A stretch of 64,000 bases of DNA, from contig OU015566.1 of assembly GCA_907165135.1 (NCBI GenBank), positions 12,772,001 to 12,836,000 of the forward strand. Reading direction: 5' to 3'. Both the position numbers and the translations under genes were made by a program. This document shows positions 1 through 64,000 of the stretch, in pieces. The stretch is from Oikopleura dioica (lineage: Eukaryota > Animalia > Chordata). Positions within the stretch are counted from its first letter, which is position 1. Each line of letters starts with the position of its first letter. The notes beneath the pieces were generated by a model that saw nothing but the letters and a program-made list of their open reading frames with translations, was not told the DNA's origin and made no database searches.

Positions 1-443
1 TTGGCGAAAACGTTGGCGAAGTTCTTCTTGGGGAAGGAGCCGTCGCAGCCGTAGGTTCGGACGAAGGATCGGAGGGCAGATCCGAGCTGGCTGTTGAGCT
101 TGCAGAAGTTGTCCTGATCAAAGACGAGGACTTCGTCGGATTCTTCGGCAGAGGGGCAAGGGAAGGTAGTGTCGATCTTGGCGACATCGGCGAAGACCTT
201 GTCGACCCACTTCTGGGCTCGGGCGACGTTCTTGTCGGAGGTGGTGGTGTTGTTGTCGGCCAAGTCAAGGAGGGTTTCGGCGTGTCCTCGGAGCTTGTTG
301 ATTCGCCTGACGGGGCTAAAGAATTGATTTATTCCTTGTTCAAAATATTCAGTTTCTCTCTCTCTGTTGACTTTTCTTGCAATAACTTACTCCTTGTTTT
401 TGCCAGCAGCGGCGACGACGAAGAGGGTGGCGGCGAGCTTCAT
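1..443 (-). CDS. Small secreted 4-Cys module protein, paralog 1 (3' end runs off window); exons 443-391 and 315-<1
   Basis: Translates MKLAATLFVVAAAGKNKD|PVRRINKLRGHAETLLDLADNNTTTSDKNVARAQKWV...VFDQDNFCKLNSQLGSALRSFVRTYGC. Signal-peptide exon, GT-AG intron, homologous to ORF 1500..1892. Confidence 0.9.
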
Positions 444-1270
444 TTTTATATTTCAAGTTTTTATCTAACTTAATTTATTGAAGGTCTCTTCGTTCATTTT
501 ATACTGTTTTCGTATCCATCGTGCGCTTGGTGGTGCTGGTGCTAGGTCACTTCGTAAATGCAACCGTTGCATTTTCGACAGCTCCGGGCTAACTAACGCT
601 ACATGAGTTTTGCAATTCTTTTTTTAGTAGATCGTTAATGAGGCCAGTTTTATTTTAATTTTGAAAGACAAAAAATCAAAAATATACAATTCTGATTCTT
701 CAAGTCTTCATGAAAATGCCTTGATTGATAATTTAGAACCCTCGCGTCCACCATTGTTTCTTTCTAAATTTCCACGTGCTTCAAAAGATTCACTCGTGAA
801 AATAAGTCCGACAATCAAAAATTCAGATCCTACCGCTGCTATTAACGAATAAAAAAAGTGACAGCCGGTGATTTTTGAGGCTTTTTATAAGTATTTGATT
901 TTATCTCAGATTTATAATCGCCAGCTCAAAATTCATGGATAAAAACAAAAAAAAATGAAGCTTGCTACGGTCTTTTATCGCAGCTGTATTCGCTTAGAAA
1001 TAAGTTATTTCAAATAACGAAAGATAGCTTTCGTCAGAAATACGCTTGAAAATTAGATAATTTTTTAGCCCGGAAAAGCGGATCGCCAAGATGCTTTGCT
1101 CGAATTGCTGATTATCAAAATAAAAATAAATTCATCTATCGTGTTTATTATTTTTGATCAACTTTGTAAATGATCAAAACGCGGAAGCAAAGATGCCGTT
1201 CTTATAGTAAGAAGATATATTACTTCAAGAGGTTAAGCATGCGACTGCTCTGACCCGCAACTCCTGGCGC

Positions 1271-1314
1271 GCGCCACCTTGTGTCGCACCACCACCGCCA
1301 AAAATAGTATAAAT
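1271..1314 (+). promoter_or_regulatory. CTCF-like motif (GCGCCACCTTGTGT, 1271-1284) plus TATA (GTATAAAT, 1307-1314) upstream of paralog 2
   Basis: Reverse complement ACACAAGGTGGCGC matches the CTCF core CCASYAGRKGGCRS at 12/14. The same layout recurs at six other genes. Confidence 0.5.
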
Positions 1315-1376
1315 CTAAGAATCGGCGGCTGATAAATCATTGTAATTCAGATATTTGAATACCAACATCACCAAAA

Positions 1377-1892
1377 ATGAAACTCGCCGTTGCCGTCTTC
1401 GCCGTCGCCACTGCTGGCAAGAACAAGGAGTAAGTAGTCAACAACTAGAGATATTAAATATAAGCATTTATGCTTGAATGATATTATTGATCGTAAAATG
1501 TGCAAATATTCATCTCGACTTTTAGCCCCGCCAAGCGATTGGCTAAGCTCGAAGGACACGCCGCTACCCTCCTCGACTTGGCTGACAACAACACCACCAC
1601 CTCCGACAAGAACGTCGCCCGAGCCCAGAAGTGGGTCACCCGAGTCTTCGACCAGGCCAAGGATCTCGACACCACCTACCCATGCCCAGAAGCTGATGCT
1701 GACGCCGATGAAGTCCTCGTCTTCGACCAGGAAGACTTCTGCAAGCTCAACGGTCAGCTCGCCTCTGCTCTCCGATCCTACATCCGAGTCTTTGGCTGCC
1801 CCGAATCCTACCCCAAGAAGAACTTCCCCAACACCTTCGCCAAGCGAACCAACCGAATGCGAAACATCTTCGCCCGAATTGCCGACTGCTAA
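1377..1892 (+). CDS. Small secreted 4-Cys module protein, paralog 2; exons 1377-1429 and 1526-1892
   Basis: MKLAVAVFAVATAGKNKD|PAKRLAKLEGHAATLLDLADNNTT...FCKLNGQLASALRSYIRVFGC...IADC*. Canonical GT-AG intron; AATAAA after the stop. Confidence 0.92.
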
Positions 1893-2034
1893 ACATTTTA
1901 ACCGTTCTGGAATAAATACGCATTCGTTTATACATAACCCCCTGTCTCTTCATTTTTCTTTTGACATTTTTGAAAATCAGAAAAATGAGCATTTTATTAT
2001 TTTATTTGGGAATTTAAAGGAAGCGGGAAGGTTT

Positions 2035-2486
2035 TTAACAGTCACCAGCGCGGGAGAAAATGTTCTTGACGCGATTTGTTCGTTTGGCGAAAACATTTTC
2101 AAAGTTCTTCTTTGGGTAGGTCTCCAGGCAGCCGAATTTGCGGACGTAGGATCGAAGTGCGCTCTGAACTTGGCCCGTGAGCTTGCAGTAGTTGTCCTGG
2201 TCGAAGACGAGGATATCACTGGCTTCATCGGCATCGACGGTCTCGCAGAGAGTGACGTTAATTTGGCCAGCTTGTTCAAGGAGTTTGTCAACCCATTGAA
2301 CAGCTCGAGCAACTCGAGCGTCAGAAGCAGTGGTGTTATTCTCCATCAGATCGAGAAGAGTCCTCAAGTGATTGCTAATCTTGTTCAATCGCTTTTCAGC
2401 GCTAGAAATGGCTGGATCATTGAGTCACTAAATCTGTCTTACTTTTGAGCGGAAGCGACGGCAACAAAAAAAGTGGTGAGTTTCAT
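2035..2486 (-). CDS. Small secreted 4-Cys module protein, paralog 3; exons 2486-2443 and 2401-2035
   Basis: MKLTTFFVAVASAQN|AEKRLNKISNHLRTLLDLMENNTT...YCKLTGQVQSALRSYVRKFGC...AGDC*. Confidence 0.92.
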
Positions 2487-2804
2487 TTTCAAAGAAGATA
2501 AAAAATTTTTATGAGACAAAGCTTGATGCTGACCGTTTTTATACTGGCAATCATGACCAGATGCGCTAGAGGGAGACCAAAAGATTTTTGATTACAAGGA
2601 TAAACCTAACCACGAGCTATTCAAATTTCACAAATAGTTGCGGTATAATTTAACACCATCACCTCACGTTTTCATGCTTTTCTGAACAAAAACTGAATTT
2701 TTAAGTCTGAAAGTCAGCATTTTTAAACGTTTTTAAACGTTTTTATTAAAAATTTTTATTGAAAAATAGTAAAGTTAGTACAAAAGAAGTTTGAAATAAG
2801 AGTC

Positions 2805-3268
2805 TCAACAGTCGCCAGCGCGGGAGAAAATGTTCTTGACACGGTTCGTTCGCTTGGCAAAAACAGCTTCGAAGTTCTTCTTTGGGTAGGTCTCTTTGCA
2901 GCCGAAGGTGCGGACGTACGATCGAAGAGCGCTCTGCACTTGGCCAGTGAGTTTGCAAAAGCTCTCCTGGTCGAATACGAGGGCATCACCAGCTTCATCC
3001 ACAGCATCGACGGTTGCGCAGAGAGTCGCGTTGATTTGGCCAGCTTGGCCGAGGAGCTTGCTGACCCAGGCGTTTGCTCGGGCAACTCGAGCGTCAGAAG
3101 CAGTGGTGTTATTGTCCATCAAATCAAGGAGGGTGTCCATGTGGCCGCTGATCTTGTTCAGTCGCTTTTCAGCGCTAGAAATTTGCATTTAGAAATTTAT
3201 TCAACACCAGATCTATCTTACTTTTGAGCAGAAGCAGCGGCAACGAGAAGAGTAGTGGAGAACTTCAT
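2805..3268 (-). CDS. Small secreted 4-Cys module protein, paralog 4; exons 3268-3222 and 3174-2805
   Basis: MKFSTTLLVAAASAQN|AEKRLNKISGHMDTLLDLMDNNTT...FCKLTGQVQSALRSYVRTFGC...AGDC*. Confidence 0.92.
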
Positions 3269-3356
3269 TTTTCAAGAAAAAAAAGAGTTTTTTGGTCTCT
3301 AGTCGGATTATGTCTTGCTTGACAAAATTTGATGCTGGATTGACCACGTCTATCTG

Positions 3357-3395
3357 TTTTATACTGAGTTTATCAGCAGATGCACTAGGGGGCAC
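3357..3395 (-). promoter_or_regulatory. TATA (CAGTATAAAA on minus) plus CTCF-like motif (plus-strand GCACTAGGGGGCAC, 3382-3395) upstream of paralog 4
   Basis: 13/14 match to the CTCF core consensus, 16 nt from the TATA box. Confidence 0.5.
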
Positions 3396-4032
3396 TCACG
3401 TTAACTCTGTTTGTGGATGGATGTCCTTATCTACACTAGAATCGTGGTGAGCGAAAAAAGGGTGAAGGGGGAATAAAGCAATAATGATGAGCTTCCATTT
3501 TTAGGCCGGGTTCCGTCACCAAATCCTTCGAAATCCTTCGGATTTTCCATTTCAAACCTAATCCTACCGCAAAGAATTTTAAAACGGGCACATCGTTGCG
3601 GTATTATTAAATTCAGAATCGCGTAAGACATGTTTTCAGGCTGTTTAAAAGTCGTGTTTTTAGGATCGTTTCATATTTTTTATTAAATAAAAGAAGACAA
3701 TGTGAAATAAATAAGAACCGTGTTTTGCATGGCATATAATTAACATTCGTTTGGCTTGAAGAAAGACAAAAGTAGAAGGAAAGAAATTGTGAAAATAAAA
3801 AAGTTGAAAATTATTATCAGTCAGTGGCAATCAGTCACGGTAATCGAGGTTTTTTGCGTTTTTTTTTGTTCGTTTTATGGTCTTGGTTCTTGAAAATGCT
3901 GCTGATGATGATTGGGAGGAAATTTTGATAGTCTAGCAAAAATTATAGAACAAGCAATAAAAAAGATCGGTTGAAATGTTGAAAGCAGTGGAACTTTTTT
4001 GGCTTTTGTGTTTTTTGAGCTTTGTTTTAACT

Positions 4033-6073
4033 TTAGACGGAGGAGATTGTGGATCCGGAGCTGCCAGAATTGCCGAAAGAGACGATTGAGAAGCGCTCCA
4101 TGTCCATTGTTAGATCCACTAAAATTTTAATAATAAAAAAGGCTTCTTTTCAGTATTTGAGAAAGATCGATTTATGTGTCGTGGATGATTTATTGCTTAA
4201 AAATGACTTCGAAAATGATCGATGACCGGAAAAGAAATCGAAAAGCGGAGGCAGATTTTTGCGACACTATCAATTTAACTTTGGCTGGCTCATTCCAGGA
4301 CAAAATTGACTTACTATGCTCAAGATTACTGAGGCTTGGTTTTTTCTTGTGCTGCTTCTGAATCTTTGTTTCTCGCGAGCAGCCAAACGCGACTTTGAAT
4401 CTTTGGAAGCCAAGGGACCAGAATTCTGCGAATCCCAATAGTACGGAAATGCTCCCTAAAAAGAATTAAGGAAGAATCTCTTGATTAAAAAAACTAACCA
4501 ACTATAAACATGAACCAAAGGAAGATTGTCTTTTCGTATGCCCTAGAAATCCAACACTCTGTTGCTTGAGGACAAGGGTCTCCGATGCAAATGTACTTTA
4601 GCGGAACTTGGAAACCGAACAGGTAGTACTGTAGCCACAGAAAACCGCCTTCGATCGCGGTTCTTATCAGCACTTGAGAAAATTTAGAAATGTAATTCGT
4701 AAGTGTTTACGGTAAGCGCTAATTTGAGTGCTAAAATTGAAAGCATCAATTACCTTGCCACCAATATGCACGCGCGATGTCGGGATGATGCAGCGGCCTG
4801 TACTTTCCGGGAAACTCGGAAGATGGAAAAGGCTTCCGAGTTGAAGGCGATCTTTCAATGTAAGTAACGTACTTGTTGTTTTTCCCATCGTAGACTGGAT
4901 ATCCTGCATTGTCGTTGTCTGTAAAATACAGAGGCGGATCTCCAACGCCCAGATGCGCGTTTGGACCAGACCCGTTCGGCTGAATAAGCCTATCTTCCTC
5001 GTCTGGTTTCGTTTTCAACGGGGACATTGTATGGCGGGATATACTTCCGGGATCGGAAAAGTTCGACTTTGGCGCTCGACTTTTATGACCAGAGTGATTT
5101 GAGCCTGCGTGTTTTCGATTTCGGAGAGAGTTCATTACACGGTGCTTTTTCTTGTGCGCCCTTTTTGCTAGCTTTTCTTCCCTCTCCCTAAAATATTCTA
5201 GCGGCAAAAGAGAAAAGATTTGCTCACCTGATTTTAGTAAACTTTGCTTCATCTTTCTTCCTTTCGTTCCTCGTTATCAAGTTGGTAGCATAAGCAAGAA
5301 AGACAATCGGAGGAGTGGCAGTTATGATCACCATCGCAGACCAAAATCGCAAATGCGAAATCGGAGAAAATTTACTATAGCAGACCTTGAAGTCAGATTT
5401 TAGATTCAGAGTCCCGACGCGAAGAAATTTCAAACCTGATTGCAGCCAGGAGTATTCGTGTTGCAAACGAACTGATCTTGTTCATCTCCGTACACTTGAT
5501 CTCCCACCCTGGCTATCATCACCATTCGGAAGGCAAACATGACCATTATCCATCTACGATTCAAAGTTTAGTTGAAAATCAAAATGTGAAGAACATTTTT
5601 TGGGTACCAAATTAGCCTAGAATCCTTGACATTTGAAAAATTCTCACGGCAATAAGAATAAGGGCGTCGCCTCTCTACTTCGGTGAATATTTCGGGTTAG
5701 CTGTCCTGTTAAACGTGGTAAAACGAAAGTTATCTGTGTTGAAAATTACGATAACAGTGAGCAAATGAGAACGTCAGCAAAAATGAATCTATCATTGACA
5801 TGTTCAGGCACGGGCTCAGTGTTTGGGGCTAATCCCATGGGCAACAGATCCGCTTTTTATCTGCAGGATTAATCTTTTAATGCTGCTCCTGCTGATAGGA
5901 GAAAAATACTCGTTAAACCGAATGATAACGTTCGTAAAAAGGGTTCTATCTGAGGCTCTAAGTGAGCGATTTCTGCGCTCTGCGCTTTTTGATCTTTGAA
6001 CTTACAATTTGCCAGGAAAAGTGGAGATTTTCCTGCAATTCTCCAGTAGATTGTGCAGCACATGCCAGGCCAT
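4033..6073 (-). CDS. Connexin (gap-junction protein), about 7 exons
   Basis: Spliced translation MAWHVLHNLLENCRKISTFPGKLW...[35 protein letters not shown] (E1, 3 Cys) and YICIGDPCPQATECWISRAYEKTIFLWFM (E2, 3 Cys). These are the diagnostic connexin loops. Confidence 0.93.
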
Positions 6074-9000
6074 GTTTCTCTCTTTTCTTCTTGGCTTCTC
6101 TCGTCGCGTTTTCTCCTTCGCTCAAGTCATTTCCTCGTTGATCTTTTTTAACAAGCCACGGAAGCAAATTGTAGATCGTCGCGGAACAGAACTAAACTAT
6201 CTACTGTTACTCTATTATTCTGAGTCTAAAACAAGCAGATAACAAAACGGTTTATGTCACTAAATCGCTTCATTTGCGTTTCAGAACGTAAAACTTTCTT
6301 TACGCTCGTAAAATTATTCGTAAAACGGACGTTTTTCTACGTACGCTGTAGTTTTTTTTACTACAGATAAGATCCGTTCTGGCAGCTAGACGGACACTTG
6401 GTATATCCTCACTGTCAAAATTAGCGAAATTCTCGGAAAGCCTTACCGATTTTTGAAAGAAAAAATGTCTCTTTATCGCGAAAAGTGCTGAGAAAAAAAG
6501 TCTGGCAATTTACGATCTGCTTGGATAAGGATTGGCGCTTTCTAAGCTTTTGAATATATATTTTTCGAAAAGAGAGGGAGGCAGCTAATTTTCCAGCTGA
6601 TTTCATCGAGCGTCGATTCAAAAGCAAAAGCAAAACCACTGAACCCCTACTTGAGATCTACTTTAGGGTATTTTAAAAAGATAAAGATGTTTACTCTGTA
6701 ATTTTCTCAAGACTGACGTATGAGAAGTCAACTGTTAAAGCTTTTTATGATGAAAATTCTTGGAGGATAAAACATTTAGTAAAATATATTATCAGTAATT
6801 CAATTGATTATAAAAAAGCCATAATTATTAAAAGAAAATATTCCATAGATAATTTAATAAACGAATAAAATCTTGAATTTAGATTGAAAAGAAATCCCGC
6901 ATAATGCTAAAGGTAGTGAAAACTTATCTACTGTAATTCTAGCCGACTAACTTTGATGAAAACAACACCTGATCAAATTGAATTTAACTTTTTCCCTCGA
7001 AGGACCTCTTTTATCCAAAGTCGGGATATAAAATCTGTCTATGGTTCTTTAAGAAAATCAGTGAGACAATGAACACTTGCGTGAGAAACTGCAGAAGGTG
7101 AATAGTTCTGACCTAAGTTGGGTGATTAACCTCCTTCAAGTTTTACAACGGCGCTTTGCGGTGTCTTTATGAAAAAAATAAAATAACGACCAAAAGAAAT
7201 GTCAATTATATATTTCAATATTTGTTTGTTTATTTTGTCTCTCGCTCGAAAATGCTAGTTTTCTTCAGGTAATATATCTGTAACAAAGGCTTACCGTCTT
7301 GTTTGTGAGGCAATACTGTTCTCTGAAAAAATGGGAGACATTGAAAGTTGCCCTTGAAGCAATTTTTGGGTATGATTTCTGCGGCTAATCCCCTGCTGAG
7401 AATCCGCCGTAAAAGGTGTCGAAAGTAACACGGTCAAATTTACTCGCTGATTTATCGAATTAACGTACCTTAATATCACAAGTTCTAGTTTCTCTTCCAG
7501 GAAAAATAAAAGGAAAATTGAACTAAGTCCGTAACATAAAGGTTGTCAGAAACGACAAAACTGGCATTTTTGTGGATAGTATTCTCTGAACACGCTTTCC
7601 AGACAGATTTAGTCTGATGACCAAAATTTTTAATTGAGAAAAAAAATAGCCGGATCGATTTTCTAGCAATAAATTTCTCTCTAACCTTAGCTTGAAGTTT
7701 CGCTGCAGCGAGATACGTGTTTCTTCAGTAAGCGGGCTGGCCTCTTACTGTAACGGTTAGTAGCTGATGACAAGTTCTTGCCTCCTCACGGCCTTACACG
7801 GAAATACACGAATTTTATATTAAGGGTTGCTTGACAGCGCGCTAAGGGGCTTCGGGCTCACTGTCGACTTCTTGAATAAATTTAAATTTTCTTCTGGATT
7901 AAAGTATTCTCTCTGTGTGTGTATCAAAACGGCGGAGAAAAACAATAGAGATTATATTTTGGGCGTTTTTTGTTTAGAGCGCAAGAATAGAGCTCAATTG
8001 AGATTTTACTTTTTTTAACGAGGAAAAGGTATACTCTGCGGGTAGAGCCTGAGTTTAAAGAGTTAAACGCGAGATGGAGATGAATGAGCCTCTGACGGGC
8101 CCGACGACGATGACCGGTTAAGAAAACGTAAAGTGAGAACGCTTTGAGAGTGATCAATCTTCATTCCGCGTTTGATTGCTGACACGAGTTTTCGCACGGA
8201 GTTTGTTTATCAAAAACGCTGCAAGTAACTTTCAGGGTGCAAAAAGCAAAGGAGTGATTTATGCGTTGCTCACCTTATCATCACCTTGTTGAGGTTGATG
8301 GAGGACGGGAGAATAGCGAGGTCAAACTCTACGAAAAATTATTTTTCCCATGATTCCGCAGTTTTCCACCTGCGGAAGTGGCGGCATGCAATTCATTTTA
8401 AGGGTGTGACAAGTGAATGAATCCTGTCATTTGGGATTGGCGCGATAAATTGTCAGCCAATTTGCAAAACACAGAAATACAGAAAAAATCAACCGTGTGA
8501 AAATAAACTGAAATAAACTTACAATTAGCTAGACCCTTCTTCTTTAAAATGAAACTCTCTGTATTTTAGAAACTCGATATTATTTTTTCTTCCATTTTTG
8601 TTGTTTTCTCGACCCTTTGGGAAAAAAATTCTGGCACAGAGGTGCCCCCTTTTCCGCCCATAAACAAAGCAAATGCCGTAAAAAGTCATTGATGCCTGGA
8701 GTAATTACTCGCGTGGGGATTTCTTTGAACCTTTCGACAACTTGAAACCTTGACTCACTGGATAGTTTTGGCATGTTTCTCCACTTACCCTCGTTTTTCA
8801 AGCTTTTTTGCTGATCTCTGGAAGCTTTTTCCGCCTTTTGTGGTGATTTCTGACTCCGTAATCGGAAATCTGAGCGGGATGATGGCTCTAACGCGATATA
8901 TAATATTTCGCCAAGAAATTCGCGAAAATTGGACAATTGACGCCTTCAAAGGCTCAATTATTCTGGGCGCGCTTGAACAACTTTCGAATTTCACATCAAT

Positions 9001-9335
9001 TTGTGAATTTACAACCTGCTAAATTGGTACAGCTCGTTTTCGTGTGATAAACTTTCTATTCTAGCTCCACAGGTTCTTCTAGCAAGATTGATCGCCACTC
9101 CACTTTGCCACCTGTTCTCCCTAATTTAAGCTAAACAACTTGTATCCAATTTACGAGAAATTAAGCCCCTCCGTTGAATCGCTGATAAGGAGCTCCTGTT
9201 GGAGTTGGAGGGCGCTCACGTTAATTTCTGCTGATAAGGAGAACTATAAAACTCGGTGGGAGATTCTAAGCAGCATCAACTTCCAGTGAACCAACACAGG
9301 AAAAAAAATACAATAGCTCTTTTTAAAACTCGAAA

Positions 9336-9808
9336 ATGAAAGTCACCGCTCTCCTCGTCGCCGCTGCTTCTGCTCAAAAGTAAGTTTCTTCCTTGATTTC
9401 AGCAACCAACTTCGAACTATCACTAATCTTCATTCTAGCGCCGAAAAGCGATTGAACAAGATCAGCAGACATATGGACACTCTCCTCGATTTGATGGAAA
9501 ACAACACCACCGCTTCCGTCGCCAGAGTTGGCCGAGCAAACGCTTGGGTCACCAAGCTCCTCAGCCAGGCTGGCCAAATCAACGCCACCCTTTGCGCCAC
9601 AGTCGAATCCATCGACGAAGCCGGTGATGCCCTCGTTTTCGACCAGGAAAGCTACTGCAAGCTCACCGGACAAGTGCAAACTGCCCTTCGCTCCTACGTC
9701 CGCACCTTCGGCTGCCCCGAGACGTACCCAAAGAAGAACTTCGAAGCTGTTTTTGCCAAACGAACGAACCGCGTCAAGAACATTTTCTCCCGCGCTGGTG
9801 ACTGTTGA
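9336..9808 (+). CDS. Small secreted 4-Cys module protein, paralog 5; exons 9336-9379 and 9439-9808
   Basis: MKVTALLVAAASAQN|AEKRLNKISRHMDTLLDLMENNTT...YCKLTGQVQTALRSYVRTFGC...AGDC*. Very close to paralog 4. Confidence 0.92.
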
Positions 9809-9990
9809 GACATTCATTTTCAACTAACTTTTTTGTACTTTCTTTTGTAATAAACCTTTTCAATTAAAAACCTTGTTGTTCTTGAAAGCTTTTACTTGAC
9901 AAAAAAGCTTGTTCTTCGTCAAGAAGGATGATTAAAACGGTGAATTTTATTCATAAGTTATCGGCAGCTAAAGAAGCGCAGTCAGAAAAG

Positions 9991-11228
9991 TTACCAGTCT
10001 CCGAACAGCAAGCTCATTGTCTTCCCCATAAAAGAGTTGTCCTGAAACGAACGTTATTTCAAACAGTAAAAAGTAGGGGCTACTTTTTTAGGAGCGTTGG
10101 TTTCATTAGCGTAGTGATTGGTGGTGCTCATGCTGTGGCCTGCGACCGAGTGCATGCGGCGCATTCCTCGCCGGGTGGGCGTTCCGGAGATGGATGGGGA
10201 GAAGCTGTTGAACGATCGGTCCCCGAGAACGCTTCGGTTCCGCGGCGGTACGTTTTCAGACCCAGTTTGGTTCGCGCTGAAGGTGTTTCCGAACTAGAGA
10301 AGTTTTTGTTAGAATTTTGTTTTCGGAGAGGGGCATTTACCTTTGTCATATCTACTGAAGCCACTTGTTCCTGTCCTGGATCTACGATGCAGGGTATCAC
10401 TCCTATCATGATGTTTCCGTCAATGATCTTTCCATTTTTACTCAAGGCCTTTTGAGCTTGCATTTTATTCGAGTACTGTACGTGAATCCAATTAGCATTT
10501 TCGGTCTAAAAGGCGCATTCAAACTCTTGTGATCATGAAAATATCTCTACCTGTGGTATGTAGTTGACAATGACGCCGTATTGTCTAAATTGTCGAATTA
10601 TAAACGCCTCAGCAGCACTTGGAAATCCGAAAATTGTGATCCAAGTAGGATCGCTCGTCACGCGCCCTCCGTTTTGAAAGAACGGATCCAACTGAGTCGG
10701 CGACTGAAGAATGGGATTAAAAATTAAAAAAAAAGATATCTCTTTACTTTTGGAGCGCCGTTTTGAGTGTGTTGATTGATGGACGTATTCTGCTCTTCAG
10801 AAATTATCATTGATGCATTTCCGCCGACAGATTTGTTATGAGCGTGAGGACTGGGAGGAGAAAAAAGAGCATTCAATGACGCGACTGGAGGTCCGAGTGA
10901 TTTTACTTCTGTTCTGTCTGGCAATCGGGGCTTGGCAAGCTTAAATATCGATAAGATTATCGAAAGATAATTGGGTACAAAGTCACCTGACTTTCGCTTC
11001 GTGATCCTGGTGTTCCGGGTGTCTGTGATTTTGGAGAAACTGCTGATTGAAGTGATCTGGTGACTGTAGGCGTGGATTGACTCGATCCGATCAAGAAATT
11101 TGGCAGAAATGTTTGGCTCCCAGGCTTGCTCAATCTATCACTTTCACTCAGAAGACAGAACAATTAAAGTGCGCTTACCGATCATTACTTTGCTGGGGCG
11201 AGCCAAGGGACATCGGCTCAACATCCAT
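9991..11228 (-). CDS. NUP35: Nucleoporin NUP35/NUP53
   Basis: [22 protein letters not shown] segment [23 protein letters not shown]...[35 protein letters not shown], and C-terminal helix [12 protein letters not shown]. Confidence 0.9.
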
Positions 11229-11325
11229 TATCCCTTTTCAATTCTAAGGAAAAGGAATGAGAAGTAAAATTTCTTTCAATGGTTTAGTATCAGTATTAAA
11301 AATGAAGTGACATGGGCAGATGAAT

Positions 11326-14300
11326 TTATGAAGTGTTTGTTCCTGTTTCTGTGGGAGTAGTTTCTGTTGGCGTGGTTGGGTGTTCAGAAACATATCGAAT
11401 CCCGCGAGTGAGGCCATTCGATGCAATAGGATCGTGGTACGAAAAGTCACTATCACCATTTTCATCTTCTTCGTTGAGTGAGCTTCTCTTTGGATCGGAA
11501 ATGTTCGACAAGTCGATGTGAGTGACTTTCTGTGAGCTGGTGTCTTCTTCAATCTCCTCTTCTTCTTCTTCTTCTCTGAATAAAATGCGCCCCTGTTTTG
11601 GTTTGGTGAGGAATTTAACTGATTTCATGGCTCAAAAACGATTTTATCAGAGATCGACAGATGGCTAAAGCCATTGAAATTTGAGATTTGAAAATTCCAA
11701 AATCAATACTCGATTATTTTCAGTTTGGAGCCTGGCCTAATGGATGTACTTTCAAAGTTCGAGATGAAGTGGGAAGGAATGGGTAAATGTACGCCTCCAC
11801 GATTGGATAGTTGAATCTGTCCATGAGTTCGACTTTTTTGGCGTCAATCATTTGGTAGTAGGCAGTGAGCTTGTCAATTTCTCGGGCGTGGTCGCGTGTG
11901 TACAGGACGGAGACGTTTTCATCTTTCCCTACTATTGGTTCTAGTGTTGGAACCATGCGGCAGAATCGAGCTTGAGCGGGGAAACGAAGCAGATCTTCGT
12001 CTAAAGAGCAGTGAGATAAAAAACTACGGAGAGTTACTTACGCATCATGAGCACATTTTCGATAGACACATTCACTGCCTCTCCAGTATCGACGCAAAGA
12101 ATTCGACAATCATTTCCGATTATTCTCGTTACTCTTCCTCTTTTGAAGCTTTCCCCGTCTGGCATCTTCACTACAACGAGTTCCATCAAGCTCGGCGCTC
12201 GGCTTCGAAACTCGTACTGGGCTTCTCCGATTAGATAAATATTCTTGATCGCTTCTTCGATTTTGTGGTGTGCTGAGTATTTCTTGTCGAACTCAGCGAG
12301 TGACGGGATTGTGTGCGCTTTGTCTTTCCAGAACGGATGAGTGAAGGGACCAACGATTCGATAGATGAATCCGTTTCTTTGACTTTCGTACTTAATCCGC
12401 TTGATGAAGTATCTATCGTTTTGCTTGACATCGAATTGGGAATTCGGAAGATGGATGTGGATCAGATGCTGCGGGACCGTTCCGGCCCGGTCCGCCACGG
12501 GATGAATGAACTGAAAAAGACCATAAGTTTCGAATGAGCTTGTTTTACCGGTATTATAATTGATGAGCGGTCGGTAGGCGGATGATTATAAAAATGTTGC
12601 GTCCTTTCCGATATAGAATGAGAGATGCAAAACATCGTCACTACCACTGACCCTACCTTTTTCTCAGAATAACAGAAAGAGCCCCCATAAAGGAAACCTA
12701 CACTTTAATATCAACCGATGAAACTCACCGGGCAACGATGTCCAAGCCGGCAACTACCGATAGTTTTCAGCTCCTTCCTGCAAACTTCTCGCTCGTTCAC
12801 TTCTGCTCTTCCCGACTCAATCATAAGCGCGTCCACTCTCTTTCGATCCCTGGTTCCATTTTTGAAGTCAAGAAATTGGTTCGAGTTTAAGAGCAGTGGA
12901 TCCTTGACACTCTTGATTCTGTCTTTATTCGCTCTCATGCTCTATCTGAATTAATTCCTTTCTCAAAAGAGACTTTGGTGATAAATTGATGGCCCATCAA
13001 TGGTGGGTGAATTGGTAACTGCAGCTTTAAGGGACCTGGGCGAGCAGCGCTGAGCCAAACTTCACGCGCCCGCCGTTCTTCTTAGAAACAAGATTTTTTA
13101 AAATTTCTTTTTGTAAATTATATCTCCGAATCTTCAGCTTTCTTTTCCAATTCTTAGTTTTTCTCTATCATTCTTGGTTAATGAGCTAGCGAAAAAAAGA
13201 GAAGCCCAACTTCAAAAGGCATCAAGTCTTGCGGACTAAATTTTTTCTTCATGAAACTAGCACCATTGAAAAGAGCGTTAAATTCTGAACAGATCCCACT
13301 CCATCAGCTAAACTAAATCTGTACATACTGGAGATAGAGCCCAGATAAACAAGATAACTTAGCGCCCGCGCAGCGGGAATCATGTCCAGGAAGCCCAAAA
13401 TAGCTAAATCGGAGCGTCCAGCCGCGCCGCGACCAGCTGCGCGCGCTAAGTAATTTTCTTAATCTGGCCTTACACGCCAATAAGTAAAGACTTAGTTTAG
13501 CTGATGGAGTGGGATCTGTTCAGAATTTAACGCTCTTTTCAATGGTGCTAGTTTCATGAAGAAAAAATTTAGTTTGCAAGACTTGATGCCTTTTGAAGTT
13601 GGGCTTCTCTTTTTCTCGCTAGCTCATCAACCAAGAATGATAGAGAAAAACTAAGAATCGGAAAAGAAAGCTGAAGATTCGGAGATATAATTTACAAAAA
13701 GAAATTTTAAAAAATCTTGTTTCTAAGAAGAACGGCGAGCGCGTGAAGTTTGGCTCAGCGCTGCTCGCCCAGGTCCCTTAAGTAAAAATTTGAAGAGATA
13801 TCTGTAAAAGGCGATATGGATATGGCTAGAACTTTAGTCGGTATTTTTTCTGTGAAGAGGCAGTAAATTTAAGTGAAGCAGATTTATAAATCAAAAGGAA
13901 TGAAGCGTCCCGCGGTGTGAGTTTGGCGGATTCCCTCGTATTCTTCGCATCCAACGATAGCCTTGATTTTTCGATCGAGTGGGGTGAGCTCCTCGCGGCC
14001 GAAAACTAGACGCCCGTCCTCGTTGGTTTGGAACGGTGGGAGAGGGACGTCGTGGCGAATGTAGACCTCCTGGCCCCATTGCTTACGCTTTTCATCAAAA
14101 TCCGGGTCGCAGCAGGACAGGACGACGGGCAAGATTTTACCGTGCTGAATTCAAAATTAACAACGGCGAATAATTGAGAACGTACCTCTCTATCCTCGCA
14201 AGCAGTCATCTCGAATTTGACATTGTTCTTTTCCATAGCTTCCACGTATTTTCTGAATGCTACGATTTCGGCATCGGTGAAGTATTTTCGACCCGCCTGC

Positions 14301-17257
14301 GGAATCATTGGCCGAGGAGCACCAGAGTCCACGTATACCTTGAGCCGACAGGCGACGGTCAGTTCTGGCTGCAAGAGCTGAAGAAGCGCGTCTGTAAAAT
14401 GGGAGTTTATAAGGTGACTTACTAATTGTCCACCTGGATGATCTGGAAAAGCGCTGTTGATTGATTCCTCACTCCAGGTATACAGAGGCGATTGAGGCTT
14501 GAAAATCTCGCCTCGATCGACATCGACGACGGTGACTCCGCTGAGGATGTCAATAACTTTGCCGCTAAAAAATTAATAAAAAAAATCCTCTATTTTCACT
14601 AACCGAATCCATGACTGTTCTTTTGGATTATAAGTGAACACAAACATTCCGTAGTCGGCTTCTTCCTTCGGAATAATGAGGTAGTCATGGTTTTTGATCG
14701 GGTGCATCTCTGTTCGTAAAAAGTCAAGCATAGCTCGATAATGCCACTTTGACTTAGGAAAGAGAGGCTTCTGCAGTTGAGCAAGGAAGAGGCCAACTCC
14801 TTGGATAACGCTGACGATTTTGATCGGAATTCGGTTTGTTGTTGCTCGTTCTCCTCCTTCGATGTCCAAGAATTTGTTCGGGCCAAGAGCGGCTCGCTCG
14901 TCCATTTTATTTAATTCTTCAAATTCTCTTTCGAAGTCCTCATCTGAAATAAATATGAGTTCCTATTCGACAACGAGGTTTGACTAACCATCATCCTCAT
15001 AGTAGTTTTCTTGAGCTGGCCGTGCAGGTGGTGCAGGCGGTTGAGTATTCGGCACATTTTGATGGTCAAAAGCAAGATGACCGTGCTTTTGTTGAACTTT
15101 TGCTGTCGGGAAGTGAAGCTCATGTCGCACGGGCTCTTCATACACTGGTGTGTCTTGCTCTTGAATTACTTATCGAGAATGTAATCCCAACATTTTATTT
15201 ACCTTTTCGCTGACGATAACCAATGTGACTGCGAGAAGGATGAGGAGGTGGCTTCGTGATTTTTTGGTCCTGTGGTGGGTTCGTCGTCGTTGTCTGAATT
15301 GGACTAAAAGCGTTGGCCATAGCAGCCATCCGCCCTCTATCTCCAACTCTGCTTCCACCTCTTGAACCTCTTCTTGCTCTCGAACTATATTCCTCTCGAT
15401 GAGACGAGATCCGACTATCACCAGCTTCAGAAACCTTGGTGTCTTCTTCATCTTTCTTCGAAGAAACTCTTGTCTCATCATCGGCCTTCGTTACTTTCGT
15501 GCCTCCCTCGCTCTCAACCTTAGAAGTTCTCGTAGAACTCGTACGTTTCTCCCTACGTCTTTGCAAGTCGCTCCTTCGCTTTTCTCGTTCTTCCTCGCGG
15601 GTCATACTTGCACTGCTGATTCGGCTTCCAGACTTGAGATTGGAAGACGTTCCATGCAAAAGCGAGCTGCTCATGTATCGCATTCCTGTCGCAAGAATAC
15701 CTTAAATAGATTTTTGGATTGGGAACTGATTGAATTGATCTTACCTTCAGCATTAACGCAGCTAGATGCTTCCTCTCCATCGGATTCATTTTCTTCCGAA
15801 GACCCTCGGCCGGGCTGAGGTAACTTCCCGATACCGCTGATCGCACTGATTTCTTTCACTCGATTTTTATCTGGCAGCTGCTCAATATCAGAACCGTCAC
15901 TCACACACTTCAAATTCGATGGTGGCTTGAATCCTTCTGAAAACAAGGAGCCAGGCTGCTCTTCTCGGCTTATGCTTGCTTTTGCGGTCGAATACGTTTC
16001 CGATTCTTCAGGTGTTGGCTTCTCTGTTTCATCATCGTCTGATTGATTTAAATTCTCGTGTGTGCTTTTCGATGAGACGCTTTCTTCTTCAGCGACGTAG
16101 CGAGGACCTTGAGGAGCTTCTCCGAGATAGTCTTCGACAGTTGGCAGGACTTCATATTCACTTACCTGTTCCTCAGGCACAACTGGCTCTGAACTTGTAA
16201 TCTCGTGACTAGAATCTTCGCTCTCTTCACTCGTATAGTCTTCTACTTGTTCAATGGGTTTGGCTTCAACAACAGGCTCGGAGTAAATCTGCTCGGCATG
16301 CTCCTTCCTCTTGCTTGTGGGACGAGAAAGTTCATCTTCTTTTTGCTTTTGAGCTCTTCTTTCCTTGTCTCTTTTAAGTCGCTCTTTGAACTTTGAGTTT
16401 CGATCGGAAGGAGGATTTTCTTTTAGTATTGGAGGATTTTCTTCTCGTAGTTTTTCCCCCCATAATCGGAGATCCTGCTCATGCGAATCTTCGCTTGGGA
16501 ACCGACGTTGATGTTCTTTCTCATCCTCAAGAATTTCGCAATCAAGCACTGGAGGTGGAATACCAGCTTTGATTCTCCTCATATCATCTTCTATCAACAG
16601 CTCACTCAATGGTTTGTCTTGTGATCGAACTGGAGTTCTTACGCTGCGACTAAGCTGCCCATGACGATCAGAAGCAAATGAACTCCGCGGATCTTGACTG
16701 ACTTGTTGGTTCGCTTCCTGTCTTTGTCGCCGTTCTCGACAAATACGCTCAATAGATCGATCTCGTTGGCTGTGGATCTGATCTGGCCGTCGGTGAATGT
16801 TTTCAGAATGAAAAGATTGAGGCGACGATATGTTTGCTCGTTCAGTTCGCAGAATTTGATCGCTGTATGCCTGACTAGGAGGGTAGACTGGGTGTTGATG
16901 AGGATGGAAAGCTTGCTGATGAGAAACTCGTTCGAAGGAGCTGTAACGAGATGAGGGATTCGTGGTTGGCATTGGCTGCATCATCTCCAACCCGTCCTGG
17001 ATTTGCTTCTCCAATGTCTGGAGGACTTCTCGGTTATGTTTGATAGCTCTACGCTCGGCGACGCTCATCTGTCCATCGTAGCCGCACTGGGCCTTCAGAG
17101 CGTCTTTTAGATCACATATTTTCCCAAGCAGCGAAGTCACGTGATTCCGATGGTCCAGGCGAACTGCCTCCTCGTATGGCATGTTGACATCTTCTGCAGT
17201 AAACGACACATTGGAGAGATCATCTTGGCTTTGTCCGAATGCTTCTTGGTCCGACAT
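11326..17257 (-). CDS. Large multi-exon protein: long disordered N-terminus, two degenerate extended-Tudor domains and a possible CCCH finger (TDRD12-like)
   Basis: ORFs 15671-17257, 15195-15683, 14573-14905, 14006-14374, 12711-12938, 12034-12498, 11720-11956 and 11326-11628 appear to form one gene; several junctions were checked as in-frame GT-AG introns. Tudor-like RGKVIDILSGVTVVDVDRG and KRGRVTRIIGNDCRILCVDTG...LLRFPAQARFC. Confidence 0.7.
13031..13777. mobile_element. Foldback MITE, 747 bp, about 290-bp terminal inverted repeats, TTAA (or TA) TSD; intronic in the Tudor gene
   Basis: TTAA|GGGACCTGGGCGAGCAGCGC... at the left end and ...GCGCTGCTCGCCCAGGTCCC|TTAA at the right. Arms 13031-13320 and 13488-13777 are near-perfect reverse complements. 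Confidence 0.9.
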
Positions 17258-17515
17258 TCTCTTATCTGAAGTAGGAAAGAGTGAGAGGAGTGGAACGAAG
17301 ACGATGAGGACAAATCAGAATTGCTCCGACTGCCGCCCCCGCTCGAAATCCATGCACAATGGGCCATTAAAATCTAGGGAGCATTTTTTAAACAGTCTTG
17401 AAAGCTCGCATCGCAATTCAAAAACTCAACAAAATTCAGATAATAAATATTTTATTAAAATCTACAGAATCCGCTCGTAATAACAGTTATCTTCGTTAGC
17501 CATCACAAAATAAAT

Positions 17516-18424
17516 TTAAATTCCAGCTTTCAATTCAAATTGCGGCAACAACTCATCCATGTTCTTCCTCTGCAGTTTCACGCTCTCATCATCTTTCTTC
17601 ACGGTGCATTTGATCTTGGGATTATCCAAATGTCTAATTAGGGAGCGTTTCGTGCCGAACTCTTTTTTACACACGGGACAGGGAAATGTCAACCCTTGGT
17701 GGACAGTTTTGTAGTGCTCTTTCAGCGCTTTTTTCGTTTCGTATTCGCGGCCGCACATGCCACAGACGCTGACTTCGATAAAATCCCTGAATAAAAATAA
17801 GAAGTTTTACTATTCTTCGAACTTGATAAATTACCTTTTATCATGAACAGTTTTGATATGCACCCTCAAACTAGACGCCGTAGACAAGGTCTTCTCGCAA
17901 TGCGGGCACTTTTGCGGCTTCTCGCATTCCCTCACTTTCTTTTCATTGTGGCTTTTCTTGTGCTTGATCATTACTGACATCAAATCAGTAACGAAGTCGC
18001 ACTTGTCGCATGTGTGGGTTTTGTGCCTCGCCAGGTGGCGTTTCAATTGACTAAAATGTTATTTTCATTTTACACTCACGCAAAGACTCAATCAATCATT
18101 GATAAAGCCCCTCGGTTACCTTGAATAAATAAAGGTTTTCTCGCATTTCGTACATTTATGTTTCTTTTCACTCTCAATGTGCGTCAATTCATGCGTCGCC
18201 CTGTTCTTTTTTCGAGTAAATGTCGACTCACAATGAGAACACTTCAAACAAGCATAATAAAGTACCATCAAAGCCATATTTTAATAAACCTTGAACAATC
18301 GCTTCGGCTTTTCTTCCTCTTCTTTGCATTCCATCAACTCCACCTCTTCTTTTAACTCTGCTTCGGAGTCGTCATCAGGCTCATAGGCCGATTCCGATTG
18401 TCTATCCGACTCTACTTCGCTCAT
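17516..18424 (-). CDS. C2H2 zinc-finger protein (about 6 fingers, acidic N-terminus)
   Basis: CSHCESTFTRKKNRATHELTH, CTKCEKTF..LKRHLARH, CDKC..HKKSH, CPHCEKTLSTASSLRVHIKTVH, CGMCGREY..HYKTVH, CPVCKKEF. Confidence 0.88.
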
Positions 18425-18551
18425 ATCGACATTCTATTACTATTGACATTATTGAGATATTCTCTTCCATGATTTCAATTTGCAATGCATTTTTTTGAAT
18501 AAAAAACAGTCTTAAAAAGTGTTTGTTGTTTATTATCGCATTTCAACATAG

Positions 18552-19040
18552 CTAATATAGATCATTGTCGATTTCTTCAAGCAGATGGACGAGATCTCCA
18601 AATGGTTCTTTTTGAAGGGGATCTCGGGTGAACATCATGATTGGAGAGCCTTGTGAAGCGCGAGGATCGTAGATGTTTTCAAGGGGAACAGTTCTCTTTG
18701 CCATTCCAGAAACTATTCCTGCGAGAATTGCCTTGGTTGACTTCAAAAACGTGCTAATCATTAGGACTCCTTATGCTAATAATAAAGAGATCTCGGAAGC
18801 ACTAATAGTTTTTGAAGCCGTAACAATACCGAGCTCGTCCTCATTTCGATTATAAAAAATAAGTCTCTTTTTGGGTCAGCAAAAAACTGCTTTCTAACCT
18901 GAATCTAATATCCCCGATTTATATACACATAGAAACCTGCGTATCACTAGCGCCACTATCGAGCCCCACTCTAACGAGCCAACCTTGTGCTACTGTAAAA
19001 AACGAGGGGCAACTGTACTCGTTTACCTTTTTGGCGTCAT
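18552..19040 (-). CDS. Hypothetical small spliced protein (unidentified)
   Basis: The open terminal exon ...VLMISTFLKSTKAILAGIVSGMAKRTVPLENIYDPRASQGSPIMMFTRD...DLY* and upstream exon-like segments fill the gap between YJU2 and the ZnF gene. The exon chain is not fully resolved. Confidence 0.4.
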
Positions 19041-19102
19041 TACTTTATTAAAAAATCACGTGTTTTTTCAAATAGAAACAAGGGCAGTGTGGAAAATTTG
19101 AA

Positions 19103-20644
19103 CTAGCTTTTCTTCTTGATCATGTTGTTCCAAAAGTCGTTGCTGCCAAATTCAGCTTTTCGCTTTTTAGATTCGGGCTCTTTTTCTTTTGGTTCTTCGG
19201 CTTTTGGCTCTGGTACTTCGGGTTTCGCGAAAAATCCAGCGGGAAGGCTTGCAGGAGGTTCCTCATCACTATCACTTTCAGCTGGAGTATTTTCTGGAAT
19301 TTCTTCTACTTCTGTTGGAATTCTAGTGGGAGCTTGATCATCTTCCATTTTTGTAGGTTCCTCGTTCTCTTCCTTGTTGTCAGTTGTTTCCTCATCACTA
19401 CTGCTCGAGCCATACCCAGCAAATCCCGAAACAAGTTGAGCTTTTGCCTTTTCTTTTGCTGCCTCCGCGGCTTTTTTCGCGGCTTCATTTCGCTTCACTT
19501 GCTCTTGGAACTCGCGATAGGACATTCCCTTTTTCTTGCCCTCCGTAGTTTTCGCTTTGACCTGGATTAGAAAGTTAATTAAGAATTCAAAGCATTGGTG
19601 CAAACCTTCACGATTGAACCAAACTTTTTAAGACTTGATTTTTTGTCCAGCGCTTCTCGCAGCTGACGTGACCGTTTATCTTCGATAGAGCTCAGTATCG
19701 GGTTTTCCTCTTCTTCGAGGTTCAATGTCAGGTAGTCAGATGACTTGACATCTTTGAGCATGTTCAAGACATCGACTTGATCTTGATCCTCTTGCTTTTC
19801 ATCCTCCTTTCCAAGCCGCCAGAGGTCTTGTTGGCTCTTGAAAATCGGTTTTATTTGAAGTCTAAGGAAGGCGCTTACCTCTGATAAAATATTGATATCT
19901 TTTTCGAGCAAAAATTCTTGAAGCTTTTGCTGGAATTCCCTTTCGTCGTTGATCTTTTTCAGCGCTTTTAGCTGCGCTTTATCAGCGTCTCCAGCCATTT
20001 CCGCCAGCTCAAAAATCTCCTCCAAGTTTTCTTGCATAATGAGTTGCGCATTCGATTTTTGAGTTCTGTTTTCCAGTGCGATCATCGGATTTAACCTTCA
20101 CAATGAATTTGAGACGCGATTCTTTTGTCTATCTGCGGTTTATTACCTTTCTTCCTCCGCTTTAGCTTCTTCTTCGCGCTTTTCCATGAGCTGCCACATT
20201 CTATTAGCCTCGAAGTTTCGCGTCGCCCCCGATTCCATAGCATAATCCTAGATAAAAGTCTAGATCGGGGGTATTTAAAGGGGAGTCTAGTTAACCTGAT
20301 TAGCTGGATCTGTTTTGAAAGTAATGGTAGCTACACACTTGGTGCAGCGAATGTAGAATCGACGGATCGGAATCGTGCCAAGGTATTTTTCGCCTTTGAT
20401 AGTTTCAACTCGGGAGTTGAATTTGGTTCCTCGGTAGATATAATTTCCTTGAATATGGGAAAGATTAGGAGGGATAAAAGAGAGGAGATGAATTACCGCA
20501 GGTTTTGCAGCGCATGTGGAATGGAGCCATAGTACGGATGATCATGATCTTATCCTCAATGGCTCCTGCTCCCTTGTTTCGAGGCAACCTCCTCGGATCA
20601 TAATCCGGAGGGTAGTATTTATTCAACACCTTTCGTTCCGACAT
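19103..20644 (-). CDS. YJU2: Splicing factor YJU2 (CCDC94)
   Basis: [17 protein letters not shown]...[24 protein letters not shown]...[18 protein letters not shown]...GATRNFEA, then [10 protein letters not shown]. Confidence 0.93.
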
Positions 20645-20684
20645 GGTCTATAAACAAACTCATTAAAGTTACTGTATTAGATTA

Positions 20685-21892
20685 TTAAAAGATGTCGGGA
20701 TTGAAATAGTCAGGTTTGACAAGCAGCGAGTAGGGCATCGCGTCTTTGGCGTATTCAATATCAGAAACGTCGATATCTTTGCCCGGCAATTTTATGATTG
20801 CCAGCGAGTTGAAAGCAGTGAGTTCATCCTCCCAATTATTCTCGACTGGGAGGCATGTCAGGACCGTCATATTGCTGAGATATCGGTTCAGAATTTTCAA
20901 TTCGCTTCGTTCTGAATTGGAATAATTAAATCAGGATAATATACAGGTAAATATAGCTCAAATAATGTCAGATCATCATCGTCTGTAAAGAAAAATAAAT
21001 AAATTGGTGGATAATTGATGGCTGCTATGATTGGATTATCTTTTTTACAGACAAAAATGGAGCAAAAGATTAACACAGGAGAAATACCGATTATCGGTCG
21101 TAAGAAAGACGCGTGGGCAGTTAGCCAGCTTATTATCTAAGCACCAGAAAATGCTTGAGAATTCTTACCTTCGTTCGATTGAGTTTCGATAATATTTTCG
21201 AAGTTATTGACTATCAGAACTGTCGGGCTTGTCTCGTCTCTTCTCAGATACAGGAGCCAGTCAATAAGCCAAAGCGGAACGTGAGGTAAGTACAGAAGCA
21301 TTGGCCCTGTAAACTGTGCATCTTCGAGTGCCGAAAATGATGCTTTTACGAATAAATCTCCGAGAAGCTGGTGATCATCAGGAGTCATTATTGGATCGTG
21401 AATATTAATCGAAAGAGGGCTCAGGTGCTCGCGTAGACAGCCAGAATGGTTTTTAAAATTTATGCATAAATAGATTTTCTTTCTGTATTATTAAAAACCA
21501 TTGAAACCTAATAAAGCCGTTTGATGACGGGAGGACCTCGAATTGGCCGGTGATCCAAGACCGTAGCAGTGTATGTTAAATATGCCTCTTTAAATAAAAT
21601 ATGTTAAAAAGCTATTGAAAGTCGAGTTAAACCTTTCGACTAATCCATCCAGCTGACCTTTCATCTGTGCGAAGAACGGAGAATCTTCCATTGACTTGAT
21701 AATATTTTGGATTTGAAGGCCCTAATCTGAGGTTGAGAAAAGAGCCGTATGTTTTATATAAGCTTTTAATAACGTTTAGTGTTGGATATAATGGCTTTAT
21801 TGAGATATAAATATATTCAACCTTTTTACCCAGTTTGGCGGCCTGTACGCGTTTTTCTTCTGTTTCTTGGAGTTTTTAGCTTGTTTCCACAT
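20685..21892 (-). CDS. SRRD: SRR1-domain protein
   Basis: IHCYGLGSPANSRSSRHQ...INIHDPIM...PMLLYLPHVP...VLIVNNF...FNSLAI follows the SRR1 motif order (CYGLG, DP, FYMPHC, GNSF, FND). Confidence 0.75.
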
Positions 21893-22284
21893 TCTTAACA
21901 GGATAAATGAAGATGACTCTCTCTCGGATGTGAACGCGGAACTAGGTCAAGTTGAAAGTAACAGCAGCCGGTCGACGGCGTGTGAGAATAGAAAATGATA
22001 AGGAGCAAGGACGAACATAATGCTCGGAACATAAATTTACAGAAAATTAAGAAGCAGGGCGAACACAGCTTATAATAGTAAGGTCAAGGTCGGAGAGCAA
22101 ATGACCGGTTAAATGAAAATAGAACGAGTTTGAAGCGAGAGCGAATAGGTGGTGAAATAATGTGGAAATTAACGCTGAAATACTAGTCTTTTCTTTCGGG
22201 ATTGTATTCTTGAGTCGGCGGAAGAGCATTCCAGTCACGCATTTGCCTTTAAAACTTTTTAGCACAGGATGGGATGATGATCCT

Positions 22285-25200
22285 TTACCTTGTTGTTTCT
22301 TTTTTGACATAATTAAAAGGATTCTGAAGCTTGACAACACCAACACCTCCACCAAGCCGTCTGTAATGCATGTTTCCCTTTCCAGAGCACATCCTCCACG
22401 AGCCATTTTCACTGTCAAGAATTTCCACGGATTTGAGATAATTCAACCCATCAAAACCACCGACAGCTGAAAGAAAAGAGGATGAACTTACGTAATTTAT
22501 GTGTAACTACTGATGAACACGACGTCAAAAATCTGTCAAAGTATGGATCACAAAGATGCCTAATTACATCAAAAAGGCGTCCAAAAGTGAACATGATCCT
22601 GGACTCATAGAATCGAGCATATTTTATCATACCTAGAAGTTGTCCACCAACGACGGCTAAGCCAACGCCGGAGCGCTTCATTTGCATCGCGACAACTGGC
22701 GTCCATCTGTCATCCTTGTCGCAGTAGCGTTCGACAGAGTTCAGTTCTGTACAGTCGTCACGCCCACCGACGGCGTAGATGTAGTCGTTGTAGACCGCGC
22801 AGCCGAGATGCTTGCGAGCAGTGGACATAGAGCAAACTTTCTAAAAATGATGATTCTAGCGCTGAGAATTAATTTGCATCTCTCCTACTTGCCAAGTGTC
22901 ATTCTTAGGGTTGTATTTCTCCACCGAGTCCCAGGGTTTTCCTCCGTCGGAGCCTCCAACTGCATAAACAAACTCATTCAGCACGGCTACTCCTACTCCC
23001 AGTCGCCTTGTCTTCATCGATGCCTTGCGCTCCCATTTATTATTCGCCTGATCGTATCTTTCAACCAAATCGAGGCAGGAACCGCCGTCTTGGCCACCGA
23101 TTGCGTATAAATACCTTAAAAGATTCATAATAATTTTTCAACAGAAATGGCCCTAAAAGGAGGGACAAATTAATTAATGACATTAGTACCCACCCATTAA
23201 GGACGGCGACTCCAACACTTGTTCGACAGGTTGATGTTGGCGCTACAGCAGTGCTCCATGCGTTTTCGTCATTCGGGTCGAATTTCTCAACTGTTTGGAG
23301 GTAAGAGGTACCGTCGTGCCCTCCGATCGCGTAGATAATGTTATCTAAAAACGATTTCAAAGAAGAAACTTTCCATTTCTTTTACCAAGAACAGCCACGC
23401 CGACGCCACACCGACGCTTGTTCATTGATGCAACCATGCTCCATTCTTCCCTTACTGGATCGTACCTTTCAACCGTCTAGAACGTCCTTTTAAACCCACT
23501 ATTTGTCCATATTTTTCTACCTGAATAGCATCTCCACTGCACCAACCTCCAACTGCGAACAAAAATTCATATGGATTGACCGGCCGTCTTGGACGCGTCC
23601 TTGGCCCTTGCATACGACCACGCTCTTGCGGAAGAAGAAGATAGTTTTTCGCCTCGTCAACGAAGTCACGCGACTCTTCATCTGCCTTGATAAGTTGAGA
23701 GTTACTGCAAGTTCCAACAAGAAAGACAGGTGTCATGAGCGGGAAGCGCACGTGTTTGAGAACTTTTTATTGGTTTTTATGGAAGAAAAACGCGGTAATA
23801 GAATTCAATGATTATCTGTTTTTTATTTCTTTTCAATAATATTTTTTTCAATGATGGGCAGTGAGTATAAACTATTTTAGTCACTCTCGAAGTCGCTATC
23901 TAAGAAGCATACTTCGTATGCAATGCGACGGATCTTTTCTCGCTTGGATAATTTTCTTCCGAAGCCGTGTTTTCTTTTTACACGCTGAATTAGCCATTTG
24001 ACTAAAGTCGAAAATCATCAAAACCTTCCTTTCGAGAGAAAACTCTTTCTATTCTGCAAATCATGTTCGATCCAAGCCATGGCGGCTTTGTAAACTTCTT
24101 CCTCGCACGAAACATTGAGCTCGTCTGACTTTATAATTTCTTTGAGCTGGTCATAGGTAGGGTTCGCGCCCAAAAATCAACTGCCCGAAATACTTATTGA
24201 ATCTTTCTAAATTTTAGATATATAATAGATAAGGGCAAATATGAAATATCTTCTTTTAAAATTTTTCAAAATTTTAGAGGGTTGAAGAAAAAATAAGCCC
24301 CAAAAATGGCAAAAAATGGGTTGAGCATGTTAGTCAGCCCAAAATTAAAAATTTCAAAAAAGGGGATGATCAGTAGAGTTTTCTGATCATTATTCCATAA
24401 AAAATTTTGGGAAGCATCGACGGTTTCCTAGAATTTACAAAAACTGCCTTTTTGGCAATATTTTTCTGTTACGTGATCATGCGCGCGCACGCATAACCGC
24501 GCGTGATAGGGGGTGGCCACGCGAAATTCCAATCAATTTCGCCGGAATATTTTAATCCTTCTTTTAAACACTATAAATAAACAATTCGTAATATAGATAA
24601 TAATATTAAAATGAATCATAGCTAAGAAAACATTAATTAATAATAAATAGTCATAAATTGAAAATTATTCTCCTTTTTTCTTGGAGAATACGTAAAAATC
24701 AGTTTTTCGGAGCATAATTCTACCCCCCATATTTCTTGTGCTCATTTAAAAGAAAAACTTCTAAAATTTCGAATTGGCTGTGTAAATCCAGACCAAAGTG
24801 ATCGAGCTAGAGACATTCTCCAACGATGCCGCTCCTGTCAAACTCGAAACTCCGTTCCATGACTTTTAAATTTAAGGGGCTTGACGGCCCTTCGGGCCGT
24901 CTCAGCCCCGTTCCATGACTTTTAAATTTAAGGGGCTTGACGGCCCTTCGGGCCGTCTCAGCCCCGTTCCATGACTTTTAAATTTAAGGGCTTGACGGCC
25001 CTTCGGGCCGTCTCAGCCACGTTCCATGACTTTTAAATTTAAGGGCTTGACGGCCCTTCGGGCCGTCTCAGCCCCGTTCCATGACTTTTAAATTTAAGGG
25101 GCTTGACGGCCCTTCGGGCCGTCTCAGCCCCGTTCCATTTCTTTTAAATTTAAGGGGCTTGACGGCCCTTCGGGCCGTCTCAGCCACGTTCCATGACTTT

Positions 25201-27856
25201 TAAATTTAAGGGGCTTGACGGCCCTTCGGGCCGTCTCAGCCCCGTTCCATGACTTTTAAATTTAAGGGGCTTGACGGCCCTTCGGGCCGTCTCAGCCCCG
25301 TTCCATGACTTTTAAATTTAAGGGGCTTGACGGCCCTTCGGGCCGTCTCAGCCCCGTTCCATGACTTTTAAATTTAAGGGGCTTGACGGCCCTTCGGGCC
25401 GTCTCAGCCCCGTTCCATGACTTTTAAATTTAAGGGGCTTGACGGCCCTTCGGGCCGTCTCAGCCCCGTTCCATGACTTTTAAATTTAAGGGGCTTGACG
25501 GCCCTTCGGGCCGTCTCAGCCCCGTTCCATGACTTTTAAATTTAAGGGGCTTGACGGCCCTTCGGGCCGTCTCAGCCCCGTTCCATGACTTTTAAATTTA
25601 AGGGGCTTGACGGCCCTTCGGGCCGTCTCAGCCCCGTTCCATGACTTTTAAATTTAAGGGGCTTGACGGCCCTTCGGGCCGTCTCAGCCCCGTTCCATGA
25701 CTTTTAAATTTAAGGGGCTTGACGGCCCTTCGGGCCGTCTCAGCCACGTTCCATGACTTTTAAATTTAAGGGGCTTGACGGCCCTTCGGGCCGTCTCAGC
25801 CCCGTTCCATGACTTTTAAATTTAAGGGCTTGACGGCCCTTCGGGCCGTCTCAGCCCCGTTCCATGACTTTTAAATTTAAGGGGCTTGACGGCCCTTCGG
25901 GCCGTCTCAGCCCCGTTCCATGACTTTTAAATTTAAGGGGCTTGACGGCCCTTCGGGCCGTCTCAGCCCCGTTCCATGACTTTTAAATTTAAGGGCTTGA
26001 CGGCCCTTCGGGCCGTCTCAGCCCCGTTCCATGACTTTTAAATTTAAGGGCTTGACGGCCCTTCGGGCCGTCTCAGCCCCGTTCCATGACTTTTAAATTT
26101 AAGGGCTTGACGGCCCTTCGGGCCGTCTCAGCCCCGTTCCATGACTTTTAAATTTAAGGGCTTGACGGCCCTTCGGGCCGTCTCAGCCCCGTTCCATGAC
26201 TTTTAAATTTAAGGGCTTGACGGCCCTTCGGGCCGTCTCAGCCCCGTTCCATGACTTTAAATTTAAGGGCTTGACGGCCCTTCGGGCCGTCTCAGCCCCG
26301 TTCCATGACTTTTAAATTTAAGGGGCTTGACGGCCCTTCGGGCCGTCTCAGCCCCGTTCCATGACTTTTAAATTTAAGGGGCTTGACAAAGGCTTTGAAC
26401 CCTGAGTTGATTCATATCAGTTTTGTCCCCAACCCCACCCACACCCATCATAATTTAAATTCAAGTTGTCCTGTTTTATGTGCAAATTATGGTTTTTACC
26501 TTTAATTATGAAAGTTTTATTTATTTTTGAAAAATTTTAAAATTTCAATAATTTTATGTTAAATCTTCCATTATTTTTAATATCAGTGGACATTTTATTA
26601 ATCTTTCTTTGAAAAGAAAGAATTTCTTTGAAAAGAAAGAAAAGATGATTACGCGGCGTCCACCCTAGCCGCGGAAGAATAATGCCTGAGGGCGAACGCG
26701 GCGCTGTGCGCTGCGCGCAGCGCAAAAATGGTCAAAAATAGACCTTCAAACGTCAATTACAGTATGTTAGTCAACTGTTTCCCATAATTTTTCAATTGAA
26801 TTTTGTTTTCCTTAATCGAAATTATATATTTATTAAAAAAATTTCTGGGAAGCATTTGACTAACATGGTTTTTTAACATTAATTTCCCCATATCTCTTCA
26901 ACCCTGAAATATTTTTTTCTCCATAATATGTTTTTTTAACCTTTAAACAGATTTATTTAACCGGTAGAAATTTGAAAACATTTAGATTTGTCTATCAAAA
27001 GATAGTTTTTTTGGGCGCGAACCCTAGTCATAGGGGAGGTTCTTGAACTCCTCGTTGCTGGCGACTTCTTCGAAATGCTGGGCACAGTAGGTTGATGAAA
27101 TGTTGAGGAGCTCTGAGCAGTGGTGGGTGTCCGCAAAGGCGCGGATTCCGAGGCAGTTGGATGGATCGAGCTGTTTTGAGAGAAATTCGCAGCAGTAGTG
27201 TTGAATTTCGGTCATCTACGGAAAGATAAATTTCTGCCGGAAATCATCCCTTTTTGTACCTGAAGAAGACACGCAGCAGGAAGAAGTTGTTGAACATTTC
27301 GTTCTTCGATTGTTATTTGCGCTGTGTAGCAGTAATCGATCAGTAGTTCCATCGCTTCCGCAGAGATTTCATGAAGCTGGATCTCTTGCATCGTCGTTTC
27401 TACCATTTCAGACGCGAACATTGCATCGAAGTAGGGACAAGACCCAGCGAGGACATTCTTGTGGCACTTGAAGGTCTTTTCTTCGACTGAGAGAAAATTG
27501 GAGTAACTTCTTATGTGGCGAATACAGACCTTTGATAGAAACGTCACAGAGCATTTCATTCTTGCGAAGCCTGTTCATTGAAAGAAGTACTTTTTCTGCA
27601 TGCTTGTCCGAATGAAAATTTACGGATTGTCGGCTTGAGTTGCCAGCTGAGGAGCAGTGAATCAAATCGGAATTCGTACGTACGGATAAGGGCAAAGCCG
27701 AGGGAGTTGTTGGCTGATTTTGGGTTCAATTTATTAAATATGATTGGCAATTTTTTGTCGAATTTCAACCCCTTTCTGTCCGATAAACGACCTAACCGGG
27801 GGATCGGGTTTGAGATCATGGGCCAGACGATCGCCTGAGCCCTCTGGCGAACTCAT
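22285..27856 (-). CDS. KLHL20: Kelch-like protein 20 (diablo), BTB-BACK-6xKelch; BACK-domain exon interrupted by a hAT-like insertion at 24158-27026
   Basis: [73 protein letters not shown] and [10 protein letters not shown] match KLHL20. Confidence 0.92.
24158..27026. mobile_element. Non-autonomous hAT-like DNA transposon, 2869 bp, 19-bp TIR, 8-bp TSD
   Basis: TIR TAGGGTTCGCGCCCAAAAA at 24158-24176 and its reverse complement ending at 27026. TSD GTCATAGG at 24150-24157 and 27027-27034. No transposase ORF. Confidence 0.92.
24852..26387. repeat. Tandem minisatellite, 55-56-bp unit, about 27.5 copies, each unit palindromic
   Basis: Unit CCGTTCCATGACTTTTAAATTTAAGG(G)GCTTGACGGCCCTTCGGGCCGTCTCAGCC, nearly invariant. 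Contains GACGGCCC-TTC-GGGCCGTC. Confidence 0.98.
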
Positions 27857-28033
27857 CCTGAAAGAAAATCCTTTGAAACTAAATTTATCCATATCAAGTC
27901 AATAAAAATTCCTGCAAGAAGAAATAAACAACAATTCGTCAATAGAACATTTTTATTATTATGCAATAAAGACGAGTTTTGGCAGCCTCTTTCCGCAGTA
28001 TACAAAAAGTGACTCTTTGCTCTGACGAAGCAT

Positions 28034-28641
<608 letters not shown>

Positions 28642-28688
28642 TTATTAAAAAGGTTTTCCCCTTGCCACAAATCAGTGTTGTGTTTAAT

Positions 28689-29693
28689 TTAGGCAATGGT
28701 AGAAGCGTTGGAGGAAATACGGGGCCAGAGGTCAGCGCATTCCTTCGCGACGGGACCGGTGACGGCCGAGCCCTTCATTTCTCCCTTGTTGTTGACGATG
28801 ACACCGGCGTTGTCCTCGAAGTAGAGGAAGGTACCGTCTCGTCTTCGGAAGGCCTTCGACTGTCGGACAACAACGGCGGGGTGCACCTTAAGACTTACGT
28901 GTTAAAATCGACGATAAGACTGAATTTCGCTTCGTTAACTCTCTGGGCGTTTGAATTCAACAAAAAATGCTTAAACAAAATTCACGGAGCTCCTAATGAC
29001 AACTTCAAATTTGAATCCGTCTCAGCAAGAGGGCTTCGAGAGGTGTTATTGGTCGAAAGCGCGTTACATCAATCGGCGAGGAAAATTCGAGAAAAGGAAG
29101 GCGCTAGGGTCGGCACAGATCACCAAATCCCCACGTAGGGTAGGCGGGGCCTTTTGAAAATGGGCGGTTTTAGCGTTGGATCGGTGCCGACCCTAGCTCA
29201 GAATTGATTGGAACAATATTGTTGAATTCAAACACCTCAAGAGTGGCAAACGAAGGGCTTTCTGCTCAGCCGATAGGAGACGAGAATAGGGCGATATAGT
29301 TTCTTGTTTCAAGCTTATAGAAGTATAAAATTGAATGTCATCTCAGCACAATTATTGAGAGCGCAATCGTTTTTTTCCCTTATTATCTTCACCTATTGGC
29401 TGAGCGAAAGACACGCGATTGTCTTACCTTCTTTCGGAGTTCTGGCTTTCCTTTCTTGACGGAGGCCATGACGAGATCTCCGGAACCGGCGGCAGGGAGA
29501 CGGTTCAATCGACCTTTGATGCCCTAGAATTGCTTGAGAAACGGAAGGGAAAGTCTGGACTTACGGCGACGGCGATGACGTAGAGGGACTTGGCGCCAGT
29601 GTTGTCAGCGCAGTTCATAACGGCAGCCACAGGGAGAGCAAGGGAGATGTGGAACTTTCCACCTCCTTTGCCACCACGTCCTCGCTTAGACAT
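28689..29693 (-). CDS. RPL23: 60S ribosomal protein L23 (uL14)
   Basis: [35 protein letters not shown]...[10 protein letters not shown]...KPELRKK|VHPAVVVRQ...[35 protein letters not shown]. Confidence 0.97.
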
Positions 29694-30594
29694 TTTTTAT
29701 GAAAATCCGATTCTGAACTTGTTTCGTTATTAGATTGGGAAAAAGCCAAAATAGAAATCGGCAGGAAGGCAGAAAAGAAGGACATTTGATTAGACAAAAG
29801 GGGAGAAGATGGATTTTGAATGGAAAATGGGAAATTTTTGAATATCTCTCAAGACGTCTGTGGCTGACCTTGCGGGAGAATGAAAATCGAAATTCGAAAG
29901 CCTATTTTTAAAATTCAATCGCTATCCGAATTCCTAATTCTACATTCCTACGCAAAATCGCCAAAATGAAATTTTATTATTTTTTCCAAAATATAAATTA
30001 TGGAAAAAGCGAAAGTGAGGGTCAGCCACGTGCGGTTGAGCGTTTTTGAAGGAGAATCTCGCGCGTGGGCGGCGATTTTTGAGCGGGGGTCGAAAAATCA
30101 TGATTTGAGCGGAAAACCTAATGAACGAGTGATGATCAAAATAACCCCAAGGCGAAGAAAAAGAGTAAAATTACGTAATGAAAAGAAATTTCTTCAATTT
30201 ATCAATTATCAACAACAAAATGATTAAATTTAAAAGGATTAAGATCAGTAAGATAAAAGTTAAAACCGACGTCTACCTAAAAATTTAAAATAAGAGCCCA
30301 TTCATTCCCATGAAAAAACACTATTCAATAGGAGATTGTGAGAAAAATTATAGTAATTTGAGGGAGGCATTTTTTAATAAAATTTCAATAGAGCTTCGTC
30401 CTATTTGATAGATTGTTTCGTAACTTTTTTTTCTAAATAAATTATTCTATTTCCCTTGGTTCAAATAGTGCTAAAACCTCGTTGAACTTCTCTTGAGCGC
30501 TTTGAAACAATTTTTAATCATTTGGAAGATCTTCATCTGACTGTAGCTCTCTTTAAAATTCGGGGTCAATTTTGGAATCTCTCTCTGTTCTCAT

Positions 30595-30915
30595 AGGTCC
30601 GGCGCGTGACACGGAGCGCGCGCGTCCAATCGCCCCGCCGTATTTCGAATTATCCTCCAATCAGCGCTACGATCACAAACCAGCGGAATCGAAATTTTTG
30701 CGTTCAGTTTAACTCCATCTATCGGCGAAATTAGCGGACTTCGGGACATTTCTCTGCAGAAGCGAGGGGCGAAAAAGAATTTTGTCCAATGGAGCGTATT
30801 TTCAGCCACATTAGTGGCGCCCTATTGGTCGAGAGCGCGCAGAAATGAGTGGGTGGCGAGATAAATGAGTAAACGACGCCAAATTCATCGAAAAACGCAG
30901 CACGAACACGCGAAA
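30595..30915. promoter_or_regulatory. GC-rich segment with several CCAAT boxes; candidate promoter region upstream of the RPL23-led gene run
   Basis: CCAATCGCC, CCAATCAGC, CCAATGGAG and ATTGG within about 250 bp of a CpG-rich island in AT-rich flanks. The function is inferred only. Confidence 0.3.
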
Positions 30916-32662
30916 TTCGGAATTCCGCTCCTTTCTACGATCTGCGATGATCTTATTAAAATACTTTTTACCTATTTTAATAATTATTTGTTAACCAAGG
31001 ATTGGTCGAAAATTTAATTAAACTTAAAATATAACTATTCATAAACTAATTCGGTATTAGTAATATCCTAGCGTTTTGTCAAATCTAAGATTTTTGACTT
31101 CAAGTCTAACTAGACTGCACTTGCAGTCGAAGGTGCCAAAAATAAGGGTAGGGCAAGTTATTCGCATTCGATAGAGTCCCTATTCTATTAATTCATCGAA
31201 AGCTGATTACATAACCCTCGTCCTATTCTGGCTTTGCAATTGCTTTACTGCAGAAGATTGGGACCTCTTCGTTACGTTGGTTTCTTTTCAAATTTGTCGA
31301 TTTTGGAAGGATTGAGGTAGCGCCTGAAAACTGCCATATTTTTGGTAGTAATCAAATAAAAAATATTGCCGAATTTTCAGACCCTAACTCAAAGCAACTT
31401 GGAAGATCTCTGCTTTTCATAAACCTCCGTCGGTAACTAGTAACACAAGATGTATGATTAGCGCCATGTTGCTCTCTCAAACGTAACGTCTCCTCATCCT
31501 GTATGGATTTTGAAACACGTAGGTTACAAATTGTAACTTACAATCAAAGACTAGAAAAGGTTCCCTCTGTCTGGATTCCAGACTCTGGAAAAGAAGTCTC
31601 TCGATGACTTGCTTTTGATGTGATCTGTAGTCTCGGAGTAACGAATTTATATCTGCCCCTTTGATTGATCCTTTATGTTCTCAATTCGAACCGATAAATG
31701 ATTATTCTGGTACGATAATCTGTAAATTCTTGAAAGACAGTCCTGAGCTATCCAGGTACTTCAAGAGGAAAATGAAAAAATTGAACCTCTTCTTGCCGAT
31801 TATTTGTGATGGTGGTATGCTTTCCTGTATCTTTCAATCTGGTGCAGAAAACATGAATATGGGTCGGGAAACCTGTGCAAAAACCTGAATCAGGGTACCT
31901 GCAAAAAAGGGAGAGCCAAGAAATCAAAGAATTCGTCATAAATTTTGATTATTTTTCGGACAAAATTGCATAAAAGTATTTTATTTGAATACAGAATATA
32001 TAAATAATATTGAAAAAGAATTGTTTTAGATACAAGAAAAGCAAGAAAGAAACTTTGAACTGAAGAAATGGTCGGTTTGAGAGGCGGTAAGAGAAGTCTT
32101 TCTTGATTTCGCTAAAGTGGTTTGTGAGTAGGTTTATTCGTTATTAGTTTGGTTAGGTTTTTGAATAAATTGGTTGTAAATAATTGAAATTCGTGATTGG
32201 CATTTTGGGTTGGCATCTGTTTAGGACCATGTGATCAAAGAAACAGCTCTTTAAATTCAATAAATTGATATGTAATGAAATGAACTGATTAAAAAGTAAA
32301 TAAATAAAAGTAAAAAATCACACCTGGGAATTGAGATGAGCTTCACGCTTCTTTTCTTTTTTTGAAGAAGGCGATAGAACTAATTTTACGTTTAAAAATC
32401 AGGATTTATAGTTAACCAAGATTTCACTTTTTCACCGGATGGTTATATAAAAAAACGAGTTTTTAGAATTTTTAGCAAGGGGTTTCTTGAAAGCTTATTG
32501 ATAAGGCTCTGGGCTCGGCAATCTGTGTAGAAAACCTGGCCTAGATAAGGGTGGGAAGGCAGCTTCAATGCGAAAATCTTTAAATGATAAGTCGAGACGA
32601 GTCTTTTAAGATATTAGTGGATAATGTTAAATTCACAAGGCTAGTTTTAGGTTAAAAAAATC

Positions 32663-33842
32663 TCATGCTTTGGTAGTCCGAGCGTGCGTCGGTAAAGTTT
32701 TCTTATCAGTTTTAAACGCCACGTAGCTATAGAGCAGGGAACCGAGGATGGAAATGTTGATCCCGACGAAGTTGAGCATCGAGAACACATAGTCAGGAAA
32801 GTAGAGCATGCCATAGTACGCGATGCTGATGTTTTTCAGGCAGCCGACGACGGTTGTGGTCAAAGAAGTATTGAACTTTCGAACTGTCACAAGATGCCGC
32901 AAAAAAGGGTATCAAACTTTGGCTGGCTGACAATTTCCTGAGTACAAAGCACCACGGCAAAATTCAGCACCAAACCCATCATACAGCTCATCACAAATTG
33001 AAGACAGAACATTGGATTAGACCAGCCGTCGAATTCTAGCGCCTTATCGATGTGTCTCAAAAACGATTCAAATTTCTACTCTTCCATGATTTCAAGTAGA
33101 CACAAGGCAGATTAATATTGAACCGTTGCCCAATTTGATGGCATAAAAGGGCCACCAAGGGAAAACCAAAAAGCGCGTTATAGAACAACAAGCCATATTT
33201 CCCGAGATCCTTTTTGTTCAAAAACATTTTTGTATAAACGCCATTTGCAGCGGTGGTCAAGTTGTTGCCGAAAATGAAGGCGTACGAGAGAAGGTCGAAG
33301 GCAAGGTCATTGGCGGCGGCTATTAGCGCTCCGAAGATCATGATGAAGACGGAAAGGACGACGAATCGATTAGGCTTTGTTTTCAACATGTAGAATTCGA
33401 GAATCATCGTCATTAGGATGCTACGAACGCTTGAAAAGGGCTGGGAAAGATGGGACGTACCTGAATCTTCTTAGAACAGTAAACATGGGAATTGAAAGAG
33501 CTTGAGTCGCGTTCAGTCCAAGAAGACTATTTGCCAATGTAAAAAGCGGCAAAGGAAAGACCCGCCGGGGCAAGTCCCTGGAAAGACGAGGGAAGGAAAT
33601 GAACCCAAAAAGCTTGGCGATGAAAAGCACAACGATTGTGCATGCCATCTGACCGAGGGAAAGGATGTTGGCAGAGGGGAACTTGTAGCTCGTCAGAACG
33701 GATTTGTTCACAGTGGTGATAAGAACAGAGGCGAGCGCTGAAGAAGTAACATGAGTAAAAGTTCTTCAGCAGAAAAATTACCATAGAAGACTGCTGAGCC
33801 AATTTTAGCAGCTGAAGAAACAGCATCATTTTCTGTCTTCAT
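32663..33842 (-). CDS. Nucleotide-sugar transporter, SLC35D family (fringe connection-like)
   Basis: AVFYALASVLITTVNKSVLTSYKFPS..LSLGQM, LSIPMFTVLRRF, DLGKYGLLFYNALF, NTSLTTTVVGCLKNI...F..LNFVGINISILGSLLYSY. Confidence 0.92.
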
Positions 33843-34776
33843 TTTTTATATATTGAATAACTTGAGTAAGTAAACTAAAGCTAAAGCTTCGATTTCGATT
33901 CTCTGTTGAATTTTTTTTCACAAGTATTGCGTTGCCATTTTTTTAATATTCTAAAGAAGAGTGTTTATTCAAGAGATGGGAATTGGAAGAATTGGATTTA
34001 TTTTTTATAATATTTGTTCACGAAAGAATGGAACCTTTGTTCCGGGCAGTAGATCGACGAGAAATAATAACAGGGTAATATTTTTATGCATCTGTGTAAA
34101 AGAAATAAAAAAAATATAGAAAATTTAATAATGAAGAAGTTAGAGTCAGAGTAATTTTCCGTCAACATTTTTTCGGCAAAAGATGAGACGACTTCAAGAG
34201 CAGATTTTTATATAACGATAATACAAAAACAAAGCTCAAGCTATTCATCATCCCTATTCAAGAGCCCAGTATGATAAGTCAAGGATATTGAGGAGGAATT
34301 TTGGTGTGTCGATTGGCACGCTTCGCATTTTAACGACAGTGAATGGTAGGTCAATTGAAAAAAAATAGAATGAACTAAAGGAAGAATAATAGAATAAATG
34401 TATAGGAGAACTATAAAGAGCAAAATTATTTTTCAAAGAATTTAGCACTATTTTAGCGCTAGAATAGATAATAGGCAAATGAACCTGAAATAGGCTTGAA
34501 ACGTAAAAGTTGAAAGTTGAGAAGCTTTTTAAGGAGATTTCATAGCATAAAGAAATAATTGAATATTGAGATTAGATAAAACATTGTCTAAAAAAGGTCA
34601 CTTGGAAAACATGTGAAGCTCGGAGTATTTACAAGGTCAAGCGGGGGAGATACAGTATTACAGTAAGTAAAGAACAATCATCAATGCCGGAAGAGAGGTT
34701 GAGATCGTTCAAATGTCCCATCATTATGCATCGTTACATTTTCTAGAGACGATTTTTGAGCTTGAGAAGGAATGCT

Positions 34777-37479
34777 TCATTGTGTACCTGGAATAGTCAT
34801 ATTTGGATCGCATGGGTTAGATCTGGGCGGATTCAAGGGCTGGTTATTAAGGTAGTTGAAAATCGGCTCATTCGGTTGCAGCCGCGGTTGCTGTCGCTGT
34901 TGAATCATCAAAGGATCAGGGTGTGGCGTTGAGGTTGACGGGCCGTTTGAATGGCTTAGCATTGAGTGGCTTCCTTGAGCAGTCAGACCGTTTGGAGTGT
35001 TGGAGCCAACAATCGAGTGCTCAGGCATGGGAAGGCCGCCGGAAGAGCCACCGGATGAGGATTGACGGCTCAGCGAATACATGGGTGCTTGACCATCCGC
35101 CTATAAGAAAAGGTATTTATCTTGTTTTCATACTGTCAACTTACGTTACAGCCAAACTGTGCTTGAATCTCTTGAACTCTCTTGAGCACACATCCTGCAG
35201 TGAGACGAGCCTCGGCGTCGCAATCCCAACAATCTCTAATTGTCTCACAGAGATTCTTGAATTTGTCGTCCTCACTCCACGGGGGATCGTCGTATGCGTC
35301 GTCCTTCTTCTTGAATTTTGGGCGAAGGTTGTTGTCAACGATGTTATTTTGGAGGTCCTCAAGGGTGGGCTTTTCCTTGGTGAAAAAATGATTCGTTAAA
35401 TAGATGCGTTTTTCGTCATGAATTCACCGTTCCTGAGTGCCAAGCTCATTTTCATACGGCAACGAGTAGTGAGCAGGTCCACGTGGCAAGTCCTTGCATC
35501 GGGAAAGACATTCCCACATGACCAAAGCAAAAGCATACATGTCAATGCGCAAAAAGGCATCACGGTGAAAGGAAATTGCACGCTCGAGAATCTCTGGCGC
35601 CATGTATCTCCGCGTTCCAACTAAAATAAGGAGGTAAAATGGCTGTTTTAGCCGATAAAATACCAGATGGGTGGGCATCTCCAAGGTTTTCACCAAGTTT
35701 GAATTGAATGGCAAGGCCAAAATCGCTTAGGACCGCCGTCAAATCGTTCTTGAGCAAGACATTCTTTGATTTGAGATCTCGATGAGCAACAGACGGCTTT
35801 CCCTCAGACAGTTGAGTGAAGGTAGGTGTCATATCTTCGTGTAGAAACCGCAGACCATCCGCCATAGTGGCGATCACATTCAATAATTGAGAGAATGTCT
35901 ATAAGCAAATTGATTAATTCTGACTCTAGTCAATCCTTGGTCAGAAAAGAGGGTCAGCCGAGAACTTACCAAGGTGTGTTTGTGCAAAAAGTCACTGAGC
36001 GATCCGACTTCGTGGTATTCTGTGACGATCCAGTACTCCTTCTGAACGTCGTATCGCTCTTGAGCACCGAGGAAGGTGAGAATGTTGGGCTTGTGAATGT
36101 CCATAAGTGGCTTGAGCATCATGTAGATACTTCGCTCATTGTCATAAGAGTTTTTATCCTATAAATTTTCGCCAGAAAGTCAAAAGAAAGATCCTACCTG
36201 AAGGCACTTTACAGCATATTTACGATTGTCGCTACTTAGCCCCGTCCAAACAGTTCCATATTTTCCTTCTGCGAATTTTTCATGGAGCTGAATGTCACTC
36301 ACCCACGCATCCTGGTGATCAACATCCTATAATCAACGATCGGAAGCTGCAAAACTAATGTTCACTTACGATGGTGTAGTCCTGGTGTAAATCAACGCGC
36401 GAGTCGTTCCCGTTCTGTGTTGGGAGTATTGGAATCTGCTCGTTGTGCGTTCCATTCATCCCGTTGTTAGACGGAGTTTTTCGGCGTACGTAGAACTTGT
36501 AAACAAAAGCGAAAACGACGACGACTCCACAGAGGATGGGGACCGTGATGGAGATAAGTTTGTACAGGTTGAATGTAGCCGCTTCCTTAATTTTCTGTTA
36601 AAGCTAAATTTGAACGGAGCTTTACCGGTTCTTCAGGCTCGAATTCTTTCCAGGAGTGATTGATGTTCATATGATGGTTGCAGTTGTCACTTCTACACCT
36701 ACAGCCGATATAAATCGTTTCGTTTTCTTCCTTAGGCACTTCAGATTCCACATCGCAGGTTTCATTGATTATCTCCATCGTCGAATGCGGGGCGTGAAAA
36801 CAAATGGCATAGCTAAACAGGGTCGGTTTAAATCATCATAAAGCGGTAAAGCAATCACCTGATGTAGTAGTTTTCACTATTGTCGCAGCTCTTTGTCTCG
36901 TGATTGGGGCCCTTGCACTCCGCTCTCGTGTGGCAGCGGTAGGCTAGCGGGTTGTCGTCCTTGATTTTACTGTCCATGCCGCAGGGATAGTGCGATACTG
37001 CGCACCACAGTTGATCCTCGCCAAAAGGTGTTGTCTTCTGCACAACTTGAGGAGATATCTTTCTGTTGGATTTGAAAGAGCACGGGGAGAAATAAAGCTG
37101 GTCTCCATTCTTAATTCTTGATAAGAGCAAGAATATGGGGTTCCCTTACGTTTCCAGCATGATTTGCATATGTTGCTTTATAAATGCTTCCGGAAGAAAT
37201 GTCAAGAATCTGTTGAATTTTAGGGTCATTGAAGTCAATCCCATTTTCGAGAAGATCTTGCTTGTCAACAGGAGACGATCCATTTCCATAGTAGTAGTAA
37301 TAGTTGTCGATTAGATTAACGAGGTCTTTGAAAATGATTCCCGACAGGTGCTTGTTGCTTGGTTCGTCTAGGTCGACCAGGGTTTCAGCCGTGCCGAGGA
37401 GGAATTGGCCGGTTGATTCATTTTTAGGGAGAGGAAATGGACTCACTCTTTGGTCATAAAAACACTTTTTTGGGCTCGT
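34777..37479 (-). CDS. ACVR2: Activin type II receptor-like Ser/Thr kinase (5' signal-peptide exon not located)
   Basis: Cys box [31 protein letters not shown], kinase [26 protein letters not shown] and [28 protein letters not shown]. Confidence 0.88.
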
Positions 37480-38815
37480 CTACAAGAACTTCCTTGCGGA
37501 ATTTTCGACAGGCGATATTACGTTATATTCTGAGCCCTGAACCTGAAGGGCCAAAGATCCAGGAAGCAAAAGTTTGAAAACCAATCCCATGATCCATCTG
37601 TTTTACATAAACTGTCTAAAAACATGAATTCGGTGTAAAAAATTGATTTCGATTGCAGACTTCATTTTAGACGATAATGAACTTTCTAAACAGGGTCTCT
37701 AAAAACGAGAGCGTCCAAAAACAGGCGTGGGGGTTTTCAAAGTAGCATCAGTTTCAGTATTTTCCTAAAATAGTAGATAGAGATTGGATGTTTTTCGGAG
37801 TTCACAAAAGTTCAAGGTACAGTTGTAAGATTGGAATATTCTATTGGCGTTTTTGCGTAGTGTCATAAAATGACCATTCTCTTATCGAATAATATCGTTA
37901 ATTTCTGCATACTAATCTGTCTAATTCTCGTCCTCTTCACTCTCCGTTTCCTAAATAAAAGAAATAAATAAGAGTTACAACATGACATGAAGAATATGAT
38001 TAGGGACTTTCACGGGAAAATGACTGCCCTTCGATTTTCGTAAAAATTTCCTTAAAAGTATGGATTTTTTAGCTGATTCTGATGATACCAAAATCTTTTT
38101 GATCGGATAATGCTGCGGAAGACAAACTCAAGACTACTCTTAAAGCTGACCGATTTTTCACCCGAGTTTTCTGGGTCACTTGCTTATTATTTTTCGAAAA
38201 TTTCTTTGCAAACATGAAGCTTAGGACTTCCGGGAACTTTTTTTGTGTTAATCACCCGGTATTGTTTGCATCTGATTCCGTGTACTGGGTCAAAGCAAGC
38301 ACCCACTGAGATTATGGCGCGCGCTAATGCTTTTCGGGCTCCCCGCGCAGCGTGTAAAGCACTAGCGCGCCGTCACTTTTACTTAGTTATCTGATGATTG
38401 TGGCCGACTAGTAGAACCAAGTAAATTCATTTTTTGAGAGATTAAGAAAAAGAGTCTGATAGAAAAGATATCGAAAAAAGAATGACGAGGCAAGACGAGC
38501 TCTATACTTTTTCGATCTTTGAAAGATAAATTCGATGTTTTTCATAATATTCAATATTTTTTTGCCAATTTTTTGATCATATTTGGAATCAGCAGGTAAG
38601 AAAACATGTTTTTTTCTGAAAAATCAAGAAAAACGGATGGCTATTTCGGGTAGTTGGAAAAGCGAAAATTGGGCCCTCGCGCTCCCGTGATAGTCCCTAA
38701 ATATGATAAATAGCGCCGCTTTTTATATTCATTATACAGCTCTTCCTTTCTCTCTTTTTTCTCAAAGAAGAATATGGGAAAATTGATATAAAATGGTAGG
38801 TCGTGATGCTCTTAG

Positions 38816-41140
38816 TTATACCTCAGATTCCACATTCGCTGAATCACTTGGCGGCAAGACAGCCTCGATTTCATCGATGAAGGGTGCCTTTTTCAACTCA
38901 TACCGGCCACTCTGCCTTTCGATCTCGGCCTGGATTTTTTCTTAATAAATTATTTAACAAATTATACATTAAAAACCCGCAGCATCAGCAGACCAAGCTT
39001 GGCAACTTACCCATGGCTACATTTAGGACCTCTACTCCATGTTTCTGGTCGTTCGTTGTTGTGGTGATAAAGTAAAGAGGTGGGGCGTAGAGTTGAATTT
39101 TAATCTAAACAAGACGGTCTTTCCCTCGTATTTTTATCACCAAAACTTACGGGAACTTGTTCTGTACTGCATTCCAATCCCTTCGTAAGCGCGGCTTTGA
39201 TAGCATCGACGCCTTCGTATTCATAACAAGTAACTTCAATCTCGGCTCTCAGTTTTTTGGGTTGAGGGGTCAGTCGCTACAAAGAAAAACATTTTATTCA
39301 CAGGTCTATCTGTTCGCTATTAGCAGAAAAATCGAAAGCGGGGCGAGAAGTACCGCAATTAATGTTTACCTGTCTGATAGTCTTGAGAAGAGCGGCCTTT
39401 TGCGCGTCCGTAATATCAAGCTCGTCTAGAACCTCTTCGTTGTCGACGCACTCTTTGAATTTGTTGTACGAAGCACGGTGGGGCTACAAGAATTGATAGT
39501 TGATCTGGAAGACAAGCTCGTGCGAACTTATATTCACATATTTGATGGTTATGTAATGGCATTAGAGGGTACCCTCCGGAACGGATTAGTTGAATAAATT
39601 TATACATCGAATAATTACTTGCGACAAAAATATAGTACCGCGATTTTCATTTCTAGATGACTATTGTGTCCGCCTACGCTCCGTCAATTTACATTATCAA
39701 TTTTTCGTTATAACATTTTTCCCATGCAAAAATGTTAAAACGACGTGCGTAGGCGGACAAAAATAGTCACTCAGGAATGATAATCACGGTACAACTTTTA
39801 GCTGTGTGAAAATCGGGAACACGAAAATCGCGACTTACCTCTTCTGGTCGTTTGTATTTGGCATCAAAGTGCCAGGCTGTTTTCTCCATGAACTCTTCAA
39901 GCTCCTCGTTCGTCGTGATACCTGCCAGTTCCGCCGCATACGTAACAATTGAGTTTACGTGCTTCGCCTGTCCGGGAAAATGTGTGTGATAAAGAAAGCC
40001 TATCGGCAGATATGCTTACCTTTTCATATCTGTTCTCACATCTCCTTTTCTCATCTTCTGATAGACGTCTCTTTGAAAGATCGATGTATCCTTTATCCTA
40101 TTTCATGGGTTACTTTTGGTCCTTGTTTCTTTGGTGTTTTTACTGTAGTGAAGGGTTAGTAGAGTAGGCTCACAATCACTGTGAGCCCGGTTCATAATTC
40201 TGAGGAATTTTCTGTCGAAAAATATGATTTTTTTAGATGTCTAAAATCAGATCTCCTGATTCAGGATCTGTAAGCGCTGCGCGCCTGATCTGATGGAGAA
40301 ACTCACTTTTCGCTTCACTTATCTCTTTACTTTTTTGTGTGCATCCAGTAATTTTGAGTCACTTTTTCGCAAAAATTATGAACCGGCTTAACAACTTTGT
40401 GTATAATAGACTATTATCATTAATAGTCGAATAACACCGTGGTTTCCGGAAAAAAAGAAAGTGACCCGTTTTCCTTGTCCACTCGAACTACCACGGCGCA
40501 CTCATCGCGGCCAACCCTGACAAGCTTGTTGATGGATCTGATTCGTCTACGGGACAGCTCAGATAGGAGAATCATGCCTATAAAATTTTTACTTTTGAGC
40601 CAGGTTATTTTCCAGGGATCATCTGTTCTCTGACAAAAAGAACTCTTTGGAAAAAGCCTCCCTCGAAAATTCTAGATATTTATAATGCACAAAGCCTCTT
40701 GTTCTCCATATGAGGATAAGAAAGATGATCAAGAGGATTATTAAAATAAGAAGGAGGCTCCCTCGGGAAGTTCCCACGGCTCCGTTATGAAATGGAATTA
40801 TTTTTATCGAAAATGACTTTTAGGGAAAGGGAGGGGCTTCGAAATGTATTCTGAAAGGTTGGCCATTCTCGGGTTACGAGCTTTAGAACGATCGAAAGAA
40901 GCTCGAATATTTTCAAATAAGGATGAAACAACATTTGCCATAAATACTTATGATCCTGAAAAGACGCCTGGTAGCAGGTTACTTACCAGGAATATTATTG
41001 AACTCTAGCAGCTTGACATAAGCTCCCATCTCGCCAATCTCAGTGACAGTCGCGATAACCGCATCATCAGCATCAGGAAACGGTTCCTTATAAAAACGCA
41101 CGGACAAGCTCTGCTTCACAACTGGTATAACCGAAGCCAT
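38816..41140 (-). CDS. EIF2S1: Translation initiation factor eIF2 alpha
   Basis: RFYKEPFP...[38 protein letters not shown]...GYIDLSKRR...[27 protein letters not shown]...[11 protein letters not shown]. Confidence 0.92.
39638..39789. mobile_element. Small degenerate MITE, 152 bp, TA TSD, intronic in eIF2alpha
   Basis: TA|CCGCGATTTTCATTTCTAGATGACTATTGTGTCCGCCTACGC at the left end and GCGTAGGCGGACAAAAATAGTCACTCAGGAATGATAATCACGG|TA at the right. Imperfect ~43-bp arms. Confidence 0.6.
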
Positions 41141-41299
41141 TCTACAATTCCAAACTCAGCAATTTGAAATTTTATCTTTTTTTTCGTATTTTTTCAAATA
41201 AAAATAATTGGTCAGAGGAGTTATTTTTTGTTGTAAGAAGAGGAGGGAGCAAGATTTTTTGTATACGAAAAAGATCTTGAGAGAATTGAATTTCAAATT

Positions 41300-42250
41300 T
41301 TAACAATTAAAAATTGTGAACATGAACACGGTTGGAGAAGTAGAACTAAAGGCTCTAAGATCACTGTTAATGTAACGGGCTAACTGGGGACCTCCAACAC
41401 TCATTCCATCCAAAATCCAAACCTGCCAGAGCAACATAGCAACATAGGGAGCCTTATTTATCCTCTACGTTGCTTCGTACGTGCCCTTGTTCCTCCTTGG
41501 GGGACATGGCTTTATCCCATGGATGAACATGGCTACATCGGCAGAATTTAAAGAACGAACTAGCCCCTATATTAATTCAATAAGACAAGATGCGAGCCTG
41601 CGAGTAGTAACACTGTACTATGATTTTACACTGTCATTGAATTTTTCATGTTTTATTTCTGAAGTCTTACCGGCCACGAGGTTTTTGTTGAATCATGTAT
41701 TTTTTGGTGGAGCGAACAAGGATGGAGGAGCCAAGTTAACAAAGGTAAAAAAGTATAAGTAGCCAAATATGCTCCAGAAATCATGTCAGGAGCAAATTGG
41801 ACCGGAGAAGGTGAGAATAAAAAATTAATAATACCAGACAGACTGTAAATAACAAGTAATAGTAATTTGTAGTTTCTTGACAAGCAGAAAAGATCGAATA
41901 GTTTGTACGTTAAGTTTTCCTAGTGGGTAAAAATTTACACGTAATGAGATGCAAAATGGTAGATACTGTATCATACAGGAAAGTACATGTACTCTTGGGT
42001 TGAGTCAGCTTTTTTAGGTTAAGGATGCGTCTGATTGAACTCGTATGGAAAAGTGTGCTTACGTGTAAGAAAGAAATTGAAGTGGGGAAAATTTGAATTT
42101 GGGTTAGCAAGGTTTCCTGCCACCTTGTTCGGAACTTGGCAGTTTACAGCTGAGATTATCTTTTTTTGAATGAAAGTTGAAAAAAACACAGATGGCTCAG
42201 GGGCATCTTTTTGGGTTCCTTTCGTTTTTGTGTTGCGCAAAAAGACCACC
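41300..42250 (-). CDS. Possible hypothetical membrane protein between PP2A-C and eIF2alpha (unresolved)
   Basis: Hydrophobic open segments (e.g. 41653-41883) lie in an otherwise gene-dense run. No family recognised and the exon chain is not closed. Confidence 0.25.
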
Positions 42251-42637
42251 GAACCAGAACTGAGTGACCGGTTGATTCTTGGCTGACTTTTCTCCCTGGC
42301 TAAAACTTGAACCCGAGTCTCGAATTCCCCCCATTTTGAAAATGAAAAAGGGGAAAAGACAGCCCTAATCCGTGTTTAGCGTTTTCTTTTCCAAAAGTCG
42401 TGTGGTTCTTTAGAATCTTGATTTGAAATTGGGGTAAAATCAGGTTGTGTGCTCTTGCTGGTAAAATAAGGGGTGGACAAAATAATAAAATATGGAGTTT
42501 TTAGCATATGGAATAAGGGCGAAATAATAATATTTTGTTTAGGAAAGGCGCGCAACCAGAAAGATCAACGATTGCTCCTGATGGTCTTTCTGTTGTGTAG
42601 CCTCTTGTTGGACGTAGGAAAAAAGGTGTCGTGTTGT

Positions 42638-43831
<1,194 letters not shown>

Positions 43832-43884
43832 GTATCTAGACAGAAAAGGGGATGAAGAACTAGTTGTTTTCGTGTTTAAAAATG

Positions 43885-46097
43885 TTAAACTAAAAGGTGT
43901 TTTTTATAGTCAGGATATTCGTTCAGTAAATAACGATTTTCGTATGTTAAACTTTCTTCTAAAGATGCGTTTAGTTTTGGATTGTCTAGGAGCGTTTTCA
44001 GAAGAGGGGATGAAAAGTGCTTCTTTGTAAAAATCCTGTCAAACGCCGATTCGACTTCTGATTTCTCCGAAGCTTCAAAACTGCCCGACTTTTCTTTCTC
44101 CATTAGAATGATGAAGGCGCGCAATTCTTGAGCGCACAACGCTCCTTTTCTCGCGTCAATTAGGTGTTCTACGTACTCCTCCGCAAAACCGTTTTGTAAC
44201 AACTAAAAAGCGTATTGAGTTCTAGAGAAAAAGGATTGTCTCTCTTACGAAAAGGATGAATTGACCGCCGTGGCGCGTCGCGTAAAGATGGTCGAAAAGC
44301 CCGTCTTTTGCTAATTTCGCGTTGATCTTTTCCCGTAGGCGGCAGTAATGATCGTCGTTTTCGTCGAACGTCGCAAGCGCTGTTTCGAGCAGCTGGACTG
44401 CACCTTTCCATCCGTGCTCGCTGAAAGGAGCATGAAGAAGAACAAGAAAGCTCGGGTTCTTACCGAAGGAAATTGTCGATGATTTCTGAGTTGTCTGGGT
44501 GATCTGGGTCGACGGAAGGGGGAATGTTCATGGATCTGTGCTTTGTTGGGTATTGAGCCTGAAAGTAAATATTGAAGAAAGATGCAAGCAAATGACAACA
44601 TAAAGCAAATACAGCTACTAATGATAGGGCGTGGTGATGAAAGATGGTTACTAATGGCTTCGTAGGGATCATTCTTGAGACAAGCGATAAAAGAATGGTC
44701 AAACAGGCACCTTTTTCAAGAAAAAAAAAACAAAAATGACCTAAAATTAGCTAAAGAGTCAGTTCTGGGATTTTTAGAGGATTTGGAGTTAAAAAAATCA
44801 ATGTAATTTCCATCCCTAACAGTGATTTTAGCCCGATAATACTCTAATAGTAACTTGAAAATTTGTTAATCAGGAGATCTTTACCTGAAGTCTTCTATTG
44901 CGCTCTGGCCACTCAGCATATCTCAAATTTCCACTTATTCTTTCCCTGACATAAATCGGTCTATTCTTGTGCGAATAACTCTCCGAAACATCCATCATGA
45001 CCAAGTTGGACCCGTCAAGGTGATAATAAAGATCGTCTTCGTGAGGAATTGGCGTGGCGATTTGCTCCCTTGCGATACATATCGGCGGCATTTCGGAGCG
45101 CTTGACAACGTCTTCGTAGAAATTTAAAAGTGACTCTTTGAATTGCGATGGGGACATGAGGTGGTCGCCTGGGACTCGGTACTTGGTCACATGAAACGGT
45201 TCCTAAGAGAGATACGTTGATTCACGCGTTTTTCATCACTTTCTGACTCACCTGGACGTCTCTGAAAAACATCTTCTCCTGCGCCAAGTCGAGATTGGCC
45301 TCGACTCCCTGGAGAATATAAAGCAAAGTGCGACTGAACCATGCGCCAAAAGCTGGATGCAACTTTTCGCCATATTCGGACCACAAGAATCGATCGCTTC
45401 CTTCCGAGTTGATGCTGATTTCGGCCGAAATCGAAGGCGAACTTGAATGTATTGAGGCGGAGACGAGTTCTTTTGTCTTTTGAAAACTTGCTTCGTCGTA
45501 GTTTGTGAAGACGCTAGACGAAGTAGTAATAAAGATAAATAATTAAAAACAAACTGTAGCTAGTGTAGCCAATGCTGCAATCTGACTGTACTTACTCAAC
45601 AATATCGGACAATTCCTTGGCCTTCTTGTGCTTGTGCCAGATTTCTCCATTTTCCTTCAGAGTCGATAGTTTCTCAGGCTTGGCATTGACTTTTTCGCTC
45701 AATCCCTAGCTAATTATTTATACAATTTTGTAATGCAATAAAGCTCTTACCGAAGGTCCTTTGTAGTCGATGTGGTACGCGTACGGGCCGTAGTTGAAGT
45801 TGAAACGAGTGTATTTTGGACCTGAATTATTGACAATTAAAATTGGCTCTTTTTACTATAATTTCCTAAAAAATATGAATTTTTTTTATTAAATTAATTA
45901 AGAAATAAAGCAAATAATCTGTGATGAGTCATATCCGAGAAAATTAATTAACTTTTTTGCTCTAAAATGTAATTTATTGAGTGCTTTCTGTACCCAATGA
46001 ACTTTGACCCACTTTTCCGCGAAAGAAAAATAATAAACTAACCTGGAATTTCCCTGAAAGAGGAAAACCTCTTATGCACACTGCCCACGGCTCTCAT
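43885..46097 (-). CDS. MRPS22: Mitochondrial ribosomal protein mS22
   Basis: KYRVPGDHLMSPSQF...EMPPI...VMMDVSESYSHKNRPIYVRERISGNLRYAEWPERNR, FDHLYATRHGGQF. The N-terminal exons and start are tentative. Confidence 0.72.
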
Positions 46098-46779
46098 TTT
46101 ACGATAAATTTACGGAAAGCGCGTGAAAGGTGATAATTTGCAATAAAAAGTGTCGAGTTCTCTCGAAATCGTGCTGATTTTGCGTCGGTCCGCTACTGCG
46201 GCCAGCGACGATCGATCTTCGATTGGTTGTTTTGAAACTCGACACCTACGCGCGCAATAGGCGCCCTCAAGCGGACAGCGAAAATTATTCGGGGACCACT
46301 TTGAAAATTACTGGTGAAGGTAAGCTTTTGCCTGGGATTTGAAGGTGATGTAAAGATGGAGAAAAAAGATTCTAAAATGTAATGCGAGCCGCAGAACTAC
46401 GGCGGTGCCCTTGAGTGTCTATCATTATTTTCGCAGTTGTGAATGACGGATGATATTCATGGTATACTTTATACGGTATAAATTATACCGTCTAAAGTAC
46501 CAGTTTTTGCAAGAAGAAAAAACGCTATTCCAGCTTGAAGGCCACGAAATACAAATTCTATTCGTTTTGCCTCGGCCCGTCAAGGCATGTCGGCATTTCG
46601 GAATAAGTTATTCAGTAGAGGCTCGAAATTTCGCAGCTTTCTTTACTGACCTCAGCGCTTTTCTAATTTTTAGACAGGGTTTGACCTAGCTTTTCAAAGC
46701 AGCGCTAGAACGTCATCTTTCATAATCCATCAAGCGTTGAAGTCATCCTGCCGTGATTATGTCGACGATAGCGAATACC

Positions 46780-47724
46780 TAGGTAAACTTGATGAAAAAT
46801 GAGCTCTTTTTAGAGCTTATAAATCAGGGAATATAATACAGTTTTAGAATCCTCAGAAGCTGGGGATCATTTTGACTATTGATACTTGAGGGTTCTGCTC
46901 ATGCCCTGAGGGGTTTTGGGCCTTCCAAAGTCCCGAAATTTCGCCAATCTGGGTAAGGGGCTCATAACTTTTCTTCTCCCCACTTCTGGAGAAAGCCCAC
47001 TATATGAGCTTGTAGAGGAGCCTCTAACGGTTCAGAATATGTATAGAAAACCACCGGACACCCCCATTCTAGAGCCTCTAGAAGGCCCGGAAGTTGAGGA
47101 AGTCACCGAAAAATCAGTACTTTTATACGAAAATAGAGTAAAAAGGCAATATTTTCATCGGAAATCGTTAGAAAAACGTTTTTAATGACTTTCTGACGTA
47201 CAAAATTTAGTCTGGGGTCCTCCCGGGGTGAGTTCTTACGAAATTCAATTTTTCTCACAATATGACCCCACGTGACCTCAAATGGCCCAAGAATAAATTT
47301 TGTACGTCAGAAAGTCATTAAAAACGTTTTTCTAACGATTTCCGATGAAAATATTGCCTTTTTACTCTATTTTCGTATAAAAGTACTGATTTTTCGGTGA
47401 CTTCCTCAACTTCCGGGCCTTCTAGAGGCTCTAGAATGGGGGGTGTCCGGTGGTTTTCTATACATATTCTGAACCGTTAGAGGCTCCTCTACAAGCTCAT
47501 ATAGTGGGCTTTCTCCAGAAGTGGGGAGAAGAAAAGTTATGAGCCCCTTACCCAGATTGGCCAAATTTCGGGACTTTGGAAGGCCCAAAACCCCTCAGGG
47601 CATGAGCAAAACCCCCAAGTATGAATAGTCAAAATGATCCTCAGCTTCTGAGGATTCTAAAACTGTATTATATTCCCTGATTTATAAGCTCTAAAAAGAG
47701 CTCATTTTTCATCAAGTTTACCTA
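46780..47724. mobile_element. Foldback element, 945 bp, about 430-bp TIRs, TAGG ends, 8-bp TSD (hAT-like)
   Basis: CGAATACC|TAGGTAAACTTGATG... at the left end and ...CATCAAGTTTACCTA|CGAATACC at the right (TSD 46772-46779 and 47725-47732). Arms are near-perfect reverse complements. Confidence 0.93.
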
Positions 47725-48237
47725 CGAATACCTATCCTTCTACAAATCAACGAATGACAGGTTTGAAAATTTGCGATCATCGAAAATGTTACTCCAATTT
47801 TAGCGCACTCGAGAAAATTGTAGTTTCTGTTCTTCAGAAAAACCTTGTTTTGGAGAAAAACACATCCTGCCCGTGAGCCTTCCTCCATAAAGTTACACAC
47901 CTTGTTAATTGAACATCGCCATCTAGTAGGAACGAGTTTCAACCCTCCGTCAGACACATTAAACGATTAGATTTTTTACGAGAATAGCTGATCAGATCTG
48001 AAACATGAAGGTATATTTGAATGGAATATTATTCAGAAGAGACCTTTTTAATCTCTCTCCCACTATAGATGTAATTTTTTTAAGTTTTTATTATTTGAAT
48101 TTTTCTGTTTATAAAATTTTCAGTAAAACTTGTTCTCAAGTTTGATCTCAAACACCGCGGTCAGCGTTGACCTAGATTCGGGACTCTAATCAAGAACGAG
48201 CGAGGAGCGCCCTAGAATTATCCACTTAGAAGCGCAC

Positions 48238-48275
48238 CCGCCACCTAGTGCGGCCAAGTTTTCAAAGCATAAAAA
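48238..48275 (+). promoter_or_regulatory. CTCF-like motif (CCGCCACCTAGTGC, 48238-48251) plus TATA-like CATAAAAA upstream of the carbonic anhydrase
   Basis: Reverse complement GCACTAGGTGGCGG is a 13/14 match to the CTCF core. It lies 75 nt before the ATG. Confidence 0.5.
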
Positions 48276-48325
48276 GGAGAAATTTTCAGAAAATTTATCA
48301 GAATATCTGAAAGTAAACTCAGAAA

Positions 48326-49885
48326 ATGAAGGTTTGTCTTATCGATAAAAAAAGAGACTTTGAGACAACAAGATGTAATAAATACGAAATTTATTTCAGC
48401 TCTTCACGACAGTTTTGACTTCAATCCCTCTTTGCTCCTCCGTCGGTGTCTCTGTTGGCAACGAGAGAGCTGCTGGCAGCTCATGGGGTTACGACGGTAA
48501 AACTTAGATACAAAAATCCGATAAAAAATACCTTATTTTAGAGCAGGGAGACGATTGGGGCGATTCTGCTGAGACTTGTAATGGCAATCGACAGTCACCA
48601 ATCGACATTCCGAAGAATTACTCTTCCGCTGAATTCCAGCCATTTCAGTTGACCAATTTTGACGACGAGCAAAACTGGACCTTGTTTAACAACGGCCACT
48701 CGGTGCAAATGACTGCTTCCAATCTGTAAGGACTCACTTTCTTTATATTTTACTGACATTTTCATCTCCAGGAACATGAAATTGAACGGCGGTGCTCTTC
48801 CAGGCGAATATATTCTTGCCCAATTTCACTTTCACTGGGGATCAGCCGATCATGCCGGCTCGGAGCATACTCTTGAGGGAAAGCAGTATTTCTCCGAAGT
48901 CCACTTGGTTCATTTCAAGGCGGAATACGAAACAATCGGCAACTCTGTAAGCAAAGGCGACGGACTAGCCGTCCTTGGCTTTTTCATCGAAGAAGACCCT
49001 TATGCTGAGGTAAACTGAACAAAAAAGTCAACTTATTAACCATTAGGATACTCCGCTCGATAATTTCTTCCGCAACCTCGTTGGTGAAGCAGTTCAAAAT
49101 CCGTCCGAAACTTCTACTGTTCAATTTTCCATGACTGATATTCTTCCCTCCACTCTCGACAACTTTTACAGGTACCTCAATATTTTATAAAATATTTATA
49201 AACAAGAATCTTTTAGATACCTCGGAAGTTTAACCACCCCGACATGTAATGAAGCCGTCGTTTGGACAAATTTCAAAGAATCCCTAAAAATTTCTTCGAA
49301 GACAAGGGAATTCATGACTCAGTTCGCCAAGGTTCCTTATCTCCAAATTATATAAAGTCTGGTACTAACTTATTATGATGTTTAAATTTACAGAAATCAA
49401 GGATAACCATGGGGAGGATTTGGTCAAAAACTACCGAAATGTTCAACCACTCAATGGACGCGAAGTGACTTTCTATTCTTCACAAGTTGACCGACTCAAT
49501 CTTATCGAGTACCACTTTGAGGTAAGCAGTGGAGATACCAATCGTAACTTATCATTTATTTTCCAAGAGAATCGTCGAAGCTCTCCCAGACAGACCATGG
49601 TCCGATCGATACGAGCAACGACTAAACAAACAACTCAAGAAGGCTGAATCTGCGTTCACAGGAGTCAACTGCTACAAAGAAAATGGCTTTGGGTCTGATG
49701 ACTCTGCTGACGACGTCCAGGTCTTCGATGAGAGTGACTTCTGCAAGCTCAACGGCCAGGTCAACGCCGCGCTCAACAGCTGGGCCCGAAACAACGCTTG
49801 CGAAGGACGAGGCAAGGTCTACCGACAGATCATCCGAGCCAGTCGAAAGGTCCGAAACCTTTTCGACAGGAAAATGAGTTGTTAG
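48326..49885 (+). CDS. Secreted alpha-carbonic anhydrase fused to a C-terminal 4-Cys module
   Basis: MK|LFTTVL... signal, SWGY, QSPIDI, NNGHS, QFHFHWG..GSEH, EVHLVH, YLGSLTTPTCNEAVVW, NYRNVQPLNGR, then DRLNLIEYHFE|RIVEAL...VFDESDFCKLNGQVNAALNSWARNNAC...MSC*. Confidence 0.93.
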
Positions 49886-50174
49886 AGAAAGAATGGATTT
49901 CTTGATCTGTGCTTATATTTATCTGATAAGGAATACAATATAACCAAACCTGTTATCAAAAAATTGAGAAGCAAACTTGACATCTTCATTTTCTTCGACC
50001 TTCTTATCTTATCTTATATAATATTATATATATATAAGTTATATATAAGTTTTATAATATAAGTTATATTATATAACTGATAAACATATTGGTTAAATGT
50101 TAAAAGACAAGATTTGTGTATATTTTATCTTTATTGTTGGATAATAAGAGGGATCAGAAAATTCTTTTCTGGAG

Positions 50175-51196
50175 TTAGCAGCCCATCTTGTCGTTGTAGA
50201 AGTTTCGGACCTTTCGAGCGGCTCGGATGACCTGTCGGTAGACCTTGCCTCGTCCTTCGCAAGCGTTGTTTCGGGCCCAGCTGTTGAGGGCAGCGTTGAC
50301 TTGGCCGTTGAGCTTGCAGAAGTCACTTTCGTCGAAGACCTGGACGTCATCGGCGGAGTCGTCGGAGCCAAAGCCGTTGTCTTCGTAGCAGTTTTCGCCG
50401 TTGTCAGCGTCAACAACCTTGTTGAAGACTTTGTAGAATCGGTTGACGTATCGCTCGGCCCAGGAAGCGTCTTCTGGGAGAGATGCAGCAATTCTCTGAA
50501 ATCCCAGTTTTAGGGATTTTACTCACTGATTATTTTGTTACTTAGTAAGTAATACTTACACCGAAGTGGTACTCGATGATGTCAAGTCGATCAGCTTCAA
50601 CAAGCTCAAATTCGAAACCACCTTCAGTAAAGGCGTGATCCGAGGAAAAACTGACTGTCGCCTGCCCTCCAATCACAAATAGGTCATCGAATCCGTTGTT
50701 CGAAACATTGACAAGGTCAGGAGTCATTTTGCCGCCCTCTTTCTTCTTCTTGTCGGCATCACGTCTTCGTCGTCGTCCGTACAAACGGGGGCCGCAAAAG
50801 TTTCTCTCTTCCCCGTTGGCAATGACCTTCACGTAGTCATATTCGCAGTTGTCAGCATACTCAACGTTGAATCGATTCGCAGTGATGAAGAAACCGGGAA
50901 CTCCTCGGATATCGATGGTCCAGCTGCAATGAGTTCTGTCGGGATAGTTGCCAGCACCTGAGTCTGGAGACGAAAATGTTTGAAGCTCAGTGATGCGGCC
51001 GCCGCAATCGGTTGCGATCGGAACGCCGTTAGTGGTGGTTAGAGTTCTATACGTAATGGAAGTCGTAGTGGTTTCAGTAGTAGTAGTAGGATAATAGTCA
51101 GTAGTGTAATAAGAAGCAGATGCGCCGGCAATCAACGAAAAGAGCTAAAAATAAATTCCTATTAATTGTCTCGCGTCTCTATGGATAAACCTTCAT
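50175..51196 (-). CDS. Secreted protein: Tyr/Thr-rich linker + CUB domain + C-terminal 4-Cys module (copy 1)
   Basis: MK|LFSLIAGASA signal; DCGG...YPDRTHCSWTI...F.VE..NCEYDYVKV...FCG...VSFSSDHAFTEGGFEF (CUB); then DRLDIIEYHFG|RIAASL...FCKLNGQVNAALNSWARNNAC...MGC*. Confidence 0.9.
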
Positions 51197-51868
51197 TCTC
51201 TAGCTTTTTTCAGATATTCTGATAAATGATGAGCTGCTTCACGCGGTTTTGTACATTTTGATTTCCGTAATTGCTCCTAGGTGGCGGTGCACTTCCACCA
51301 AGAGGTTAAACGAAAGAGAAACACTGAGAGTGCTTAGGGCAATGTCTAGCCTAGATAATGCTTCCGTTTATGGTATCAACTCTATTCCGTCATTTTTGAT
51401 TCGATTAAATTGCTATATTAAACAAGTCGCCCTTTGACGATTTTCCGATGTTTTAAATCTTTCTTCAACACACATGTAACTCGTGGTAAGAAATCAGAAC
51501 AGATCAGACCGTCACCAAGTGGAACTTGAAAGTAATGACAGGTTGTCAAAATAGCAATGTCGATCCTTGCCAAAACGGACCCAGCCCTTCGTGGTACTCT
51601 GGGAGATTTCCTTCGTAAGCAAAATTCTTTGAATTTATGAAAGTGCCTTAGTAGGAATTCATTCGCATCGGTACGTGTGCAAAATAATGCGCTCAAGTTC
51701 CGCAAGTCCGCTGATCGCAGACTAACAAGACCGCGCCCTCGATGTTTTGTCAACATCAGGCTCAGGTAAAGTCTGAAAAGCGTGTTTTCGTGAGAAACAA
51801 GTTTCGAGTAAAGTTTTTTTTTATTTTCGCAAAAAAGAGATATGAAATCAGAAAATTCTTTTCTGGAG

Positions 51869-52915
51869 TTAGCAGCCCATCTTGTCGTTGTAGAAGTTTC
51901 GGACCTTTCGAGCGGCTCGGATGACCTGTCGGTGGACCTTGCCTCGTCCTTCGCAAGCGTTGTTTCGGGCCCAGCTGTTGAGGGCGGCGTTGACTTGGCC
52001 ATTGAGCTTGCAGAAGTTACTTTCATCGAAGACCTGGACGTCGTCGGCGGAGTCGTCAGAGCCGAAGCCATTTTCTTCGTAGCAGTTTTCGCCGTTGTCA
52101 GCGTCAACAACCTTGTTGAAGACTTTGTAGAATCGGTTGACGTATCGCTCGGCCCAGGAAGCGTCTTCTGGAAGAGCAGCGGCGATTCTCTGGAAGATTA
52201 TATAAGAATCATGACTTGTTCAGTGACTAGTTAGTCGATAAGTTACAGACGATTACTTACGCCAAAGTGGTATTCAATGATGTCGAGTCGATCAGCCTCA
52301 ACAAGGTCGAATTCGAAACCACGTTTAGTAACGGAATGATCCGTGGTGAAACTGACTGTTGCCTGGCCTCCTAGAACAAACATGTCCTCGAATCCTCCGT
52401 TCGAAGCGTTGACGAGGTCAGCAGTCCATTTACCGCCCTCTTTGGGCTTCTCGGTTTCGCGTCTACGGCGTCTGTAAGGATCGGGGCCGCAGAAGTTCCT
52501 CTCTTCTCCGTTGGCAATGACCTTCACGAAGTCATATTGGCAGTTGTAGATAGTATACTCAAGCTCGAATCGATTGGCCTTGATGAAGAATCCGGGAACT
52601 CCTCGGATATCGATGGTCCAGGTGCATTGAGCTCTGTTGGGATAGTAGCCATAACCTGTGTCTGGAGACGAAAAAGTTTGAAGCTCAGTGATGCGGCCGC
52701 CACAATCGGTAAAAGTTGGTTCACCGTTTGTCGTGGTTTCAGTACTATAGTAAGGAGCAGAGGTCCCGGTAGGGTAATACTCAGTGGTACTCTCAGTAGT
52801 GGGGTAATAATACTCAGTGCTGTAGGAATAAGAGTAGGCAGATGCGCCGGCAATCAAGGAAAAAAGCTAAAATATACTTATTTACTTTCTTATTTCTCTG
52901 TGAACATACCTTCAT
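51869..52915 (-). CDS. Secreted protein: Tyr/Thr-rich linker + CUB domain + C-terminal 4-Cys module (copy 2)
   Basis: ORF 52243-52857 (CUB) plus a terminal exon near-identical to that of copy 1. Same MK| first exon and EYHFG| intron. Confidence 0.9.
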
Positions 52916-53900
52916 TCTCTAACTTTGTCAGATATTCTGATAAATTTTGAGTTGCTTCATGCGATTTTGTACTTTCTGAGTTCGGCCATCGGTAGGTGGC
53001 GGTGCGCTTACAGCGAGAGGTTGACCGTAAAAGAATTGCTGAGAGTGCTAAGGGCAATGTTTTGACCGAGATTAATGCAAATGTCGAAGAAATATAGAGA
53101 ATCCTGTAGAAAATAAGGGTAAATTATTTATCAGGAATCCCGTTTTTTTTTCAAAATCTGCGTGAAAATTGTATTGAAAAGAATAACTTGACGTTTTTAT
53201 CGGGAGAAGTCACATTTATTGTGAATCCATGCTCGAATTTCGGGTTCATTGGACGGTCTTTTGAAAAAGAAAGATTTTTTTACTGATATTCCTGAGTAAT
53301 AATTGCTTTCCTTCAATTATAAAATGAAAGATTTACCGCCTATTTGACCACAAACATTATTCCACCAGACGCAAACGTGTCTCTTCAGGATTAAATTTGT
53401 CGTAACATGGTAGAGCGGGTCAACTTGAGCTAGCGACTACACGATGTTGCTGATAACTGCCAATTTCAGGAGTGCGGATTTAGATAGAGAGGCGAATTTG
53501 CATTCGCTTCAAAGCAGAAGCCCGGCCAAGCGAAAGTTAAAATAAATGACTGGTTGTTGAGATAGCGATGTCGATCTGCGTGGCACTCTTCCGTTTGTAG
53601 TATCAACTCCGTTCCGTCATATTAGATATAACCGTATTAAATTGTTAGATCAGACTTTACCCAAGTGGAAGTTTAAAGTAATGACTGGTTGTCAAGATAG
53701 CAGTTGCTATTTATTATCATTACAATGTCAATCTGCGTGGTACAAATTAAAAGTCCCTTCAGACTGAACTCATAAAAAATCCACTTGAATTTCTTTGATT
53801 GCGAAATTCCAAAATGAAATCGCAAATTCGGTATATTTTTTTACTTGGCTTTATTCGCAAGAAAGAGATATCATATAAGATCAGAAGACTCAGAAGACAG

Positions 53901-54306
53901 ATTGAGCTTGCAGAAGTTACTTTCATCGAAGACCTGAACGTCGTCAGCAGAGTCGTCGGAGCCGAAGCCATTTTCTTCGTAGCAGTTTTCGCCGTTGTCA
54001 GCGTCGACAGCCTTGTTGAAGACTTTGTAGAATCGGTTGACGTATCGCTCGGCCCAAGAAGCGTCTTCTGGGAGGGCAGCGGCGATTCGCTGAAAATAAT
54101 TTTAACAAAAATTACTCTTCTAAATCGATGAGTAATCGACTATAACTTACGCCAAAGTGGTATTCAATGATGTCAAGTCGATCAGCCTCAACGAGGTCGA
54201 ATTCGAAACCACTTCGAGTTATGGAACCATCAGTGGTGAAGCTGACAGTAGCTTGGCCTCCTTGGACGAAAAGGTCGTCGAAGCCGTCGTTGGAAACATT
54301 GACGAG
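53901..54306 (-). pseudogene. Doubly truncated third CUB-module copy
   Basis: Homology runs only from LVNVSNDGFDDLF to ...DESNFCKLN. It lacks the signal peptide, most of the CUB domain and the last two Cys. Confidence 0.8.
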
Positions 54307-54797
54307 CGAATACGTCATAAAATGCTTCAAAAAGAGGACAAGAGCCGTCTAAATTCATTCTTTAAAACATTTGGCTACGTAAAACGTGCCCTCCGCGTTT
54401 ACCTAAAACAACCTAAACAATTTGTTTCGCCTGGATTTCAGAGCCATGATAGCCCTTTTAACCACTAATCGCATGGCAGTGGCTATGAGACTACCGTAAA
54501 TAGGGGTCCGTTGCTTTGTCGTTGATCGTGAAAGAACCCAAAATGAAAATATTAGTGTTCGGCAGCAAGAAAAAGTGTGGCAAGAAAAGGAAATCATGCG
54601 GATTTATTGTAATAATATCATGTAAATGCGTGCACCTCTAATATACCACGTGCGCAATATGTTTTGGCAGCATAGTTATTAAACGTTTCTAAGATTAGAT
54701 GTGACCGCTCTTACTATCCATAGTCTTGCAAATGCAAGATAAAGACAACTATCGTGCGTGAAAGAAAAAAATCGAATTTTAAAGAGCATATTTTTAG

Positions 54798-55173
54798 GTC
54801 ATTGGTATGTTCCACAATTCCTGGACTTTGAGCTTGAAACTGAGGTCGAAGATGGATACAACAAGGGTCTTCTCAAAATAACTCTTCCATGCTCAGGTGA
54901 TTGAAAAAGACATAAAGCAGTAGTATATCGTTGAAAGAATGGGACAACGCATATGCGAGAGAATGGCGAATTGGCGGAGAAGTGGATTCCTGGCCGAAAT
55001 TCCTCTGCGTGTTTTTATCCAACTGGCCGAAATTGATCCTTAATTTTTTCATCATCATCGTTCTACTTTTCGTGCTGGTGAAAATTTCTTGCACTGGTAG
55101 AGGGCAGTCAGGGCTTATTGGCAGCTCCATTGATGTCGATAGAGAAGCGTCCGAGAATACTGAGAGACGGTAG
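54798..55173 (+). CDS. Possible hypothetical single-pass membrane protein (partial model)
   Basis: Two segments join in frame through a GT-AG intron: GHWYVPQFLDFELETEVEDGYNKGLLKITLPCS|EWDNAYARE...LILNFFIIIVLLFVLVKISC. The start was not found. Confidence 0.3.
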
Positions 55174-55943
55174 TTTGCAAATTTAGCTATTTCTCAATTT
55201 ATCAAAAGTGTTTAGACGCAGGGCGAAAGAACGATCTCTTCGAGAGAAGATACAAGAAGGAAGAAAGAGCGAATACCTTTCTAGTAGAACGAGTACTCCA
55301 TCATCATGTTCAAAAAAGAGAATTACAAAATAAAAACAGTATTGGTCTATCCAATTTTATATCAAAAGAGACGTTTATATTTGGAATAATGTTTCTTTTA
55401 TATGTTCAACTTGTCGATAAGACTGTTCTGAACTTATTTTGATTTTAAAACTTTTATAAATAGTATCAAAATTGGCAGCTTTTGGCAGTCAACTGGCAGC
55501 TGGTCTATCTTCGGTTTATATTAATGCAAGAAATATTAATGCATAAGCAGTTTCTAGAAGCGAAAATTGAGTCTGTCAAAGTGTCATTTTAGAAGCTAAT
55601 AAATCTAAACGCTATAAAAAGACTTGCGTGGACCTACAGACATGGCTACTGATTGGTAAACTTGAATGTGGCAGTAGGTGTTTCAGAGAAAATCGAGCTT
55701 ATTTATGACCCCTGTTTCAGCTACTGACTACTTGAGAGATAAAAGACACAGAGCTTGATTTTGAATAAGCCTCGATCAGAGGAATCCTTTTGTTCAGAAC
55801 AGGCCGAGATTCCAGACTAGACGAAATACTTGTTTTTAAAAGCTTTTCCTTTGAGTAAATTTCCACTTTCTTCGGGCGCGTCTCAGTGATTTTCCATCGC
55901 GTTCGTCTTATCTGATAAATTTAAGAAGACAAAAAACGGTAAT

Positions 55944-58036
55944 ATGTCGAAAAAAGAGGAGAACCAGCTTATAGAGGAGCAACAAGAGAAAAAAGGCTTT
56001 GATCGTGTTTGGGATAGATTGCCGCACATATCATGGTATCAGTTCCGAATCACGACTCTACCTTCCGTAGCGTCGCTCGTCGGGGGTTTCATGTCCATTT
56101 ATCCGGTTTTTGCGCAGTTCAAGGTGGAAAAGAAATGGTTGCGTTTTTCGTAAAATGTATTTTAGCCGCAATATCGCTGCCAAACAGCGCTAGATAAAGC
56201 AGGACTAGACGTAGATCTGTCATTCCAAGAGATTTTTGATCTGACTACAAGCACTCCGTATTGCCAAGGTAAGAAGAGGCGGGTAAAATATCATCTCTAT
56301 CCAAAAGGTTATCAAAGCAATCAGCTTGGCGGGTGCTTCTTCTGCGATTTTTCCCCAGAAACAATTACTTCTTGCGATTCAACTTCTTTCTCATCTCTGA
56401 AATCATGCCTCGGAAAAAGAGAGGCTCAAGAAAACTCGACTTGGCGATCATGCGAAGATTACCAATACGACCGCGGAACTCGTGGAAATGAGACGAACTT
56501 CAGAGGAGAGCAGTGGGAAACGGCAGTGACTGAATTTACTCTTCACTGTGGGATGGAATGGTTCGACTCCTTGTCCACTGCGCTTGGACTCCTTGGCCTT
56601 CTAGGTGGCGCATTTTTAGCCGGACTCTATTCAGGTACACAAGATGGCACTAACCTAACTTTTTTTATCTACTAAAGAATTCAGCAAGGTGCAGATCAGT
56701 CAGGCAGTGTCAAAAACACGTGCAAAATCCATTACATAACAGATAATGAAGTACTTTCTCGCGTCGTCACTACGCTTACCTTTTCGTCAATTCAGATCGT
56801 TTTGGTAGAAAGAATTCTCTTCTGCTTTGGCACGCTGTCGTTGGAGCTCTTCTTATCATCATGTCATTTATGACGACGAAGTGGGGATACTTGGTCTTCA
56901 GAATATTTTCGAACGGAATTCATCACACATCATGGCTAGCATTCGTTGTTTACTCGCTTGAAGTTCTTGGGCCGTCGAAACGCGCAGTTTCTGGAGCTAC
57001 TACTCATATCTACTACGGCGTTGGGTACATGCTCACATCCATCCTGGGCTACTACTTCCCTGATTGGCGCGATTTTACCTTCGCCATCGCTGTCATTCAC
57101 CTCGTTACTCTCGTTGTTGCTCCATTCTTCCCTGAAAGCCCAAGTTTCTTGTATGCAAAGAAGAAGCCCGTCCAAGCTCGCAAAATTCTCAAAACTTTCT
57201 CCGAGAAAACCAACAAAAGCCTCGATGACAAATTCCTCGACCAGTTGGAAGCTGAAATCAACGAGAAAAACAACACCGAGTTAAATAATGAAATGGTGAA
57301 AAAATTCACGATCATCGACCTTTTTTGCCATCGTTTACTTGCGAAAAACACGCTGATCATTGCCTTTGGCTTCTTCTCCGGCGTTCTTGGCTACTATGGT
57401 TTATCGTTCAATGTCAGCAGTCTATCAGGAAACCTCTATCTCAACAATGCTATCAATGGCTTCATGGAAATCATCAGCTACATCGTCGTTATGACACTGA
57501 TGGAGTTTTGCGGAAGAAGATGGTGCTGCGGAGGAATCATGTTTTTCGGAGGAATAGTCTCACTTCTCTGCGGAACTTTACAACTCTTTGGCTACGTTAA
57601 CGGTGTTCGATGGCTTTCATTTATCGGTAAGTCATTTCAGTTCTTTGTTAGATTAAGGATTTTTAGGAAAATTTGCTGTTAGTGGCGCTTTATGCTCTAT
57701 TTACATTTTCGCCGGCGAGATTTTTCCGACAGAAATTCGCTCCACTGGAATTGGCTTTGGATCGATGGTTGGGCGACTGGGTGGATTCATGAGCCCATTT
57801 ATCATTCAAATATCGAACAAGGTCCTTGTCTACTCGATTTTCGGAATCGTCGGAGTCCTCGGAGGAGGCCTCGTCTTTATGCTTCCCGAAGTGAAGGTAC
57901 CAATTGTAATTTTTCTATGAAAGAAGGTCATTCTCTTTCTAAGGGTAAACCAATTCATCACACAATCGAAGAAGCTGTAGAATTTTATGAACATCCTAAA
58001 GGAAAACCAGAATCTATGAAGATGAGAAAACTTTGA
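55944..58036 (+). CDS. SLC22 organic cation transporter-like MFS protein
   Basis: PQYRC, TAVTEFTLHC, DRFGRK, YSLEVLGPSKR, PFFPESPSFL, GYYGLSF, GNLYLN, EIFPTEIRSTG, LPE.KG motifs. Confidence 0.92.
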
Positions 58037-58111
58037 TCCAATGCCACTCTTTTTATGACCAATAAAAAGTCAAAATTAATTTAAGTTTATTGATTAGTTC
58101 GGGCAGTATTA

Positions 58112-61100
58112 TCAAGTTGATTCTAAAGTCTCTTTTCTTGAGTCAAGGACATTTGAATCTCCATCACTTGAGCTACTAGTTTGATAGCTCTCTGAAGTGT
58201 CCAGAAGGTCGTCCTTGAGTTCGGATTTACTCTCGTTTGTCTTTGACCAAGGCTGTTCTTCAACGGAAAACATCGTCTAAAGGAAAAATAAAAAATCTTT
58301 GAATGAAATTTTACTTACAATGTAGCAAATGCCCGTAAAATAATTGATAAAAATACCAATCAAAAACAGATATCCATATGAAATTTCCGAGTGCCCGTAG
58401 CGGTCAAAGAAAATGCCAGCAATCGCAGGTCCCCAGAATCCGGTTGTATTCGCGGCTACATTTGCCAATCCATTGATGACTCCTGCAAGAGTTGGAGCCA
58501 GATCATTTGGATTACTCTTGAAAAGATGGTGTTACAGAGCGATCTGACGCTTTTATACCTTGACACTAACTGCTTGGAAACCCATCAAAATCATCGTGAA
58601 ACTAAGAGCCCAAAAGGCTGCATTTCCGCTGCAACCTATTATCTTTTCGTGAGCAAAAGCAAGGGTAAGAGGCATGACGAAAAATCCAAGAGCAATGTAC
58701 CAAATTCTAATTTTTAGAAGACCGATCTTTCTCGCCATCCGATCGCAGACAACTGCAAGCAGCAAAATGGAAATTATATGGACGAGAATAGAGAGGCCAG
58801 AGATAAGACCAGCAAGCGAACCATCAAGTCCAAGAAGATTCTTCATCAGCTGAGGGAAAAGAGTGGCGACCATGAAGAATTGATAGTTTGTCCCAATTTG
58901 AGCGAGTACAAACGCCCAAACTTCCTTTGATTTGACCATTTCACGGAAAGGAATCGACTGCTTCTTCGATTTTTTCTCCGCATTTGGAAGCAACATAAGT
59001 TCTTCTTTGGTGATTCTAGGGTGGAGTGCAGGAGTATCATAGACAAAGTAGCTCCAAAACAAAGCCCAAGTAAAACTCAGCGCAGCTGGTATATAAAAAA
59101 GCCACTCCCAGCCGCAATACTTTGAAATCAATCCGCCACCCATCAATGTCGTTACTTTTGTGATTACATAAGCTTGTTAATTTCGTACAAACGAGAATCT
59201 TTGGTTATGTAACGCTCCTGAACCGAGTCCAGCTCCAGCAAAAGGGATCATAATGAGGGTAGATCTTTCCTTTTCAGGCGCCCAATGGCCCCAAGCACCT
59301 TGAATCGATGGAAACCAGCCTGTCTACGAAAAGACCTTGAGATCAACGAAGAGTCATTCAAAATCTACCTGAAGGACTCCCAAAACGACCCGATTTGCCA
59401 CGGCCAGCCAGTAGTTTGTTCTCGCGAAAAGTGGGAAAGATGCAGAAAGCAAAGCAGCTCCAAGGGCACTGATCATCAAAACTCTTTTGAATCCGTACTT
59501 GAAGGCCAAACTTCCACCGAACAGATGGCACGGAACATAACCGAAGTAGTAGTATCCGATCAGGTTCATTTGCTGACTCGGAGACCAGTCGAACTCGTAA
59601 GAATCCGTGGCGGAAGAAAGGTTTGTGCTTGTAGAATCGATGACATCTTCCGAGCATCTTGGAGTAAACTCGACCTCTTTTGTCGACGGAGGCGCCATAC
59701 TGATTATACTTTATCGGGATCAAAATTAAGTAGCTAAAATATAGCTGATATTTTGAAATATTAATCCCCCTCCCTGATGATTATATTCATCCTCGTTGTG
59801 TACATTATCACCATGCCCAGAAAGGACAGCAAAGTGAGCACATATCTCTGCTGCATTTTCAATCGCTTTTCTTAATAAAAATAATCTTTTGAGCGAATCA
59901 ATCAATTTTGACGAGCTTAGAAATCATATGATTTTGTTGTGGTTCACGAAAAAGCCGATCCTGATTCTATCTTGTTTTCATATTTTTCTCGCGCAACGTA
60001 TTTATGCGGAGCGCGCTGCCACTTTTACACACTTCGTTCTCGCCGCTCCTCGGAGCACTACAAAATATACCAGTTCTTTTTCCTACGCAAGACCGTGTTC
60101 AGTTTTTGCAGCTTATTCGAGAGCCAACATAAAATGGTACCAGGAACAATCTGAACCCTCGCCCTCAACTTCGTCTACTTTAATTTTTATTGTTGGAATC
60201 TCGCCTACTCCTCGCTGGTAGAGAACGAACGTCATTCGCCCATCTCTGGACATCCCGCTACTACTTTCTTGCGCTCAACGTTGGCTACGACAACGACCTC
60301 TCCCTCGCTGGTTTACTGTTAGCTGGCGCATGAATCAAACCGCGAAACTCTCGCGTCACTCTTTACTCGTGTCGAGTTTTCGGCACATAAAGAGTGCCCT
60401 AAAAAGGTAGTTCAACCGTCTGAGCCACTTACCTCGATTTTCTCGTGCTCAACGCCGTCAACGTCAGTTTCAACGCGTTCGACCTCCCCTCAATTCCTTT
60501 CTCCGTTGACGCATGGAAATCTCCCGCCAAAACCTCACATTTCTAACGGCACTCTGCATCAAAATCACCAACGTCGATCTCACGAGCGATCTTCTCTCCA
60601 TCTTCGAGTCTTGGTCACATCACCGCTCAAGTTCAACTCTAATCTCGCGAGAGATCTTCCCGCCATTTTCAACTTAAGAGTTTGACCTCCGCTCACTCCA
60701 CCGACATGATTTTGATCGCCAAAACTTCAAAACAACTTCAATTTCTTCACCTCTTCACCAATCCATATCAATGCTCACAACTACTCCTCTCTTCTCAACC
60801 CAACTCTCTGCTCGTCATCAGCTCGGGGGGTACGATGCATCCTTCGCTCGCTTCTCCTGTCTCTCATCTCTACTATGCGCTCGACTCAAGACGCACAAAA
60901 CTCAGCTGATCGACTTCGCAGACCTTCAACTACAACTACTACTATAACTACAATCTCAACTTCTAAGCCCAGCTTCAGTCCTGGCACACCACTCTCCTTC
61001 AAGCCCAGCACTCGCCCTGGCAACCAACTCAACCTCAATCAACTCTCACTAAGCCCAGCTCAAGCCCTGGCACTACTACTAAAACCTACCAAGACCAGCC

Positions 61101-62184
61101 CTAGTCCTGGCAATCCTCACTACTCTTCAAACCCAGCTCTAGCCCTGGTACTGCTCGCTTCTCTCCCGTCTACATCTACAAGCCCAGCTATTGTCCTGGC
61201 AATCCTGACTTCTATCAATCTCGCCTCTACCTGGCTTCTCTCTTTAACTCCAAATCCAGCTCTCGCCCTGGTAACTCTACAATTTCTACTCATCTTTAGT
61301 TCTATTCTTCTACAATTTCACCCTGATCGCCTGCTTCTTCTCTTCCGAATCACCGTGCTCGTGCTCAAAACCTGCGCAGCGCGCCCAGTCAACTCTACTC
61401 ATCACCCTAGAATCATCATCGTCTGGGGGGCTGTTGTGGTTCACGAAAAAGCCGATCCTGATTCTATCTTGTTTTCATATTTTTCTCGCGCAACGTATTT
61501 ATGCGGAGCGCGCTGCCACTTTTACACACTTCGTTCTCGCCCGCTCTAGGGAGCTCTACCAAATATACCAGTTTTTCCCTACGCTAGAACCGTGTTCAAG
61601 TTTTAGCAGTTATTCGAGAGCCAACAATTTCTTAGAAGTCCGTAACTTTTAGTAGCTTACATTCTGGCCTATTTTTTAATGACCTGCTTTCTCTCTACAT
61701 CTCTACATCTCTTAACATCGACGTTCGAACAAGATTCTTATTAAGACCGTTCTTATTCGAAGAATACCCAACTTTTCTAGGATGTAAAAAACGGTACAAC
61801 AATTCGATAACCATGTCGTAATTGAGGGTGTTAACAAGTTTTAGTAGATTTATAGTAGCATGGTTTATCTTACCAATTTATTACTTCCTCGGGGGGAAAA
61901 GCAACCTTTTCTCTAGTATCAAGTGCAATTAAAATTCTCGTGCAGCAAACTGATGAAAACAGGAGGGTGGTGGCGATAGCGTATTTCGAAATGTTGAGGA
62001 ACTCAAGTACACTTCATGAAAGAAATTGTCGTATCGAATCCTGATGACATAAAAATAAAGGTGTCTTCTTATGCCATAAAAAGGGCATCTCCAGGAGACA
62101 GAGTAGCTACTTATTTGAAACTTTCCGTACCATGAATTTGAGTATTTTACAAATTTCATCATTTTCATCCTTTTCAAGGGTCAT
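58112..62184 (-). CDS. SLC17 (sialin/anion:cation symporter)-like MFS protein; putative first exon 62184-62131, intron 1 carries the LTR element
   Basis: QRYVLTLLSFLG..YTTRMN, FDWSPSQQ..LIGYYYFGY, GGSLAFKYG, GWEWLFY, YDTPALHPRITKEE, DLAPTLAGVINGLAN..A, EEQPW. First-exon assignment is tentative; the fallback start is ATG 59856. Confidence 0.85.
59935..61626 (+). mobile_element. Non-autonomous LTR retroelement, 1692 bp; LTRs 59935-60129 and 61432-61626
   Basis: 195-bp direct repeats with TGTTG...CAACA ends, ATTT TSD on both sides, PBS-like TGGTACCAGGA at 60135, GGGGGG PPT just before the 3' LTR. No RT/IN motifs inside. Confidence 0.9.
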
Positions 62185-62550
62185 TTAAGTTCAGTAAACT
62201 GATGAACTAAGCGTGAGGGTGACGGCTCGCCTCGGGACACTTCAAATGAAATATATCATATATATTATATATCTAAATAAAAAATTTGGAAATAATTTGA
62301 AAAGATATGATCGAAGACGTCTAATTAGTTATTTTTTATTTGACCTTCAAAATTTGACGTTTTCTGCTGATTCTACCGAGCCCCTATCGAACGCGCGATC
62401 CAATTTCTTATTTGTGTCCTTGAATCAAGAACGCGAGAAGTTGAAACTTTCGCATTTCTCTTGCTTATTTACGTCAATGCTGTTTATTCATCGCCGCAAT
62501 AAAACAGAAGGCAGACTTCAAAATGATCACACCATAAAATTTTCATAAAA

Positions 62551-64000
62551 ATGAAAGTTTCAAAATCAAAAAGTCCAATCTTTTCAACTTCCCTAAAATG
62601 GGCAACGATCCCGATCTTTTTCGCCGTCCTTCTGAGATATGCTCCTGGATATTTTTATGGAAACAAAAGAGTTTTGGAAAAACCGATTGCTTACGAAATT
62701 ATCGACGACTTTCTTTCCGAAAGCGATGTTCTCGATCTCCGAGAATGGGTCTTCAACGAGAGGCGATTCGCGACTGTCATTGATGCTGCTGCAAGAGGTG
62801 TCCAGAGTATCGGAGAGGATGAACCTATCAAACCAGATGGAACCTGCGACGACATGACATTTACTGCTTCTCCTTCTTCGCCAACCTGCAAGTTTACTGG
62901 TCGCTCGGACATAGCCCAGCATTTCGTCAAAACAGGCGGACATCGAGGAATGAAAGAAACTCCAGATAAACTGATCTCTTCAACCCTTTCTTTCATCAAC
63001 TACTACCCGGACAAGGTCAACGACCCTGCAATCAAGAAGCTCTTTGAAAACAAGGAATACTTGGTGAGTAGCTTCACAAATTTCAATTTCACTAATAAAT
63101 TGAATGTAGAAAAAAGTCGGAAACATCTGCCACGATGGTTGGGGAACTCGAGGGCCACGAAAAGAAGGAGACTTCATCTTCCGCCCTACCCAAGTCAACA
63201 TCGTTCTCGTCCCTCCCGGGCAAGATCTGCCTCTTCATCAAGACAACCAGTGGTACTGGGGAATCAATCAACTCAGCCAGCCTGATTGGCTCCTTCACAC
63301 AGTTCAAGAATCCGGGCTCTACAAGGACAAGATGATTCCACAAGCTCAAGGTGAGAAATTTCCCTTAATCCACCCCTAGAATTCTTTCAGGCGTCGCATA
63401 TCTTCACGGGACAAAAGAAAAGCCCTACTATGAAAACGGCGGCGAATACGTCTTCTTCCCTTATGGACCCGGGGCCGACGCGATGGAGCTCAAACCAAAA
63501 CGAGGTCAGGCGATTCTCATGGATGGCGGGCGAATGATTCATGGCGTCGCTAGAACAGCGCCAGGATACCAAGTGGCGGCGATTGATAAGGACGTTTTCA
63601 ATCGAATTGAGTACCAAGGAAACGAAACCTGGTACCTTCTTTCTGACGATGAGCTCATTGATGTCTTCAAAACTTCCGATCTCCGAATGACTTTTGTTTG
63701 GCGAGGACTGTGCTTCCACGATGAAGCGGAAAAGGCGAAATTCGAACAGCATTTGAAAGATGAGGTAGCTTTTCACAAAGAAATAGCTTTTTTTAATCAA
63801 TATTTCAAGGATTACGTTCCACAGTACACTCTCCTCAAACAACTAGAAGAGCACATGCACGAAACGGGTCGACTTCCAAAGTCCAAAAATCTCGAGAACA
63901 TGCCACGAAAAGAGTTCGCCCAGTACTTGTTCAGCAAATACCTCCAGTATCCATTGGATACGATGAATACGGCCTGGTTCCCGATCAACTACTGCGCAGC
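62551..64000 (+). CDS. N-terminally anchored 2-oxoglutarate/Fe(II)-dependent dioxygenase-like protein (3' partial)
   Basis: TM segment WATIPIFFAVLL, jelly-roll motifs VNIVLVPPGQDLPLHQD (HxD), GGEYVFF, AILMDGGRMIHGV (distal His), DLRMTFVWR. Confidence 0.75.

What the first reader, a model, noticed from the sequence alone, without database searches (positions are those of the whole stretch)
48326..54306. One ~115-aa 4-Cys module is a free secreted protein at one end of the window and a C-terminal tag on a carbonic anhydrase and CUB proteins at the other
Seen in sequence: the C-termini of the alpha-CA and of both CUB proteins align end-to-end with the five stand-alone proteins at 1-9808. The matches are RLNLIEYHFERIVEAL vs RLNKISGHMDTLLDLM, DDVQVFDESDFCKLNGQVNAALNSWARNNAC vs GDALVFDQESFCKLTGQVQSALRSYVRTFGC, and RKVRNLFDRKMSC* vs NRVKNIFSRAGDC*. 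Four Cys are conserved, the last being the final residue. That makes nine copies in three architectures in 64 kb. Established knowledge: larvacean houses are built from secreted, lineage-specific oikosins, some with CUB and enzyme domains. Inference: the module is a helical assembly or targeting tag; free copies form or seed a scaffold and the tag recruits enzymes (CA for local pH or bicarbonate control) and CUB adhesins to it. I do not recognise it as a named Pfam domain.
Basis: partly seen in the sequence, partly recalled or inferred. Interest (0 to 1): 0.85.

Follow-up and report, generated by a model that had tools for sequence, protein, structure and literature searches.

The report
New four-helix module in larvacean house proteins
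Oikopleura carries an undescribed ~115-residue secreted helical domain, either as a small protein on its own or fused to enzymes and adhesion domains (here a carbonic anhydrase and CUB proteins), and one published "orphan" house protein turns out to be built from it, so it is probably a building or docking block of the animal's filter house.

Summary
The window is Oikopleura dioica OKI2018_I69 chr1. It holds five two-exon genes for signal peptide plus module (one runs off the window start). It also holds one alpha-carbonic anhydrase gene, two CUB genes and one truncated CUB fragment, all ending in the same module.

A profile of the free copies aligns end to end with a profile of the fused copies (hhalign 98.7%, E 3e-16). 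Pfam, PDB sequences and fold libraries give no significant match. AlphaFold2 predicts a four-helix bundle (pLDDT 85), in the free form and directly after CUB.

A profile search of 1.84 billion proteins found 56 clusters. Every named hit checked is O. dioica; the rest are unnamed marine sequences. The module sits N- or C-terminal to CUB, trypsin, M14 carboxypeptidase and EGF, or stands alone.

Both published in-situ primers for the 15-kDa orphan house protein Oik38 match a transcript that encodes signal peptide plus module. The CUB oikosin Oik4 is a probable member.

The "docking tag and scaffold" function stays an inference. This scan had not noted the module on other DNA.

The parts
1..443 (-). 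Free gene F1: exon 1 at 391-443 (signal peptide), intron, exon 2 at 1-315 (module). The 3' end runs off the window start.
1377..1892 (+). Free gene F2: exons 1377-1429 and 1526-1892, 139 aa, signal peptide plus module.
2035..2486 (-). Free gene F3: exons 2443-2486 and 2035-2401, 136 aa. Identical to the annotated chr1.g3488 protein (P0005).
2805..3268 (-). Free gene F4: exons 3222-3268 and 2805-3174, 138 aa.
9336..9808 (+). Free gene F5: exons 9336-9379 and 9439-9808, 137 aa. Identical to the annotated chr1.g3491 protein (P0001).
48326..49885 (+). Alpha-carbonic anhydrase-module gene with 8 exons and GT-AG introns throughout: 48326-331, 48400-496, 48542-725, 48772-49009, 49047-171, 49217-331, 49402-521, 49568-885. 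Product 400 aa. The module is encoded by 49489-49521 plus 49568-49882.
50175..51196 (-). CUB-module gene CUB1: exons 51191-196, 50560-51144 and 50175-50495. Product 303 aa, equal to the annotated product length. The module is encoded by 50560-50592 plus 50178-50495.
51869..52915 (-). CUB-module gene CUB2: exons 52910-915, 52261-52866 and 51869-52189. Product 310 aa, equal to the annotated product length.
53901..54330 (-). Truncated CUB-module fragment: the last third of CUB, the conserved intron, and the first ~66 codons of the module exon. Annotated as chr1.g3508 (P0082, 147 aa).
48294..48310 (+). 17-mer TTTATCAGAATATCTGA, 16-32 nt upstream of the ATG. The same 17-mer sits at 51210-51226(-) and 52928-52944(-) before CUB1 and CUB2. 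It is a shared 5' element of the three fused genes.

Best explanation
The nine copies belong to one undescribed extracellular domain of about 115-120 residues. It is predicted to be a four-helix bundle with four conserved Cys, which probably form two disulfides. So far it is seen only in Oikopleura dioica and in unnamed marine sequences.

It behaves as a mobile end-module. It occurs alone after a signal peptide (the five free genes here, and the published house protein Oik38). It occurs C-terminal to CUB (CUB1 and CUB2 here, and Oik4-like proteins) or to an apparently active alpha-carbonic anhydrase (here). It occurs N-terminal to trypsin-like, M14-carboxypeptidase and other domains elsewhere.

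The carbonic anhydrase gene and the CUB genes share one gene chassis: the same upstream 17-mer, the same first exon ATGAAG with its intron, the same start of the signal peptide, and the same module with the same phase-0 intron. Only the middle domain differs.

The most likely role is non-catalytic. The module would associate with the matrix or with other copies and so fix its passenger domain (enzyme or CUB) in the secreted house matrix. The free copies would be structural or adaptor components of the same network.

Shown here: the homology, the gene models, the predicted fold, the range of architectures, purifying selection, and Oik38 membership. Inferred: secretion, a house location for these particular genes, and the binding or assembly function.
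For: Homology.

Not a known family: no Pfam match. No PDB sequence match (best E 0.17).

Fold: four helices, pLDDT 85, pTM 0.77 for the free form. The same four helices start two residues after the last CUB strand in P0077, with pLDDT about 90 and whole-model pTM 0.72.

Family and partners: 56 clusters at 50% identity. Pfam partners are CUB, trypsin, Peptidase_M14 with PhoPQ_related, EGF_CA, and a weak Sod_Cu match. Every named member checked is O. dioica, from at least 27 genes on chr1, chr2 and the PAR.

House link: both Oik38 primers from Table S3 of PMC3390340 match L002 exactly, 256 bp apart, inside an ORF encoding signal peptide plus module. Q95PQ3 (296 aa, module at 181-296) fits Oik4, which is 32 kDa with a CUB domain.

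Gene models: CUB1 at 303 aa, CUB2 at 310 aa and the carbonic anhydrase at 400 aa equal the annotated product lengths and ends. The zinc-ligand motifs FHFHWG and EVHLVH align to human CA II.

Selection: dN/dS is 0.09-0.30 for all paralogue pairs.

Conservation: the free-gene array, with the same orientations and neighbours, is present in the Bergen lineage.

Shared chassis.
Against: None of the nine could be placed among the 80 published oikosins. The primer-derived peptides of Oik26 and Oik27 match none of the family proteins held, and no carbonic anhydrase is listed.

Partner enzymes such as trypsin, carboxypeptidase and carbonic anhydrase are also typical of digestive secretions.

The fold is a generic helical bundle and gives no functional clue. 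No binding partner is known.

No carbonic anhydrase-module fusion was returned from other data sets. The window's own fusion was not returned either, so the sensitivity of those searches for it is unknown.
Confidence: 0.6

Rival explanations
1. The family is a general secreted family that works mainly outside the house, for example in gut digestion or defence. Under this reading the window's genes are not house components, and Oik38 is one recruited member.
For: Partner domains are classic digestive or defence enzymes: trypsin, M14 carboxypeptidase, carbonic anhydrase and a weak SOD match. None of the window's genes could be matched to a published oikosin.
Against: Oik38 was isolated from houses and has an oikoplastic in-situ pattern (PMC3390340, Fig. 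5d legend). Published oikosins also carry trypsin (Oik24g), SOD (Oik13) and CUB (Oik4, Oik6) domains. The CUB-module architecture fits Oik4.
Confidence: 0.15
2. The module is a regulatory or inhibitory domain rather than an anchor. It would act like a pro-domain, or like the plant four-helix invertase and pectin-methylesterase inhibitors, and would control the attached or a partner enzyme.
For: In the trypsin and M14 fusions it sits N-terminal, where pro-regions usually lie (P0035, P0063, P0066). The plant inhibitors 1x8z and 2cj8, which I recall to be four-helix bundles with two disulfides, appear among the weak Foldseek rows.
Against: Those structural matches are at noise level (E about 1, TM below 0.3). 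The module is also fused to non-enzymatic CUB, lies C-terminal in the carbonic anhydrase, and is abundant as a free protein.
Confidence: 0.12
3. The module is a pH- or bicarbonate-sensitive assembly switch, analogous to the spidroin N-terminal domain. The fused carbonic anhydrase would supply the local trigger during house secretion or inflation.
For: Spidroin N-terminal domains recur among the top Foldseek rows (5iz2, 3lr6, 6r9d). From my own knowledge, carbonic anhydrase drives the pH gradient in spider silk glands. Here a carbonic anhydrase is fused to the module.
Against: Foldseek probabilities are 0.12-0.35 and TM is at most 0.36, which is not significant. Spidroin NT is, from memory, a five-helix bundle. 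Only one carbonic anhydrase fusion is known.
Confidence: 0.05
4. The free-versus-fused similarity is chance or a compositional effect, and only the three fused tails are truly related.
For: Pairwise identity between free and fused copies is only 24-28%.
Against: hhalign gives E 2.9e-16 end to end. The free-only HMM separates real tails (34-52 bits) from 2,800 shuffles (at most 11.6 bits). Bridging sequences such as P0022 and P0079 fill the gap. The predicted fold is the same in both contexts.
Confidence: 0.01

Closest known systems
Oikosin 38 (Oik38), a 15-kDa house protein with no recognised domain (Hosp et al. 2012, PMC3390340)
   Same: It is a stand-alone protein of signal peptide plus this module. 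Both published probe primers match a transcript (L002) whose ORF aligns with the family, carries the four Cys, and is about 134 aa.
   Different: It belongs to another subfamily (the P0026/P0037 type). The window's free proteins do not carry its primer-encoded peptides and are separate paralogues. Oik38 was published as an orphan, with no mention of a shared domain.
Oikosin 4, the 32-kDa CUB-containing oikosin (PMC3390340, Table S5)
   Same: The architecture is signal peptide, Ser/Thr/Tyr-rich stretch, one CUB, then the module. Q95PQ3 and P0112 (296 aa) have this layout and the right mass.
   Different: The identity of Q95PQ3 with Oik4 is inferred from length, mass and accession age, not from a sequence labelled Oik4. 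CUB1 and CUB2 are paralogues: their close relative P0077 is 51% identical to P0112, the Bergen protein.
Mobile extracellular modules of matrix proteins (CUB, EGF and similar) and terminal docking domains such as dockerin in cellulosomes (general knowledge)
   Same: It is a small disulfide-bearing domain shuffled onto many catalytic and adhesive partners at chain ends, and it also occurs alone.
   Different: It is all-helical, has no sequence or significant fold relative, appears restricted to one lineage, and has no known binding partner.
Matrix-embedded alpha-carbonic anhydrases such as molluscan nacrein (from my own knowledge)
   Same: A secreted alpha-carbonic anhydrase is joined to a non-catalytic matrix-type sequence in an extracellular structure.
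   Different: Nacrein carries a repeat insertion, not a C-terminal helical domain. The larvacean house is a cellulose and glycoprotein structure, not a mineral.
Spidroin N-terminal domain and plant PMEI/invertase-inhibitor helical bundles
   Same: They are secreted helical-bundle domains that appear among the best, non-significant, Foldseek rows.
   Different: E is about 0.5-2 and TM is at most 0.36, so there is no evidence of relationship. Membership was tested and not met.

Membership tests
Alpha-carbonic anhydrase (Pfam PF00194) | Profile match above the curated cut-off | tested here: met
   Exon 4 alone scores 89.9 bits against a cut-off of 27. The annotated 400-aa product carries PF00194.
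Alpha-carbonic anhydrase (Pfam PF00194) | Zinc ligands (His94, His96, His119 of human CA II) and the Glu106/Glu117 network | tested here: met
   FHFHWG, GSEHT and EVHLVH align column for column with CA II residues 76-145. NNGHS (His64) and SLTTP (Thr199) are present by inspection of the model.
CUB domain (Pfam PF00431) | Profile match above the cut-off and a beta-sandwich fold | tested here: met
   CUB1 scores 46.1 bits and CUB2 40.7 bits against a cut-off of 21.4. AlphaFold2 of the paralogue P0077 gives a beta-sandwich at pLDDT 84-94, interrupted by a disordered polybasic loop.
Oikosins (proteins of the Oikopleura house) | Recovered from houses by proteomics and/or expressed in oikoplastic epithelial fields | tested here: inconclusive
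   Met for a family member: the Oik38 primers match a module-only transcript. Not shown for the nine window genes: there are no reads, no primer or mass match, and no carbonic anhydrase in the paper's text or held supplementary files.
Any Pfam-A family (for the module) | A profile match shared by family members | tested here: not met
   No families at E up to 1 for five window copies. Across 46 members no family is hit by more than 2 of them, and the best E is 0.002.
Any solved structure or known fold family (for the module) | A significant sequence or structure match | tested here: not met
   PDB profile search best E 0.17. Foldseek against PDB best E 0.53. VIA-align best Z 7.8, below the tool's stated noise level for helical bundles. 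Hits in the AFDB clusters with E below 0.01 carry O. dioica-type accessions or are the query's own cluster. The ESM Atlas gives nothing.
Spidroin N-terminal domain / plant PMEI-type inhibitors | Structural superposition with TM above 0.5 or a significant E-value | tested here: not met
   TM 0.26-0.36 and E 0.8-2.

The most novel reading that the evidence does not exclude
The module is a self- and cross-associating docking unit. Free copies would polymerise or act as adaptors, and module-tagged enzymes (carbonic anhydrase, proteases, carboxypeptidase, SOD) and CUB proteins would plug into them. That would give larvaceans a lineage-specific, cohesin-dockerin-like system for placing catalytic activities at defined sites of an extracellular machine. 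The carbonic anhydrase would set local pH or bicarbonate during house assembly or inflation.
Probability: 0.15. Interest if true: 0.8.

Novelty: new variant of a known kind. Interest (0 to 1): 0.55.

Why it matters
About half of the 80 known house proteins are described as orphans with no domains (PMC3390340). This finding gives at least one of them (Oik38), and probably the CUB oikosin Oik4, a shared and definable domain. It ties them to at least 27 O. dioica genes and to many planktonic transcripts.

It also shows that enzymes, including an apparently active secreted carbonic anhydrase, carry the same module. This makes the idea of a common incorporation or docking principle for house components directly testable. 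It provides a profile for finding house-protein candidates in other larvaceans. Finally, it is a clear local example of one gene chassis (promoter element, first exon, signal peptide, terminal module) carrying different middle domains.

Tried and rejected

2. First carbonic anhydrase models. They needed a non-canonical exon 6/7 junction or an extra base. I rejected them once the in-frame canonical acceptor at 49400-49401 was seen. It gives 400 aa, the annotated length. A brute-force enumeration of exon chains timed out.

3. Recent gene conversion between the tail-to-tail CA and CUB1 terminal exons. Rejected: overall nucleotide identity is 79% and dS is 0.64. The conserved core is explained by purifying selection.

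4. Known-domain searches. Pfam, PDB sequences, Foldseek against PDB, VIA-align wide, AFDB clusters, and the ESM Atlas by features and by shape gave no relatives outside the family.

5. Oikosin primers. The peptides encoded by the primers of Oik9, 11, 13, 15, 16, 20, 22, 26, 27, 31a, 37 and 39 match no family member. The single Oik12 match lies in a low-complexity Thr run. The other primer pairs were not typed in.

6. P0057. This repeat protein on a 1.66-Mb ENA contig (E 5e-7) matches only half the module and lacks the Cys pattern. I treated it as probably spurious.

7. DNA for P0026 and P0037 was not on record.

8. A carbonic anhydrase-module fusion in other lineages. None appeared among the hits, and the Bergen loci fetched hold no carbonic anhydrase. 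This is not conclusive.

9. A literature search for a prior description of the domain, or for a carbonic anhydrase in the oikoplastic epithelium, found nothing.


Full report
WHERE THE WINDOW COMES FROM
Two of the small proteins encoded in the window are identical to annotated proteins of Oikopleura dioica OKI2018_I69 chromosome 1. F5 equals g3491 (P0001) and F3 equals g3488 (P0005). The fragment at 53.9-54.3 kb is annotated as g3508 (P0082). Its locus in GCA_907165135.1 lists neighbouring products of 310, 303 and 400 residues, with CUB, CUB and Carb_anhydrase Pfam hits.

Yes. tblastn of the free copies against the window finds five free copies and four fused-type copies. Free-versus-fused E-values are 1e-8 to 5e-10.

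I then built a profile from free-type sequences only: five from the window and seven relatives. I built a second profile from fused-type tails only: the CA, CUB1, CUB2 and eleven relatives. hhalign aligns the two over 112 columns, from the first helix to the last Cys, with probability 98.7% and E 2.9e-16. An HMM of the free set scores every fused tail at 34-52 bits, while 2,800 shuffled tails reach at most 11.6 bits. Sequences such as P0022 and P0079 bridge the two types. Four Cys are conserved.

Three corrections apply. The ninth copy is a truncated fragment. F1 runs off the window start. In the wider family the last Cys is often followed by a few residues or by further domains.

GENE MODELS
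Each free gene has two exons. A 44-53-nt first exon encodes a hydrophobic N-terminus (for example MKVTALLVAAASA). A 41-96-nt GT-AG intron follows, then one exon with the whole module. Products are 136-139 aa.

CUB1 (303 aa) and CUB2 (310 aa) have three exons. Their lengths and ends equal the annotation.

The carbonic anhydrase gene has eight exons. My first models needed a non-canonical junction. The canonical acceptor at 49400-49401 restores the frame and gives 400 aa, the annotated length with the same stop. Exon 7 encodes, in one open frame, both the end of the CA domain (...NVQPLNGREVTFYSS) and the first helix of the module (DRLNLIEYHFE). So the fusion does not depend on any single splice.

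Exon 4 alone scores 89.9 bits on PF00194. It aligns with human CA II across the zinc-ligand motifs, so the enzyme looks active.

I sent nothing from those places to any search tool afterwards.

THE FAMILY OUTSIDE THE WINDOW
A profile of 12 module sequences (A1) was searched against 1.84 billion representative proteins. It found 56 clusters at E up to 1e-3, of which 35 were at E up to 1e-10.

The module lies in three positions:
- At the C-terminus, after CUB in many proteins.
- At the N-terminus, just after a signal peptide. There it is followed by trypsin (P0035), Peptidase_M14 (P0063), Peptidase_M14 plus PhoPQ_related (P0066), a weak Cu/Zn-SOD match (P0038), or sequence with no Pfam match (P0018, P0024, P0043, P0045, P0049, P0055).
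- Alone. EGF_CA precedes it in P0044.

Every named member I checked is O. dioica. Together with the window genes these come from at least 27 genes on chr1, chr2 and the PAR. The rest come from unnamed ENA, JGI, Logan and MERC records of about 0.5-3 kb. No ascidian, vertebrate or other named taxon appeared.

IS IT A KNOWN DOMAIN?
No. Pfam gives nothing for the window copies at E up to 1. It gives nothing consistent across 46 members. A PDB profile search has a best E of 0.17.

PREDICTED STRUCTURE
AlphaFold2 with a 46-sequence alignment gives a four-helix bundle: helices 3-24, 29-47, 74-92 and 103-121, with a long acidic loop between helices 2 and 3. Mean pLDDT is 85 and pTM is 0.77.

In a full CUB-module protein (P0077) the same four helices start two residues after the last CUB strand, at pLDDT about 90. 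The whole-model pTM is 0.72. The Ser/Thr/Tyr-rich N-terminus and a polybasic loop inside CUB are disordered.

Fold searches return only family members or noise:
- Foldseek against PDB has a best E of 0.53.
- VIA-align has a best Z of 7.8, under the tool's stated noise level for helical bundles.
- In the AFDB clusters, the hits with E below 0.01 carry O. dioica-type accessions (E4X..., Q95PQ3), apart from the query's own cluster.
- The ESM Atlas gives nothing.

The disulfide pairing could not be read because model coordinates are not exposed. From the topology I infer C1-C3 and C2-C4.

LINK TO PUBLISHED HOUSE PROTEINS
Hosp et al. 2012 (PMC3390340) list 80 oikosins, about half without any domain. 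Their Table S3 gives the primers for the in-situ probes.

Translated, the two Oik38 primers give KDARYVS and VRRLKKV, which occur in family members P0037 and P0026. The forward primer matches one JGI contig exactly (L002), and the reverse primer matches the same contig exactly, giving a 256-bp amplicon. Both lie inside an ORF that reads signal peptide plus module, about 134 aa. This fits the 15 kDa given for Oik38. Oik38 was recovered from houses and has an epithelial in-situ pattern (Fig. 5d legend).

Oik4 is listed as 32 kDa with a CUB/cubilin match. The AFDB hit Q95PQ3, an old-style accession of 296 aa with the module at 181-296, and the Bergen protein P0112 (296 aa, CUB plus module) fit it. 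This identity is probable, not proven.

The window's own free proteins are not Oik26, Oik27 or Oik38 by primer test. No other oikosin has their mass. No carbonic anhydrase is mentioned in the paper or its held supplementary files.

EVOLUTION
The CA, CUB1 and CUB2 genes share four features:
- An exact 17-mer, TTTATCAGAATATCTGA, 16-32 nt before the ATG. It occurs three times in the window and nowhere else, against 0.03 expected.
- A first exon ATGAAG with a GT intron.
- The first residues MKLF.
- At the 3' end, the module with a phase-0 intron after EYHF[EG].

Homology at the 3' end starts inside the upstream exon, exactly at the domain boundary, not at the intron. The genes therefore look like one chassis with exchanged middle domains.

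The CA and CUB1 tails are 79% identical in DNA, with dS 0.64 and dN/dS 0.28. That is an old event under purifying selection, not a recent conversion. Free paralogues show dN/dS 0.09-0.30.

The Bergen-lineage scaffold has four free-type copies in the same orientations, between the same trypsin, connexin and Nup35 neighbours. So the array predates the split of these lineages.

MOST LIKELY FUNCTION
The evidence for a matrix role is as follows:
- The module is non-catalytic and always terminal, or stands alone.
- It is rigidly attached to its passenger in the model.
- It is fused to many unrelated extracellular domains.
- It makes up the whole of one house protein.

The best reading is therefore a matrix-association or assembly domain that fixes its passenger in the house, with the free proteins as structural or adaptor units.

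Helix 4 is strongly basic, with 7-9 Lys/Arg in the last 30 residues. The loop before helix 3 is acidic. Heparan-sulfate proteoglycans are needed for house inflation (PMC3390340). So binding to sulfated glycans, or charge-complementary self-association, are reasonable mechanisms. Both are inferences.

The rivals are a mainly digestive or defensive secreted family, a regulatory or inhibitory domain, and a pH-switch analogue of the spidroin NT domain. None is excluded by direct data. They are ranked in the Rival explanations section.

VERDICT
The mechanistic core, scaffold plus tag, is untested. Only the companion note on this same window (s1-360650) touches it.

Noticed in passing
window 48005-48010 versus 48326-48331: The public annotation starts the CA coding sequence at ATGAAA|GT at 48005, which implies a 389-nt first intron. 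The ATGAAG|GT at 48326 has the same upstream 17-mer and the same first-exon and intron layout as CUB1 and CUB2, so it is the likelier start. Both give Met-Lys, so the protein is unchanged.
   Followed up: partly
window about 50728-50781(-) and about 52430-52480(-); P0077 residues 122-139: The CUB domains carry an inserted, predicted-disordered polybasic loop (for example YGRRRRRDADKKKKEGGK, with RRRR or RKRR in relatives). It looks like a proprotein-convertase cleavage site inside the CUB sandwich.
   Followed up: no
window 53901-54680(-): The annotated gene g3508 (P0082, 147 aa) is a truncated duplicate. It has non-homologous N-terminal residues, the last third of a CUB, and two thirds of the module, and then runs into unrelated sequence. 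It is probably a pseudogene or a mis-called fragment.
   Followed up: partly
window 51278-51290(-), 52993-53005(-), and a one-base variant near 48236-48249(+): The motif GCACCGCCACCTA lies about 85 nt upstream of the CUB1 and CUB2 start codons, with GCACCCGCCACCTA before the CA. Its reverse complement resembles a CTCF-type site. The count is not significant on its own: 5 of 100 shuffles reach 2 matches.
   Followed up: partly
L004 10001-10414 versus window 9336-9808: The Bergen-lineage orthologue of the free gene is called as a single 414-nt exon. All five Okinawa copies have a 41-96-nt intron right after the signal-peptide exon. This is an intron presence/absence difference between O. dioica lineages.
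   Followed up: no
L002 16-381 and 630-1076: The JGI contig carrying the Oik38 transcript also carries an unrelated GC-rich ORF whose sequence (ending ...WHVEVY) I recognise by eye as the C-terminal part of a ferredoxin-NADP reductase. The contig is probably an assembly chimera. This does not affect the Oik38 ORF.
   Followed up: no
upstream of window position 1: The free-gene array continues beyond the window. P0010 (chr1.g3485, 130 aa) is a further free-type copy that is not identical to F1 or F2. Its annotated model lacks the first helix.
   Followed up: no
They were left out of all later searches.
   Followed up: no
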